A DNA stretch of 64,000 bases, taken from the NCBI GenBank assembly GCA_900088475.1, contig FLMG01000261.1, positions 124,001 through 188,000 of the forward strand. The letters are read 5' to 3'. The translations under genes and the position numbers were made by a program. The notes under the pieces were generated by a model. It did not search any database and was not told where the DNA came from. It saw only the letters and a program-made list of their open reading frames with translations. Below, piece after piece: positions 1-64,000 of the stretch. Each line of letters starts with the position of its first letter. The first letter of the stretch is position 1. The stretch is from Hyphochytrium catenoides. Taxonomy: Eukaryota; Protista; Hyphochytriomycota.

Positions 1-500
1 GATATCTTCATCCTTCGCCGCCGCCCCGTTCGCACGACCTGACTGGAGGTGATGTGTCTGTCGTTTTGATGTAAGAAGGGCTGGCATATCTCCTTCACCA
101 TCACGCTCTGTCTCACTTTTCCTCTGTTTGTAACTATTGCCTCCGTTTTCCGTTTATTGATGGACATCTCTTGCATCGTCTGTCTCGCGATGTTCTTTAT
201 TCTCTCTCGTGGACGGACACACCTTCTCTGTCCTTTGTGCAGGTGACTTGGCCTCCATCACCACTCTCTGCTTCTCTAGCTGCTGCTGCTCCTGCGGGAG
301 AGTGAAGAGACTGTTCTGTTCTCGAGAGTCTCTTTGCTTCCCGCGCTGCATCGCAGTTAGTCGAGAGATCGGCCTTCGGCAAGGGCGGCAACTATTGAAA
401 GAAGATACGCAACCTCAAGGAAGGACAGACAAAGCTTTTGACCAGTTGAAGACCCAGGAAGGAGGAGGAGGGGACTGAGAGCCACGAGGACGGGGTCAGT

Positions 501-3500
501 ATGTCACCGATGCCGTTGCCGACAACTCCGGTAGAGGCCGTTCCAATCTTAGATGTCCTGCCAGGGCGTACCATAGAGGGAATCAGACAGAAGAAGACGG
601 CGATGACTCAGGATGATAAGCGAGCAGCAGGGCAAAGTACAGAGGGAGAACTTAGACAAGGCCCGATCAGAGACCTGCAAGAACAGCAAAGAGCTCCTGT
701 AACGCGTCACGAGCAAAGAGCAGAAGCAGAGATAGTAACAGGGGAGAAGGACAGGAAAATGGAGGAAGAGAGAGGAAGAGCCGATGCAGACGTCACACAA
801 CCGTTAAGGGAGCCCAGTCCAGACATGCAGATGGCCACCGATACCTTTGAACTTAACCAGAGCCTCTCCGACTTTAGGGACTCTGACGAGGACGTACAGA
901 GGAGAAGGAGAAGAGGGAGGCGAGGAAGCTCGCAGGATAGACACAACGAGGGAGCGACTAGCGCCGATGGACGGATGCCGAAGAAGCTCGATCTGTATAA
1001 GAGGACGCTTAGGAGAGGACCAACTCATGGGGATGAGAATGTGGACATCGAGGCTGTGAATGACACCCTGACAATGTTGGAAAAGGAAGCGAGAGAGGGC
1101 AAAAGGAGGAGTCTACATAGGGGAGAGAAGGAGGGTAGAGGGAGAGAGATCTCAGAGGGCTCAGGAGATTCTAGTGCTGCCTGGACGTTGACTAGCATGG
1201 CAACTTTTCCTCTGTGGGCACCAGTTTATGTTGGAGTGGCCAGCGTGCGGTAAGTCTGTCTCTTGAGCAGTCCCATCTGCTCATTCTGCCTTAGGTGTTT
1301 CTCTATCTTTTACACCCTCTGGCCCTCTTTGTAGCTGGATGAACAGCAAGGTTTCTGAAGGTGTTGTCGACCCTGCAAAGAAGTCTGTCCGGAGTCGTGT
1401 TCGTCGCTCTCTTTTCTCTCCGGCAGTCATTGGAGAGGCGGTCATCGACTGGCTTAAAGACCTAACTCCACAAAGGACGAGAGACATCTCTCGCATATTC
1501 TCCAACGTATTTGCTAACTCAGTGTCGCTCCTTCTCACCGAGCAGTCAAGACAACTCATGGATGTCAATCTTGTAAGTGGAAATGGTGAAGAGGAGAGTG
1601 CTTACCCAAACCAACAGTAATGGCAAGTGGTCTCTTTGGGAAAGAGGCTGGGAGGAGAGACGGTGGTGGCGGAAAGGGCTTCCAGTTGATAAAATATTGG
1701 GTACAATCCACTTTTAGAAACTCTCGATTGACCTAGCCCGTCGCATCCGCACCCCAACTATGCCGCATTCACTCTTTTCCTTGTGGTGTAACACTTTGCG
1801 CTTTATGACCATCTCTCGTTGCAGCAAGTAAGCGATGCCTTTGTCTCCATGATCTCATCTGAGCCAGCGGTACGTACTCTGGTCGCTGGAGGTGCCACGG
1901 CTGTGAAGGTTGCGGAGGCTTTGAATACGGTGGAAGCCAGGCAAGCGATAAGGCAGAGTTCTGAGCTTCTATCAAATGCGGTTGATGTTCTGGCGAGTCC
2001 AGAGGTAAGAAAAAGCATGAAACAGACACCAACAAGCTAGAGGTATCTTCCCTCTTATTCGGGCTGTGAAAAAGTCACCTCTTGGATTCGCAACGAATCC
2101 TGTTTTGAAGCCGTTACCTTCTAATCTCTACTTGTCGGTGGAATGTTATGGATTCTCTTCGTGAAGTCTTTGTTTGCTGCCACTTGTTCTTTCCTCCTAT
2201 TGTTTGAGAGTAACGGGGGATTGGTGACCTGTCCTTGTCGTCTCCTCTATCTCCTTTAACAAGCTAATTATCACACGTATGGAGGGTAATCTTCTGTGCT
2301 TCCAACGTTTCACAGGGCAAGACATTTTTTTCTTTAGTGAATGAGCTAATTTTCAAGGCGACAGATTTAGCCAGCTCTCCTGAAGCCACTATCACAATAG
2401 CAGAGCTAGTAGCCAATATCTCACATGCACTGCAGGTACCTTCACACTTGCCACCTGGGTTCTCCTCAGTGGACCAAAAGTTAGCTAACTGTCCATCGCC
2501 TTGCACTCCTGCATTATCCTATCATGTACTTCATCATCATCATGTACTTTTATGAGTCTTGCCATTTGTGGTCTATGGCCACCGGAAGTGGTTGGTATCT
2601 GGCACAACTTTCCCCCAAAGACAGCTACTAGTTCATGAATTACCGCTCCGTAGCTTCTATATATGCTGTATATTCCTATCTGCACAAAGTGATAGCACTT
2701 CACTGCCGTTGGTCTGGCGATAGGTGGAGGCGGCGCAGAGACAGAGTCGGAGAGACAATGAAAAACGTAAGACAGAAGGCGATGTGGGAGAAACCAACTT
2801 GTCTGCCTCAGCTGAAAGCCAGACTGGCAGCCAACACAGCGTTACATCACAACGGGTATCCGAATTGGAATCTAGGATCCTCCAGTCCTTAGACGCGGAG
2901 ACTTTGGTGCCTGAGCTTGAGGAGCATGAGGGGGAGATGGACAGTGCAGAGGACGCCGGACCGGAAGGTCGTCACGTTGGACCTTGTAGATTTAAGTGCT
3001 GTCGCACTCTTGCGTTTGGGTTTGCTTCCTTGTCTGGAGTTCGTCGTTGGTTGGTCACACAATTATCTTACAACTGCGGACGTTGCCACACACTAATCTT
3101 CGTTGGGTCTGCAAATCGCATTGAATCATGTTCTGATGGCTATCTTTATTCTTATAGAGCCAACCAGAAGAAGAGATAACAACGTTGTCGTGCCGGACTG
3201 GAATAGTGAACAGACACGCACAGCTCTAAGAAGGAGGATAGCAGCCAGGCGCTCTCCTCCAAAAGAGTCGGAAGGACAGAGTTCTTCTGCCCGGCTCTAT
3301 GAAGAAAGGAGTGTGAGGCCCCCAAGGCGGACTGCAGTGGAGGTAACATTTTATCCTTTGCACAGCCTCTTCTTCTGGCTATGGTGCTTTCCTCTTATGG
3401 GTTTCGTGCAGGCGGCTGCGAGTATTGATAAGAATCCTAAGTCAAAATCTTTTCTCCTTCCGGCCAGGCTCCCCCGACGGAGAAAAGTGCAGCTCATGGC

Positions 3501-3605
3501 AAGCGTCTCCACACTTACGTGGGATTGGGAGCAATGTGCATCTTCCTACTCTGGTCTTTCTTCGCATTGTACGGGGCAGCAGTCTTCCTCCGTAGGCTTC
3601 TGTGA
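501..3605 (+). CDS. Multi-exon hypothetical protein: disordered N-terminus, central amphipathic helices, C-terminal transmembrane anchor
   Basis: Approximate exons 501-1249, 1335-1572, 1825-2004, 2358-2435, 2724-2968, 3159-3342, 3468-3605 with GT-AG boundaries. The last exon reads ...HTYVGLGAMCIFLLWSFFALYGAAVFLRRLL* (TGA 3603-3605). No family recognised; the start is uncertain. Confidence 0.65.
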
Positions 3606-4051
3606 AGGAAGAGGCATTGGCTAGAGGACTTAATCCAAACCTTTGAAAACCGTGGTCAAAGGACCTAATGTGGCAAAAGCAGAAACCATAAGGCAGGGCA
3701 GAGATGGTACCTTGCTTTCAACGAAACAGTTCAATGACGATGCAGGATGGGTAGTTGGCAAGGGAAGGCGCAGTGGGCGATTTGGGGGAGCAGTTGAGCA
3801 CTGCCCTCACTGCGCTGTAGCTTGAGCTCTGCTCACTGGCCTGAGGCATCAACGTCTTTTCTAAAAGCTGGGGAGAGAGAAGTAGCTAAGACTGCAATTA
3901 CCACGACATTTCTTATGTTAAATAGGCTTATAATGTTAGACGATATTGGTTTTAGTCCATGCTGTTCACCATCCCCTGCTCCTCCTCCATAAACCCTTGC
4001 TCGCTTAGTAAGAATGGAAACATCCCGGTACAAGGTCTCAGGTTATTCGTT

Positions 4052-7000
4052 CTAGGTGCTGAACTTCTGAGTGGCTGCTGCTCTTTCCTTGGATAATTGT
4101 GCGATCGTGTCCTTGACATCCTTTGACTGTTGCAGCAGCGAATAAAAGTCTTTGGCCAGCAGACGACTGCAGGATTGAGAGTGACACGACGAGGGGAAGA
4201 ACAACTGTTTAGCGACAGAGGTCGATCAGGTGATGATTCGAGGTTTTCACACCAAACGTGCAAAAGGTAAGGGCCGGATAAGATAGAAGGCCATATAGAG
4301 GCAATGGAGAAGTAGGTTAAGCCCGCCCACCAACTCCTAAAGCCTGAGGGCCTTCAGAGAAGATTCGGAGGAGAACAAAAGCCCAATAGGGTAGCAAGCC
4401 TTTAGGAACCTGAAGGTGCAAGTATCCGTTATACAGGTCACGTTTGCGTTTCTTGATGTCTTGGTGAGGAGAGCTGTCTCTCCAAAGAAATCTCCTTCGC
4501 CAAGCCGTGCTAGTTCTTGCTCCTTCCCATCTAATTAAGGTTGAATTATGACTCTTTAGTGAGAGCTGAGACGTGACATAGAGAATCGAATGAAAGCGGA
4601 TCAACTTCTTATGGTCGTACCTTTTCCCTTCTTCGTTATCTGGACCTGTCCGTGGTTTATGGTGTACAAGCTATCACCTCTCTCACCCTCGCGGATCACC
4701 ACCTGGAAGAATATCGTTAGCGTTCCACATAACAGAGTAGCTCGCTGAACAGTGGTCAAACCATGACCGGTATAACAGCAATGAAGTGCCTCAATTTCGT
4801 GTTCTCACCTCGCCCTTCTTCTTGTGCAGTTCCTGAATGTTATGCATAATCCTGACTACTGCCTTGGTTCTCTGCATGTTCCTCTTAACGTTCTCTCCAC
4901 GAATAACCTCAGTCGTCTCTGCACTCTGAACCAAGGTACGGAAGTCGTCCCTGTTGATCTTGACGACATCAACATCGGTCATGCAGCGCACCGTGGCGTT
5001 CCTAATGAACCGTAGGAGATAAACGGACGGAATATTAGGGCACTAGAAACGTTCTCTTACACCGTAGTGAGGCCCTATCCTCCCTTTACTGGGTACCATC
5101 ACCTGGTAGTCTCGAAAAGCAATCCGTTCTCTCCGAAAAACTCCCCGCTTCCTAGCCTTGCAATCGGCTCTTGGACGCCTTTCACTAGGATTTCTACGGC
5201 GCCCGCATTAAGGAAGTAAAAGTCCTCTGCCTTCTCTCCTTCCTTGAAAATAATATCTCCCTTCTGATATTGGACATGATGCAGTTCAGACATCACTCGG
5301 ATGTAGTCTTCATAGTAAAGTCCTGCACGGTTAAGGGGAAGGCAGGATAGCGGCGTAAGGGCTAGCCGACAAAAATGCGGTACAAGAAAACCGGGTTACC
5401 TATCGGTTTATTGGTTTCTTCGTCTATTGCTAGTAGATGCTTGAGATCCGCTTCAGTGATCGCGCTGTCTTCACCTACATCGCGTAACAAACTCTGGATC
5501 TCGTCCACCGTAAGGTATCCTAAGAGCGCGATGGTGGAGGGATTGGGGAAGAAACACCAGCGTTAAAAAGGGGGATGATATGATGAAAATGTCTAAGGTC
5601 ATGAGCAAAGAGAAGGTGCTGGTCCCATAGCATGCGCGACGCAAAGAGCTATAGACAGTCGATGTGAGCGTGAGCAGGTAGATAACATCACTAGGGACGA
5701 GCATCGAGAGCGAGGTAAGGAGAAGAGGAAAGGAAAGTTGCAAGGTCACCTTTTCCGTCCTTGTCCAAGAGCTTAAAAGCATTGCCTACGGCGATAATCT
5801 GCCCAGTTTGGAGGGGCTTCTGATTTCCCGTCTCGGCGAACCCCATGGCAAGTTCTCCATTTCCTCCTTGTGGCTCCTTGCTGTTCATCTTCTTTGTTAT
5901 AACCGCCCCGATCAGTCCCACCTTCAGCTTCCTGCACGGAGAGAGTACCCAGCAGGATCAGCCACAATGATGGTCGTCTTAGGTTGTAAGGGAAGAAGGC
6001 ATTTCTTATGATGATGATGCTAATGAGTCCTGATAATCCTCTTGACCGCAAACAGCAAGCAAATTCGAGAAAGGGGGATGAGATCAGAGGAAGTTGACTT
6101 TTGATCTTACCTCTTGATCTCCGTGAACTTCTTGAGGTTCTTGTCAGAGTTTTGAAGTACGTCCTTTGGTGCAGCTGTGCCCTGCACCCAAGGGTGAGAC
6201 CAACATCGAGCTGCAGTCATTCGCTGTGAAGGGTCTTTCGAAACTAGAGCCCTAATTAGGTCTTTAGCTGACTCAGAAACCTATAGATGGGAGCAAACAG
6301 CCGGTTACTAGCAGGGCCAAAGAGTATTCGCAACGGAAAGGAGGCACGGGGTTAAGGGTGGAAGCATGCTAAGAGACGGAAACCCAGAAAAAAGATGTGA
6401 GAAGAGAAACAAAAGTGGTGCTAACTGGGAGGAGAACGAGACCTCTGATGTTTGTCCACAGTAGGAGAGATGATGTGGGACACACGTACATGGTCGAACG
6501 CTCTATAGTCAAAGGACAGCTCATCACTTAGGACCGAGCGGACCATGTCATTGTCCGACCGATTGCCTTCAGGGTCGAATGGGTGCATTCCGGAGAGAAG
6601 GATGTATATGATAAGTCCTAGGGCTGTTCATAGGATAACATAAAACCATTAGAGCCTGAGAGCTTGGCAAACTCGACCAGCTAGACGCAGGAACGGCATC
6701 CCTTTCCCCAGTGGGGAATGGTAACGGCAAGTAGGGCAGAGGAATAGGCAAGGTTGTCTGACTGTATATGAAGCTCTAAGGAACCTTCCGTACCCCACAT
6801 ATCTCCTTCAGGTCCAGAGAGCTTGTGAGACAGCATCTCTGGGGCCATGTAGCCTATCGTTCCGGTGGGTTCCTGTATTGCAAGGCACGGGGGTATTCGA
6901 TTGTCACTTAATTTCACACAGTGCAAAGTTAAGCCTAGAACTTAATGACCATCTGAGAAATAGACTAGGTAAGACAAAGGACTGAAGTGGATGTAGGAGA

Positions 7001-8829
7001 AGGCAAAGGTGAGGAAAAAAAATGGAGATAGGAGGCTAGCAGAATAACCCATTGCGTTAGTGGTTCATTATGGAGTACCTCTTTGCTGGAGAGTCTACCA
7101 ATCTTGCTGATGCCTGATTTATCGAAAGGCCCTGCACTTCCAAAGTCGACGAGCTTGATCCGCACATCCGGGGCCTCATCATCTCTGTGGCTGAGCATCA
7201 AATTCTCTGCCTTTAAGTCCTTGTGAGCCAGTCCGCGTTCATGCATAAAAAACAAGGCAGATACGACTTGACGGATAAATCTTCGGCCAAGCAACGAGAA
7301 TAGAGTATATCAGTCTCTTCCTACGGGGAGGAGGGGTACCAGCAAAGCAGCAGAACCGGAGATTGACAAAAAGCATCGAGTCTGCAAAAAGTTGGAAGTG
7401 GCCGTGATCGGCAAATAAAATGGCGGGGAAAGAGATAACGCACCAGAGAAACATCCATCTGTGAAGACCAACAAGATATCGTATTAACAAGATAAGCAGG
7501 CTTCCACGAATAACAGAGCCCAATGATCGAGGTCCTTACTTGGAGGCTGTGTGCTCAGAATACGGTCCGTGGGCTACCAAATGATCAAAGAGCTCACCAC
7601 CCTATATAATGTTAGGGTAAGAGCGAGGGCAAGGACGTCGGATTAAGCTCATACAGGAAAGTACTTTCGTGTCAAGGTTTGAAGCTTGGGACATCCCAGA
7701 GAGTCGCCATTTATGGAAGAGAAGTGAAAACCAGAGAAAGAGAGCCATAGGGGAAAGAAGAGCTCCTCCCGACCTCGACTAATTCCGTGATAAGGTAGAC
7801 AGTGTTCCTAGTCTCATAGACAGCCTTCAACCTCACAATATTTTCATGCCCACCGAGCTGGGCGATCGCAATAAGAGCCTCGATCTCTCGTTTCAGCATT
7901 GCACTACACAGGCGAGGATCAGCGCGAAGGGCATTAGAGACGGTAGAGCATTAGGAATGCCCATGCTAGAGAAAGTCAACTCTGTTCTGAAAGTGTGATA
8001 GCCCCATTGATAATGCAGAGTTATAGCGTGATAGCACAGAGGTAGCCTTTACCGGGAAGATCCTCCCTTGTTGATCGCCTTGATCGCCACACTCTCGCCT
8101 GTATCCTTCTTCTTTCCCTTGTAGACTCGTCCGAACGCCCCTTTGCCGAGCTCCTTACCAAGCTCATAATGAGCTGTGACATCGCCCTGTCAGAGATCCA
8201 GAGGCGGAATGTGAGGGCATAAGTCCCATAGTGAGAATACTACATTACGCCCAAGCGACAGACTTGAAATTGCGGGCAACTCAGACCCCTCGTTTGCATG
8301 AGTAAAGAAGTCAGACCCCAACTTTGACGCTCAGAGCCGTGTTGCAGTTTGTTTCCGTGCCTTCCCTATGTCAGTCTATTACCTTGGCACAGCTCTAATC
8401 AGCTGGAGAAGGGTACAGCTCGGTTCGAATAGCGAAGCTACTTTGTTCCTATAATCGCCATCTTTGTTTTCGACCCTCCCATCTTTCTCTTCATCTCCTC
8501 CTTAAAGAGATACGCACCTTCTGGTAAAACGCCTTGAGTCCTTCCATCTCACAGGCTGCAATTCCGTCTTCTTCGTCAAATGAATCCATAAAGTGATGAA
8601 GTGAGAGTGCCGCAGCCACCACTCCTGCCGCCAGTGGAATGCCGCTAAAGCGAACAGAGCCCGAAGAATATGAATACGATCTGGATGACACTGCAGAAGG
8701 CGTAGATAGAAAGCTTTGAGAAGACCTAGCTACAAGAGCTTTTGCTAATCTCCCTTCTACCCGCTTCGGTATAAGAGGAGACGCAGCGCCCCTCTTGATC
8801 ACAGGAGCGAAAGAATGAAGACGAAGCAT
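4052..8829 (-). CDS. CAMK/CDPK-like Ser/Thr kinase with mitochondrial-type presequence, EF-hand(s) and two C-terminal cyclic-nucleotide-binding domains
   Basis: Spliced motifs: presequence plus hydrophobic segment (8829-8518); LGKGAFGRV...VAIKAI (~8186-8053); HKDLKAEN...DFG (~7290-7098); GTIGYMAPE; HPWV; EF-hand [16 protein letters not shown]; cNMP-1 [10 protein letters not shown]...[17 protein letters not shown]; cNMP-2 [10 protein letters not shown]...[17 protein letters not shown]; last exon [13 protein letters not shown]...KFST* (TAG 4052-4054). Confidence 0.9.
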
Positions 8830-9302
8830 TGTAATCAAAGGCAATGGACGAAGTTTAAAATCAAGATTTTAGAGCGAGGAAAGGCTATCTGGTAGTGGTC
8901 CAAACTGTCCGACAAAACAGCTCGAGAAATAGCCAAGCACGTTCCAATCTCGATAGCTGTTCTCAAGTGGCTGCACACTCGTCGACCCTGGCTCTCCCAG
9001 CAACCTCAATCAAGCTTACTCCGCAATGCGCCTCACAATGATTACACGCTGCAGCACAGCAGAAGAGTGCTGAGCGAACGTCAACGGCGACGGATCAGGT
9101 GTAGTCGACGGGAGATCTGGATGGCAGATCAATGGAAATAGTGTAGCAGAGAGTCAGAAAAGAGAAGAGTGCCATGAAAATGTGTTCAGTGAGATGTGAA
9201 GCCAGAAGGATCGCCACATGTCCGTTACAGATCAGTCCGGTTCAGAATTATAGTCGCTATTTATTTCATTCTTTGGAATATAACCGTCTGGTATTCCACA
9301 CC

Positions 9303-12300
9303 TTACTCAACTAACTCTTTGACAGGTGTTTCTGTCTGCCATAGATCATGGACAAAGTCATAGAGTTCTGCTGACACAGAGACCTAATGAAGCATGGAAC
9401 CACAAGAGGCGGATCAGAAGGAGCAACGGGAAGTGACTGCGAACCAGAGACAGATGGCTCATAAGAGAAAGAAAGAGGTAAATGCCGGATGTGGGTCACG
9501 AGAACATCCGATGCGAGGCGGTGTTGCCGCATCAAGAGGTTAACGCATTGCGGGCGCCAACCCCGCTATGGATCAAGGAAAGACTAAGCTGCTTGATCGA
9601 CCACCGTTCGGTACTTGCAGCTTTGCAGAGGGCTTACCTTATAGGGAGTAGGGTTGAGTGCCCTTAGGTGGTCCTCTCGAGGCAGGGCGAGCTGCTCTTG
9701 AACATACTTTCTAATATCCTGCAGAGATGGGGATGGTGCTGTGAAGTAAAAGGAACGCGTAAGTGTATCATGTGAGCAGTACGACTGCTGTGCGAAGAGC
9801 AATAATAACGCGTAAGTGTACCACATAATTAGACTGCAAGCAAGCTTCCCAACATAACAAGTATGCGGCGCCATCGAAAAGGATACGTGATCGATGGGAG
9901 CAGGGCACGCAAAGGACAGGGGGCTTTGGTGTTGACGTCTTACCAACAAGCTTGCCATTCCAAACCAAATTTTGAAGAGGCTCTGCGCGGGAGACCGCCA
10001 CATATGCACGCTTGTTCTCGATAAATGGGTGGCGGCAGAAAATACGCCTTAAGCAAGGAGGTGCGAAAGTCAGAAGCACAATCCCTCGGAAGCCCAGAAT
10101 GAGATTAGGGGCCCATCCATCTTGAGAAGCATGAAGTTGAAAAGTTATGAAGGAGAATAATTCTCAAAAGGCGCCCGATTTTCAAAAGACACGACTCCCG
10201 ATGAGGTAAAAAGAGCGGCCAAAAAAGACTCTTGACTTCGATCGGGCGTCAACGTATGCGGGGGCTCAACCTAGCAGAAGCGCACTAGAATGTCGAGGCC
10301 CCGCCAAAAAGAAGACCAGACTATAACATAGAAACAACTTACTCCCCAGGTTTGGGTGGTTCTTGATCTGCGTGAGTCATGAAGTCCAAGATAGGCCTCT
10401 CGGACGCACCAAATATCCGATACACTTGCTTCTTGGCGGGAATGGTGGTCTATAACAGAGCCATTTAACTTCTACGGTTGTCACAAGTGACAGGGAAAAG
10501 GAGACTAGTCCAAAGAAAGTTCAAGACCAAGTCAATGACCGATATAACGTCATACACCGCCAATGGAAAGGCCGGTCAACGAAAGGCAGGGTACAGTCTT
10601 CCTTGTGAAAAGACCTGATGATATCTAAATGGAGAGAGTGTTACGGTCCCTTGCTGCCCATTACACCTTTGCTATTTCTTGTGAAAGTTTGATCCGGGGA
10701 GATCCATTCAGCTCGACGAGCTTATACACCATTCCGAGAGCAGGTTGTGCTTGACACGTCACCTAAAACATAGCAGTTGGCATTTTCTTCCACCCGGGTC
10801 GTTTAAGATTAGAGAAAAAAAGGAAAGCTTACCAGATGAGTTCCAATGCCGAATACATCTATCTCATGCCCCTGAAATGGAGGGACGTACGTCAGACCCG
10901 AGAAGCGGACACGACAAGAGAAGGAGAGACGTTTCGACAGGGTAGAACAAGAGATACTCTAGACAGGGAAGACCAAATTTCAATCTAGAGCGCACAAAGG
11001 CCCGGGCCGCGAGGACAGGTTGAAGCTCTGGAATAAAGGAAAGAGGGCAAGACATTCACCTCATCGTGCAGCGAATAGAGAACGGCTTCATTGATGTCAT
11101 TACTTGCGACGATCGTAGCTTTTGCAAGATGGGGCGCGTCAAACTTCTGTGCGGCCTGTACAAAAAGGTGGAATACATTAGCCTTATGAGAGGCAAGGCA
11201 CTCGTGAGGTACTTTTGACACCCGATGATACTTAAGGCCAGTAAAGGAACTTAGAAAGTCGAGTTATGACGTGGAAGATGAAAAACTTGATTCCCACGCT
11301 GGCAGGTGTGAGAAAAGAACAGAACTAAGCGAGAGAAGGAGTGACATGAGCAGATCCCTGGTTAGGGATGATATGAGAACCATCTTACGTGGGCAAACAT
11401 TTTCCTGGCCTCTTTGGAGAGGTAAGCCAAATCACCGCTGTCGAGCCTGACCCCGGTTGCCTTATGCCCCATCTCATGTAGAGCCAACGCCACCGCGATA
11501 AAGTTTGGCAGACCGGACTGACAAGGGAGAAAAAGGCTCAGTCATGTGGCTCCCTCCTAATGCTTTCCTCATCATGCCTTTGTTCTATTTTGTACCAGTT
11601 GATCGTTAGACATGGGCAACTTACCGTAAGCGTATCGTAGGTATCAACTAGAGCCAAGAAAGAGTTAGGAAATGCCCTTGCGTAGGAGACAAAAGCTGCC
11701 AGCTCGCCCTAAGGAAGCAGGAGTCAATGACAGTAATGAGACGCAACGCTCAACGAGGCAATCTCAGAGTCTAAAGAGTCGGAAATAACAGAAAGGTAGA
11801 TAGCAGTGCAGTGACAGAGAATCAACCAGCCCCGAACCACCACTGTTAGCTCGAAGACGGATGGACCAATAAGTCTGGTCTTACATCGTTGGTCATGCCA
11901 TAGGGCAGCAGTGACCTATACTTGAGTGCGAGTTCCAGCAAATCTCTTCCCTCCAACGTTTTTTGCTAAAGGCATTGAAAAAAAAGTGAGTGGCACGGGA
12001 GAATGCTTGTTGCCTGAGACTCTTAGTAGCCGCCCACTATCGCTCTTCTCATTTCTCTCTACCCTTGTAGTCACAGCCATATGGGCACTAATGCGTATCC
12101 GGCGACGGAAAGTCTCACCTTTACGTCGTCCAGGCTGGAGAAAGATTGCACAAAGGCATGGGCATGCGTCCCACTGATGGGAATGCCTAGCATTTTACCC
12201 GCAAGCACATTGCTAGAACCATGAAATCCTCCCAAATATGCGTAGTGAGATGCCGAAAGGCCACCATCTGGTCCTTGTGCTCTTCGAAGGCCGAATTCTA

Positions 12301-13275
12301 TGCACTGCTTCTCCTGTGTGAACACATTTGTAGGTGGAGAAGATGATGAGATGGGTTGATTTAAAACGTGTCAGCGCACTTGGCAGAACATATAAACTCA
12401 CAGCACTAAGCTGTAGAGAGAGACAACTGAAGGCTGAGGGAGAAACGGGTCGCTTAAAGAAGAGAAGATGATATGATGTTGTGCGTTTTGACGTACTGGT
12501 CCTGCAGCCTTGACGAATCTGGCCGCATTGGTTGCAATGAGAGATGCAAAGTTGCAAAGGTTGAGCAAAGTAGTCTCCAGCAGCTGACAGGCAATAAGAG
12601 GCCCTTGTACTCGAATCACTGGCTCGCGAGGGAAACAGATAGTGCCTTCCTATCGAACATGATAACTTTTAGAGACGAGAAAGAGACAATAAGCTTCCAC
12701 AGAGTTCCATCTAGATGAGCGGACGTTGAAGCCTAATGACAAAGGTTGAGAATCTCCTCAGATGAGTGTTTAAACACAAGTGTAAACATCCCGAAATGGT
12801 GGGCTATGGGCTGGAGATTTTGGAGAATGCAGCCACAGACAAACCGAAGTGCAGCGCGATACCTTCATCGCGTACACCTGGACCTCACTGCAATCTAGAC
12901 CTCCTAAGTAATCAAAAAAGCTCGAGTCGCAGTTGGGCATGACTTTTCTAAGGTAGTTGAGGTCATCTTCTTCGAACTTGAAGCTCTCTATATATTTCAG
13001 ACACTGGGAAATCATGGGACGACACAGTCGCAATGATAAGTATTCTTGTGAAGCAAACGGGGTATACTGACTGTGCCTCAGCCCGTCACACCCACCTCTC
13101 CAAGCCCTGCAAATATAGTGTATTCGCCGTGAAACGGATTCTTACGAAAATACAGGTCGAAGACGGCGTTGTCTGTCTCTTTGCCACTCTTCCAATAGGC
13201 ATATGCCATCGTCAGCTGATAGAGATCAGTGAGAAGGGCCTTGACCAGGGGATTAAGAGGCCTGTGTTCACTCAT
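9303..13275 (-). CDS. NAPRT: Nicotinate phosphoribosyltransferase (Preiss-Handler NAD+ pathway)
   Basis: Family motifs across exons: [123 protein letters not shown]. Ends ...[13 protein letters not shown]. Confidence 0.96.
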
Positions 13276-15317
13276 GGTCCCTGTTATAGTTGCAAGATCA
13301 CAAATTGTGGAGTGAAGTAGCAGCGCAAGAGTTCTTCCGCCACAGTGGGTGGCAGTCTTTTACAATATACCAGCTTTCTTCTTTCTCGTCACTAGGAGGG
13401 GCACAAGCGGAGCTTTATTGCGAAATAGTTCATCTCCTAGAGACGGCTCCCGGTGGACGGAGTGCAGACTCTTATTATTAGCTGGCAGAAAGCTCCATTA
13501 CAAGTCAGAAGCACACAAAAGAAGAGGAATCTGCAACGACACAGCAGGATTCTGATCCGACAACTGAAGAAAATCCAACAGGCAAGGCAACTTGACCAAA
13601 ACAGGCACTGTGGCGAAAGATCTTTCAGTCTCGTATGAAAGATTACTACGAAATGAACTACGACACATGATTGACTCAGTTATCAAGGAAGGTCGTTACA
13701 GAATGCACTGCGAAGCTCCCCATCATCACCTACTGCTCATCCTACTTTCCGCTCTTCAATCATTAGAAATAGCTGCCCCTCCCCGCTGTCTGCGTCAATC
13801 CGCTCCACATCTTCTCAATAAAGGAAATGAAGCAAAGCAGGCTCAAGGAAGGCAAAGCTGACCAAGGAAAAGGTAAAGCTGATTGGACAGACACCCTATT
13901 TTGGGACTTGAGCAAGTTCAGAAATAGAGCAGTAATACCCTGTGCGAATGATGGTGGCAGGACAGGAGTGCGACGGACCGCAAACTTCCTCGTATAGAAC
14001 AATGTCAGCATGCATTGTGGCAGATCCTTCTCCTTGCTTCCTGGCATACAGCGTAGGATGCCTAATAATCGCTAAGCTGCCGCGGCCGATATTACAAGCA
14101 TGCATCTCGTCCTGCTACTTCTCTTTCCTGACTAATTGCAAATCCCTCACTATCACCTGTACGATCAGAGTTGTCTCTCTCACCCTTGTTGAACGCTATT
14201 ATTAAACTGTTGAACCTTATTCTATTGCCTTTGCGTATACTCACACGACTGGCAACGCAGAGTACTTAGGTCAAAGTTTATCCTCCGATCCCCCTCGCTC
14301 GGCGGAAGCTATAAATAAGAGAGGTCCTCTCCAATGCTGACCTTAGCCTCCTTGTCAACCATAAGTTGGAGTCTCCTTAGAAAAGAGAGTCACAAATGGT
14401 AGTCTCAAACAACCATTAGTAGATAGAGAAGACCAGGTATGGTTCGTTACTAATGAGGAAAGTACTTGAGTAGGCTCCTGGGAGATTATAAGCTCCTCCT
14501 TCCCTCGTGCTCCTTCTATACTATCCATCAACTCCTGCTCGGTGGCTTTGCTCTCTCGCATCTATCCTTTCATTATCAAAATTCTCAACAGCCCAACAGC
14601 CAACCGCAATAGCAAGCAAGCAATAGCAACCAACAACAACTCCTCAAACTGCAACCATGCCTCGCGCTCAACCCGTCGATCTGGCCAAGCAGACCAAGAA
14701 GGTGCAGAATAGACTGAGAAGAGAGCAGGATAGGGAGATGAAGAACCATCCTCAACCTCCACGCTCTCCTCGTAATATGAGCAACGTTCCTGGCAAGAAG
14801 CTTAACGTTGCTAGCCACCAACAGATTTCCCGATAGAAGCCAAAACGCACTGGGAGGAGGTACAACCAGGATCAAGGCGGATCTGTCCCAGTTCTGTCTG
14901 TCCTCTAGGTTGATGACGAACTGTCCCTTACACTAAGTAAACTGAGACCTAAGCGATATATAACCTAACGGATATAAGTTATTGCTTTATTTACAAGCTG
15001 GATCTTCACTTCGGCCTTGTTTACTCCTATTTAGCCACCTCGTTTCTGGCAGACTTTCCCTTGGGTCACACTCTCCTAGAGACTGGTTTTGTGAGAGGCG
15101 TGGCCTCACTATACTTGCAGGTCTAACTCATGCTTCTCTGCTACATCTCAGCTTCACCTAAGAACGTTCTCCCCCCTTTTCTTTTCAGTGAGGTTTGACA
15201 TATCCCCTCATCATCTAGACTCTAGTATATAACCATGACAAAGTTTGAGACAGAGAGGTATGACCTTTTTGATGTCATTATTAAAAGGTGGATAACTGCA
15301 GCATAAGGTCGTGGTGA

Positions 15318-18300
15318 CTAGTTTCCTCTGGTACTCCTGGTAGTAGGGGAGACTGGTTCTCTCTCCTCTTCGTCTTGGCCCTCCTCAGAGTCTTTCTTCT
15401 TCTTCTCTCTGTTACCCACCATCCAACTGCCAACAGACCTAAGCTTTTCGAACGATCGGACGGTCCTTAAAGTCACATACTGCGGCACCCGAAAGCCCTC
15501 AGGTGCACTTCCCCTTCTTGTCGGTCCGTTGATTGACAATCCAGAATAGGCAGATGACGAAAGAAGCGAGTTCAAAGGAAGAGTGCGGCTTGGAGAAAGA
15601 GTAGCGCTCTCCTTGACGTAGCCCGCATCCCTACCCTCTCTTGTTTCTTTATCAGTTACTGGTTCCTTCCCTGGTAAGAGATCCGATCTCCCTTCCTCTT
15701 CTTCGCCAGAGTGATCATCATCATCCAGGTCTACATCTTGCTCCTCTTCCACTTCGGCATCTATCACGTCACCAAGAGAAAGAGGAGCCAGCGTGCTGAA
15801 AGTCTCCATCTTACTCTTCTCTGCCTCCGCTTCCTTTTTTGGGATGTTTGCGCTATCATTCTTATGGCTCTTATCGCTATTCGCCTTTCGATCTGTAAGT
15901 TGACCCTTCTTCTCGTCTCCGCGAGAAGGGCTGGTGTCAAAGTCTGAGAAGTAGTCTTCCTCAAACCTGCTGAGTCTCTTCGTGCTAGTGGGCGAGTGCG
16001 GCCGGAACAAAGAGGAAATAGACGACTTTAGCAATGCTGTGGGTCTCCTTTCAACAGTATTTCCGTGTCGTTCTGAGTCTAAGAATTGCTCCAACGGAGA
16101 GGGAGAAGAGAAGAAAGAACAAAGTTCTAAAGCATCCTTTAGACAATCATCCAGTTTAGGATCCTGGGAAGAAGAAAGCGTTAGCAAACTTTACAGATAA
16201 GGGAAATGAGGAGACGCCACCGCAAAATCAATAGGCATGATGGTCCAACAGGTGTGCCACTTCACGCCACTACTTGAACGACAACAAAATAGCAAACTAA
16301 GTCAAGCAATCACTCTTCGGAGAGTGATATGATATTGATGCAGAAGGGAAGACCATGAGTGCTACAGCTTGTGAACACTGACAAAAAAGAGAATAAGGCA
16401 CATGCGAGTGTTAGAGGCCGCTGAGTATATTCCTGTCCTTCATGGATCCTTATTATCTTACCATGGGCGGCTTCCATGGAGGGAGGAATTGACGGACATG
16501 CAGGAGATCCCAATCCATACCCTGAAAGTAGGCAAGAGCCCTAATCTCTCCTTCTACCTTTCCTACTCGCTTCGAAGGGTCTCTTACTAGGAGCTGTCGC
16601 CATTAGAGCGGCAAAGAGAAAGATTAGACTCAGACTCAGAGCAAGATAAGTAAAAAGCAGATAAGAGTAGGGTTGCTCCTTCATTGCCTTTGCTAGTGAC
16701 GTACTGTCCTCTCCTTTAAGTTCTTACTCTGCCACACATAGTGGAACCTACCAGCTTCAAGATCTCCGCCAAGTCCTCCTTGAAGGTGGTCGAAACATCA
16801 GGGAGTGTTATCTCCATTTCCCTAATATTCTGAAAAATTACTGGGAGACTGCCTTGGGCCTTTTTCGAGAAAGGGTTATGCCCGACATTCATCTCGTACA
16901 TTAGGACACCGAGAGCCCACCAATCCACTTGATAGCCGTAGGAGGAGGCGTGTTCTAGCATTTCTGGGGCCATATATTCTGGTGTACCTGTGATTGTGCT
17001 GGCTCCAGAGAGAGACGAGGTGGCTGTGGCACAAAGTCCGAGGTCTATCAGAGTAAGATATCCGTCTTCATCTATCATCAAATTCTCGGGCTTCAGATCC
17101 CTTTACCAGGAAGTGGACACGATAACAGAGAGACATGGGGTAAATTTGGCTCCTTGATGCATCATCACGTTCCATCCTATTGGCCCTTCACGATTGATAC
17201 CAGTTTGGTTGTACTTACTCCCATTCTTATCCTCACAAGTTGACTTCTTGTCTCTTATTCCCGCAATGGTGGCGGCTCCTCTCATTAGTTAACCTCGCCC
17301 ATAGTGACTGCTTACCTGTACGCAATCTCTTGAGCATGAAGGTAATCTAGGACATCTACAAGCTGGGCTGCGTAGAACTTGGCAAGATCGTAGTTTAGCC
17401 GTCCAGCCTTACTCTTCATTAGGTCATACAAGGTGCCACCTGGATAAAACTTGCTAACGAGGAAGAGATGATTCTCACTCTTAAAGTTCCACAGGATTCT
17501 AGATACAAACGGGTGACGAAGACAACGCCCCAGTCGCAGCTCGCGCACCGTCGCTTCTCTCTCGCCTTCGCAGTTTAGTTGCGCCTTGGATATGCACTTT
17601 AGCGCATACTTATTTGTGTCATGAGCTCTAGTGGCAAGGATGACCTGTAGCAAGCGGTACCTCAGTGCATTATTACGAGAGGTATCATTAACAGACAAGG
17701 CCATGGTATGGACAAGGATTGCAAGGCACGCACAAAGAAGGCAAAGATAGGAGGTGGATTTGATACGGTTTAAGGACTGAAATGTCTTGAAGCAAACTAC
17801 GTCCCCCGGACGATGTGCTGCCTGTGTACAAAGGACATTTACTATCGGACGGAGGAAACGACAACGAAAGGCATGATGCGTCTCAATCATAGATACCTTT
17901 CCATAGCCTCCCTGTCCCACGGCTTTATGTAGCTTGAAATCATGGATTGAGATGTGTAGTGCTCGTATCGACCGATAAGAAGGAACTCGAGGTTCAGAAG
18001 AGAGACGGGAGGGACCATGCCGGACTCTTGAACTGACTCTAGAGAAGAATTCCTGACAGGAAAGGCTTGGGGAGGAACCTAAGGGGGAAGTTGAAGGCGA
18101 AATATCTTGAAAGGTGAAGAAAATGAGGGATACACGATGTAGGAAGTCCAGTCTGTACTTGACGCTCAGCTCTATCCTTGCCTCCTAGTAACATGAGTGC
18201 AAGAAGTCATAATGCCATATAGAAGGGTAAGAGACAGTGAACAGTGGGATGTGGAGCGGTAGCAGTGAATTGTAACAGGTGGAAAGTTAGACGAGTGCAG

Positions 18301-19980
18301 CAGACAACATGGGTGCAAGAAGTCACAATGCCGTATAGAGGGGTAAGAGACAGTGAACAGTGGGATGTAGAATGCCGGTGGCAGTGAATTGTAACAGGTG
18401 AAAAGTTAGACGAGTGCAGCAGCCAAGACGGTAAAGCTCCTTCTTATCTCAGGCGTACCGTTTGCCTTCCTTGCTCTTTATGTACCAGGTGCACAACGGA
18501 CCTAATAGTACATTCCGCATCCATGGCTTCTTCCGCACTTCCGGAGGAGGCAGATAGAGAGGAAGAAGTGGCTGATGAAGTCGAGAAAGAGTGTATGGAG
18601 AAGCATCTCTTCATCTCTTCAACGAAATGGATTAGCCCCTCTCTTCCATTGAATACTCCAGAACACTCCAGGTTCTCTGGCATGTTTGACGACACGACCA
18701 CATCTATTCGGCAAAACGCACTTGGTGAGATCATTGCTGGCGAAGGAACACTATGAAATTCATTGTCATAGACGCATGGTAATTTCAAGGGTCTAGATTT
18801 GTCCATAGTGGATAAGCATGGATGAGTTAAGTGAAAAAGGCACCTAATAGAGAGAAAGGAGCGGACGGTAGCTGAAAGACAGCGAGGAAACGGAGAGAGG
18901 GCTACAGGAGGAATGGCAATTGCCATGGGTTTAAGAAATCACGTCAAACTTTCTTTGAGGAGGACAAGGGACAGCTTTAGGGGAGCACACAAACACGGTC
19001 GAGACTCAACGACGGAAGCGGTCAACTATCTTCTCTGCTCACCCTTAGAAATAGCTTTAATATTCACTAGCACGTCCTCTTCTGACCTTGCCTCAGGGAG
19101 GGACAAAATGGTCTCGTGAATCGCTTGTGGTACAAGCCCTTTAAGGTTGGGATAGCGCAGAAACGAACGGTAAAGAGAGCAAGGTTGACAACTAGGAAGT
19201 GCCCTAAGTCGGCAGCGGTGAGAGCTTCCTATGCTTGCCTAATTGTTGAAGTGAGGAGTTCGGATGGGACAGGAAGAGTTCTTAGAAGAGGTAGGAGGAT
19301 TTCAAGCAACCAACACTTGACTCGAAAGGAGCAGACGTCAGAGTCTATGGAGACATGTAGGGACAAGTCCAAGGGACGACAAGCAGCAGGGAACCGGGAT
19401 GCAATATAGGGTAGGTCCCCACAAGCACATGGGCTTCCTAAAGAATACTAGTGGGGTATGGAACCTTATGACGCCGATGGCACATGAGAGATCAGTCAGG
19501 GCGGGTCTTACCACTAGAAACGCGAGCCAGACGAGAGAAAGAAGCTCTGTTTTAGCTCTAAGAGTGAAAGCTCCATCTAGCGTCCGTACCACAAGCTCGC
19601 GCGCGTTGAGACCTCTAGAGGCTGACACAACCTGCGAAGAGAACTTCGGCCGCCTCCTGGCCACTGCTTTCGCTTTCGTCCTATACACTGCCCGTGGAAG
19701 CATCAGCAAGAGAAAGAGAAGCCGCTTGGAAGCAAAAAAGGAGGCTAGGCGAATGACAAAGAAAGGACACATCTTGGGGAAAGGTTCCTCATGCTGAGCA
19801 GCAGAACTCCCGAAAGGCAGAAATTTGCTGACCTGATAAAGTGAAGCCCTGAAGAGTGCAAAAGCATCTTCGGAAGAGAACGTCATTCCTCCTCTCAAGG
19901 TCACCCTCCCACTCGATATCACCATGAAAATGGTGGGAGGTTGAGCTGAGGCTGTCGTCGTCTCTTCTCATTTCTCTCAT
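15318..19980 (-). CDS. AGC-group (S6K/RSK/PKA-like) Ser/Thr kinase with N-terminal SnoaL/NTF2-like domain and long disordered C-terminal tail
   Basis: Kinase motifs VGQGGYGK, YALKCISK, HPFV, YRDLKPEN, DLG, GTPEYMAPE, DWWALGVLMYEM, LLVRDPSKR, DWDLL..PPW (about 18053-16461). Tail exon about 16166-15318. Candidate 5' exons ~19980-19833, ~19138-19043, ~18704-18459 and 18185-18160. The 5' end is less certain than the kinase core. Confidence 0.85.
18190..18422. repeat. Intronic tandem duplication, two diverged copies of about 115 bp
   Basis: aacatgagtgcaagaagtcataatgcc...gttagacgagtgcagcag (18190-18303) recurs as aacatgggtgcaagaagtcacaatgcc...gttagacgagtgcagcag (18306-18422). Confidence 0.92.
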
Positions 19981-20427
19981 CCTCCGATATCATCAAATCG
20001 GCGAAGGTTAAGCTTTCTAGCTAATAGCGTTCTCGCATTATGCTGTTGGATGCGACGTAGGCTCTCCTTGGAGATGTGACGGAGGGAAGCAAACCGAGGG
20101 AGTAACTCCACTGCCTAGCGCCATGCGCAGCAAGCGAGAATGCCCAGCTGGACAACACTCAGGATGAGAATCAGGGTTCACTCTTGAAGGGATGAAACAT
20201 CTCCTGTCGCATAAAAGAATTTTACTTAGCTCCTTGCGTCAGGTCTATCATCCAACTTCGAGGACGTCGGATGAGACAGGCTCTGCACTTCATTACTAAC
20301 AAGACCGATTGGTCATGTCAGAGTCAACCTGACAAAGTACGGGCCAGGAAGAGTGTAATGTCAGCAAGGGGTAATTGCGGGATCAGAGAGAGAGGGACTG
20401 ACAAGAAAGAGGGAATGTGTGCGAGAG

Positions 20428-20433
<6 letters not shown>

Positions 20434-20468
<35 letters not shown>
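20434..20468. repeat. (AG)n microsatellite in intergenic region
   Basis: Perfect AG dinucleotide run followed by a degenerate purine-rich tract. Confidence 0.95.
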
Positions 20469-20471
<3 letters not shown>

Positions 20472-21192
20472 AGAGTTAGACGGAGAGAGAGATAGGGAGA
20501 GCGAGAGAGAGGGAATGAAGAAAGAGAGAGGTTGTCAAGAAGGAACTGCAGATCCAGCGGGAGCTAACGAGGGACTGGAGGAGGAGGAGTTGGAGGCCAG
20601 AAGTTCTAAAGACCGTTACATTTCAGGCAACTACTGAACATCTTCATGAGAGCCCTTTCCCGCGACTGATAACTACTAAGTCCCAGCGTCATCAGTCCTA
20701 AAATCGCTTGTTTAGTTATCACCCGCTGACGATGCCATCAAAGAATGATGGGCGTTACGATGATGTTCCCTCTCCTCTCGCTGCTCCTCCTCTGAAGAAA
20801 GCTTCTTTTTGACAACTTGTTCCGTGCCGGTCTCTCCTTGTGGCGGACGTCTCTTCCCCTCTCCTGCATTGTTTGTCAATCCTCTTGCCACTCTCATACC
20901 CTTTCATTGCCTTGGTCTCCTACTGCAGCAACCCGGGAGCTCACCCTTGAGTTATCCTCTCCTTGCTCCTTGTACTTAGCTCCAGAGATACCTAGCGACG
21001 GCGAGAGCTTGATGCAGTTGGTTTTGGGGAAGCAATCCCGAAGCCATGCCTTGTGATAATGAGCACAAGGCCGCCGCTCTGACCACATTAGAGATGAGGA
21101 CCTTATCTAGAGATCCTCTCTCTAACCGACGTTCCACAGAAGCTGAGCACAGATGATGGAGGAGAGAGAGGGATAAGCATAGTGCGGGGGAA

Positions 21193-24100
21193 ATGAGTGA
21201 TCTTAGGCTTGAGGAGGTCATCCTCCTTGAGACTATGAACACTCAGATGAAGGAGGAGTCGGAACAGGTGAAGATTAACGGCCTGCTCACTGCAGCCGGA
21301 AACCCAGACTTTGATTTCCTCCTTCGAACAGCTCCACACCGTCGCCGCCCTCTCTTCCCGGATGTCCCCAGTAAAAGGAGCAAGCCATCAAGACAGAGCC
21401 CGTCCAAAGGTCTGCGAGGTAAGGGAAGACCGGGGATCTTGGAGGGAGCAGTCGGCATCATCTTCTAAGAATTCGGGCACTTCTGGGCTGATGTCGCCCT
21501 TTACTCTAAAACATGAAGTTGCCAAATCTTACCCTTGAATTAAAGAGCTTTTCCTTTGATATATTCTTTCAACCTCATGCACCTCATCTCTGGCTCCTAT
21601 CGGTCCGTCCGTATATTCGTCTCTGTTCAAGACAGCTCAGCACTATCCAACATATTGAACTCTTGCTATCCAGGAAATCAACAAAAGGCACCGGAAGAAG
21701 AAGAAGACGAACGCTTTTGCTTCCCTTCCATCCCCAAGCGCGCGCGGGGTCCAAGCGGTGATATATTAGAGCGAGAAGCAAAGAAGAGAGATGGATCCCG
21801 ACTAAATGAGTTCAAAGGAAGAGGACGGAAATGTATGGACACACACTATTGTTATCTCATTCTCTGAACCTAAATGCCCTTGCCACAGCGTCATCTCTGA
21901 GAGGAGTGGAAGGGACAGGCCGAGAGAATAGATCGTCCTTCCCTTTTGGCACTTCCCCCGCAATTACCTTTACCAAGGCGGGGACTGGGCGTTTGCCATG
22001 TTCACCTGGAGACGAAACAGGTGACGAAACTTTGTCGTTACGTACCTTTACTCCTTTTGCGACGGGTTCCCCATGCCTTACTCGCCCATCTTCCCATTAA
22101 CTTTCTGCTGTAGTGGACCCAGACCTTATTCCAGAACTTGAGGGAGTCGTCCTCACTTCCATCCAGCCTGGAATCTACAAGATCACAAGTCAAAAGACCC
22201 GGCTAGCTCATTTCGGTCAGCTTGCTCCTATTACCCGGCGCCCTCCCTCTTCTCTTCTCTCTAACCGCAGTTGACTGTCTTTCCTCGGATATCTCTGCTC
22301 CCTTGCACTCTCGTATCAGGAATAACTTGGAACATCGAAACCTGTGCTTCTGAGATCAGGAGATCGTTGGCAGAAGGAACTCATCCGCATCAGAGGCTTA
22401 TGGCGGAAGTCGAGAGGGAGGGTCTTCATTCAATAGTGATAGAAGTTATACAGGTTTACTTAGCGTGGGACTTCATCAAGTCCACTACGAACTCCTTACT
22501 CCTCTTAGTCCTATATGGTCCTTCTTTTTTCTCCTTGTCTCCGTGGCTAATCACTCTTCTTTCATCCTTTGTGGGCATTACCTTTCTACTCGTCACCCAG
22601 CTTCCGTTGCAGAGGTATTACCCAGTTACGTCGTTCGCCTTCGTCATTAAGACACCAGTGCTCTTGTTGCTTTCAGGCCGTTAGAGTCCCGTTCAACTTT
22701 GACTTCAGACAAACAGAAACATTGCTTCAGCGAAAGCTCTCACAGTTCCAGTATCAGCATGCTCTTAAGTTGTTTGTTTGTGTCAATTCGGTCTATAAGA
22801 GGAATAAAACCAAGGTGACTGACGTTCGTTCGCATTTGCCCATCAATATCCTGAACCTTTGATTTGCCTGACGGATTGATGGTCTCGTGGTTGCTTCTTG
22901 GCTTACTTCAAGCCTGTTCACTACGCCACTAGCAATTTTACATCTGAAATAGTTTTGCGATTTACCACCCTCTTGGTCTCCCTTGAGTCTTATATATTCC
23001 ATAAGGCTCTCTGACCTGTTACCTGATGACATCCCCTCTCAGCCTGCGTTGTCTTCCTGGAGGACCAGAGTGCATTATCAAAAAGAAGCAGAGTTAGATG
23101 CTGCAGTAATCCACATCCAGGTGCCCCCAAGCCCAAGAATTTTACACACGACGCCCTCTCGTGTTCGGATTATCAATCTTTCTAATGTTCGCTCTTCCTC
23201 TTTGGTGACTGTTTAAGACAATCTTCCATGATTTGTAGGTTTATCATCTTGCGTCTCTATTCCGTCGCGTATTGATCTAGACACCATTGACTACGTCTTC
23301 TGTGGCCATGTCTTCATTGCTTTCAGTGTGAAGATGTTTGTATAGCTCGTAGACTCTACTGTATCTGCCTAATCTTGGACTGAAATGGATCGCGTGTTGT
23401 GGCAGTCCTTCTGGCGAGGTATAATTCATTCTCGCTTGGCGAGGGAAAGAAAGAAAGAATGGGCGGTCCGTCTCATCCAGAGGTTCTTTAGAGGTTATCG
23501 AACGCGCTGCTTTTACAACGAAGTCAGAGGATGGACTAAACGCATCCGCGCTGCCACTCATATACAGAGGGTCTACAGAGGCTTTTTAGATAGACGATTA
23601 GGTAAACTGTAACCCAGCTTTTGTGGGACGATCCGTCGTCGTCTTCATCGCTATGCTCATTGTCTCACGTTGTAGAAGCCGCTTTGTCCCTCTTTATCAT
23701 CGACCTACATAGCTAACAGTTTTCGTGCCTATCTGTCTTGCATCTCTCTCCACGCCTCGTCTTATATACCTCCTGCGATTCCAGTGCGACCACCATGTCG
23801 CCTCGGCCTTCATCCCATCTTGTTTATCATCTCCTCCACCAAAGCGTTTTGGTTGATTGCTTGCCCTGCTGAGTTTCCCTTTGTACCCTAGCCACCAGGT
23901 TCCGTCGATATTATACCCACAGAAAGGCTGCCATCACTATTCAAAGCGTCGGAAGAGGCTTCTTAGTGAGGTGGAGAAGGAAGAGACATCAAGAATCTGT
24001 GAAGAAGGAAGCGGCGGCTCTGGAAATTGGGAGGATCTGGAGAGGCCACAGAGCTAGGTCTTTTGTGAAGAATATCAGACGGCTTGAGGGAAGAAAGGTC

Positions 24101-27100
24101 AGAAAGAAAGGGACCTGGAAATGCTTGAATGAACACCCGACGTAGGACGCGTTTGATGCCCCAGCCAGGAAGAAATTTCCCATATCTCTGTTCCCTATAC
24201 AGAACTTAAGATCTTGACCAATCCTACTATTGCAATGTGGACTTCCATCTGCTCTGAAAATCATGCACTTCTTTGTGATCTCCTTTACCCTCATCCTCAG
24301 GCATTCTTATTCCTTCCTTTGCTCTTTCATCACCTTTCTTCAAAGTGTCATTATTACGCGACTTCCCCTGGCTCAATTATAACGTCTGTCCTCTGGTCCT
24401 CTTTCTCCACTGTCCCGCCTCCAGTTGATGGTTCTCGCTGCTGCCCGCTGCATATGGAAGAATTATAAGATCTATAGAAGCAAGCGGTTCTTGTCAGTGA
24501 TCTACATGGCGCTGGCGCTAAGAGGAAGAGTTAGAATGATTTGGCACTGGTGGAGGAGGCGGAAAGGAGTCAAGGCTCTGGAAGATAGAATAAGGAAAAG
24601 GAGGGAAGAGAGAGAAAAGGAGAAGATAGTACTCTTCTTCCGCTCTCTTCTCTGCAGAAAAGTTATAGGAAAACTGCGGAAGCGAAAGAAAGAAGGCAGT
24701 GCTGCACGTAGAATACAAGCACTATATAGAGGACAGCAAGGCAGAAAGCTCTTCGCGGTATTGAGGGAAGAAGAGGAAGGCAGAAGAAGAGAACGGGAGA
24801 GAGAAGATTCTGCAGTTTTTATCCAAAGGCGATGGAGAGGTAAGGTGCAAAGTGATCCTCTGTCCCACAAAGAAAGGAGAGGAAAGTAATGAGATGAATT
24901 TCGATAAGTATCAACTGTTAGGAGCATTGTGAGGATAGGGGCAATCAGATTAGAGATTTTTTTGAGAGCATTCCTCTGAAAGCAAAGGGAGGGAGACGAA
25001 AGAAATGCGATGGAATTAGAATTGGGCAAATGCTGCACCTTTACTTATCCCCTTTCTCTTTCAACCTGCTGTGTCCCTTTCCTGCTCAACCCTAGCATGG
25101 CGGCAAGGGCGGGCAAGCCGGGCTCTATATCGGGCGCTCAGAGAGAGAAAGATGGCCACACGCATTCAGCGACTTTACGTCTCCAGAAAGCGTAGAAGAG
25201 TCGGCAGACTCTTCCTCGAGGAAAGGAAGAGACAGAAAGCCGCGACAAACATACAAAGGATTATAAGGGGTAGACGAGGGAGGAATAAGGCTCTTCTAGT
25301 GCGTGTGATGCGAAAGAATAGAAGAAGATGCGAAGAGTGCAAGGAAGCGGCTTCCTCTCTCTATTCTCGCTCTTTTGAATTAGAGCTTTGCGATTCATGC
25401 TATGAGAAGCTCCTGCTCCTTACGAAGGAAGCTGACCCGTACTTTCCTCTAGAGAATGAGCCTGTCCCACTCCAGGACTTTGAGCGGTACAGCTTCAATC
25501 TCAGTACTCTTTCCTGCCACTTTCACGTTTAATCTTCTTTTACCTCTTATCCTATGGTTAAGTGTTTCCTGTCTTGTTTCGCCACCATGATGTCTCATCT
25601 CCCCTATTTTGCGGAGGGGGTCTGACTTGAAGTCCCTCGACACAAGCTTCTTCTCCCTGATGTTGAGGGTTGTGCCTTCAGTACAATCTAATGCTGGTCC
25701 CGGATTGTCCTTGCTGCCTTTTAGTTTAACACAATGAGTTGTTGACTGTGTGAGTCACTCGAACGCTTTCCCCCTTGTCCACAGCTTTGTTTGTTCTATT
25801 CGGCCCCTTCAGCGTCGATACCATCAACATCAGCAGCTACTCCTGTCCGAATTTGGAAGCTGCCATGACTGCAGTAGGGCTGGCAAGCTATGGTGCAGTG
25901 ACAACTCAACTGTCAACTCTATCACCCTTCTCTTTGTTTGTCCACTTGGTCCTTCTGCTATCCGGCTATTTTACCTCGTCTTTTATCTGTGTTTTCGGAT
26001 ACTTCCGACAACTGAGAATCTGTCACTCCTCACTTGGCGATCACGAGCGGTATCTAATATTTCGCTCATCACCTCTAGGTGCTTTACCTGTGGATGTCAA
26101 TATTGTCTCTGTTGCCACTCGAGACTTCACGAGGAAAAAGCTTTTCGTTCGCACTCTTCTCAGAAACTGCCCTTATATCGCAGAAGCTGTAAGGCGGCCA
26201 CTGTCATTCAGAAGCGGTGAGCGATATTGCCTCTTCGCCTATAGACTCAGCTTGCCTGAGCTTCGGTTCGCTTAGTATGGTTGTACTCACGTTTGTCTGG
26301 ACATTTTGACAACTTTTTTATTCAATTGAGGGAGTTGCTGTCAGCCCTCCAAGAACATCTCTAATGGACATGGACCTTCATCTTTACGTTGTTCTCTTTA
26401 TGTTCCTACAAATTTCCTCAGTCGTTACAGAGCTCTTCACTCTGTTGATCTCTCTTCCATCCCGGTCGATGCTCTATTGCCATCGCCCACTTTCTTACTG
26501 CTCAACCTCCTGCTCAACCTCCTCCTAGTGTACGTGGATTTCTTTGTCGGAAGCACCTGTGGCAGACAAGGGTATTACGGCGAAACCTTGCCGCGACTGC
26601 AATTCAGCGAGCCGTTCGAGGAAAATTGGCTCGCGTTCTCTTGGAGCGCATGAAGAGCGAGTACCCTGTCTCTGCTAACGTGATCCAGAGGGCCTATCGG
26701 GCATATAGAACGAAGACTCTCATGAAGAGAAGAAAACAAAAGGAGAAAGAAAACAAAGCCGCAATCACCATTCAAAAAGTATCTGACTTTAACAACTGGA
26801 AGGCAACTGTCTCAATTGATCTCCTTCTCCCTCTCTTCATATCATCTAGCTCCCGAACCCTTGTGCTTGATCGTCCCTGCATCGTCTGCCTTGTACCGAC
26901 CCTACCTCAACTCTCACTAAGTCACGATTTTCTGCTGCAGCACCCTCATTGTTTGGCTTCTTGCCATCCACTACTCATTCTCACCACTGTCTGTCATGAT
27001 TTGCGTTGGCTCGTATCAATGGTCAAATTCATTACAATGCTTGCTGACCTACTCTGCTGCGGCCTCAGATATGGCGGGCTTACTGTTCCCGAGGGTTATA

Positions 27101-29381
27101 TGGTCGCCTGCTTCGACGACGACAGGAGGAGGCCGCTGTGTCGATACAGAAGATCTGGAGAGGACATCAAGCGAGGTCAAGAGTGACGAGGATACGTCAC
27201 AAGAAAAAGAAGAGACAAGACGCTGCACTAAGAATACAACGAGGATACAGGCTCTATCATTGGAAGGTAAGGGCGGCTTTCAGGTCCTTTCTCCTTGCGC
27301 CTATAGATTAACCCTTTCCGCCTTCCCGATGTGCCTCTATTTGATCCTACACTAGAACGAAAGAGCGAGAGCAGCATTCGTTATCCAAAAAGGCTATCGC
27401 AGGCACCTAGAAGAAAAGAGATCCTTAAGGGAGGCCATGAGACAAATGCAAGAGGAGGAAAGAAGGCAGCGAGAAGCGGAAATGAAAGAGCTAATGCAAA
27501 TGAAGGAAGAAGAAAAGACCCAGAGGGATACGGAATGGAAACGTGCAAAATTGGTAGCGGAGCTACGCAAGAAGCTTATGCGCTCTTTAGGTTTGTCGTT
27601 TGTGCAGGAAGGTTTCGCCCGCATATTCTCCCTCCTCTCTGCGAAATTGGAGAGGGAGAAGCAGAAGCAGAGAGAAAAAGCCGCCATCTCTATACAAGCG
27701 ACAATCCGCATGTTTGTCAACTGCAGGCGATACCATAAGGCTGTCGCTGCGGCGGTTACCATTCAAGCTGGAGTAAGAGGAATGATAGCTCGGAGGAGGG
27801 TGAAGGAGATTTCCAGGACTAAGAAGAAGGACAAGGTCANNNNNNNNNNNNNNNNNNNNNNNNNNNNNNNNNNNNNNNNNNNNNNNNNNNNNNNNNNNNN
27901 NNNNNNNNNNNNNNNNNNNNNNNNTCTATCTCTTGGATCCTGGACTTGTGGATTTCTTCTTATACCCTCTCTTCGGTGTCATTGCAGCCTGGTGGCTATC
28001 GCGTCAGCGTGAGACAGAAGAGAAGAGAGGAGAAAGAGCAGTACAAGAAAAACCAAGCTGCAAAGAAGATCCAGGCAGTGTTCCGTCGGTACTCCGCCAA
28101 GAAAGCTTATAAAGAACGTATCCGGAAGAAGCAGACAGGGTCATCAGGAAATCTCAGCGCTCCATCTCCATCTGCCGGGGATGCAAAGCAAGGCGAGGGG
28201 GCTAAAGATGACGAGGAGGAGCTCGTAGATCCAACCTCAAGAGTGGCCTCTGCTCTGATGAGCTCCTTCTCAAATATCAAGGACGATGCAGAGGAAGAAA
28301 GTAGACGACGAGCTGCTGTCTTGAAGGAGTATGAGGCTAGCCTTCAAAGCCCGACGGACGGAACGTCCAATACAGAATGGGAACAAACAGACGGAGAGAG
28401 AGCGTACTCTGAAGTGTTGCAGGCTTGGCAGCAGTACTATGACGAAAACGCTGGCGGTTATTACTACTATAATTCACTTACAGGTGAAGCGCGATGGGAG
28501 CCACCTCAGGAGCTCGTAGCAGCTCAGCAGCAGCAGCGAGAGTTGGAATTGCAGTGGGAACAGGTCCTCCTCTTTCCCTACTTCTGCATTGGCGTCATGG
28601 CGCCATTCAGACTTCGTCTGCCTATTGCCCCGGTGTATCCCTCTCGAGCCTGTCACTATTGGCTATCTGATTCTTAGATTTGTCAGGTCTATCTAGTTGT
28701 GATTGTATTGCTCCCAAAGCTTTCCATTTTCGTCCTTTCAGCCCTTTCTCTCAGCTGCCTAGATGTCTCTCTTTTTGCCTTCGGCTGCTACTTGCGGTAG
28801 ATAATCAACTCCATACTGCTCCTGCCAGATCAACCGAAGCTGGCAGCAATTGTGGGACGAAGCGAATCAAGCTTACTACTTCTATAACCCCTATACACAG
28901 CAGACGGCCTGGCAGCTGCCTGAAGGTACTTGAGTGACGACCGAATTTGCTAGATGGGGTGTAGAGAGGTGTAACGAGAGCCAGAACAAAGGATCGTGCA
29001 CCTTCGGGGAAGTCCGTCTCCCTAGAGATAGGAGATCGGTTGGGGATAAGACGGTTAGACTCTAAGACATTCGCCGATCAGATCTCTCATAGGCCAATTG
29101 AGCCGACTATCCTCCCTCTCCATGTTTCTTGCATGGAAGGGGCATTGACCTCCATTTATTTCTTTTTTGTCCCCATAACTGACGCTGAAGTTTATTCGTC
29201 AGGCTGCCAGCTTCACGAAGACTACTACACGTCAGGAGGTATTGGTGAAGGGGATCAAGCTGCCCTAGATGGCCACAGTTCACCATCCTATTATGGTCAA
29301 GCAGCAGCAGTCTCAGGGCTGTACAATGAGTACGATTATTACGCGAATCAAGGGAGTCTCTTGTCCCAGCAACCCACTTAA
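21193..29381 (+). CDS. Large IQ-motif-rich protein with a degenerate GIY-YIG-like domain, B-box-type zinc fingers and two WW domains
   Basis: 5' exons 21193-21418, 21674-21832, 22114-22215, 22320-22453 and 22677-~22750 join in phase. About 20 IQ or IQ-like motifs follow (IQSFWRG, IQRFFRG, IQRVYRG, IQALYRG, IQRRWRG, IQRIIRG, IQRAVRG, IQKIWRG, IQAGVRG...). B-box-like CEEC...LCDSC (~25329-25400) and CHDCSRAGKLWCFTCGCQYCLCCHSRLH...H (25861-26155). WW domains WQQYYDENAGGYYYYNSLTGEARWEPP and WQQLWDEANQAYYFYNPYTQQTAWQLP. Interrupted by an N gap. The junction around 22750-23075 and the final exon are approximate. Confidence 0.82.
27840..27924. other. Assembly gap (N run)
   Basis: Run of n characters inside the IQ/WW gene. 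Confidence 0.99.
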
Positions 29382-29882
29382 GCGACCCAGAAATACCGAA
29401 TGCAGAATTCGTCAGAAGAGCGAGAACAAGCCAGCCCATATATTCTCTCTCAGGGGTGTCGTCGCGGCAAATGTGCCCACTCTGATCTGAACTGGGTGTT
29501 TGGCAAGCCCCACACACTGCTTCCGTATAACGGAGGAATCCTCCCTGTTTCTCAGAAAGGAGAGCCTTGTTAAAGCGGGAGGGACCTCGTCCAGAAGTAT
29601 CTATAGCAAAGGGAATTGAGAATGCCAGTCCTACGCAATTTTGGGAGATCAACAGGCGATGCTGATCATTTTTGAGATAGATGAGGAAGGCAGGTGTAGA
29701 TATATGTATATATATTGCCCCCCGCAGTTGAATAGGCGAGCAACCTTAAAGTACAACGCTGTTGAAGGCCACAACCATCATCCTGGGATCGTTTCTCTCG
29801 CGATACTCCGTTCACCAGCCTTAACGAGCTTTAGAATTTTTCACTCACTGTCTCAAGGAGTCGCGCTGCTCATAAAGCGAGC

Positions 29883-32800
29883 TTAGGAGTACTGTTGGTT
29901 TATCATTGTCTTGAGGCCTTCTACTTGTGCCCGTAGCATGGCGTTCTCATCATGTACGCCTAACAGGGGCTGCCAGAGTGAGAAGGTCGAGAAAGTAGGT
30001 CAGCCATCCATTTGCAGGTAAACGGTCACCCTGTTCGTCAAAAGGGAGTATTTGAGCAGCTTTTGTATCGTAACTGTCGACATACGAGAGAGGAAGCCTG
30101 TGGGGAAGCTGCGTACCTTGTATTGCTCCTGAATAGCTCTTACTCTGCTTTCATAAGTGGCTTCAACCTTTGAAGAAAGCCCGAGTGTCAAACACATTGA
30201 GAGAAGTGACGGTGAAGGTAGCTGCGACTCAGCCTATTGCAATTACCGTGGCAAGCTGCTGCTTAAGATATTGAAGCTGGTGCTCCGCTCCCCGAACCTG
30301 TGCCTTCATCTGATCCACAAGCTTGTCTCGAGCATTCAACTATGGCACGACCAAATAACAGTAAGCAACACGATAGGACTGTAAGAAGGGGAGGGGACTG
30401 CAAAAAAGGGAGAGAACCGTAAATAAATAAGCAAGAGTGGCATCGACCTAAGAAGGCGAAAGGGTCTCTTAATTGGCCACTGCCAGTGAACAAGAAGCCA
30501 GGGATACAGGTCAGTATGGCATGAAGACGATGTGTGGGTCTCTGACATAGCCACTGATATATCTGACCTCCTGCTGCAGCCTGTAGGCAGCATTTACATG
30601 GATTTGAGCCCTATTATTTTCCTCCTCTAGGACCTTGATGCGGCTTTCAGACTACGGAAGAGGCAAGCAAGGTCAATAGCATGAAGGTGAAGGAGGATGT
30701 CGAATAGAACAAGAGGTACACAAAGGAGGAGAGCGCCTATGAACCGTGGGACCACCACAATTGAATTCTCCGCTAAGCGCTCATTCAAACGAAGTTCACG
30801 AAAGAAACAACATTCGACGACAATCTGACCAAACCCTGCTCATCTGTTGACATACTTCCTGCAACTTCAACTGGAGTTCTTGGGAGTCTTCGCTAGTGCG
30901 CTGCGGCAAAACAAATCCAAGGCTTATAAGTCAGACGCCATAGTACAGAAGGAAGAGAGGAAGACTGTGTTGTGATAGCAATGTTGAGACTTACATGGCC
31001 GTTCTGAGGCCCTTGCTCCGCCTCGGCCTCCTTTTGTTTCAGGAGTAGTTCATCCCTTTCTTTCTGAACAGAAAGAAGGGTCTGTTGCATATCGCCAACT
31101 TGCTTGGCCTGTCGTGCCAACTGCAGAATTATCGCACTTTTAGTGAAACCGGTCGTAAGCGATGACCTATTACCAGCCATGGCAAGCTGATGAAAGGAAA
31201 GCGCGGATTCTGACGGACCTTAATACGGAAGGTAGATGCGACAGGAAGGTATGTCGGATATAGCAAAAAGTCAACCAAATGCCGTCAAAGTCGAAGGAGC
31301 GTCCAAAGATGGGTCTCACCTCCTCTGCCANNNNNNNNNNNNNNNNNNNNNNNNNNNNNNNNNNNNNNNNNNNNNNNNNNNNNNNNCACTTCTGACCTCA
31401 AACATGACACTTGCTCTTGACCTGCCTTCTGTATCTGGATGTAAGGCGGTGTAATAGTGAGAAAAATAACAACAAAGGGATGAAACAGATGTGCGCTAGA
31501 GGAGGACAGTTGCGTGGCAAGCGAACATGGAGAGGAGTTTTGAAAAAGCTTATCAACAGTGAAGCTAAGAAAGATGAAAAGTTTAACACCTTCGACTACC
31601 TTTTCGAGCGCTATGTCCCGGGCTACCTGGCTTTCCCTTAGTTGCTCCTCAAGTTGCCCTATTGTTCTTTCTTGCTCCTCTGCTTTGATCTGAAGTTCTT
31701 CTATCATTTGGGAAGCCACTGGCAGAGGACTTATCAGCAATTTCTCTAAAGAGAGGACTTTGACATGGGCAATGGGGCCCATACGGAAGGAATAAGCTAA
31801 GTACCACCACAAACAGGCGAAATAAGCTAACCCAAAGGACCTGGAGGTCAGAAGATGTCGTTCCCAGCTTCCCGGAGTTGACCCCTTAATGATCATCCTA
31901 CGTACCACCTACTGCTCCCACAACAGCCGATGCCGCCGACTCATCCGATACCGGAGAGAGGGTTTCTGCACCTTGCGTAGAAAGCAGTGCTTTTAGCTCT
32001 TTTATAGCCTCCTCTTTCTGAGCCAGCTCTTCGTGCCTATCAGCCAAGTTGGTGTCGGCAGCCTCTAGCTGCTCTTTCAGGACTTCCACTTCCATAGCCA
32101 GAGAGGCAATTCGCTCTTTGGCTCTCTCTGCCTGTTCAACTTTCTCTTCCAAGGGTGCTTGGGCGTTTGTCTACGGATCATCGGTTAAGACAAGGACTAG
32201 AAATTGCTGGAGACTTGCCGGCCAAAATGGCTAATGAAAACATACAGTTTAAAAAGGCACAAGAGCGTGAGAGTAGCAATAAACAAGGCTAGAGCAGAGC
32301 AGTTATGCCAGAAATAAAGGAAGGCTTGGAGGCAGAGCAATTCTGTCAAGAGTTTATGGCAGCCTTGTGCCCACCTTCTCCTCAAGGATTCTCTTCAAAG
32401 TAGTAACACTAGCCTGTAGCTCGCCAAGAGTATTCTCCCTTTCTCGTAGCTGACTTTCTCTTTCTTCAATTTCCTTCAACAATGTCCCCGCTCTTTCCTC
32501 CGCTTCTACCAATGGGACAACATGCCAGTCAGGGGAGGAAAGCGCGCGTAACGTTGGGTAGACTAGTATCAGCGCAAAGTATGATGGGACTAGGGAGATC
32601 CCAGGGGGCGACCAACCTAGCATTCGCCGTTCCATCAGAGCGATCCTACGTTCTGCTTCACTACGGACAGTTGCATGCTCCACCTGGTACTTATGCACGG
32701 CGCTTCGAAGACCTGGACGAGGGTGCAGGCAGTCGTCAAATCATCATGGTGGCGCTTCGAAAGCTGGAGCTACAGCATACCGGGCAGCTCCGCTTCCTGC

Positions 32801-35800
32801 TTATCCCACATTTCTCGGAGGGCAGCCAGGTCTCTCTCAAGTTGGTCACGCTTACTACTTTGCTCTTATGTGAGACGGCGAAGGAAGAAGGGGTTGGTCA
32901 CCTCCGCAACACAGAGCTTAATCACTTCTGAAAGATATAAAGTGGCGGATTGGAAGAGGATATAAGAGCTATGATAGCCTACCTTCGACATCCGCCTCAA
33001 GCTTCATTATTGCCTGGCCATAGTCCACCAGTTTGTCGTCTTTCTCCCTCAACTCCTTTTGGGCAAGCTGCATGGAAACTTGAAGTTCTGCGGAATAGTA
33101 AGGGCCGGTCTGCCCTATTGGTTTAAAATGTCGAGGTCCCCAACTTTACCTTGCAGCTCTTCTGCCGCACTATCGCTAGCCTCCACTTTGTATCTCAGCT
33201 CTTGAAATTCGTTCTCTTTTTCTTGCATCTTTTGTGCCACTTTTTGCACTTCTTTTTCGAGGTCTACAAAAGCCCCAAAGAGGTAGATTAGACCTAAAGA
33301 CGGCTCCCAATCCTGCTTGGAAGAGGTAACTGGAGAGACACTTGCTCTAGCTTTAATATCTCCATAAACTCCACCTCTCAGGCCCTTGTTGGGACAGACG
33401 GCGATCCCACAGCGCGGAACAGAGAGGTGTAAAGATTGAAGCCAAAAGCTCAGTCACACAGCTCTTCTTGTCCAGAACGCGATATATAAAGATAAGGTGT
33501 CTGACAATTTTTCCACATAGGCGGAGTGATCCAAGGCTGACCTGCTATTTTCTCGTTCTTGAGGCTCATTGCCTGGTGATGTGACTCTCTCTCCGCTTCC
33601 AAATCTGCGTCTCTCCGCTCAATAATTTCTTTCGCCAGATGAAGCTCCTCTCTTAGGCCTGATTTCCATGGGACAAAACAAAGCCTTAAGGGCTTGGAGA
33701 GAACAACTTACGAAGTGAGTATAATGGCCGCCACCTTCAAACTCCTTTAGCTGTTCTATCGTCTTCTCAGTCTCTGCAAGCTTCGCAACGGTTTCCGCCA
33801 GAGCCGTTCGAGCCTCTATTGAGGTAAGTAGTATTAGAGCATGGCGATGTGTATGGGGAAAAAGCTGCAAGCTATGGAAGACAGAGGGTCCAGAAGGCGG
33901 CCACATCGTGTGCGAGTCTCAGATATAGTGCAAGCTTCATAGGTCTCGTCAAAAGAGGCTCCTCAACGGGGATAGCATAAGAGTATAGATAGGGATACTA
34001 AAGGAGTAATACATACCTTCCAGCTCAGTTCTCAACAGCTGGATGTTGCCAAGGAGCTCTTCTTTTTCTAGCTGCCACTCCTCTTCTTTTGCTTGTGGAG
34101 CAGCAAGCCGTAGCGAAGGGAGGCAGAGCACGTGCAGTAGGGTAAGGGTCGGCCACGACGAAGAACATCCGTAAGGAGGATGTCATTACGACCGGCTCGT
34201 CGAGCCAAGTCAACTCATCACGAAGTGACTATACGAAGGATCATTTTTGAGAAGAGGATCTAACACGGTGGACTTACCCTGAGTGACGCCTCGTAGCTCA
34301 TTGAGCTGTGTTTGGAGCGACAATACGCCCGATTCCTCAGCTACTCTCTGCATTCTATATTTCTCTTGTTCCTCCTCCAATTGTTTACGTGTTGTTCGTT
34401 CTGATGCAAGAGCTGCTTCTAGGCTCTCAAGCTCTCTAGTCAACTTCTCCTCAGTGGAACGGAGAGTTGCCACTTCCTCTACTATCGCGCTCATCCTTTG
34501 TGTGCTTTCCTCGGCCAAACGCAACGCGAATGTATCCTTTTGCTGATCAGCCTCCATCTGCAGCTCCTGGACCTTCTTTGACATAGCTTTTGCAGCTTGC
34601 CTCTCTGTAGCCAGCTAACGGTCACAGAAGAAACAGAAGTCAGACCTTTCTAGTCACTGAGGTTGATATAGCCTGCCTATAATATGCCATAAGCGATGCA
34701 CTTCATCATCATCATCGTTGTCCATACCTCTTCTTCTGCGCCCTTCAAGGTATCTCTTAGATCTTTGACCAGTTGGGTGTGAGCTTGAAGCTTATCTTCA
34801 TAGCCTGCCTTTGCGTCACGAAGTGCTAGTTGAAGCTCTTCTATTTCCCTTTGATACCTTTCTCTTTCCTCTCTAGCTGCTTTTTCTCTACTTGCTTCAT
34901 CTGAATCAGCCAACTGGGGCATGGAGGATAGCTGCGTCCTAAGGCTATCGTTTTCGGCAGTCACCTCCGCAAGAGAACCAGTTAATCGCTGTATCTATTG
35001 GTGAACCAATGGACGCGATCAGCTGCAGGTATAGAGGCTTTTGAGCACCTATGCTTTCCTCACCTCAACGTTGAGCTTCGCAACTCCTTCCGCCTGGCTG
35101 ACTCTTAGTTGTACTATCTGATTGGTCAAAGACTGCACCTCTGCCACCTTAGAGTCATAAGACGCCTTTACCTTAAGGATAGAATTGGGTGAACATTAGC
35201 CAGACAAGCACTGGTTGAAATGAAGAATGTGGAGCCTCCACCCAATCCAACTATGGAGCAATCTACCATAGATGTTTCCGAAATTTTGGCGATCGAAAAA
35301 AGCATAGCGAACAGGACAGGTAAGCGAAGCTTGCAGTCAGTGCCATTGAAGGGCAGGGAGACCGAAGCTTGGCTCGGAAGCGGAGGAAGTTGGAACACAG
35401 ATACCAAACGAAACGACGCGACTATACCTGATGGGAATTGGATATTGCGGCTTTGGAGGCTACTAGCTGGGCGCTCAAGTGGTCAAGTTGAGATCTTAAC
35501 TGTTTGACTTCTGTCTGTTGAGCCAAAAGATCCTCTTTGAGCGCTGCCTCTCGTGTTTCTACCTCTCTTACAGTTGTTTCTTTTAAAATCGCTATCTCAC
35601 TTCGTTCCTGTTCCAGTTTCTTTGCTATTTCTGTCTTCTCCTCTTCTGTAGCCAACTGTTGAGCCTGTAGATCCTTATGAGCGTCCCTTAGAGCCTCATA
35701 AGCCAACCTACGAGTGTCCTCTTCTTGTCTGAGGTGTTCCACCTGGAAGAAAGGTTTGTCAGAGGGCGCTCTAACTGCTATTGCCCTTTCAAAGTAGCAA

Positions 35801-37646
35801 TATGCATAATCGTGGCTACGCTACCAGACTCACATGCAGAGCGACAGAGAAGTATGATAAAGGGTCACGTCACATGCATCAACGCAGAGGAACGCAAAAG
35901 AGTGCACGCCGACTCATTGTAGATAATGGAGAGTACCTCCTTGTTTAGATTGTCTAACTCTTCCGTCTTGGACTGTTGATGAATCTCCCTTTGCATCTGG
36001 TTCAATTGAGATCGAAGCAGTGTGTTCTCGTCGTCCGTCTGCTTTTTTGCGCCTTGGAGAGCTTCCAGTGACTGAATGAGCTGTTCTTCTTTAGCTCTAA
36101 ACATTGCTTGAGCTTGGGCGGTGAGTGTACTCCTTAGTTCTTCAGAAACGTGCACGATCTCAGCTGCTTTATCTGCCTCCGCAGCGGCAAGCTTTCGGCT
36201 CCATTCTATGCTCTGCTCTTGTTCCCTCCTTCTGGATGCCTCTTCCATCCTCTGCCTCTCCTCCTCCACCGCTTGTTGCAACGCTTTCATCGACGCTTCA
36301 TTTATCTCAGAAAATATCCTCCTCTCCTGTTCCACCTCCTTTATGTACCTCTCTTTGTTCTGCATCTCGTCAAGCAAAGAGTGGATCTCGACTTGCTTTT
36401 CTCGCAGTTCTTCCTCTACTAGCCTTTTGTCCTCTCTTGCGCCTTCCAACATATTCTTGTATTGTTGAGTAAGTTCCGAGATTTCCCGATTGCTGTCTTC
36501 CAAGCCTATCTCAAGTTTGGCGATCCTCTCCTGTTCGTGGAGCTGGACCAGAGGAGGAGCAGAGATAGTGGGGTCATGACCCTCTTTCTCCTTTGTCTCC
36601 TGCCCTCCTACTGCAGCAGGGGTCTGCAGTAGACGCATAAGTAGAGCTTCTGACTCATTGTTCTTCTTGGCCAGCTCTTCTTCCAACTGACAAACTTTAC
36701 CCTGAAACTTTGACAATTGCTCCAAAGCCTCAAGTTGGAACTTCTCTTTTTTATCTGCTTCCTGTTTCCATCTCGCGGCAATCGAGCTCTGTTCTTGAAG
36801 TTTGTCTTCGAGCACCTTGACCTGTAATCGAAGAGCTTCCAGCTCTGCAGAGGTCGAGGACGATGAAGGACGCAGCGTGGCAGCAGTCGTTTTACCGGCG
36901 CTAGGTCGACAAGACGTTGACCCAAATGCAGGAGCAGGGCCCGACCTGCTCAGGCCTGGAGTTTTGCCTGGGACTGGCTTGCTTGTAATGGCAACCGGGG
37001 ACGACTTGCTGGATAGAGGATAACGAGTGGAGCTAGCTGACGCGCTGGGCTTGGCTACGCTTGTGGAGACTATTGTCTTGGTATTTGGCGCTGTTTTTGA
37101 GTCGCCCCCAAGAGTTCTCGTCCTAGGAGCTGCAAGGGGACACATTAGATTTCTAGGAACACTGAAGTGGCTTATGAGCTCGAAGACCTGATAGAGCAGT
37201 CATTGGTGCAGTTGTGTTGATGAAACAGTAGGGTAGAACATATAACTCAGCTGAGCAAATGGCAATTTGGAGAGTTTCATCGCACCAGCAGTTCCTTTAG
37301 CAGCAGGGCTCACAGAGGGTCTAGCCACGGCATTCTGATTCCTAGTCCCAGAAGTCACTTTAGTAGTGCTCAGTGACAAGGACCGCGCAGAGCTTGCCGA
37401 CCGAGAACCAAAAGCGCTTGTCGAAGTCCTGGAAGCCCTTTGAGCGGCAGGACCTAGAGAGCGTCCACTTGGAGGCATTTGCTTGGACCCGGAGAGTTTC
37501 CTTTTCTCTATTACAGCTGCAGCAGTGTGCCCTAAGAGGGTCTTTGTCTCTTCCGGCAACGCGCCATTGGATTCTTTAACGACCTCACTGAGGTTTGAGA
37601 TCACCGAGGCCAGCTCTTGCGGGGTTGCAGAGTGTCTCTTCGCCAT
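29883..37646 (-). CDS. Long coiled-coil protein with basic Ser/Thr/Pro-rich N-terminus
   Basis: Many E/K/Q/L/A-rich heptad exons (e.g. within ORFs 35865-37145, 35422-35742, 34677-34964, 34210-34584, 31898-32152). Terminal exons KVEATYESRVRAIQEQYK|PLLGVHDENAMLRAQVEGLKTMINQQYS* (TAA 29883-29885). No globular domain recognised. Confidence 0.8.
31331..31386. other. Assembly gap (N run)
   Basis: Run of n characters inside the coiled-coil gene. Confidence 0.99.
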
Positions 37647-38417
37647 ACTCTACGAGTCCTCTGACGGATTCTACCTTATAGACCTCGGTGTTCCTGGGCA
37701 GGTAGCAACCTGAAGAGCAGGACAATTGCCAGTGGCAGAGTGCCAATGAGTTGGCGCTGCTTATGAGTTCTGATTCTTGAGATGTTTCTTATGAATTCAA
37801 GTCCTCAAGCATCTCAACCTCTGTAAACGCTCAGGAACATAACGTCGCGTACGCATCAGAACACATTCTTTCTTTCTAATAAATAAAGCCATTGATTTTG
37901 AGAACGCGCATTTGGGACCTGAGCTTACATTATGGGTCAGGAGGGGCTAACGCCTAGTAAGACAGCGTGTTCTGATGGTCTGATGCAGACACCGCTTTGC
38001 ATTTGAAGTGTGCAAGACTGGGCAAGGTCCAAGGGTAACGGCGAGGCCAGCAGCAGGAGTGCTCACTCAGAAGAGACTCCCGCGCGCCTGTGATGAGCGT
38101 GAGCAACTGTGAGACACTGGCGAGACACCAAGGGATGTGTGGAGCGTAAAGAGCGGCCCGGGTCTAGGAAGCGACATTGGTCGCCAATATAGCAGCTGCT
38201 GAGTTTGGTCCGGACATCAGCGAAGGCAATGGAGAGCCTGAGTGTCGTTAAGAGAATGAGCTTGTATAAAGAGGAGCATCGGCAAGAGAAGCTCTATTAT
38301 GAACTCAGTATGGCAAGCAGAACAAAGTATTTATCAACATCGTAGGCTTCTTTCTTTCATTAGCCCTAAGAATCTATAAAGCGACAAGCTCGCTAGATGA
38401 GCTACCGTTTAATAATG

Positions 38418-41400
38418 CTATTTGAGTGTCAGATCTTTCCTTGTGGCGACATACTCTAACATGAAGAAGCCGTTCATGAGGAGAGGCAGAACTAGATTAT
38501 CCATCTGTGCCGTAACTGCCTCCACTAGAGTGGTCAGAAGGATCCCTAACAGCCGAAAGGCAATCTGCCTCGACAAGAAAGGGAAGAATTGGTGAGTTTT
38601 TGAGGTAGATACGCCGTGCAAGAGACGAAGAGAGAGACACGACGGGAGGCGGGCCCTAGTCTTCAGCTAAAGTATGGACTGTAAGAAGTGAGACCCTACA
38701 ACGAGGGAGCAAGTGGAGAGAGGGGCCATCTTACCAGAGTGGCCCTATCGCACTTAGGGGCATTGCAAGCTGACCCAAAGCCGTCCAGATAGTAACAGAA
38801 GAGGGCGGATGACACGAACATTGCGATACTGCCCTCTAACGTCCGCCCAGTCCTGAACCAGCGCCACTTTCCTATGTACGTACCGACAATAGCACCCTTC
38901 AGAAGAAGGGCAACGGGTTAGTCGGAGAATTGAGACTTAGCATACATGAAGGACAGCGACATAGGCCGAGAGCCCATATATCAACTACTCCGGCAAGACA
39001 GACAGCAATCAAGAAGGAAATCTTAGGATGCGTTCAAGGTATCAGACACGCCTATAATGATGAGAATACCGAGTTATCACCTCTTACCATGGCGTCACCT
39101 ATACCCACTGCTATTATTCCCGCGAATGGGCCTAAGCTGTCGGAAGGAAAATTGACGTCTAGCCAGAGGGGGAGAGCACAGCCCAATAGAAGGTAGAAAT
39201 GTGACAGAATTGCTGGGCCTGCAATGCAAATGTTACGAGATGCGGAGGGTGCATATATATATTGAGCAACACCCTAACACCATCCCTGCGTCAAAATGTT
39301 CAGAATTACCTTGATCCCTATTGTCCACGTAGCTGACCATATAGCCATGTAGGGCTTCGCCCAGCCAAGGGACATTGAGGACTCTTAGGCACTCAACAGC
39401 TACTAAGCCTGCAAAAGCCACCCCATAGCTGAGGCGTAACATATCCCGCTGTTTAAGAGGGCAACAAAATAGAAGGACCTATGGTCATGGTTCTGCAAAC
39501 TTCGGGAGTATCAGGAGAGCTCTAGCAAAGGTTCAACAAGCAGCAGCAATTGTCTGACAAAGTAAGGATGGCAGCACTTGTAAACGATTGCAACATGATT
39601 GACCCATGCAACCGGGGAAACCACAAAGCAGGCAAAAGCGTGGCGACATTGAGCGTTAATCGCTGCTTCTATCTTACCGCATAAAAGACAGCTGGAGTGA
39701 ACATCACGACCGCCAGGAAGTGATATAGCTTTCTCGCTACAATCTTTCTGAGTCTGAGGTGCTCCTCCAGCAAGAGGAAGTAGGCAATGCTTACGAAGAG
39801 CACGAAGAGCCAGTACAGGCAACAAGCTAAGTTCCTGACCAAATCTTGTGCTAAGAAGGATAATACCCTGGGAACATAGGTCATAAATGAGTATCAACTT
39901 TGATGGCATTGACGCGGTGTCAGAAAGGTCCATCTCAGTCACAGCAAACAAGGGATATGAATAGCTCATTCCATCCATAAGAACGCAGCAAAATAATGTG
40001 ACGCCGCAAGGAGTACGACAACCCTACCACAGGAACAGGTTTGTGCCAAGCAATATGTGACAAAGGGGAAGAACTATCAGCCCAACAGAGAGCAAAAAGG
40101 CAACGTAGAAGCGGATTGAGGCGGATAGCGACAGCTCCTCGCTTTGTATATGGGCGGAGCCACTGCCATAAGCCTTGAAGAAGGGAGAGAGTGAAGCCGC
40201 AAGCAGAAGGACACCACAGACTCCGCCTTGAAGGGCTGCGTGGACCTCATCTCTCCCTGATGGATGGATAAAATAATAGCTAAGCCAGCCAACAGAGCCC
40301 GATACCTGGGAGCAGAGTGGAAGCGCAAATGAAGCTGTTAGACAAAAAGAGTAGCAAGGACGAGTTGCTAGAAAAGTCTGATGCTGGACAGTCCACTCGT
40401 GAAGTCAAGGGTTACTGAACAAACTGATAGTAGAAGGGCGTAGGAAGAAGCATGAGATGTATTTTGTTAAAGGAGGAGGAGGAGGGGGAGGGAGAGAGGA
40501 GAGAGGAATATACGTTTACAGCGAAGCACCACCGATAGTCGCTAGCTGGCCGGTGTGCTACACACCTTAAAAGAGACCATTAACAGTGCATCAAGGCTAT
40601 AAAGGGTGAGCATTTGCGAGAGGATACTGGCTTCTCCAAACGTGAAGGACTTTTTCAATCCCACGAGACATGTCAGCGTGATAGCATCTAGCAGCAGCAA
40701 GGCTAGCAGATAATGTGCAATCCCCTGACCTGACAATGCAAAAGGTAGGACTATTTTAATAGATGGATTGCAAGGCTTGCTGGTGGGAATAGAGTATTCA
40801 ATCAACGAAGCACAGAAGAGATAAGGATGCTGAATCCGGTGGCTACCAAGGAGAGATACAAGGAGGCTACTAAGGATTTGAGGAACACTAATGAATGTCG
40901 GCCAAGACCATACCACTTACCGGCGTCTAAGACAGCGACTGAAAGCATGGTAATGAAGGCATACTTCACGAGAACCAAGACACTCCTATAAGGCACACCA
41001 AGAGCGAACTGCAGAGCAGAGCTCGCACTAAGGGCAGTACTAAGGCAGACGTTCCATAGCAAGTAATCTGATAATTCCACGTTAGCCACGGCAGCGAAGA
41101 TCGAGAATTTCGCGTTAGCCAAGCCAGCGACGGTCGACAGAGAGCAGGCTTATCGCCTGATATCACATCCTAAAAGTCCCACCACCAACTTCTTGGCTCA
41201 CTAACCTTCGGTCTGAGAATCCGCAAGGTGCTCCTGATTCCGATAGCGCACTGCGAGATAGGCCGCCGTAAGGGAAAACGGGAGGACGAAGGAAGACAAC
41301 GTCATTCCTTGGTCGATCAAAGGCCTATGCATCAGTCAGTGTCCATATTTCGACATGAAGCCCTAGGTTTAGTACAGGGTAGAATGTTTTATGTATGAAT

Positions 41401-41806
41401 ATGTTACCCAAAGAGGTGCATGGCGGAAACAGAGACAGCAGACGACTAGAGAGCACAGAACGGCGAGAAGCAAGGGTCATATTGTCAAATCGGCCTACCT
41501 TAGCAGGGCAGCATATGGAGAACTGATGCTGAGAACAGAGCTACCGAATGATAGGCAGGTAACCAGCAAGACCAACGCCATAGCTTTCAAAGCAAGACTA
41601 CTTCCATCATCTGAGGAGGAGGAGAGATGCAGGAGCCATAGCAGAGGAGCTGCGTAGGCAAATAGAACAACCAGCTCAAAGAGTTTTCGAGCTACGTCTC
41701 TGTGCCTAGTATGTGCTTTACGTTTACTCTTGAATTTGACATCGGACTCCATCGTCTCCTTGCTTGGGCTCCTCCGTACTCTAGCAACTTCAAGCTCGCG
41801 GTCCAT
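38418..41806 (-). CDS. DOLK: Dolichol kinase (Sec59/DOLK family, CTP-dependent, multi-pass membrane)
   Basis: Motifs KKSFTFGEASILSQ, ARKLYHFLAVVMFTP, AVECLR, YVDNRDQG|PAILSHFYLLLGCALPLWL, GIIAVGIGDAM|GAIVG...RTLEGS, LVEAVTAQMDNLVLPL, plus many hydrophobic exons. The start may be 41806 or 41752. Confidence 0.92.
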
Positions 41807-42771
41807 ACTATGGCGCAGGTGTCCCTGTAGCACTTGCGGCGGTCCAGTGACGCTGCTGGGCGGTTCGATTGGTCAACGCGAAGAGCATCTTCTCCCCAGA
41901 CATCTCATGATAATGCCATTGGCACCGAGGACGTTCGACAGAGCAATCTCTGCGACAGAGCGCAATGATGGATGCACTCCTTGAACAATAGTCTTCCGTC
42001 TGCACGTAGATCTACGAGGATCTTTCTTCAGAGGATCCAGGCTCCGCCGTGTCACCCAGCGTGGCTTTCCACCATCGCAGCAGCCTTCATCATCATCCAA
42101 GACGTCCAACAAACATCTTGGACAAGTGGATTCCGAGGGGACGCTAACGGCTATCCTTGTCAAGCGAGGAAGGATGTTCAACAAAATGTGAAAACTCTGA
42201 TGAAGAAAGTTGTGGTGTTTGATGTTTGTCCTTTGTCCACGATAATTGACTGACGGCATAGGGTGAGGTTTGGGCATATTTGACAGATGGTGGCTGTAAA
42301 TTGTCAAGAATCTGGGCGATAGAATCTTTTGTGCTGGATTGATGATTCTGGCTCTGGCACCCAACAGACACACAGACACGGCTCTCACAAAAGTGCATCT
42401 CGCTCTTTCTAAGGAAGCCTCTCTACGACTCGCTCCTCTTCCTGCTGGTGGGCGCAGCGGCTGGTTGTCACAGCGTTGAGCCTCTGTCCCTATATTCTGT
42501 GTGCACTGGACGAAGCGTCCGGGCACCTTAGTGCAATGCCTTTGAGCTCAAAGCAGTGATAAGGATGCTCTAAAGTGGAGGAAGGCAAGTAAAGCAGTGC
42601 AGCGACAGGTGAGAGGAAACCGGCCTGCTTCTGGAGGTAGGAGCTGCTGATGGAGGAGGCGGAGACACGAAGACCGCGTCCTAGATAAGTACTGATCCCG
42701 TCTTGCAGCCAGCAGGGTTTTGCTTATTTGTCGCCATACTGAGAAGCTTGAAGACGTTGACCTTGGTAGAC

Positions 42772-45700
42772 ATGGCTGGGGGCACTGAGGACAGTTCCGT
42801 CGTACGTCAGCTATCTCACCATTTTTGGCCTGCTTCTGTTTTGCAAAAGAAACTCTGCTTGTAGGGCTAGTATATAGGAAAGTTGTGCTCTGCAACCGTC
42901 TCCGCTTTACTCATTTTTCTTCTCTTTCTGCCCGATTCAGTACACGTCGTTGGGGGCAACCCTAGTCCTGCTGGTTGCCTTCTATGCCTTCGCTGCTCCA
43001 TTTCACGACTGGACAGAGCTCAGAAGGGAGTGGACACCCTACGTTTACTGCTCTTTGTACCTCTATTGGTGGCTTCTTTCTGCCATTGCTTTTCATGCGT
43101 CCGGTAACCTCTCAGGGCTTTTGGACTACGACATAAAACAGCCGGTGAGTCAATAATGGGCGATTGACGAATAAGCCACTGAAACAAGGATATAGAGAAA
43201 GACTTGAGCAACTATTTAAGGGTCGATGCTATGGCTTGCTACTTGTAGCATGTGGTATGTTATGGAAGGATCATGGTCTATCCCTCCCACGGCTACATCT
43301 ACAAAGCGTAGCTCATTGTTTACACCCGCTAAGGTCACTCTTCTATCTCCACGCCCAGATCTCCTTGTTCTTCCCGATTTTTGGAGTAACCGTGGTGCTC
43401 CTACTGGTGGTCGAGCTTATCCTGGTCCTTGCCCGACAAGTCCTTACTTTCTTCAACAACAACTCCTTGCAGCGAATCAGGTGGCTCCTCTTACTGCAGA
43501 GTCTTTCCTGTCAGCTTTTACTCTACTTGATCACCCTAACCTTCCTATGTACCTATTTAGCGCAATTACCTCTCTCGTTCTCTCAGGTTCAGTCTTTTCT
43601 TGTTGGTTGCTGTTTATCCCTCCTAGTCTCTCTCTTTCTCACCTTCCGAAGGATGCTCTTCGGGTTCCTGAGATTAGCTTCCTGCTGCTCTTTTCAGCGT
43701 AATGCACAGTATTACCACAGTCATTTTCAATGCCGGGCTCGTTAGTGTCGCTTGCTGTCTTGTCTTTCTGGAATGCGATGGAGAGCTTTCGCAGGTTTGC
43801 TACTCAGTGTCCTTTACCGCTTAAGTGTATACGTTATGATAGATCCAGATGATTGGGTTGTTCATCTATGATAGACTGCTATCATTCTCTCAGCTTGCCT
43901 TGTTTTTAGCTGACCACCAGCGTGCTAATGCGTTGATGCCAATTGTCAACGATTTTAGACGAAGGCAGACGTCCTGACGAGTAAACAAATGGCTTGCTCG
44001 AGTATCTTCGATTTCACCTCAAAAGGCATCAAGCTCACCGGGCCGTCCAGGTAGAGTTCCATTTGTCCTTAACATCATCTCAGAGCAAGATAGAACACGC
44101 GGGGCTTCCATGCCGTCTCTGACTCGAACGTCTGCCTGAAGTTGCCCTGTCTTATTAAGCTTCTTTGCTGCGGTAGTATTTCACTCCCTTGTACCGTTAG
44201 CTGTATGACTTCATGCTAATCCTAGATGTAGTTGGAATGTAGTCCTTTTGGTATGGTGTACTGGCATGGTCCTTGTCATCGCTACTTTTCTTGTCGAGTG
44301 GCTCGCGTGGTATTCCTTCTTCTACGAGGATCAGTACAGTCCGCAGGATTACGTAGATGACAACACGAAAGCCCCTTCTGTGTCAGAGGCTCTTCCAATG
44401 GTGTCCTGGTATTCGATGGTTATGTTTGACGTGGTCTTTGACGTAAGTGCTACCTCCGAAGTTAGCCGTCATCCGTCCCTTGTACCAGCGATTTCTCCTC
44501 CGTCAAACCTTCGCTTCTTCTCTTTCCCCCATTCCAGTCAGATGCCCTTTCCTCCATACTCTGGCCTATCACACTCTGTCTTTTCTTTGGACCCCGTTCA
44601 TTTGAGTTGATCTGCCAAACAAGACTGGACTTACTAAACTTTTGCAAACGTCAATTTCTGTCATGTCACCGAAAATATCAGTTGTCCTTCATCATTAATG
44701 ACCGGCCTTACTTTGCTATGTACCGCTAACCGGCTGAGATGCTCTTTTTGCCCTCATTCTTGTCTCACGATAGCTGCTGATCTCCCTTAAAGTCTTCTTG
44801 GGAAGGTAAGGATCACTTTGAGTTCCTGATGCTACTAGAGTCCCTCTTGCCACTTACACTTCCCAATGTATTCATCTGTTTGTTTGGTCAGATTCGACCG
44901 TCGTATCATGCAGGCGGCCATTCATAAGGACACTCCACCAATATTTGAACATCTTGCTCATAAAGAAGAACTCTGGCGTAAGTAAAAAACGAGGACTTGT
45001 TGTTAATATCGTTGTCTACCTCAATTCTGTGACCCTTGTGTGTACAGAACCTTTACGACTTTTGCATATGGTTTACTGCTAGCTCCTGTGCCATGAGGCT
45101 TCACGTCAACGTCGTTTTCTACGCTCCAAATGTGGTTGCTCTTACATTCCTGTCCTATGAACTATTCCAGGAAGCTTTGCAAGTCTAACGTCATTCTCTC
45201 ATACCTAGTTGACTTTATGGCTGACTGCGGAGATGGCTTCAACTCAAGCTATCAGGTTGCTCGAATGTTAGCACAGCCCAAGCTAGAGGTGACGTATAAG
45301 GCTAGGAAAGATCCGACAGCAACTAGGGGCTCACAAGGAGCCTTGGAAGAAAAAGAAGATGATGAGGATTTGTCGACATATGAGTCGATGGTCCTCCCTC
45401 GTGGCGATTGTCTGGTAATTGGGGGAGATCTGGCATACCACCACCCGACCGCAGATAACTATGAGGTATTTCTTGCTCGCGTACTGCTTCTCTACTGCCA
45501 GGATGTTTCTCACTGAATTAAAGCGGATCTGGACATATAACTTCTGCCGCTTTCCATTAGCCTATGGTGAATGCCGCTTTCCATTAGCCTATGGTGGACC
45601 TCTCGCCAAACCCGTGCAAATGTCGCATCCTTGGTCTGGCTTTTGACTTTTCCCTCCAGCTCTGCGAAGCGTTTAGCCTCATGCGTTCTCTGTCCCGCAA

Positions 45701-48700
45701 CTTGATGTTAGAGGCGTTTCTGGCGCGTGTTTGAGTACGCGATGATCCCTCCTCGAAACTATAACCCAGAGCAGATAGCCATTCAGAAGCCCCATATACC
45801 TGAAGGGCACGCTTCACTGAGCGAATACCCTGGGCCTACTGCCTTCTGCATACCAGGTACTTGTCTAACCCCAGCTGATATGCTTGGCATTAGAGCTTCA
45901 TGCCTTACTTCATTTTATCCCTACTAACCCCAGCACCGTTTGCCTTGGAGTTTTGCTTAAAATATGATGAGGGATGTGCTCTCAAGCCGTATGCATACTA
46001 TTAGGCAACCACGACTGGTATGATGGGCTGGGCACTTTCCTACGCTTTGTTTGCCACAGGAATTGGTTGGGAGGTTGGCTCCTACCTCAGTCTTCGTCTT
46101 ACTTCGCACTCAAGCTGCCTAACGGCTGGTGGCTCTTTGGCTGTGACTTGGCACTGGAGGATGACCTGGACTTGCCCCAATACAAGTTCTTTGCAGATGT
46201 ATGTTTGGGAACTCATCTATAATACCTCAGGTTCCCCTAACCTTACGGACGAGCTCATTGCCATCCTCGTATACCTCTCTTCCGCCGCGTCTCCTCCACC
46301 TCTTACGCTGCCGCTATAATGACCTCTCAAACCTCCCTTCTTAACTGTAACCCTAAGACACCCAACCAAAGAGCTTAGGCTACTTGTTTATGTTCACTCT
46401 CCTTACCTTGGTAGATTGCAACATCCCGAATGAAACCCTCAGATCGGGTGATCCTAGTAACGCATGAGCCTAATTGGATACTTGATGCCTATCACAGACA
46501 AACCACAGGTGGGTCAGAGACATATAGGGAATTCTAGGGACATCACGCTCTTTTCAAAGGCTACTCACTGTCTGCAAACCCGCCAAGTTTTTAACCTGGG
46601 ATACATGACCCTATTTAAATGCCTCTAACGCCACACTTTTCTCTACAGGGGAGAACCTCCGCCACCTCATAAATGTTGTCCTAACGAACCGTGTTGCCTT
46701 GAGGTAAGTGAGGAGTGGAAATAGAAGCAGGAAGAGAACAGGTCTGGAAAGAGAAGACAAAGGAGGACGAGGACACGCTCCCAAACAGTAATTTTTTGAA
46801 TACGATAACCTAACTATGTTTTTACACAGGCTGGCTGGAGACATCCACAACTATCAGCGACACTCCCCTCTGCAAGTAAGCGCAGAAGGATTGGCCTCCC
46901 CTTTATGGCGTTGCTTCTTAAACTCTCCTCTAAACTGGCTATTCTTTCTTTCTCAGAGCGATAGGGATTTGTTTGCATGGGCAGGACAGGAGCAGAAGCC
47001 ACCCCGTGCACAGTCCTTCGTGGCGCTCAATACACAACCAGATCAAGTTACAAGAGATGGGCCCAGCAGGGAAACCGACGCGCGTAACAGAGCCGAGATC
47101 ATTGGAGATGTGTTCCCTTCCCTGATTTCGAGCGCGTCTGCTTCTTCTCTTGCTCTCTCTCCCCGGTACTCATCCTCTTTCTTCTCTCTAACAAGAGAGC
47201 AGCGCTATCACCAGCCTCCTGTGCCATCTAAGCACCCAGTACTGGTGGTTGCAGGAGGGGGTGGTGCCTTTCTCCATCCAACTCACGCTCCTGATATGGA
47301 GGGCATCAATGTTGACGGGGTTACCTACAAGAGGAAAGCCACATTTCCCTCAGAGACGGTTTCCAGGTACGATACGACAGAATGGACCAGACGGTGGTGG
47401 GCAAGAGATGATCATAGAGACCCACAATAAGCGCTTGGTACTAGAAAGAAGAGAGTTACCAAAGCGGGGATTGGCACTTTATCAGCTCACAGCTTTTATC
47501 CAGGCAGTATGCCCTACTTAACATCTTTGGCTTTCGCAAGCGTCATTGGCGAATAGACTTTGTCAGCGCTATCACGGTGAGATTTTTGGGTCTAAGTTGT
47601 CTTGTCAGGAATGCGCTGATTAACGCCGCCGTAATGAATGTTCTACCGTGTGACTGCTCTCTCATCTCTATCGCCCCTATCCTGTCAGTACTTTGGCCTT
47701 GCCCTATCCCTATTACCTCAGTGCAAGACAAGAATGTACCACGTAAGTTACTTGTACGCGCCCTGCTTATTTTCCGGACTCTTGTATGGATCGCACCGTC
47801 ATGGGAGTCCTTCAGTGATGCTTCCACTCATCGCCATGGCGGCATGTCATTATTCAAAAGAGCGATGAGGAGTGTTTGCGCAGCCTGCGGCCACCTCTGC
47901 TAATCCCTAGCTCTTCTGTTATCCTTTTGTAGGACACTAATGGGACATTTCTGAGCCGCTTTATCTCAACTGTGTTTGAGATGGAGAGGACCCTCCTTCT
48001 GGAGTCATACGTCTCTCTCGGAGCGATGATCATGCTTTCTATGCACCTGGTGCTGTTCTCGGACTTCCGGTACGGGGCCTCTGCCGGCCGGTCGTTGTTT
48101 AAAGTCTTATTCACCTTCAGCCGGTCTCGTTCCTTCAAGCATCTGCTACTGTGCCGTGTCTACTGTCTTGCAACTGTGCTGAAACTTCTCATCTGTTTTC
48201 ATCGTTTCGGGACTCCTTTCATTAGATCGACGCCAACGCGGCTCTTGTCAGGGATATGTCACTGCTTCTGCCACGTCACAGCTGCCTTAGGAACAGCAGC
48301 CGCGTTGGAGTCAATTATTGATCTTGGCATATCAGGGTGGGTACCATTCCCTCTCAGTATGGGACCACTTTTCTTCTGTTCTTATTACTTTGGTCACTCC
48401 TATGTTTGTAAATCTTTGTTCTTAACACACATAATGCTTTTGCTATGATTCATAGCGGCGGCCTAGGGACGCAAGGCCTTGACTCCATCTGGCGGTTGCT
48501 GACTGCGAAGCTACCACAAGAAGTTCCTGAAGACTTGTCGGCTTACGATCTCTTGGGGTTGGGAAGGACACTTATCCAACTTATTCATCAACTTACAGTC
48601 CTCTATAATGGTATCCACCTTCTCCAAACTTTTCCACCTTCCAGGCCTTCGTTCACTGCTCTCGAGCACCTCTAGCTCATGGAAGTTTACTCTTCTGTAT

Positions 48701-49918
48701 GGATTGGTACTTTTTGGGATTGTAGTTCAGTCCTTACTGAACTCCACCTTGTTGCATAATCCTCATGTCTAATGCCTCTTAAATTGCACTTCACTAGTCC
48801 CCGAGATGCATGCTGAGGTTCGGATTAAGGTTAGTGAAGGGCTTGTGAATTGCTTTATGTCATTATTCAGTCTGAACATGGCATGCCATGTGGACATGCG
48901 TCATGGCCCCTGTCAGACGAAGTGATCATTCGCAACGTCCCAAGCTTTGCTCCCCTACGTTTCTCTCAGCCATTCGCCTCACTGTTGCGCCGGACTTGCT
49001 AGGCTTGTAAGAGCGGCTTTGACTCTTTGAGCAGAGGGGAAGCAATCACTTTTTATGTCACGTGGTTCCTCTACTACTTTATTATGGTGAGTGCCAATAC
49101 CCGGTTGTTTCACATCTCTCTTCTTGGAGACAGACGTCACAGTTACTGCCGCCCACTTGCTTATCTCTCGCCCCAACCTTATACACTGCGGTGCTGTATT
49201 TCTGAGTTCAAATTCTTAGCGTTTCTTGTTAGTGATTAACACCCGTTAATCCCAAGGCGGCGCCCGTCTGTGCTGTAGTCTTCGGGACTTATCTCTACGT
49301 ATCAGTCAACTTTTTTGGAGTCCACTATAACGAGGCTTTCTCGTCATTGAAAATTGAGAACTACAAGCACATCGTCCGCATACATATCAACAGTGAAGGG
49401 GAGTGCGAAGTGTTCACATTAGGAGTGGAGAAGGTGCCTAAGAAGTGGATAAGGTCAGTCAGCGCGAACACCTGTTTTGGTTTTGTTGCTCTCGCTTGTC
49501 TCTGTGGCTCACTACCCATCGCGAGCGCTTCATTGGAGCTTCTTTTATTCTTCTGCTCTCGTCCCTGGGCTTCATATCTCTCAGCACTATATCTGACTTG
49601 AGACACGACATGCACCCTCGTCCTCCTCATTACTTTCTCTATCTTCACCAAATTTACCTAGCTACTGATCGCTGAACCCCTTCTCCTCTTGTGCATGTAT
49701 CTTTTAGGGATGACCAATGGTCTGGAAGCAACCGACTTAGACACCTTCACGGCGAGATCCCTTCCTATCAGCATCATAGACCCAGTAGGTGGCAGCCGCG
49801 GAATAGCAGGCTTGAGGATATTCTGAGGATTGATTTCGATGAGACCGCCGGTGAAGAAGAGAAGAGGAAAAGGAAGGACCGGTACGAAGTAAAGGTGGTT
49901 GACTACTTTAGCGTATAA
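42772..49918 (+). CDS. Multi-pass membrane calcineurin-like metallophosphoesterase (uncharacterised family also known from plants)
   Basis: N-terminal TM exons, then MVSWYS, VFLGRFDRRIMQAA, LWLDFMADCGDGFNSSYQVARMLAQP, LPRGDCLVIGGDLAY, IPGNHDWYDGL, SYFALKLPNGWWLFGCDLAL, THEPNW, LAGDIHNYQRH, VAGGGGAFLHPTH, further TM exons, GVHYNEAFSSLKIENYK. Stop TAA 49916-49918. Start approximate. Confidence 0.88.
45545..45596. repeat. Intronic 25-bp direct repeat, two copies
   Basis: tgccgctttccattagcctatggtg at 45545-45569 and 45572-45596. Confidence 0.9.
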
Positions 49919-50140
49919 TTCAGAGAGAGATAGGATACAGAAGTGAGAGTGAGAATAGCCTTTGATGATCTCTATTCGACCTTGCTGGGGCGAAGGTGAG
50001 AGAGGGTCACAAGAGACCAAAAGGAAGCAGGCAACGAGTAGCACAGGTGTGGGACCAGGGACTAGATTTTTTGTAATGCTTTCGCCTCACTAGCGAACTT
50101 ACAACTCTCTATTGGCAAAACAATGTCTATATTTGTAGCG

Positions 50141-53100
50141 TCATCTCCCTGCAGCACTGGCTGCCCTTTCTGCTGCCGCCATCATAGCGGCCGAGAGATT
50201 TCTTAGCAAAGCGCGAGTGGTTAGGGAGAGAGAAGCTAGTAGAGATGCAGTCCAGCTTGCTCTTGTTAGCTGAGAACGGGTGGCAAGCTTCACTCGTTGA
50301 TTCTTGAGATCTTTGTTTTGAGCTCCGCTTTCCCTGCTGGCACCTGCTTCATCTTCTCGCTTCACCCTCTCTCTCTCCTCTTCGTCTCGCTTCATCTTCT
50401 CTCGGTACTGTGCCGCTGCTGCCTGGACTTCCGCCTCTGTGTCATTGAAGTCTATTGCACCGGGTATTTTGAACGGCCTTGACGGTTCCCTATGTAAAAC
50501 ATATTCGCACATGCTGCGAAGGTCGTTCCTACCACCCAATGGATCTGTTGGGCATAGCGTGGAGGAAACCAGAGGAGCAACCTCAGCAGGATACAAGAAA
50601 GAAAGAGCTCAATCGACCACGACCAAGGCTTATGACGATAAAAGGGGCTGTATTGTGGACATATAGGAAACACTGCTTAGCGAGAAAGGATAATCGTCTG
50701 CAAGACCGTGTTGAGATCAAAGAGAGCATCTTTGGTACCTCTTTCCACCTCCTGGCACAAATCTTGGTACTGCTCCTTGAGGGCGCAAATCTCACACGCA
50801 GCCGTCTTCGTACAGAGAGGACATGAAGAAATAGTCTCGCAGTCCTTGTACTTCTTGTATGGCCTGGAAAGGGAATGGTGAGAAACACCCAAGGACCTCG
50901 TAAGAAGACAGGAGGAAACTAAGGCTTCTCATGGTCAGGTATCAATTGTTGGCAAGAAGATGACAATTAGAGAGTAAACATCAGGCATTCCTACATACAA
51001 TGGTCCGCAAGACGGGCACGTGTTAAAGATAGGGTTGAATTAGAAAAGGAAAGGAGAGCGACGAGCAGGAGTTGGCTAAAACGGGGACGAGAAGTTCAAG
51101 GGCCATCAAAGTAAAGTCGCGTCTGCATGTGTGATCCCCAGAGGTCCACTTACTGCTCATAGCAGCTCAACTGGCGAAGTACTTTCATTGCATCCGCATC
51201 TGCTTTGACGGCACTGACGTAGCTGCTTTCCAACTCACTGCGGTATCAGCTTCAGTACACTCTGTCTGATTGAATCCTTCCATCTCTGCTTGCTCTCTCC
51301 CTGACCGGTGAAATCCAACTTCTACCTCAATATCTTTGTGGCTCCTAAAGTGCTCCGTATCTTGTATGTCATTCTTTCACTCTTCGCTAACCCTTCACAC
51401 TCACCTCAATCTATTTTCTGGCCGGACGGTAACCATCGTTGTTCCCTCGCCACAGTGGACGTGCTTCACCTTTCCTACGCCTTCGTCTGCAGCTGAGGTG
51501 CCCAGCACTTCCACCTGACCCAGGTGCAGATATTCAATCTATGCGCAGCACAAATAGCAAAGAAATGTAATAAGACACTAAGCGGACGAGCGGAAGGCTG
51601 GTGATGTTGATGATAGAGGTTAGGAAGAAAATGGTCAGGGGTAGTGCTGTTCAATATGTCCTCTCCATCATCCCCAAAGTCTCTCGGTTGCTCATAGCCT
51701 TTGTGCGTTCCACCTATTCAATTGTCGAGAGGGCGCTACCTTGTCCACAACTATTGAGATGTATCGTCCATAGCTTCGAGCGGGAAGATCCCACCTGTGA
51801 GGTTAGGGTGACCCATTTATGTCACATATAGGACACAAGTTAGAAAAAGACAAGAAGCGTGTCAGCCGAGTCTCTACCTAGATGAGAGTGACTGTAGCGT
51901 TACGGAGCATGCTAGGATGGGAGGCCGGAAATCCGACCAGGACTAAGACGGGCCGTAAACAGAGGAACATACGTGAGACTGCTTCTAACAGACTGACACA
52001 ATTTGATCCAAGGACACATAAGATAGAAAGGAGGTAGTGATGAAAGAAGCATGAAAGAAGACAGAAGAAGACAAAGGCATCCATCGGCTGGTCGAAGCTG
52101 CCGAGGAAGGCCGACCAGATATCACCTGAGAACCATACCGCCTGACTTGAACTTTGTGTAGGTAACAGATGTCGATATTGTCGCGTCAAGAGGACTACGA
52201 CCGCCTTTAGATTGCAAATATGTGCCAGATTGCCGGAGAGAAGGAGCCCAGGAGGTGTCAGAACAGAGTTGAGAGCAACTTCAAACGAGAGGAAAGAAGA
52301 AGGGCAGAGGAAGGCACAGCTCCAGTGACTCGCCAGCAGAGTCTTGAAACACGTGGCACTGCATGCTATGAAGTGAGGAGGCGCGTCCATAATATTATTC
52401 CTAGCTAATGCTAACCTTTCTCTGTGGTTAGAGGAGGCTTCTTTTCCGAAAGAAGTACATAACAAGGGAATAGTCTCGACTGATACTCATCCTCCTTCAA
52501 CGACTTGTCAAACGGCTTGTCCGTGCGGTTACATATTCTAACGCTGTAGACGTGGGAGAGAGTCCCAAGATCCACCTTGAGGGCAAAAAGACACGGAGAG
52601 ACAACCGGGTGGAGCATACAAGCAAGATACAGTGAGATAATACGGGAGGTGGGACGAGTCTGACAAGAGAGGAATAACAACGAAGGCCCTGATTCTTACG
52701 ATCCGCCTATAAGACCCCTATTCCCAGAGTGTAAAGCTGTCTTTAGAGTCAAGAAAGAGTAAAGAGGTTTAAGAAGCATGGAGAAAGGCTAAAAGGTCGT
52801 CGTATCTTGTCCCTCAACAATGGGCACTGAAGAGATGTAGTACGCGCAGAAACTGGGGTTGACTTTAACTTTATCATGGAGGCGGACTCGAGGAAGGAAT
52901 GACGAGTAGCGGAGCACTGAGAAGAGTAACAATTCTGTCTCACCTGCCACCACGGTCGGTCATCTCGCTGGGCACGTTATGAGTCCAAGAACAGAAGATA
53001 GTGATTGAGTCAACGGGAATCAGTCAGTAGCAAATACAATACAGTGACGGAGTAGAATAAAGTGGTACGACGTAGTAGGGAGGCGACCTGAAGCGAGAGA

Positions 53101-56100
53101 TGAGAAATCAGTCCTTCACCTGTGTATGGGTGCAATTCTCCTCGCCGTAGCAGTTGAGATTCCCGTCATTGGCGTACAATGCCTTTCAGGATGCAGGTGG
53201 AAAGTGTCAGGAACAACATGGAACATCGCATGCGGACGAGACGAACTAGGGAACAATAGACGCTGCGCTATTAACTATCCTTAAGTCACATATAATGAAC
53301 AGAGGATGAAAACATTCTTGGCCAAAGAGAGCTCTAGCCGTACTTCTCTCTTGTTATAGACCGAGCTCTGATACGCCGGGCGACGGAGCGCAATGTTCGC
53401 TGGGGAAATGTGCAGGCATCTCACCAAACGCGGAAAAGGGATAAAACGCTCGGCGAGAGGATGTCCGCAACAGCTTAAGAAAGTATTAGTGTACGTTGCG
53501 TTAAAAGGAGAGACGCTCTGACACAGAGGGAGATGGAAAGACGCCAACTCATGGTAGAGAGATACCAGCAAATACAAATTGGAAGAAGGAAACGACTTGT
53601 AGAAGTACAAGAGAAGGAGGACAAGGGTGAGAAGAAAGAGATAGGGAGGAAGTAGCCTGGGCGTTTACCCATTATCGTTTGTTCCCCACGTGTACAGCTC
53701 ACCCTCTTGAGTGAGGACGGCGGTGTGACTGGTCCCACAGCTTACTTGAGTCCCACACTGTTGAGAAAAAATGTAGATAGGTAGAGGTCGATTGAGCAAA
53801 GAGTGGAGGTTACTAAGAGTGAACAGTGACAAGACAGAAAGAAAATTATATTGCTTCTTCCATGGAAGAAGCTATGGAAGCGTTGGAAAGAGACAGAGAG
53901 AGAAAAGGAAGAGATGAGCTAGCCCAAGGCGACCCGATCCACATAAGGTGTCAAGTGCCCTTTCCTTACCTTCCCCAGTTTGGATAAAATCGCTATCTCC
54001 GTGAATACAGGGCAGAAGACACCTACAGCACCAGGAAGGTAACTATGTTAGAGCAAGACAGCCTTGAATGCTAGGCTAGATCTACGCAATCCATTCAAGC
54101 TAACATGAAGAGGTCAGGAACAGCAGCGGCCCGCTAAAAAGAGAACAACTATGGCTAGTTTTTTACAGTATCGGCATGATCGATACACAAAGATGGATGA
54201 CAAGTGCAGACATCAGCTCCCTCGTGCTTGAGACAACCTAGAGCTTGTGCAGTCCCTGCCACGTAAACCTTTCCTCCGACGAACACCTCATCATCGTTGG
54301 CGTTACTTCTGTCTCTTCTTCCTCCGTTCGTTTGTCCTTCTTTCCTTTCAACCACCGTCACGACTGCCGAATGATAGCCACCACAAGAAACCTTAAAATT
54401 GAGAGGTGGCCACAAAGTGATGACCGGAGAGAGTGCGCGTGAAGGATTGAGTTGATGAGTAAGAGAGAGTCAGAGAGAGAACTTGAGTGAGTGGTGAGTG
54501 GAGGAAGTGAGGGAAGAGGTGCATAGGAGACAACGTAGTGGGCGTCTACACTCTTAAGACAAACAACAGGATAAGCTACTGTTTAAGATAGGGAAGAGGA
54601 AGATGACTGGAGGGTTTGCGAGGGCCCACCTGCCACACTCTTTCATGAGTCAACCCTTGAACTAGAGTCGGCCTGAATAGAGTTCTAGAACGACCCTGGG
54701 AGGGGAGAAGAAGGCTCTCTTTCCTCTTGTCGTCGTCACCGAGGCCCAACCTGCCGCCATCGTTACTACCCCATACCCAGAGCTGACCAGTGATCGAGAC
54801 GGCAGCTGAGTGAGAGAACCCGCAGGAGACCTACTGCGACGGGAGGACGTAACACCGTTGTTGGTCAAGATATTCTTTATCGTTTTCAGCATTGAGATAA
54901 GCGATGGCCAAATAGGTCCGGCACATACGGCAGGTAGAAAACCGCATGATAAGAAAGGACGAAGCGGATTCCTGAAAGGACCTAGAAGAGGACTGCAGTC
55001 TCACAGTGAACAGGTCAAGAAAAACGGGAGAAGGATGAAAAATTCTCCCTTCACTTCCTTATACAAGTATTGGCTTGCCTGTCTTATCTTGACTATCTCC
55101 GAGAAAGCGATTGGAAGAGGTTGGGAAGTGAACCATTCGTCGACTCCTTCTTCTTCCTCTCCTTCAACTTTGCCTTCATCTACCATCGTTCTGTCAAGAC
55201 CATGAGCCCAAGGATCTACCCCTAGCTTTCCGCCTCCTCCTGACCCCCAGGCATAGAGTGTGCCATCAAAGGTCACGGCTGCACTATGAGAGTGGCCTAA
55301 TGAAGAGCAACGGAGAGTGATGGCCATGAATTGGTGGGCGCTATCGTGAGACAAAGGAGAAGGTTGAGTCAAGAGATGTGAAGAGAAAATAACGAGAACA
55401 AGAGCAAAAAAGGAAAGACCAAGGGCATGACAGAAAAAAGCGACTTGAAGTCAACAAGCGCAGAGGAAAGACGCTCTCTGCTGACCGCAATCAACTTGGG
55501 CTATCCTTTCTCGCGCAAAAGCTCTTATCTTCTCGGGTCTTCCTCTATCAAGACCTGCAGTACTCTCCTCTCCATGGCCCAGACGGCCAACAAGACCTAG
55601 ACCCCAAGAGTACACTTGACTAGAACCACAGGTCAGAATGGCACAAGCAACAACGATGCAGAAAAAGCAACAACGATGCAGAAAAAGGTGGGGAGAGAGG
55701 GGGAAAGCAGGCAGAGAGGAGGCAAGTAACGATAGAACGACGTCACTAGAAACTGGCCTACGTGTCAAATAGTTGCCTGATTTGGGGGATAGTAGACTGA
55801 GGGACGGTTTGAGACGTTAGACAAGGAGTCTCCGAGGGGGACACACATACCCTGAACGATGTAAAGCACACGCGTGGTACGAACCCACAGCTACCTGTAG
55901 AGCAAGTGCGGAGAATCAACAAAATAAGAGATAGTGAAGGGAAGGAAAGCAAGAAGAAGCAAAACATACACGTTGTAGAAGGAAGGACAGTTCTCATAGC
56001 ACCGCCGTCGTAGTAGCTAGATGAAAAAAGGTAATAGCCACTCCCCTAAAGCAAGGCCCAATGCAGGAGGACAGGTGAGGCCAAGCCTTCAGAGCATCTT

Positions 56101-59100
56101 CCTCGGTGGCACCTGAACAATGCTGCTGCTTCCCGACATGTGTTTGATAGCAGAGCCTCTCGGGGTAATTCCACTCGTGTCAACAGAAACCTCCCTCTTC
56201 TGTTTCTCTCGCCCTTTCTCGGTCCCGTCTTTGCTGGTACTATTGTTATTGCTGGGCATATCCTATACGGTAAGAAGGTAATAGAACAGTTTCCGCTCGA
56301 TCAGAAGAAGCAAGGCAAACCAGCACACAGAGGCAGCAAAAGCGGGTGCTAGAAAGAAGAGAAAGCCTAGTCTAAGGCAGTGTGGTTTGACACTGAGAGA
56401 CAAGATTGACGGAAGGGCGAAAGGCACATTAGTGAACGCCAGATTCTGGCAGGACAAGGGACAAGCGATGCGAGTGGCGAGTCATCTGCAGTTTTTACCT
56501 CTCTCTTTATCTTTTTCTCTCTTTGTTGCCTCTTGAAGTCCGCTTCGACCTGCTTCAAGGCCTGAAGTCTTTCCTGCTGTTTTTGTAGCTTTTCCTCTTC
56601 GAGGTTAAGAACTATGAGTCAAAAAATGCTGTCCGCTCTTTCACCTCCCTCAAGACTCGACTATCCTCTGAGCATTCCTTATTGGCGCTTCATTCTTCTC
56701 CTTGTCTTTGTCTCTGCTCCTGCTCCTGCGCTCTCCCTCTCGTTCTTCTTCTCCTATTCGCTTCTTCCCTGCCCTGTACCACTACTGAGGACCCCTTTCT
56801 TCAAGGATAGGACGATTACTGCTAGTCTTTCCTGCTGTACGTCCCCAAAGGCTACTCTATTGTTTGCTCATTTCCTTTTTTATAGCCGTGACTGACCTAG
56901 GAACTCTGCGTGCTTCTGCCTCGACAGCTCCCCCCAGTATTTCATGAAGAACTTCCGGTGCCTAAGGAAAGGAGAGGAGAATGAAGGAGAAAGAAGGACA
57001 TCTGTACAAAGACAAACTGGTGGACGATCATCCCTTCATGGCCCCGAAGAAAAGCGTGAAAATAAGGAGAGGTGAAGGAGGGAACTTTTAAGACCATAGA
57101 GAAGCGATAGGGAGGATCGCATAGAGTCACTACGAATGGTAAGACCGGAAAGCCGGTCTTTTTGCTTCGATTCCTCGGCTTACCCCTCCCTGTCATCCTT
57201 TAGGTGCTGCTGTCTTCTCTCCTTGATGCCTTTCTCTCTCTCCTTGAACTCCTTATGCAATTCTGGGCCTAGGAAATCTAGCTCAAGGGCGAAGAGATCC
57301 TCAAGAAGCTGCAGAAGGAAGAGACGGGACTTGGAGCGGCAGTCGAAGCCGCGCATCTGAAGTAGAAGAAGAACCTCTTGGTCAGCGAGCCAACTAATGC
57401 CCAAACTGCAATGTAAGGTTAAGAAGAATAAAAACGTGGCTTTGTGAAGAGAGGGAGTCGTAGCGATAGAAAGGAGAGTAGACAGAAGAGCAGCATTAAA
57501 ATGTTACCATTGCCGAGAGATTGAGGTCATCCTTGGTTATGAGCGGGTAGAATTTGTTCTTAACGTAGTCCTCCATCGAGAAAGAGCGTTGTCTTTGCTG
57601 GGCTAAAGACGGACTTTCCCACTTATCATAGTACTCAGCCACGGTTCGAGACCTGGAGACCGGAGAATCCCGGGGAGAAGAGGTGTAGCACGAACGGTTA
57701 CACAGCTGTCCCGGGATGAGATGTCTACTATTTCTTGGCTATTGATGGCCACTTGGTGGAAAAGAGATAGAATTCATGGCCCTAGAGCGGACAGCGGAAA
57801 GATTGGACGGAGGCAGCGTGACAGAGGGAGTAGAGCTCTGATAACACGGACTGAATAGAGAAAGAGGAGAAGAGATGGAGATATTGATGTGCTTACTTGG
57901 AGGCTGGCGCCTTGCTGGATGCCATGCTGAAGGCACTCCCCAGCCTTCTGAGGCTTAGGGCGCTTCCCACCCTTCCTTCTTCCTCCACCTCTTCATCTTT
58001 CTCCTTTTCCTCATGAGCAGCCAATGCAAATGAGCGACCTCCGCTAGATCCTCCTCTTTCTCCGGCCTCCCCAACGGCGCCTCTTGGCATCATCTTCATC
58101 AGTCTAGAGCGCTCCGTCAGTGGACCTCCTTCCCCTACAATTTCACGGGACGCTGAGCAGACGGGAGCACAGTGAGAGATAGTGTGGGCAGAAGGGGAGA
58201 ATAGGAGACGGCGTCGCAAACATGGGTGGGGAAAGGTGAGAGAGAAACGCTTTATCAGGATGATAAGAAAGGACAGATATCAGGGTTTGTTCACCCAAAC
58301 ACAAAGCAAGGTTCACTCTTCGCTTTGCCCTTCTCCATTCTCACTTGGACCGGTTTTCAATCTCTCTCCACCCAGATCTCTCTCCTCATGTTATATGACA
58401 TCACCTTCTACTTCAGTTCCTCTCCTCACTAGATTTTCTCTTCTCTCTACTATTTTTTTTTCTCTAGTCTACTACAAAGTCGTCATACCTGGGCGCAGGA
58501 ACTTTAGCTTCCTCTTTGCTGACTGCATGTCCTCCTGATGGGCAGTGTCAGCGGTCCCCGGCCGCTCTCCAATGTTGACCTTCCCCTTTTCTTCACGTTT
58601 TCCTTTTCTCTTCTGAAACCCTTCCTCCATTGCCTCTATAATTTGCTCTTCCCAGTGGTGCTTCTCTCGCCCTCCCCAAGAGTAAAGTTCTCCCAGGGAT
58701 GAGAGGGCGTAGGCCACTCTCCTTCCCCCTCTGACCTCTCTGATCCCTTGGCCCCATAGCCACACGCTGTGGGTTGCTACCGCCAGACCAGCAAAAGCCC
58801 TATATCGCGGGTCTACTTCTAAAATTTCTGCCAGATGCTCCTCTTCTTCCTCTCTCCTCCTGCGAAGTTCCTCTTCCTCTTTCTCTCCTCTACGTCGCTT
58901 TTCTTCCCTTTCTAGCTCATACTTCCTCTGTTTCTTTGCAAAGAAGCGCTCGGCAGTGACGCTGCCTCTCTTAATGACATCCGAGAGTTCCCCCACTTTC
59001 TCTTTTCCAACCGTCTTTGCTTCTGCCATTACCGTTCGAGCTTTGAGTTGAGCCTTTTGTGCTTCATACTCTGCAAGGGAGAATTGACATGTCATCGTTA

Positions 59101-62100
59101 GTCAGAAAAGGAAAGGAAACAAATAAAGGACAGTGGCGACGATAGATTTTAGGGGGATCCATAGGAGCAGATCACTGAGGAGAGAGCGCATCTTCAAGCT
59201 CCAAATGTCAGAAAAGGAGCGGCTGCGAGGGGTAAAGAAGGGAGGTTGAAGAAGAGTAGGAAAAAGGAAGAGAGCAACCAGATAAAAGTCAAGGAGAGGA
59301 GACGCTCACAAGAAGCACACGAAAGAGAAGAATAACGAGGCATCGCAATCGATGATTCTTCAGTGGCTACCTATCTTGTCCCCGTAGCTTTGGAAGCGAA
59401 GAGGACCACGTGACCGAAAAGACGCCATCTGCCGAAGTTGAGCCAAAGGACTCGACACATTTTCTCTGCCTCCAGGCGGGTTTATAATCTAGGGTTCACC
59501 CAGTCAGAGGTATCGCATTCATCTTTACTGTTCCTCATCAACCTTTCCTTCTCTTCTTGCTCCGTTCCTGCGATTCTCTCCTCACTTCTCTTCTGTTCTC
59601 TTCTGGTTAACTTTCTCTTATTTCTTATTTCGGTCTCTCCTTTTACTGATAGAGTGTGCTCTAGCCGCTTAAGCTTCGCGTTATTCCTTTTCTCGCCTTA
59701 TAACAGTACTGCGTGCTCTCCTCTCAAGTCACCTTGTTCTGGCTTCTCTCAACAAGGACGCGGCTTTCTCCCTCCTCTTACCTCACCCATCGCGTGCTGC
59801 ACTGCTTGACTCCCCTGATCGTCGGGCTGCGCCTGAGCTTTAGCCGATGAGATCGTGGTCCTATCTTCCTCTCTATGAAGCTCTTCTAGCGTCGGAAGAG
59901 CAACACGCTTGTCCCAAAGGTACTTCAGACGCTGTGAGCCGTACAGATCGGGACGGTCCCGGGGCTGAAGAGGACGATCAAGACAGCACGAAGTTCCGTT
60001 GGATCTCATTAAAAGAGGTTTTGACCAGATGTTCAAGAAATGATAGCGAAGAAGGAGGACTAGATGAGAGGCAGCGTAGGATGGAAAGCGAAGGCGGACG
60101 GACAAGAGTGGCTCCATTTACCGGGCCAATGAACTGATTATCTGTGCCATAGCCAAACACATAGACTTGTCCTCCCGCGTCCATAGCATTGTACAGCTCC
60201 TTCTGCAGAAACAAAGAAGAGATTCAAGACAATGGCGGACCGAATGGTGAGATAAAGGACAAACTAGAGAAAGAGCGGAGAGAACAGAGGAGGAAGGGCG
60301 AGACAGAGAAAGAGAGAGAAAGAGACGCACAGAGAGAGAGGTAGAGAGAGCGGGATTGAAAAAAGGTTGGTTTGCACGGATCTAGAGGACGCTGGAGATG
60401 ATTATCTCACCTCTGCTCTCGTCAGCGCGGCTTTGATATACTGCAAGCGACGCTGCCTAACAGAGCAAACTGAGAAGTAGATATTGAACATGATAGGGAT
60501 AGTTCACCTGGGAGAGAAGAAGAAGAGAGCGAAGGAGGAGACAAAGAGGGAGAAGAGGAGAGAAAAGAGGAAGAGAGGAGACGACAGAAAACAGAGAGAG
60601 AGGACGAGCGGCCCGGCAGAAACATAGGGACGAGCGAATAGAATAGCAGTAGAGAAATAAAGGATGTAAGGGCCGAGTTAGCTGCGGAGTCTATCACCTC
60701 TCCTCGTGCCAGTTGGTGAGCCATTTCGCTTCCTGCAACGCCTTGTCCTCTTCTTCATGCTCCACGTCAAGCGCCTCCTGCAAGAGCTGTACAAGCCTTT
60801 CGTGCGGAGTAAAGCGAGAGAAGGCGATATCCCGCTTCTTCAGCTCTTCAGGAACGTTTGTGAGCTAGAGGAGGCAGAAGAGTAGCATCTTGGTTGTAAG
60901 CGGAAAGGAGAGGTAATGTACTAGTACTAAGAGCTCATCTGACGTTCCCTCTCTGTATCATCTCTTTCTTTCACACTTCTTCCTTCTTCTTTCAACGAAC
61001 TCTCTCTCGTCTTTGGTCTGCTAATCAAGGGTCTCTTCATACCTGCAGCCAAAGCTTCTGAAAGCTTTTGAAGTTGATGTATCCAGTGCCGTCCTAAGCA
61101 ATGAGCAACATCAGTCAGTCAGTAGACAAGAGAATGTTAAAGGTAGTGGGATGAAAGTAGAGGAAACAGAAACTCCACCAAGGAGGGAAAGCTAGAGAGA
61201 AAGAGGCAATATGGGGAGAGGTGTGGAGATAACGCAGTAGAAGAGAAGGTGAAGAAGAATAGCGGATGGAGACTTAGTGTGGGAAGCACAATCGATAGAA
61301 TTCCTGCTTTGGTATGGTTCATATGACGTAAGTGAAGAGAGCAAGATAGAGAGAGAGGGAGGGAGAGAAAGGAGAGAACGAACAAAATAGAGTTAGATAT
61401 CCGTACCGGATCGTAGCGATTGAACAGCTCTTCCTGCTGTTCGTCACTCACTTTGAGCCCAAGGCCCTCAAGCACCTCTGATGAGATATACAATAAGAGT
61501 TAGCACGAGAGCATAAGTAACATGGAGGAACAGGACCAAGGGACTTTGTTCTATCTTTGCTGATTGAGTGACGAATGCCAATAGCTCTCCTTCTTTTCGC
61601 TCTTCCTCCTCATGGCTGAGACTCCCTCCTGTTAATCCCACCCTCACATTTTCCTGCAGCGACTCTCTCTCTCTCCTAGTATTCCGTTGATTTTAGCACG
61701 TGGTCACTTCAGCTCACCTGCAAACTCATCTTCGTCCAGCCTTCCACTGCCGTCTCTGTCATACATATCAAAGGCATCTTTAGGATGAATGAGCTTGTTC
61801 GGACTGAAGCCTAAGATGTGATCTGGGTCCTGTGGGTCTGTCGTGTACAGCGCAACACGGAACTCTGCAAAGTCAATTTGCCCTGGGGAGAGAGCGAGCC
61901 AGGAGGCAAGAGAGAGAAAGTTGTCATGGGAAAGACCTTGGTGGAGAAGAGTAGGGTCAAGGAGAGGAGACAGCAAAGAGACAAAAGATTGAAGTAGAGC
62001 TACGAATGGAGAGAGAGACAAAGAGCAATGAGTGAGGGGGAGTGAGAGAGGGGAAGCAAGAGAGCGGTAAACCCAGGAGAGAGCTCGAGGGAGACACGGA

Positions 62101-62818
62101 TGATCCATTTCAGTGTACCATCGTTGTTCTGGTCGCACTGCCTAAAGTATTTGAACATCTTTGGCTCCGCAAGCTCGATGCCGAAAGCAAATAGTAGCTG
62201 CTTGAACTCATCGTAGGAGATGCGGCCGCTCTTGTCAACGTTGAAGTGAGAGAAGAGCTGTGGACGGACAGCAGAGACGGTCAGGAGGCGCAGAAGAGAG
62301 ACAAGAACAAAAGACGTGTAGCAAAAAATAAAAAGGATAGAGCGTTTCTCAAGAACATCGCGATAGATTACGTCCCCCTGAGGAGGAGGAATGAAGACTA
62401 GCAACGACGCCAACAAGGTACCGTGTTGCAAGAACGGAGTGAGAGCAGAAAAGAGAGAGCGTAGTCATCTTTTCGAAAGATATGTGTTTGGAGGGAGCAG
62501 ATGAATGGGATTACCTCGTGAGCAGAGAACTGACTATAGTCTGTCCTTTTCTTCTTAGAACCAACTGAGAGGTCTCCGCTGTCTTGCCGTCTTGCTCTTT
62601 CTAGCTCCAGGAGCTCAGGGGGAAGTACTTTCTCAACGGAGAACTCAGGCTTCTTTTTTCTCTTCTTATTCTTCCTTGTCTTCACCTTTCGCCCGCCCTC
62701 CTCAAGCTCCTCCTCCTCCTCCTCTTCTTGTTCATCTTCTCGTCCTTTTTCATCTTTTTCTGGGCTTTCCAGAGCTTTCTCAGCCTTGTCATTGCCCTTA
62801 TCTTCCACTTTCGCTGCC
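50141..62818 (-). CDS. EF-hand + coiled-coil + RCC1-repeat protein with inserted F-type lectin domain and C-terminal Cys cluster (5' end unresolved)
   Basis: EF-hands NVDKSGRISYDE, DQNNDG|QIDFAE, DRDGSGRLDEDE, DP|DGTGYINFK (62260-61040). RCC1 repeats GQVYVFGYG, GELYSWGG, VYSWGLGLVGRLGHG...IAQVDCG|HSHSAAVTFDGTLYAWGSGGGGKLG, VSCGSHSAAVSITGQLWVWGSNDGGRLG, VSCGGYHSAV, VSCGTSHTAVLTQEGELYTWGTNDNG. F-lectin motifs at 53400-51501. The first exon was not identified. Confidence 0.85.
55647..55686. repeat. Intronic 20-bp tandem repeat, two copies
   Basis: gcaacaacgatgcagaaaaa repeated twice. Confidence 0.85.
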
Positions 62819-64000
62819 TATTAATGGCCAGTAGCAAGAAATCAGAAAAATCCATGAATTAGGCGGACAGAGAGGAATAGAGACGAAAAAGAAAGGGAAG
62901 GAAAGGGCTTGAACAAAGGTTCCAAGACAGGCAGACAGCGGGGAGGAGGCCGGGGCATTGGCATGAAAGGACATATAGGTTAGAGGCAGCAGGCTGCAGA
63001 AGTAGGGACGGAGCTACTTAAGGAGACAGAGAAACACTGAGCGGTCCTCGAGGTTCTGGAGGCGTTCTCAACCTTCAATATAAAGTTCATGGTACAATGG
63101 CTAGTGACCCATTGCCATTGGCATGAAAGCACAATCAGAAAGTTGAGCTAGGCTGGAGTCTCTTTTGTTGGTCGAGGAGAAGCAGGGAAGAAACGATGCT
63201 AAGAAGGAGGACTTCCTCCTAGAAAAGCAGAGCTTCAGACGCGATCCAAGTGATGTCTCTAAGAACGAGAGGCACCGAACGAGCGAACAGAGACAGCACC
63301 CCCAAGAGCGAGAGCTGAGAGCCCAGGAGAGAGACGAGACAGAGGACGATAGAGAGTAAATGAAAAGAGAGATAGAAAGAGGAGAGATGACGGCCATAAA
63401 TAGAGGAGAAAGAGCAAACGGAGCGAGCCAGAGTGCTGAGGACCCAGTGAACTGGCAGAGGTGACTAACAATCGAGAGAAGAAAGAGAGCGGGAGAGACA
63501 GAGTGCGTGAGAGAGCAGAGAGGAGGTTAGTCGTCAAAGGTCAAAGCAGACAAGAGAGAGACCAAAGAGAGAAGGGGGTTGGGGGGGGGGGAAGAGAGAA
63601 GACCCTTTCCCTAAGATAAACGCAGTGACCAGAGAGGAGACAAGACATCAAAAGGACATTCTGAAACGGTCTTGGACTACGTCTGATAATCACTTCCCAG
63701 ATCTAATTGATCACTAGACTGTCGGTTGTAACGGTAGAGCGTACTAATTGTCGCCAAGAGGTAATTCCTGTGTAGAAAGCGCACCTTCATGGGCGCAATG
63801 CGCACAACAAGAGTAGCGCCAAAATCTGGAATGGATTGCTGTCTCTGTAGAACTAGAGCTCCAGAATTTCCTGATAAAGCTCCAAAATGCAGACTCTATA
63901 ACGATGACAACGGACCTTTGGAGCTTCCTCCGAGGCATTTGCAGATATTCTTCGGCAGTGCTGATCAGATACAGAGACATAGAACAAGATAGAACTAACC

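What the first reader, a model, noticed from the sequence alone, without database searches (positions are those of the whole stretch)
22114..22750. Domesticated, probably inactive GIY-YIG homing-endonuclease-like domain inside an IQ/B-box/WW scaffold gene
Seen in sequence: three exons (22114-22215, 22320-22453, 22677-~22750) splice in phase through GT-AG introns to give PGIYKITSQKTRLAHFGITWNIETCASEIRRSLAEGTHPHQRLMAEVEREGLHSIVIEVIQAVRVPFNFDFRQTETLL. The GIY half is absent from the ORF track. Established knowledge (sequence recalled from memory): the I-TevI catalytic domain reads GIYQIKNTLNNKVYVGSAKDFEKRWKRHFKDLEKGCHSSIKLQRSFNKHG. It aligns without gaps over about 50 aa, sharing GIY.I, the second-motif G, E, L..G.H, L and G. 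The YIG tyrosine is H, catalytic Arg27 is C and His31 is I. Inference: a mobile-element or viral nuclease module was captured, gained spliceosomal introns, lost catalysis, and now sits upstream of about 20 calmodulin-binding IQ motifs, B-boxes and WW domains. It could be a Ca2+/calmodulin-regulated nucleic-acid-binding or scaffolding module. I do not know this architecture from any described protein.
Basis: partly seen in the sequence, partly recalled or inferred. Interest (0 to 1): 0.82.

Follow-up and report, generated by a model that had tools for sequence, protein, structure and literature searches.

The report
Dead homing-endonuclease domain heading calmodulin-binding scaffold
The first part of a large calmodulin-binding scaffold gene encodes a real but almost certainly inactive copy of a DNA-cutting domain typical of selfish phage genes; water moulds (oomycetes) keep the same unannotated domain under strong selection.

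Summary
Exons 22114-22215, 22320-22453 and 22677-22814 join in phase through GT-AG introns to give the reported peptide.

A search of 1.84 billion proteins found two kinds of match (E 1e-5 to 7e-4). One kind is IQ/WW proteins of oomycetes with the same N-terminal domain. The other is genuine GIY-YIG nucleases.

- **Homology.** A profile of 19 family members hits the I-TevI catalytic domain (E 2.6e-8; hhalign 98.4%).
- **Fold.** AlphaFold gives pLDDT 91.9 and a beta-beta-alpha-alpha-beta-alpha fold. I-TevI is the best solved match (Z 10.6, rmsd 2.3 A).
- **Splicing.** Both introns sit at the same position and phase in Saprolegnia and Aphanomyces.
- **One gene.** Phytophthora encodes domain, IQ and WW parts in one uninterrupted ORF.
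- **Catalytic residues.** The Arg27 position is never Arg (Ala in 18 of 19, Cys here) and His31 is never kept. The GIY Tyr is invariant, and a Glu that probably matches Glu75 is kept in 18 of 19.
- **Selection.** Domain dN/dS is about 0.07, lower than the rest of the protein.

So this is an old, domesticated, probably nuclease-dead I-TevI-type domain. Its present function is unknown. I found no annotation or paper describing it. The scan noted this same stretch once before.

The parts
21831..22020 (+). Candidate upstream coding exon, possibly with the start codon at 21831. Its donor GTGACG at 22021 leaves 1 nt that completes a GTG codon with the first 2 nt of exon 1.
   Evidence: Open frame and phase fit. 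Inferred only; there is no transcript or homology support.
22114..22215 (+). Exon 1 of the domain: linker, beta1 (GIY) and beta2 (HFG, in place of YIG).
   Evidence: Sequence. It aligns without gaps to the orthologues. The secondary structure comes from the AF2 model.
22216..22319 (+). Intron 1 (104 nt, GT-AG, phase 1 inside the Gly codon of the invariant FG|xTW motif).
   Evidence: Saprolegnia diclina, S. parasitica, Aphanomyces astaci and A. euteiches have an intron at the same position and phase.
22320..22453 (+). Exon 2: alpha1 (holds the Arg27->Cys and His31->Ile positions), alpha2 (L..G.H motif) and beta3.
   Evidence: tblastn of orthologue P0001 maps to 22319-22456.
22454..22676 (+). 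Intron 2 (223 nt, GT-AG, phase 0 after Gln).
   Evidence: The four Saprolegniales genes have an intron at the same position and phase.
22677..22814 (+). Exon 3: beta3-alpha3 loop and the long helix alpha3, with the near-invariant Glu (probable Glu75 equivalent) and an invariant Leu.
23043..24097 (+). Exons 4-6 (23043-23120, 23406-23601, 23892-24097) with the first IQ motifs. One IQ motif spans the exon 4/5 junction (IHIQ|SFWRG).
   Evidence: Sequence and phases. Pfam IQ E 4.6e-9 and 7.1e-7.
24425..25486 (+). IQ-rich exons (approximate limits 24425-24885 and 25142-25486), including Cys cluster 1 at 25329-25400 (CxxC...CxxC, B-box-like).
   Evidence: tblastn of P0002 and P0003 maps to 25119-25403.
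25861..26154 (+). Cys/His cluster 2 (B-box-like), split by an intron (25861-25896 and 26080-26154).
   Evidence: Pfam gave no hit here. The orthologous region of P0001 gets zf-B_box at E 6.8e-4, below the cut-off.
26529..28110 (+). Further IQ-rich exons (approximate limits), interrupted by an assembly gap of 85 N at 27840-27924.
   Evidence: Pfam IQ E 1.9e-10, 1.9e-5 and 2e-10. 11 strict IQxxxRxxxxR motifs were counted in all.
28426..28506 (+). WW domain 1.
   Evidence: Pfam WW E 2.7e-8; coordinates; tblastn of P0001 and P0017.
28841..28921 (+). WW domain 2.
   Evidence: Pfam WW E 3.8e-7; coordinates.

Best explanation
These three exons encode the N-terminal globular domain of a large multi-exon protein. 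That protein continues into an array of calmodulin-binding IQ motifs, two Cys/His clusters, more IQ motifs and two WW domains. The domain is a true homologue of the I-TevI-type GIY-YIG nuclease domain, the catalytic module of phage and organellar homing endonucleases. It was captured once, before this organism and the oomycetes diverged, and it acquired two spliceosomal introns that are still shared. Every member has lost the catalytic Arg27 (Ala, or Cys here) and His31. The second Tyr is variable (His here). So it most likely no longer cuts DNA. It is nevertheless kept under stronger purifying selection than the rest of the protein. I therefore read it as an exapted, non-catalytic 'head' at one end of a calmodulin-decorated scaffold, acting as a binding or structural module, with the WW domains at the other end recruiting proline-rich partners. 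Shown: homology, fold, gene linkage, intron conservation, residue losses and selection. Inferred: loss of nuclease activity, the binding role, and the calmodulin dependence.
For: The peptile alone finds orthologues and true GIY-YIG proteins at E 1e-5 to 7e-4 among 1.84 billion proteins. The family profile A1 hits I-TevI 1LN0/1MK0 at E 2.6e-8 and 4.4e-7 and nothing else significant. hhalign against canonical GIY-YIG gives 98.4%, E 6e-15. The AF2 model has pLDDT 91.9 with b1-b2-a1-a2-b3-a3 topology. Foldseek's top hits are I-TevI (TM 0.72-0.74). VIA-align gives Z 10.6, rmsd 2.3 A over 83 residues, against 6.8 or less for other GIY-YIG enzymes. 44 viral GIY-YIG or intron endonucleases match at E<=1e-3. 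Gene linkage: the domain, IQ, Cys and WW parts lie in the same order in the window and in one uninterrupted ORF in P. nicotianae and P. capsici. Introns 1 and 2 have identical position and phase in four Saprolegniales genes. Residue table: Tyr6 19/19; Arg27 never Arg (A18, C1); His31 never His; Glu75-equivalent 18/19. Domain dN/dS is 0.066 and 0.074, against 0.28 and 0.13 for the rest of the protein. The 19 family domains form one clade (100/98). R27A is the standard catalytically dead variant of GIY-YIG homing endonucleases (PMC3664794; 1LN0 carries Ala at position 27, as printed).
Against: There is no transcript evidence for this genome. Pfam, NCBIfam and PHROGs do not recognise the window peptide, and Pfam GIY-YIG is only sub-threshold in 7 of 19 members. 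The window copy sits on a very long branch and departs from 7 of the 11 nearly invariant family positions, so constraint in this lineage could be relaxed. The invariant GIY Tyr and the near-invariant Glu might mean that some chemistry or metal binding is retained. The Glu75 mapping differs between alignment methods. The core is about neutral in charge, so the ligand class is open. Nothing here tests calmodulin binding or any activity.
Confidence: 0.8

Rival explanations
1. The domain is still an enzyme. It would be a GIY-YIG-derived nuclease or phosphoesterase with a re-wired active site that uses the invariant Tyr, the invariant His (I-TevI His40 position), the family-specific Thr-Gly-His loop and the near-invariant Glu, possibly controlled by Ca2+/calmodulin on the neighbouring IQ array.
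For: Tyr6 is kept in 19/19, His40 in 19/19 and the Glu75-equivalent in 18/19. Purifying selection is very strong. There are family-specific near-invariant residues: TGH, TWDL.
Against: Arg27 is absent in all 19 and replaced by a small Ala, and His31 is absent. The Arg is essential in studied GIY-YIG enzymes (PMC3664794). The window copy also lacks the Gly-His of the TGH loop.
Confidence: 0.08
2. In this particular lineage the domain is decaying. The family domain is functional in oomycetes, but the window copy, though still an open spliced frame, evolves under relaxed constraint.
For: The terminal branch is very long (5.17). Identity to the orthologues is only 20-30%. The window copy is the outlier at 7 of 11 nearly invariant positions.
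Against: The frame is open, both conserved introns keep GT-AG and phase, all 9 invariant residues are kept, and there are no indels in the core. The divergence may simply reflect phylogenetic distance. The next most divergent copy is a metagenomic relative.
Confidence: 0.1
3. The three exons are not part of the IQ/WW gene in this organism but belong to a separate upstream gene or are skipped.
For: No transcript data are available. The exon 3 to exon 4 junction rests only on phase and splice signals.
Against: All oomycete orthologues have the same order of parts in one protein, and Phytophthora has it in one uninterrupted ORF. Phases are consistent across six exons.
Confidence: 0.03
4. The likeness to GIY-YIG is chance, and the peptide is something else, for example a RecA/RAD51-like fragment.
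For: The best PDB hit of the single peptide was RAD51, E 0.4. No Pfam hit was found.
Against: The RAD51 hit disappears with the family profile, which hits only I-TevI significantly. The fold searches agree. The IQ motifs begin one exon after exon 3, leaving no room for a RecA core.
Confidence: 0.01

Closest known systems
I-TevI-type GIY-YIG homing endonuclease catalytic domain (phage T4 I-TevI, PDB 1MK0/1LN0; I-BmoI; Seg proteins)
   Same: It has the same fold and secondary-structure order. It shares the GIY motif, the Gly of YIG, the L..G.H motif between alpha1 and alpha2, the G before beta3, and probably the Glu on alpha3. I-TevI is the best sequence-profile and structural match.
   Different: Arg27, His31 and Asn90 are absent, and Tyr17 is His here. 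There is no NUMOD or helix-turn-helix DNA-binding tail. The domain is not in a mobile intron and not free-standing. It lies inside a conserved nuclear gene, is interrupted by spliceosomal introns, and is followed by IQ, Cys-cluster and WW modules.
Eukaryotic nuclear GIY-YIG proteins: SLX1 (GIY-YIG + RING) and ANKLE1/LEM-3 (ankyrin + LEM + GIY-YIG)
   Same: These are also GIY-YIG domains built into eukaryotic nuclear multi-domain proteins. SLX1 also lacks the C-terminal Asn (PMC1564403).
   Different: They are active nucleases that keep the catalytic Arg. They are much weaker structural matches (Slx1 Z 4.0). Their partner domains are different. None of the families listed in the 2006 superfamily survey has IQ or WW partners.
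ASPM/Asp-type IQ-array proteins
   Same: Both have a long array of IQ calmodulin-binding motifs. One source names the P. citrophthora orthologue 'Abnormal spindle-like microcephaly-associated'.
   Different: Pfam found no calponin-homology domain in the orthologues. The head is a GIY-YIG-derived domain, and there are WW domains at the C-terminal end.

Membership tests
GIY-YIG nuclease superfamily (Pfam PF01541 / I-TevI-type) | Three-stranded sheet with flanking helices in the order b1-b2-a1-a2-b3-a3 | tested here: met
   The AF2 model (pLDDT 91.9) has this order. I-TevI is the top match: TM 0.72-0.74; Z 10.6, rmsd 2.3 A, 83 residues.
GIY-YIG nuclease superfamily (Pfam PF01541 / I-TevI-type) | Significant sequence or profile relationship to known members | tested here: met
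   The family profile hits I-TevI at E 2.6e-8. hhalign gives 98.4%. The single peptide reaches Pfam-positive GIY-YIG proteins at E 1e-4 to 7e-4. The Pfam gathering score itself is not reached.
GIY-YIG nuclease superfamily (Pfam PF01541 / I-TevI-type) | GIY motif with its Tyr (I-TevI Tyr6) | tested here: met
   GIY is present in the window, and the Tyr is invariant in 19/19.
GIY-YIG nuclease superfamily (Pfam PF01541 / I-TevI-type) | YIG motif with its Tyr (I-TevI Tyr17) | tested here: not met
   The window has HFG. Across the family the position is Y8/F8/H3, and the Gly is kept in 18/19.
GIY-YIG nuclease superfamily (Pfam PF01541 / I-TevI-type) | Catalytic Arg on alpha1 (I-TevI Arg27) | tested here: not met
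   It is Cys in the window and Ala in the other 18; it is never Arg.
GIY-YIG nuclease superfamily (Pfam PF01541 / I-TevI-type) | His/Tyr four residues after the Arg (I-TevI His31) | tested here: not met
   It is Ile in the window and N/S/A/C elsewhere; it is never His or Tyr.
GIY-YIG nuclease superfamily (Pfam PF01541 / I-TevI-type) | Metal-binding Glu on alpha3 (I-TevI Glu75) | tested here: inconclusive
   A Glu kept in 18/19 lies three residues before an invariant Leu, the same spacing as Glu75-Trp78. A global hhalign pairs it with the catalytic Glu. HMMER's local alignment places it differently. No coordinates were available for a residue-level superposition.
GIY-YIG nuclease superfamily (Pfam PF01541 / I-TevI-type) | C-terminal Asn (I-TevI Asn90) | tested here: not met
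   There is no conserved Asn after alpha3, and the helix simply continues. The SLX1 family also lacks it (PMC1564403).
GIY-YIG nuclease superfamily (Pfam PF01541 / I-TevI-type) | Metal-dependent nuclease activity | not testable with these tools
   This needs biochemistry.
GIY-YIG homing endonuclease (mobile element) | C-terminal NUMOD/HTH DNA-binding region, and a location in a mobile intron or as a free-standing selfish gene | tested here: not met
   No NUMOD or I-TevI DNA-binding hits were found in the orthologues, in contrast to the phage enzyme. The gene is conserved, with orthologous introns, and is under purifying selection.
ASPM-like IQ-array proteins | N-terminal calponin-homology domains plus an IQ array | tested here: not met
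   The IQ array is present. No CH domain appears in Pfam scans of four orthologues.

The most novel reading that the evidence does not exclude
The GIY-YIG-derived head is not inert. It would be a Ca2+/calmodulin-gated enzyme or phosphate/nucleic-acid sensor with a re-wired active site (invariant Tyr, invariant His, near-invariant Glu, small Ala where Arg was). That would make this family a new class of calmodulin-controlled nucleic-acid-processing machine in oomycetes and their relatives.
Probability: 0.08. Interest if true: 0.85.

Novelty: new variant of a known kind. Interest (0 to 1): 0.62.

Why it matters
Homing-endonuclease nuclease domains are seldom found domesticated in eukaryotic nuclear genes. 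The eukaryotic nuclear GIY-YIG proteins I compared with (SLX1, ANKLE1/LEM-3) are active nucleases. Here an I-TevI-type domain lost its catalytic Arg long ago, gained introns, and has since been kept under tighter constraint than the rest of a calmodulin-binding IQ/WW scaffold.

That gives a datable case of a selfish-element nuclease turned into a non-catalytic module. It also gives a first annotation for the most conserved part of a protein family present in major plant and animal pathogens (Phytophthora, Aphanomyces, Saprolegnia). It points to concrete experiments on what the head binds. Finally, Pfam's GIY-YIG model only reaches this family below threshold, so similar domesticated copies may be hidden elsewhere.

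Tried and rejected
- **RNA evidence.** The look-up of sequencing runs listed no run, so read laying could not be used.
- **Family libraries on the spliced peptide.** Pfam, NCBIfam and PHROGs gave nothing useful. The separate exons also gave nothing.
- **Word search with the 124-aa peptide.** No hit, because the relatives are 900-1700 aa and outside the length window.
- **Single-sequence AlphaFold.** The model was poor (pLDDT 48.7) and was not used.
- **RAD51/RecA lead.** It came from the single-peptide PDB search (E 0.4). I rejected it after the family profile, the fold searches and the gene model.
- **My own dynamic-programming gene finder.** It mis-joined short exons, truncated exons 1 and 3, and missed the second WW exon. 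I used it only for approximate downstream limits.
- **ESM Atlas fold search.** It failed twice because the machine did not answer. The Atlas feature search gave only GIY-YIG phage clusters at score 0.78, which is a lead and not evidence.
- **Papers on six orthologue locus tags.** None found.
- **Aphanomyces pair for dN/dS.** dS was saturated, so no ratio could be given.
- **Donor lineage.** Not resolved. The nearest canonical relative I checked sits on a phage- or prokaryote-like contig.
Full report
**1. The observation**

Reading 21800-23100 shows the three exons exactly as described.
- Exon 1 (22114-22215) follows a CT-rich tract ending in AG and ends ...CAT TTC G|GTCAGC.
- Exon 2 (22320-22453) starts after ...GTATCAG| and ends ...ATA CAG|GTTTAC.
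- Exon 3 starts at 22677 after ...GCTTTCAG|.

The Gly codon of 'HFG' is split g|ga (phase 1). The second junction is phase 0.

Three further exons continue in consistent phase: 23043-23120, 23406-23601 and 23892-24097. One IQ motif is formed across the exon 4/5 junction. Pfam confirms IQ motifs in many downstream open segments and two WW domains at 28426-28506 and 28841-28921. I counted 11 strict IQ motifs, and more if degenerate and junction-spanning ones are included. The 'B-boxes' are conserved Cys/His clusters at 25329-25400 and 25861-26154. Pfam does not call them in the window and calls one only below threshold in an orthologue.

**2. First tests were negative or misleading**

- The separate exons and the spliced 124-residue peptide got no hit in Pfam, NCBIfam or PHROGs.
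- A single-sequence AlphaFold model was poor.
- The word-indexed protein search found nothing in its length window.
- phmmer against PDB sequences put RAD51 on top at E 0.4. I kept that as a rival lead.
- tblastn against 50,697 phage records returned only one kind of hit, an Acinetobacter-phage I-TevI-like GIY-YIG endonuclease. That hit was not significant at database level (E 5). It was in register from its first residue: 65 residues, no gap, 25% identity.

**3. The decisive search**

phmmer of the peptide against 1.84 billion cluster representatives gave ten hits at E<=1e-3.
- Five are proteins or fragments with the same N-terminal domain. The four long ones carry IQ motifs, and two of them also WW domains; one has a weak B-box.
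- Three are Pfam-positive GIY-YIG proteins (PF01541 E 8e-20, 3e-8 and 7e-14).

Two region-restricted word searches named the relatives. They are Lagenidium giganteum, seven Phytophthora species, five Aphanomyces species, two Saprolegnia species and Achlya. All are annotated 'hypothetical protein', 'WW domain-containing protein' or, once, 'Abnormal spindle-like microcephaly-associated'. Their precomputed Pfam lists show IQ and WW, with SPX or GCK in two proteins, and never GIY-YIG. Three further members come from a JGI metagenome, ENA and a Logan assembly.

**4. Homology and fold**

I aligned the window peptide with 18 orthologous domains (A1). There are no gaps in the core. Nine columns are invariant.
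- As a profile, A1 hits only the I-TevI catalytic domain significantly among all PDB sequences: 1LN0 at E 2.6e-8 and 1MK0 at E 4.4e-7. RAD51 is gone.
- hhalign against six canonical GIY-YIG domains gives 98.4% probability, E 6e-15, over beta1 to beta3.
- Scanned one by one, 7 of the 19 members touch Pfam GIY-YIG below threshold (best E 0.0029), and no other family recurs. This explains why the domain is not annotated.
- AlphaFold2 with A1 gives pLDDT 91.9 and the order b1(12-18) b2(24-29) a1(32-45) a2(51-60) b3(65-72) a3(81-116).
- Foldseek against PDB ranks I-TevI first (TM 0.72-0.74, rmsd 2.1-2.6 A) and UvrC's GIY-YIG domain next.
- VIA-align gives Z 10.6 and 10.1 for I-TevI, against 6.8 or less for other GIY-YIG enzymes.
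- Against predicted viral structures, 44 matches at E<=1e-3 are almost all GIY-YIG or intron-associated endonucleases of phages and giant viruses.

The domain is therefore a GIY-YIG domain of the I-TevI (homing-endonuclease) type.

**5. One gene, and old introns**

- tblastn of the orthologues onto the window places the domain, IQ, Cys-cluster and WW parts in the same order.
- In P. nicotianae and P. capsici the whole protein, domain included, is one uninterrupted ORF. There the fusion does not depend on any splice prediction.
- In Saprolegnia diclina, S. parasitica, Aphanomyces astaci and A. euteiches, two introns interrupt the domain. They lie at exactly the window's positions and phases: phase 1 in the Gly of FG|xTW, and phase 0 after the Gln that ends beta3.
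- The invariant FG-x-TW motif exists in the window only after splicing.

This is strong comparative support for both junctions. It also shows that the introns were present before these lineages split. Phytophthora has since lost them. In a tree the 19 domains form one clade apart from the canonical enzymes (100/98). The window copy is on a very long branch and pairs weakly with the metagenomic member.

**6. Catalytic residues**

The residue counts are, using the ungapped alignment to I-TevI-type enzymes.

| I-TevI position | Window | Whole family (19) |
|---|---|---|
| Tyr6 (GIY) | Tyr | Tyr 19/19 |
| Tyr17 (YIG) | His | Tyr 8, Phe 8, His 3 |
| Arg27 | Cys | Ala 18, Cys 1; never Arg |
| His31 | Ile | Asn/Ser/Ala/Cys/Ile; never His |
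| His40 | His | His 19/19 |
| Glu75 (probable) | Glu | Glu 18/19 |
| Asn90 | absent | no conserved Asn |

- The near-invariant Glu on alpha3 lies three residues before an invariant Leu, the same spacing as Glu75-Trp78. A global hhalign pairs it with the catalytic Glu. HMMER's local alignment differs, so I call this mapping probable, not shown.
- No conserved Asn corresponds to Asn90; the helix continues instead.
- R27A is the standard catalytically inactive form of these enzymes (PMC3664794), and the 1LN0 sequence itself carries Ala at position 27.

Loss of nuclease activity is thus a well-founded inference, but it is not an assay.

**7. Selection**

The ratios below were computed on codons taken from the orthologues' own DNA.

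| Pair | Domain dN/dS | Rest of protein | dS over the domain |
|---|---|---|---|
| S. diclina / S. parasitica | 0.066 | 0.28 | 0.48 |
| P. nicotianae / P. capsici | 0.074 | 0.13 | 1.56 (near saturation) |

In the Aphanomyces pair dS is saturated, but amino-acid identity is 0.67 in the domain against 0.44 elsewhere. The domain is the best-kept part of the protein, so it is not a decaying relic in oomycetes. For the window's own lineage I cannot say. Its copy is the outlier at 7 of the 11 nearly invariant positions, which may reflect distance or relaxed constraint.

**8. How it most likely works**

I commit to this reading. The domain is a non-catalytic head derived from a homing-endonuclease nuclease domain. 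It sits at the N-terminal end of an IQ array that binds calmodulin or related light chains. Two zinc-binding Cys/His clusters lie mid-way, and two WW domains at the far end recruit proline-rich partners.
- What the head binds is open. The GIY-YIG domain by itself binds DNA only weakly (PMC3664794).
- The family core is about neutral in charge, unlike the basic canonical domains. A protein or small phosphate ligand is therefore as likely as nucleic acid.
- The Phytophthora members carry a KRRR-rich insert in the b3-a3 loop, which hints at nuclear import.
- The retained Tyr, His and Glu leave a small chance (about 0.08) of re-wired chemistry.

**9. Novelty**

The 2006 survey of the superfamily lists SLX1 (RING), COG3680/ANKLE1 (ankyrin-LEM), Penelope, a MutS fusion and a few unorthodox homing endonucleases as the eukaryotic families. 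None has IQ or WW partners (PMC1564403). No paper in the library holds both 'GIY-YIG' and 'IQ motif'. None mentions six orthologue locus tags. Papers with 'GIY-YIG' and 'oomycete' mostly concern mitochondrial introns or mobile elements, and none of those listed concerns such a protein. The proteins themselves are public but unannotated for this domain. I rate this a new variant of a known kind: a new, inactivated, intron-bearing eukaryotic GIY-YIG family with a new architecture. The scan had already noted this same stretch once, from an overlapping window.

**10. Limits**

- There are no transcripts for this organism.
- The 5' end is uncertain. A candidate first exon at 21831-22020 fits the phase.
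- Downstream exon limits are approximate, and an 85-N gap lies inside the gene.
- No donor was identified.
- No biochemistry was possible.

Noticed in passing
window 27840-27924 and 31331-31386: There are two runs of N (85 and 56 bases). The first lies inside the IQ-rich part of this gene, so any full-length model of the protein has a hole there.
   Followed up: partly
P0017, P0019-P0024 (Phytophthora orthologues), loop between beta3 and alpha3 of the domain: All Phytophthora members carry a Pro/Ser-rich then KRRR-rich insert of 30-35 residues. It is absent from Saprolegniales, Lagenidium and the window. It looks like a nuclear localisation signal.
   Followed up: no
P0012 (Aphanomyces invadans H310_10932): The annotated protein lacks about ten residues (the STWDL..NA.S stretch) exactly at the conserved intron-1 position. 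The public gene model probably uses a wrong acceptor.
   Followed up: no
P0024 (P. infestans, 1534 aa) against L006/L007: The P. infestans model carries a GCK domain (PF07802) in front. In P. nicotianae and P. capsici a GCK-domain gene is the separate upstream neighbour. This is probably a merged gene model, or else a real fusion.
   Followed up: no
P0001 (Lagenidium giganteum, 1700 aa), residues about 1400-1600: This orthologue ends in an SPX domain (Pfam E 1e-12) that is absent from the others. It is either a lineage-specific fusion or a merged model.
   Followed up: no
P0006 and P0010: The nearest canonical GIY-YIG relatives each hold two tandem GIY-YIG domains in one protein. P0006 sits on a contig of small, densely packed ORFs next to a NACHT protein.
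   Followed up: partly
window 20419-20637: Upstream of the gene there is an open frame rich in (Arg-Glu)n repeats. My crude gene finder wrongly pulled it into the model. Its status is unknown.
   Followed up: no
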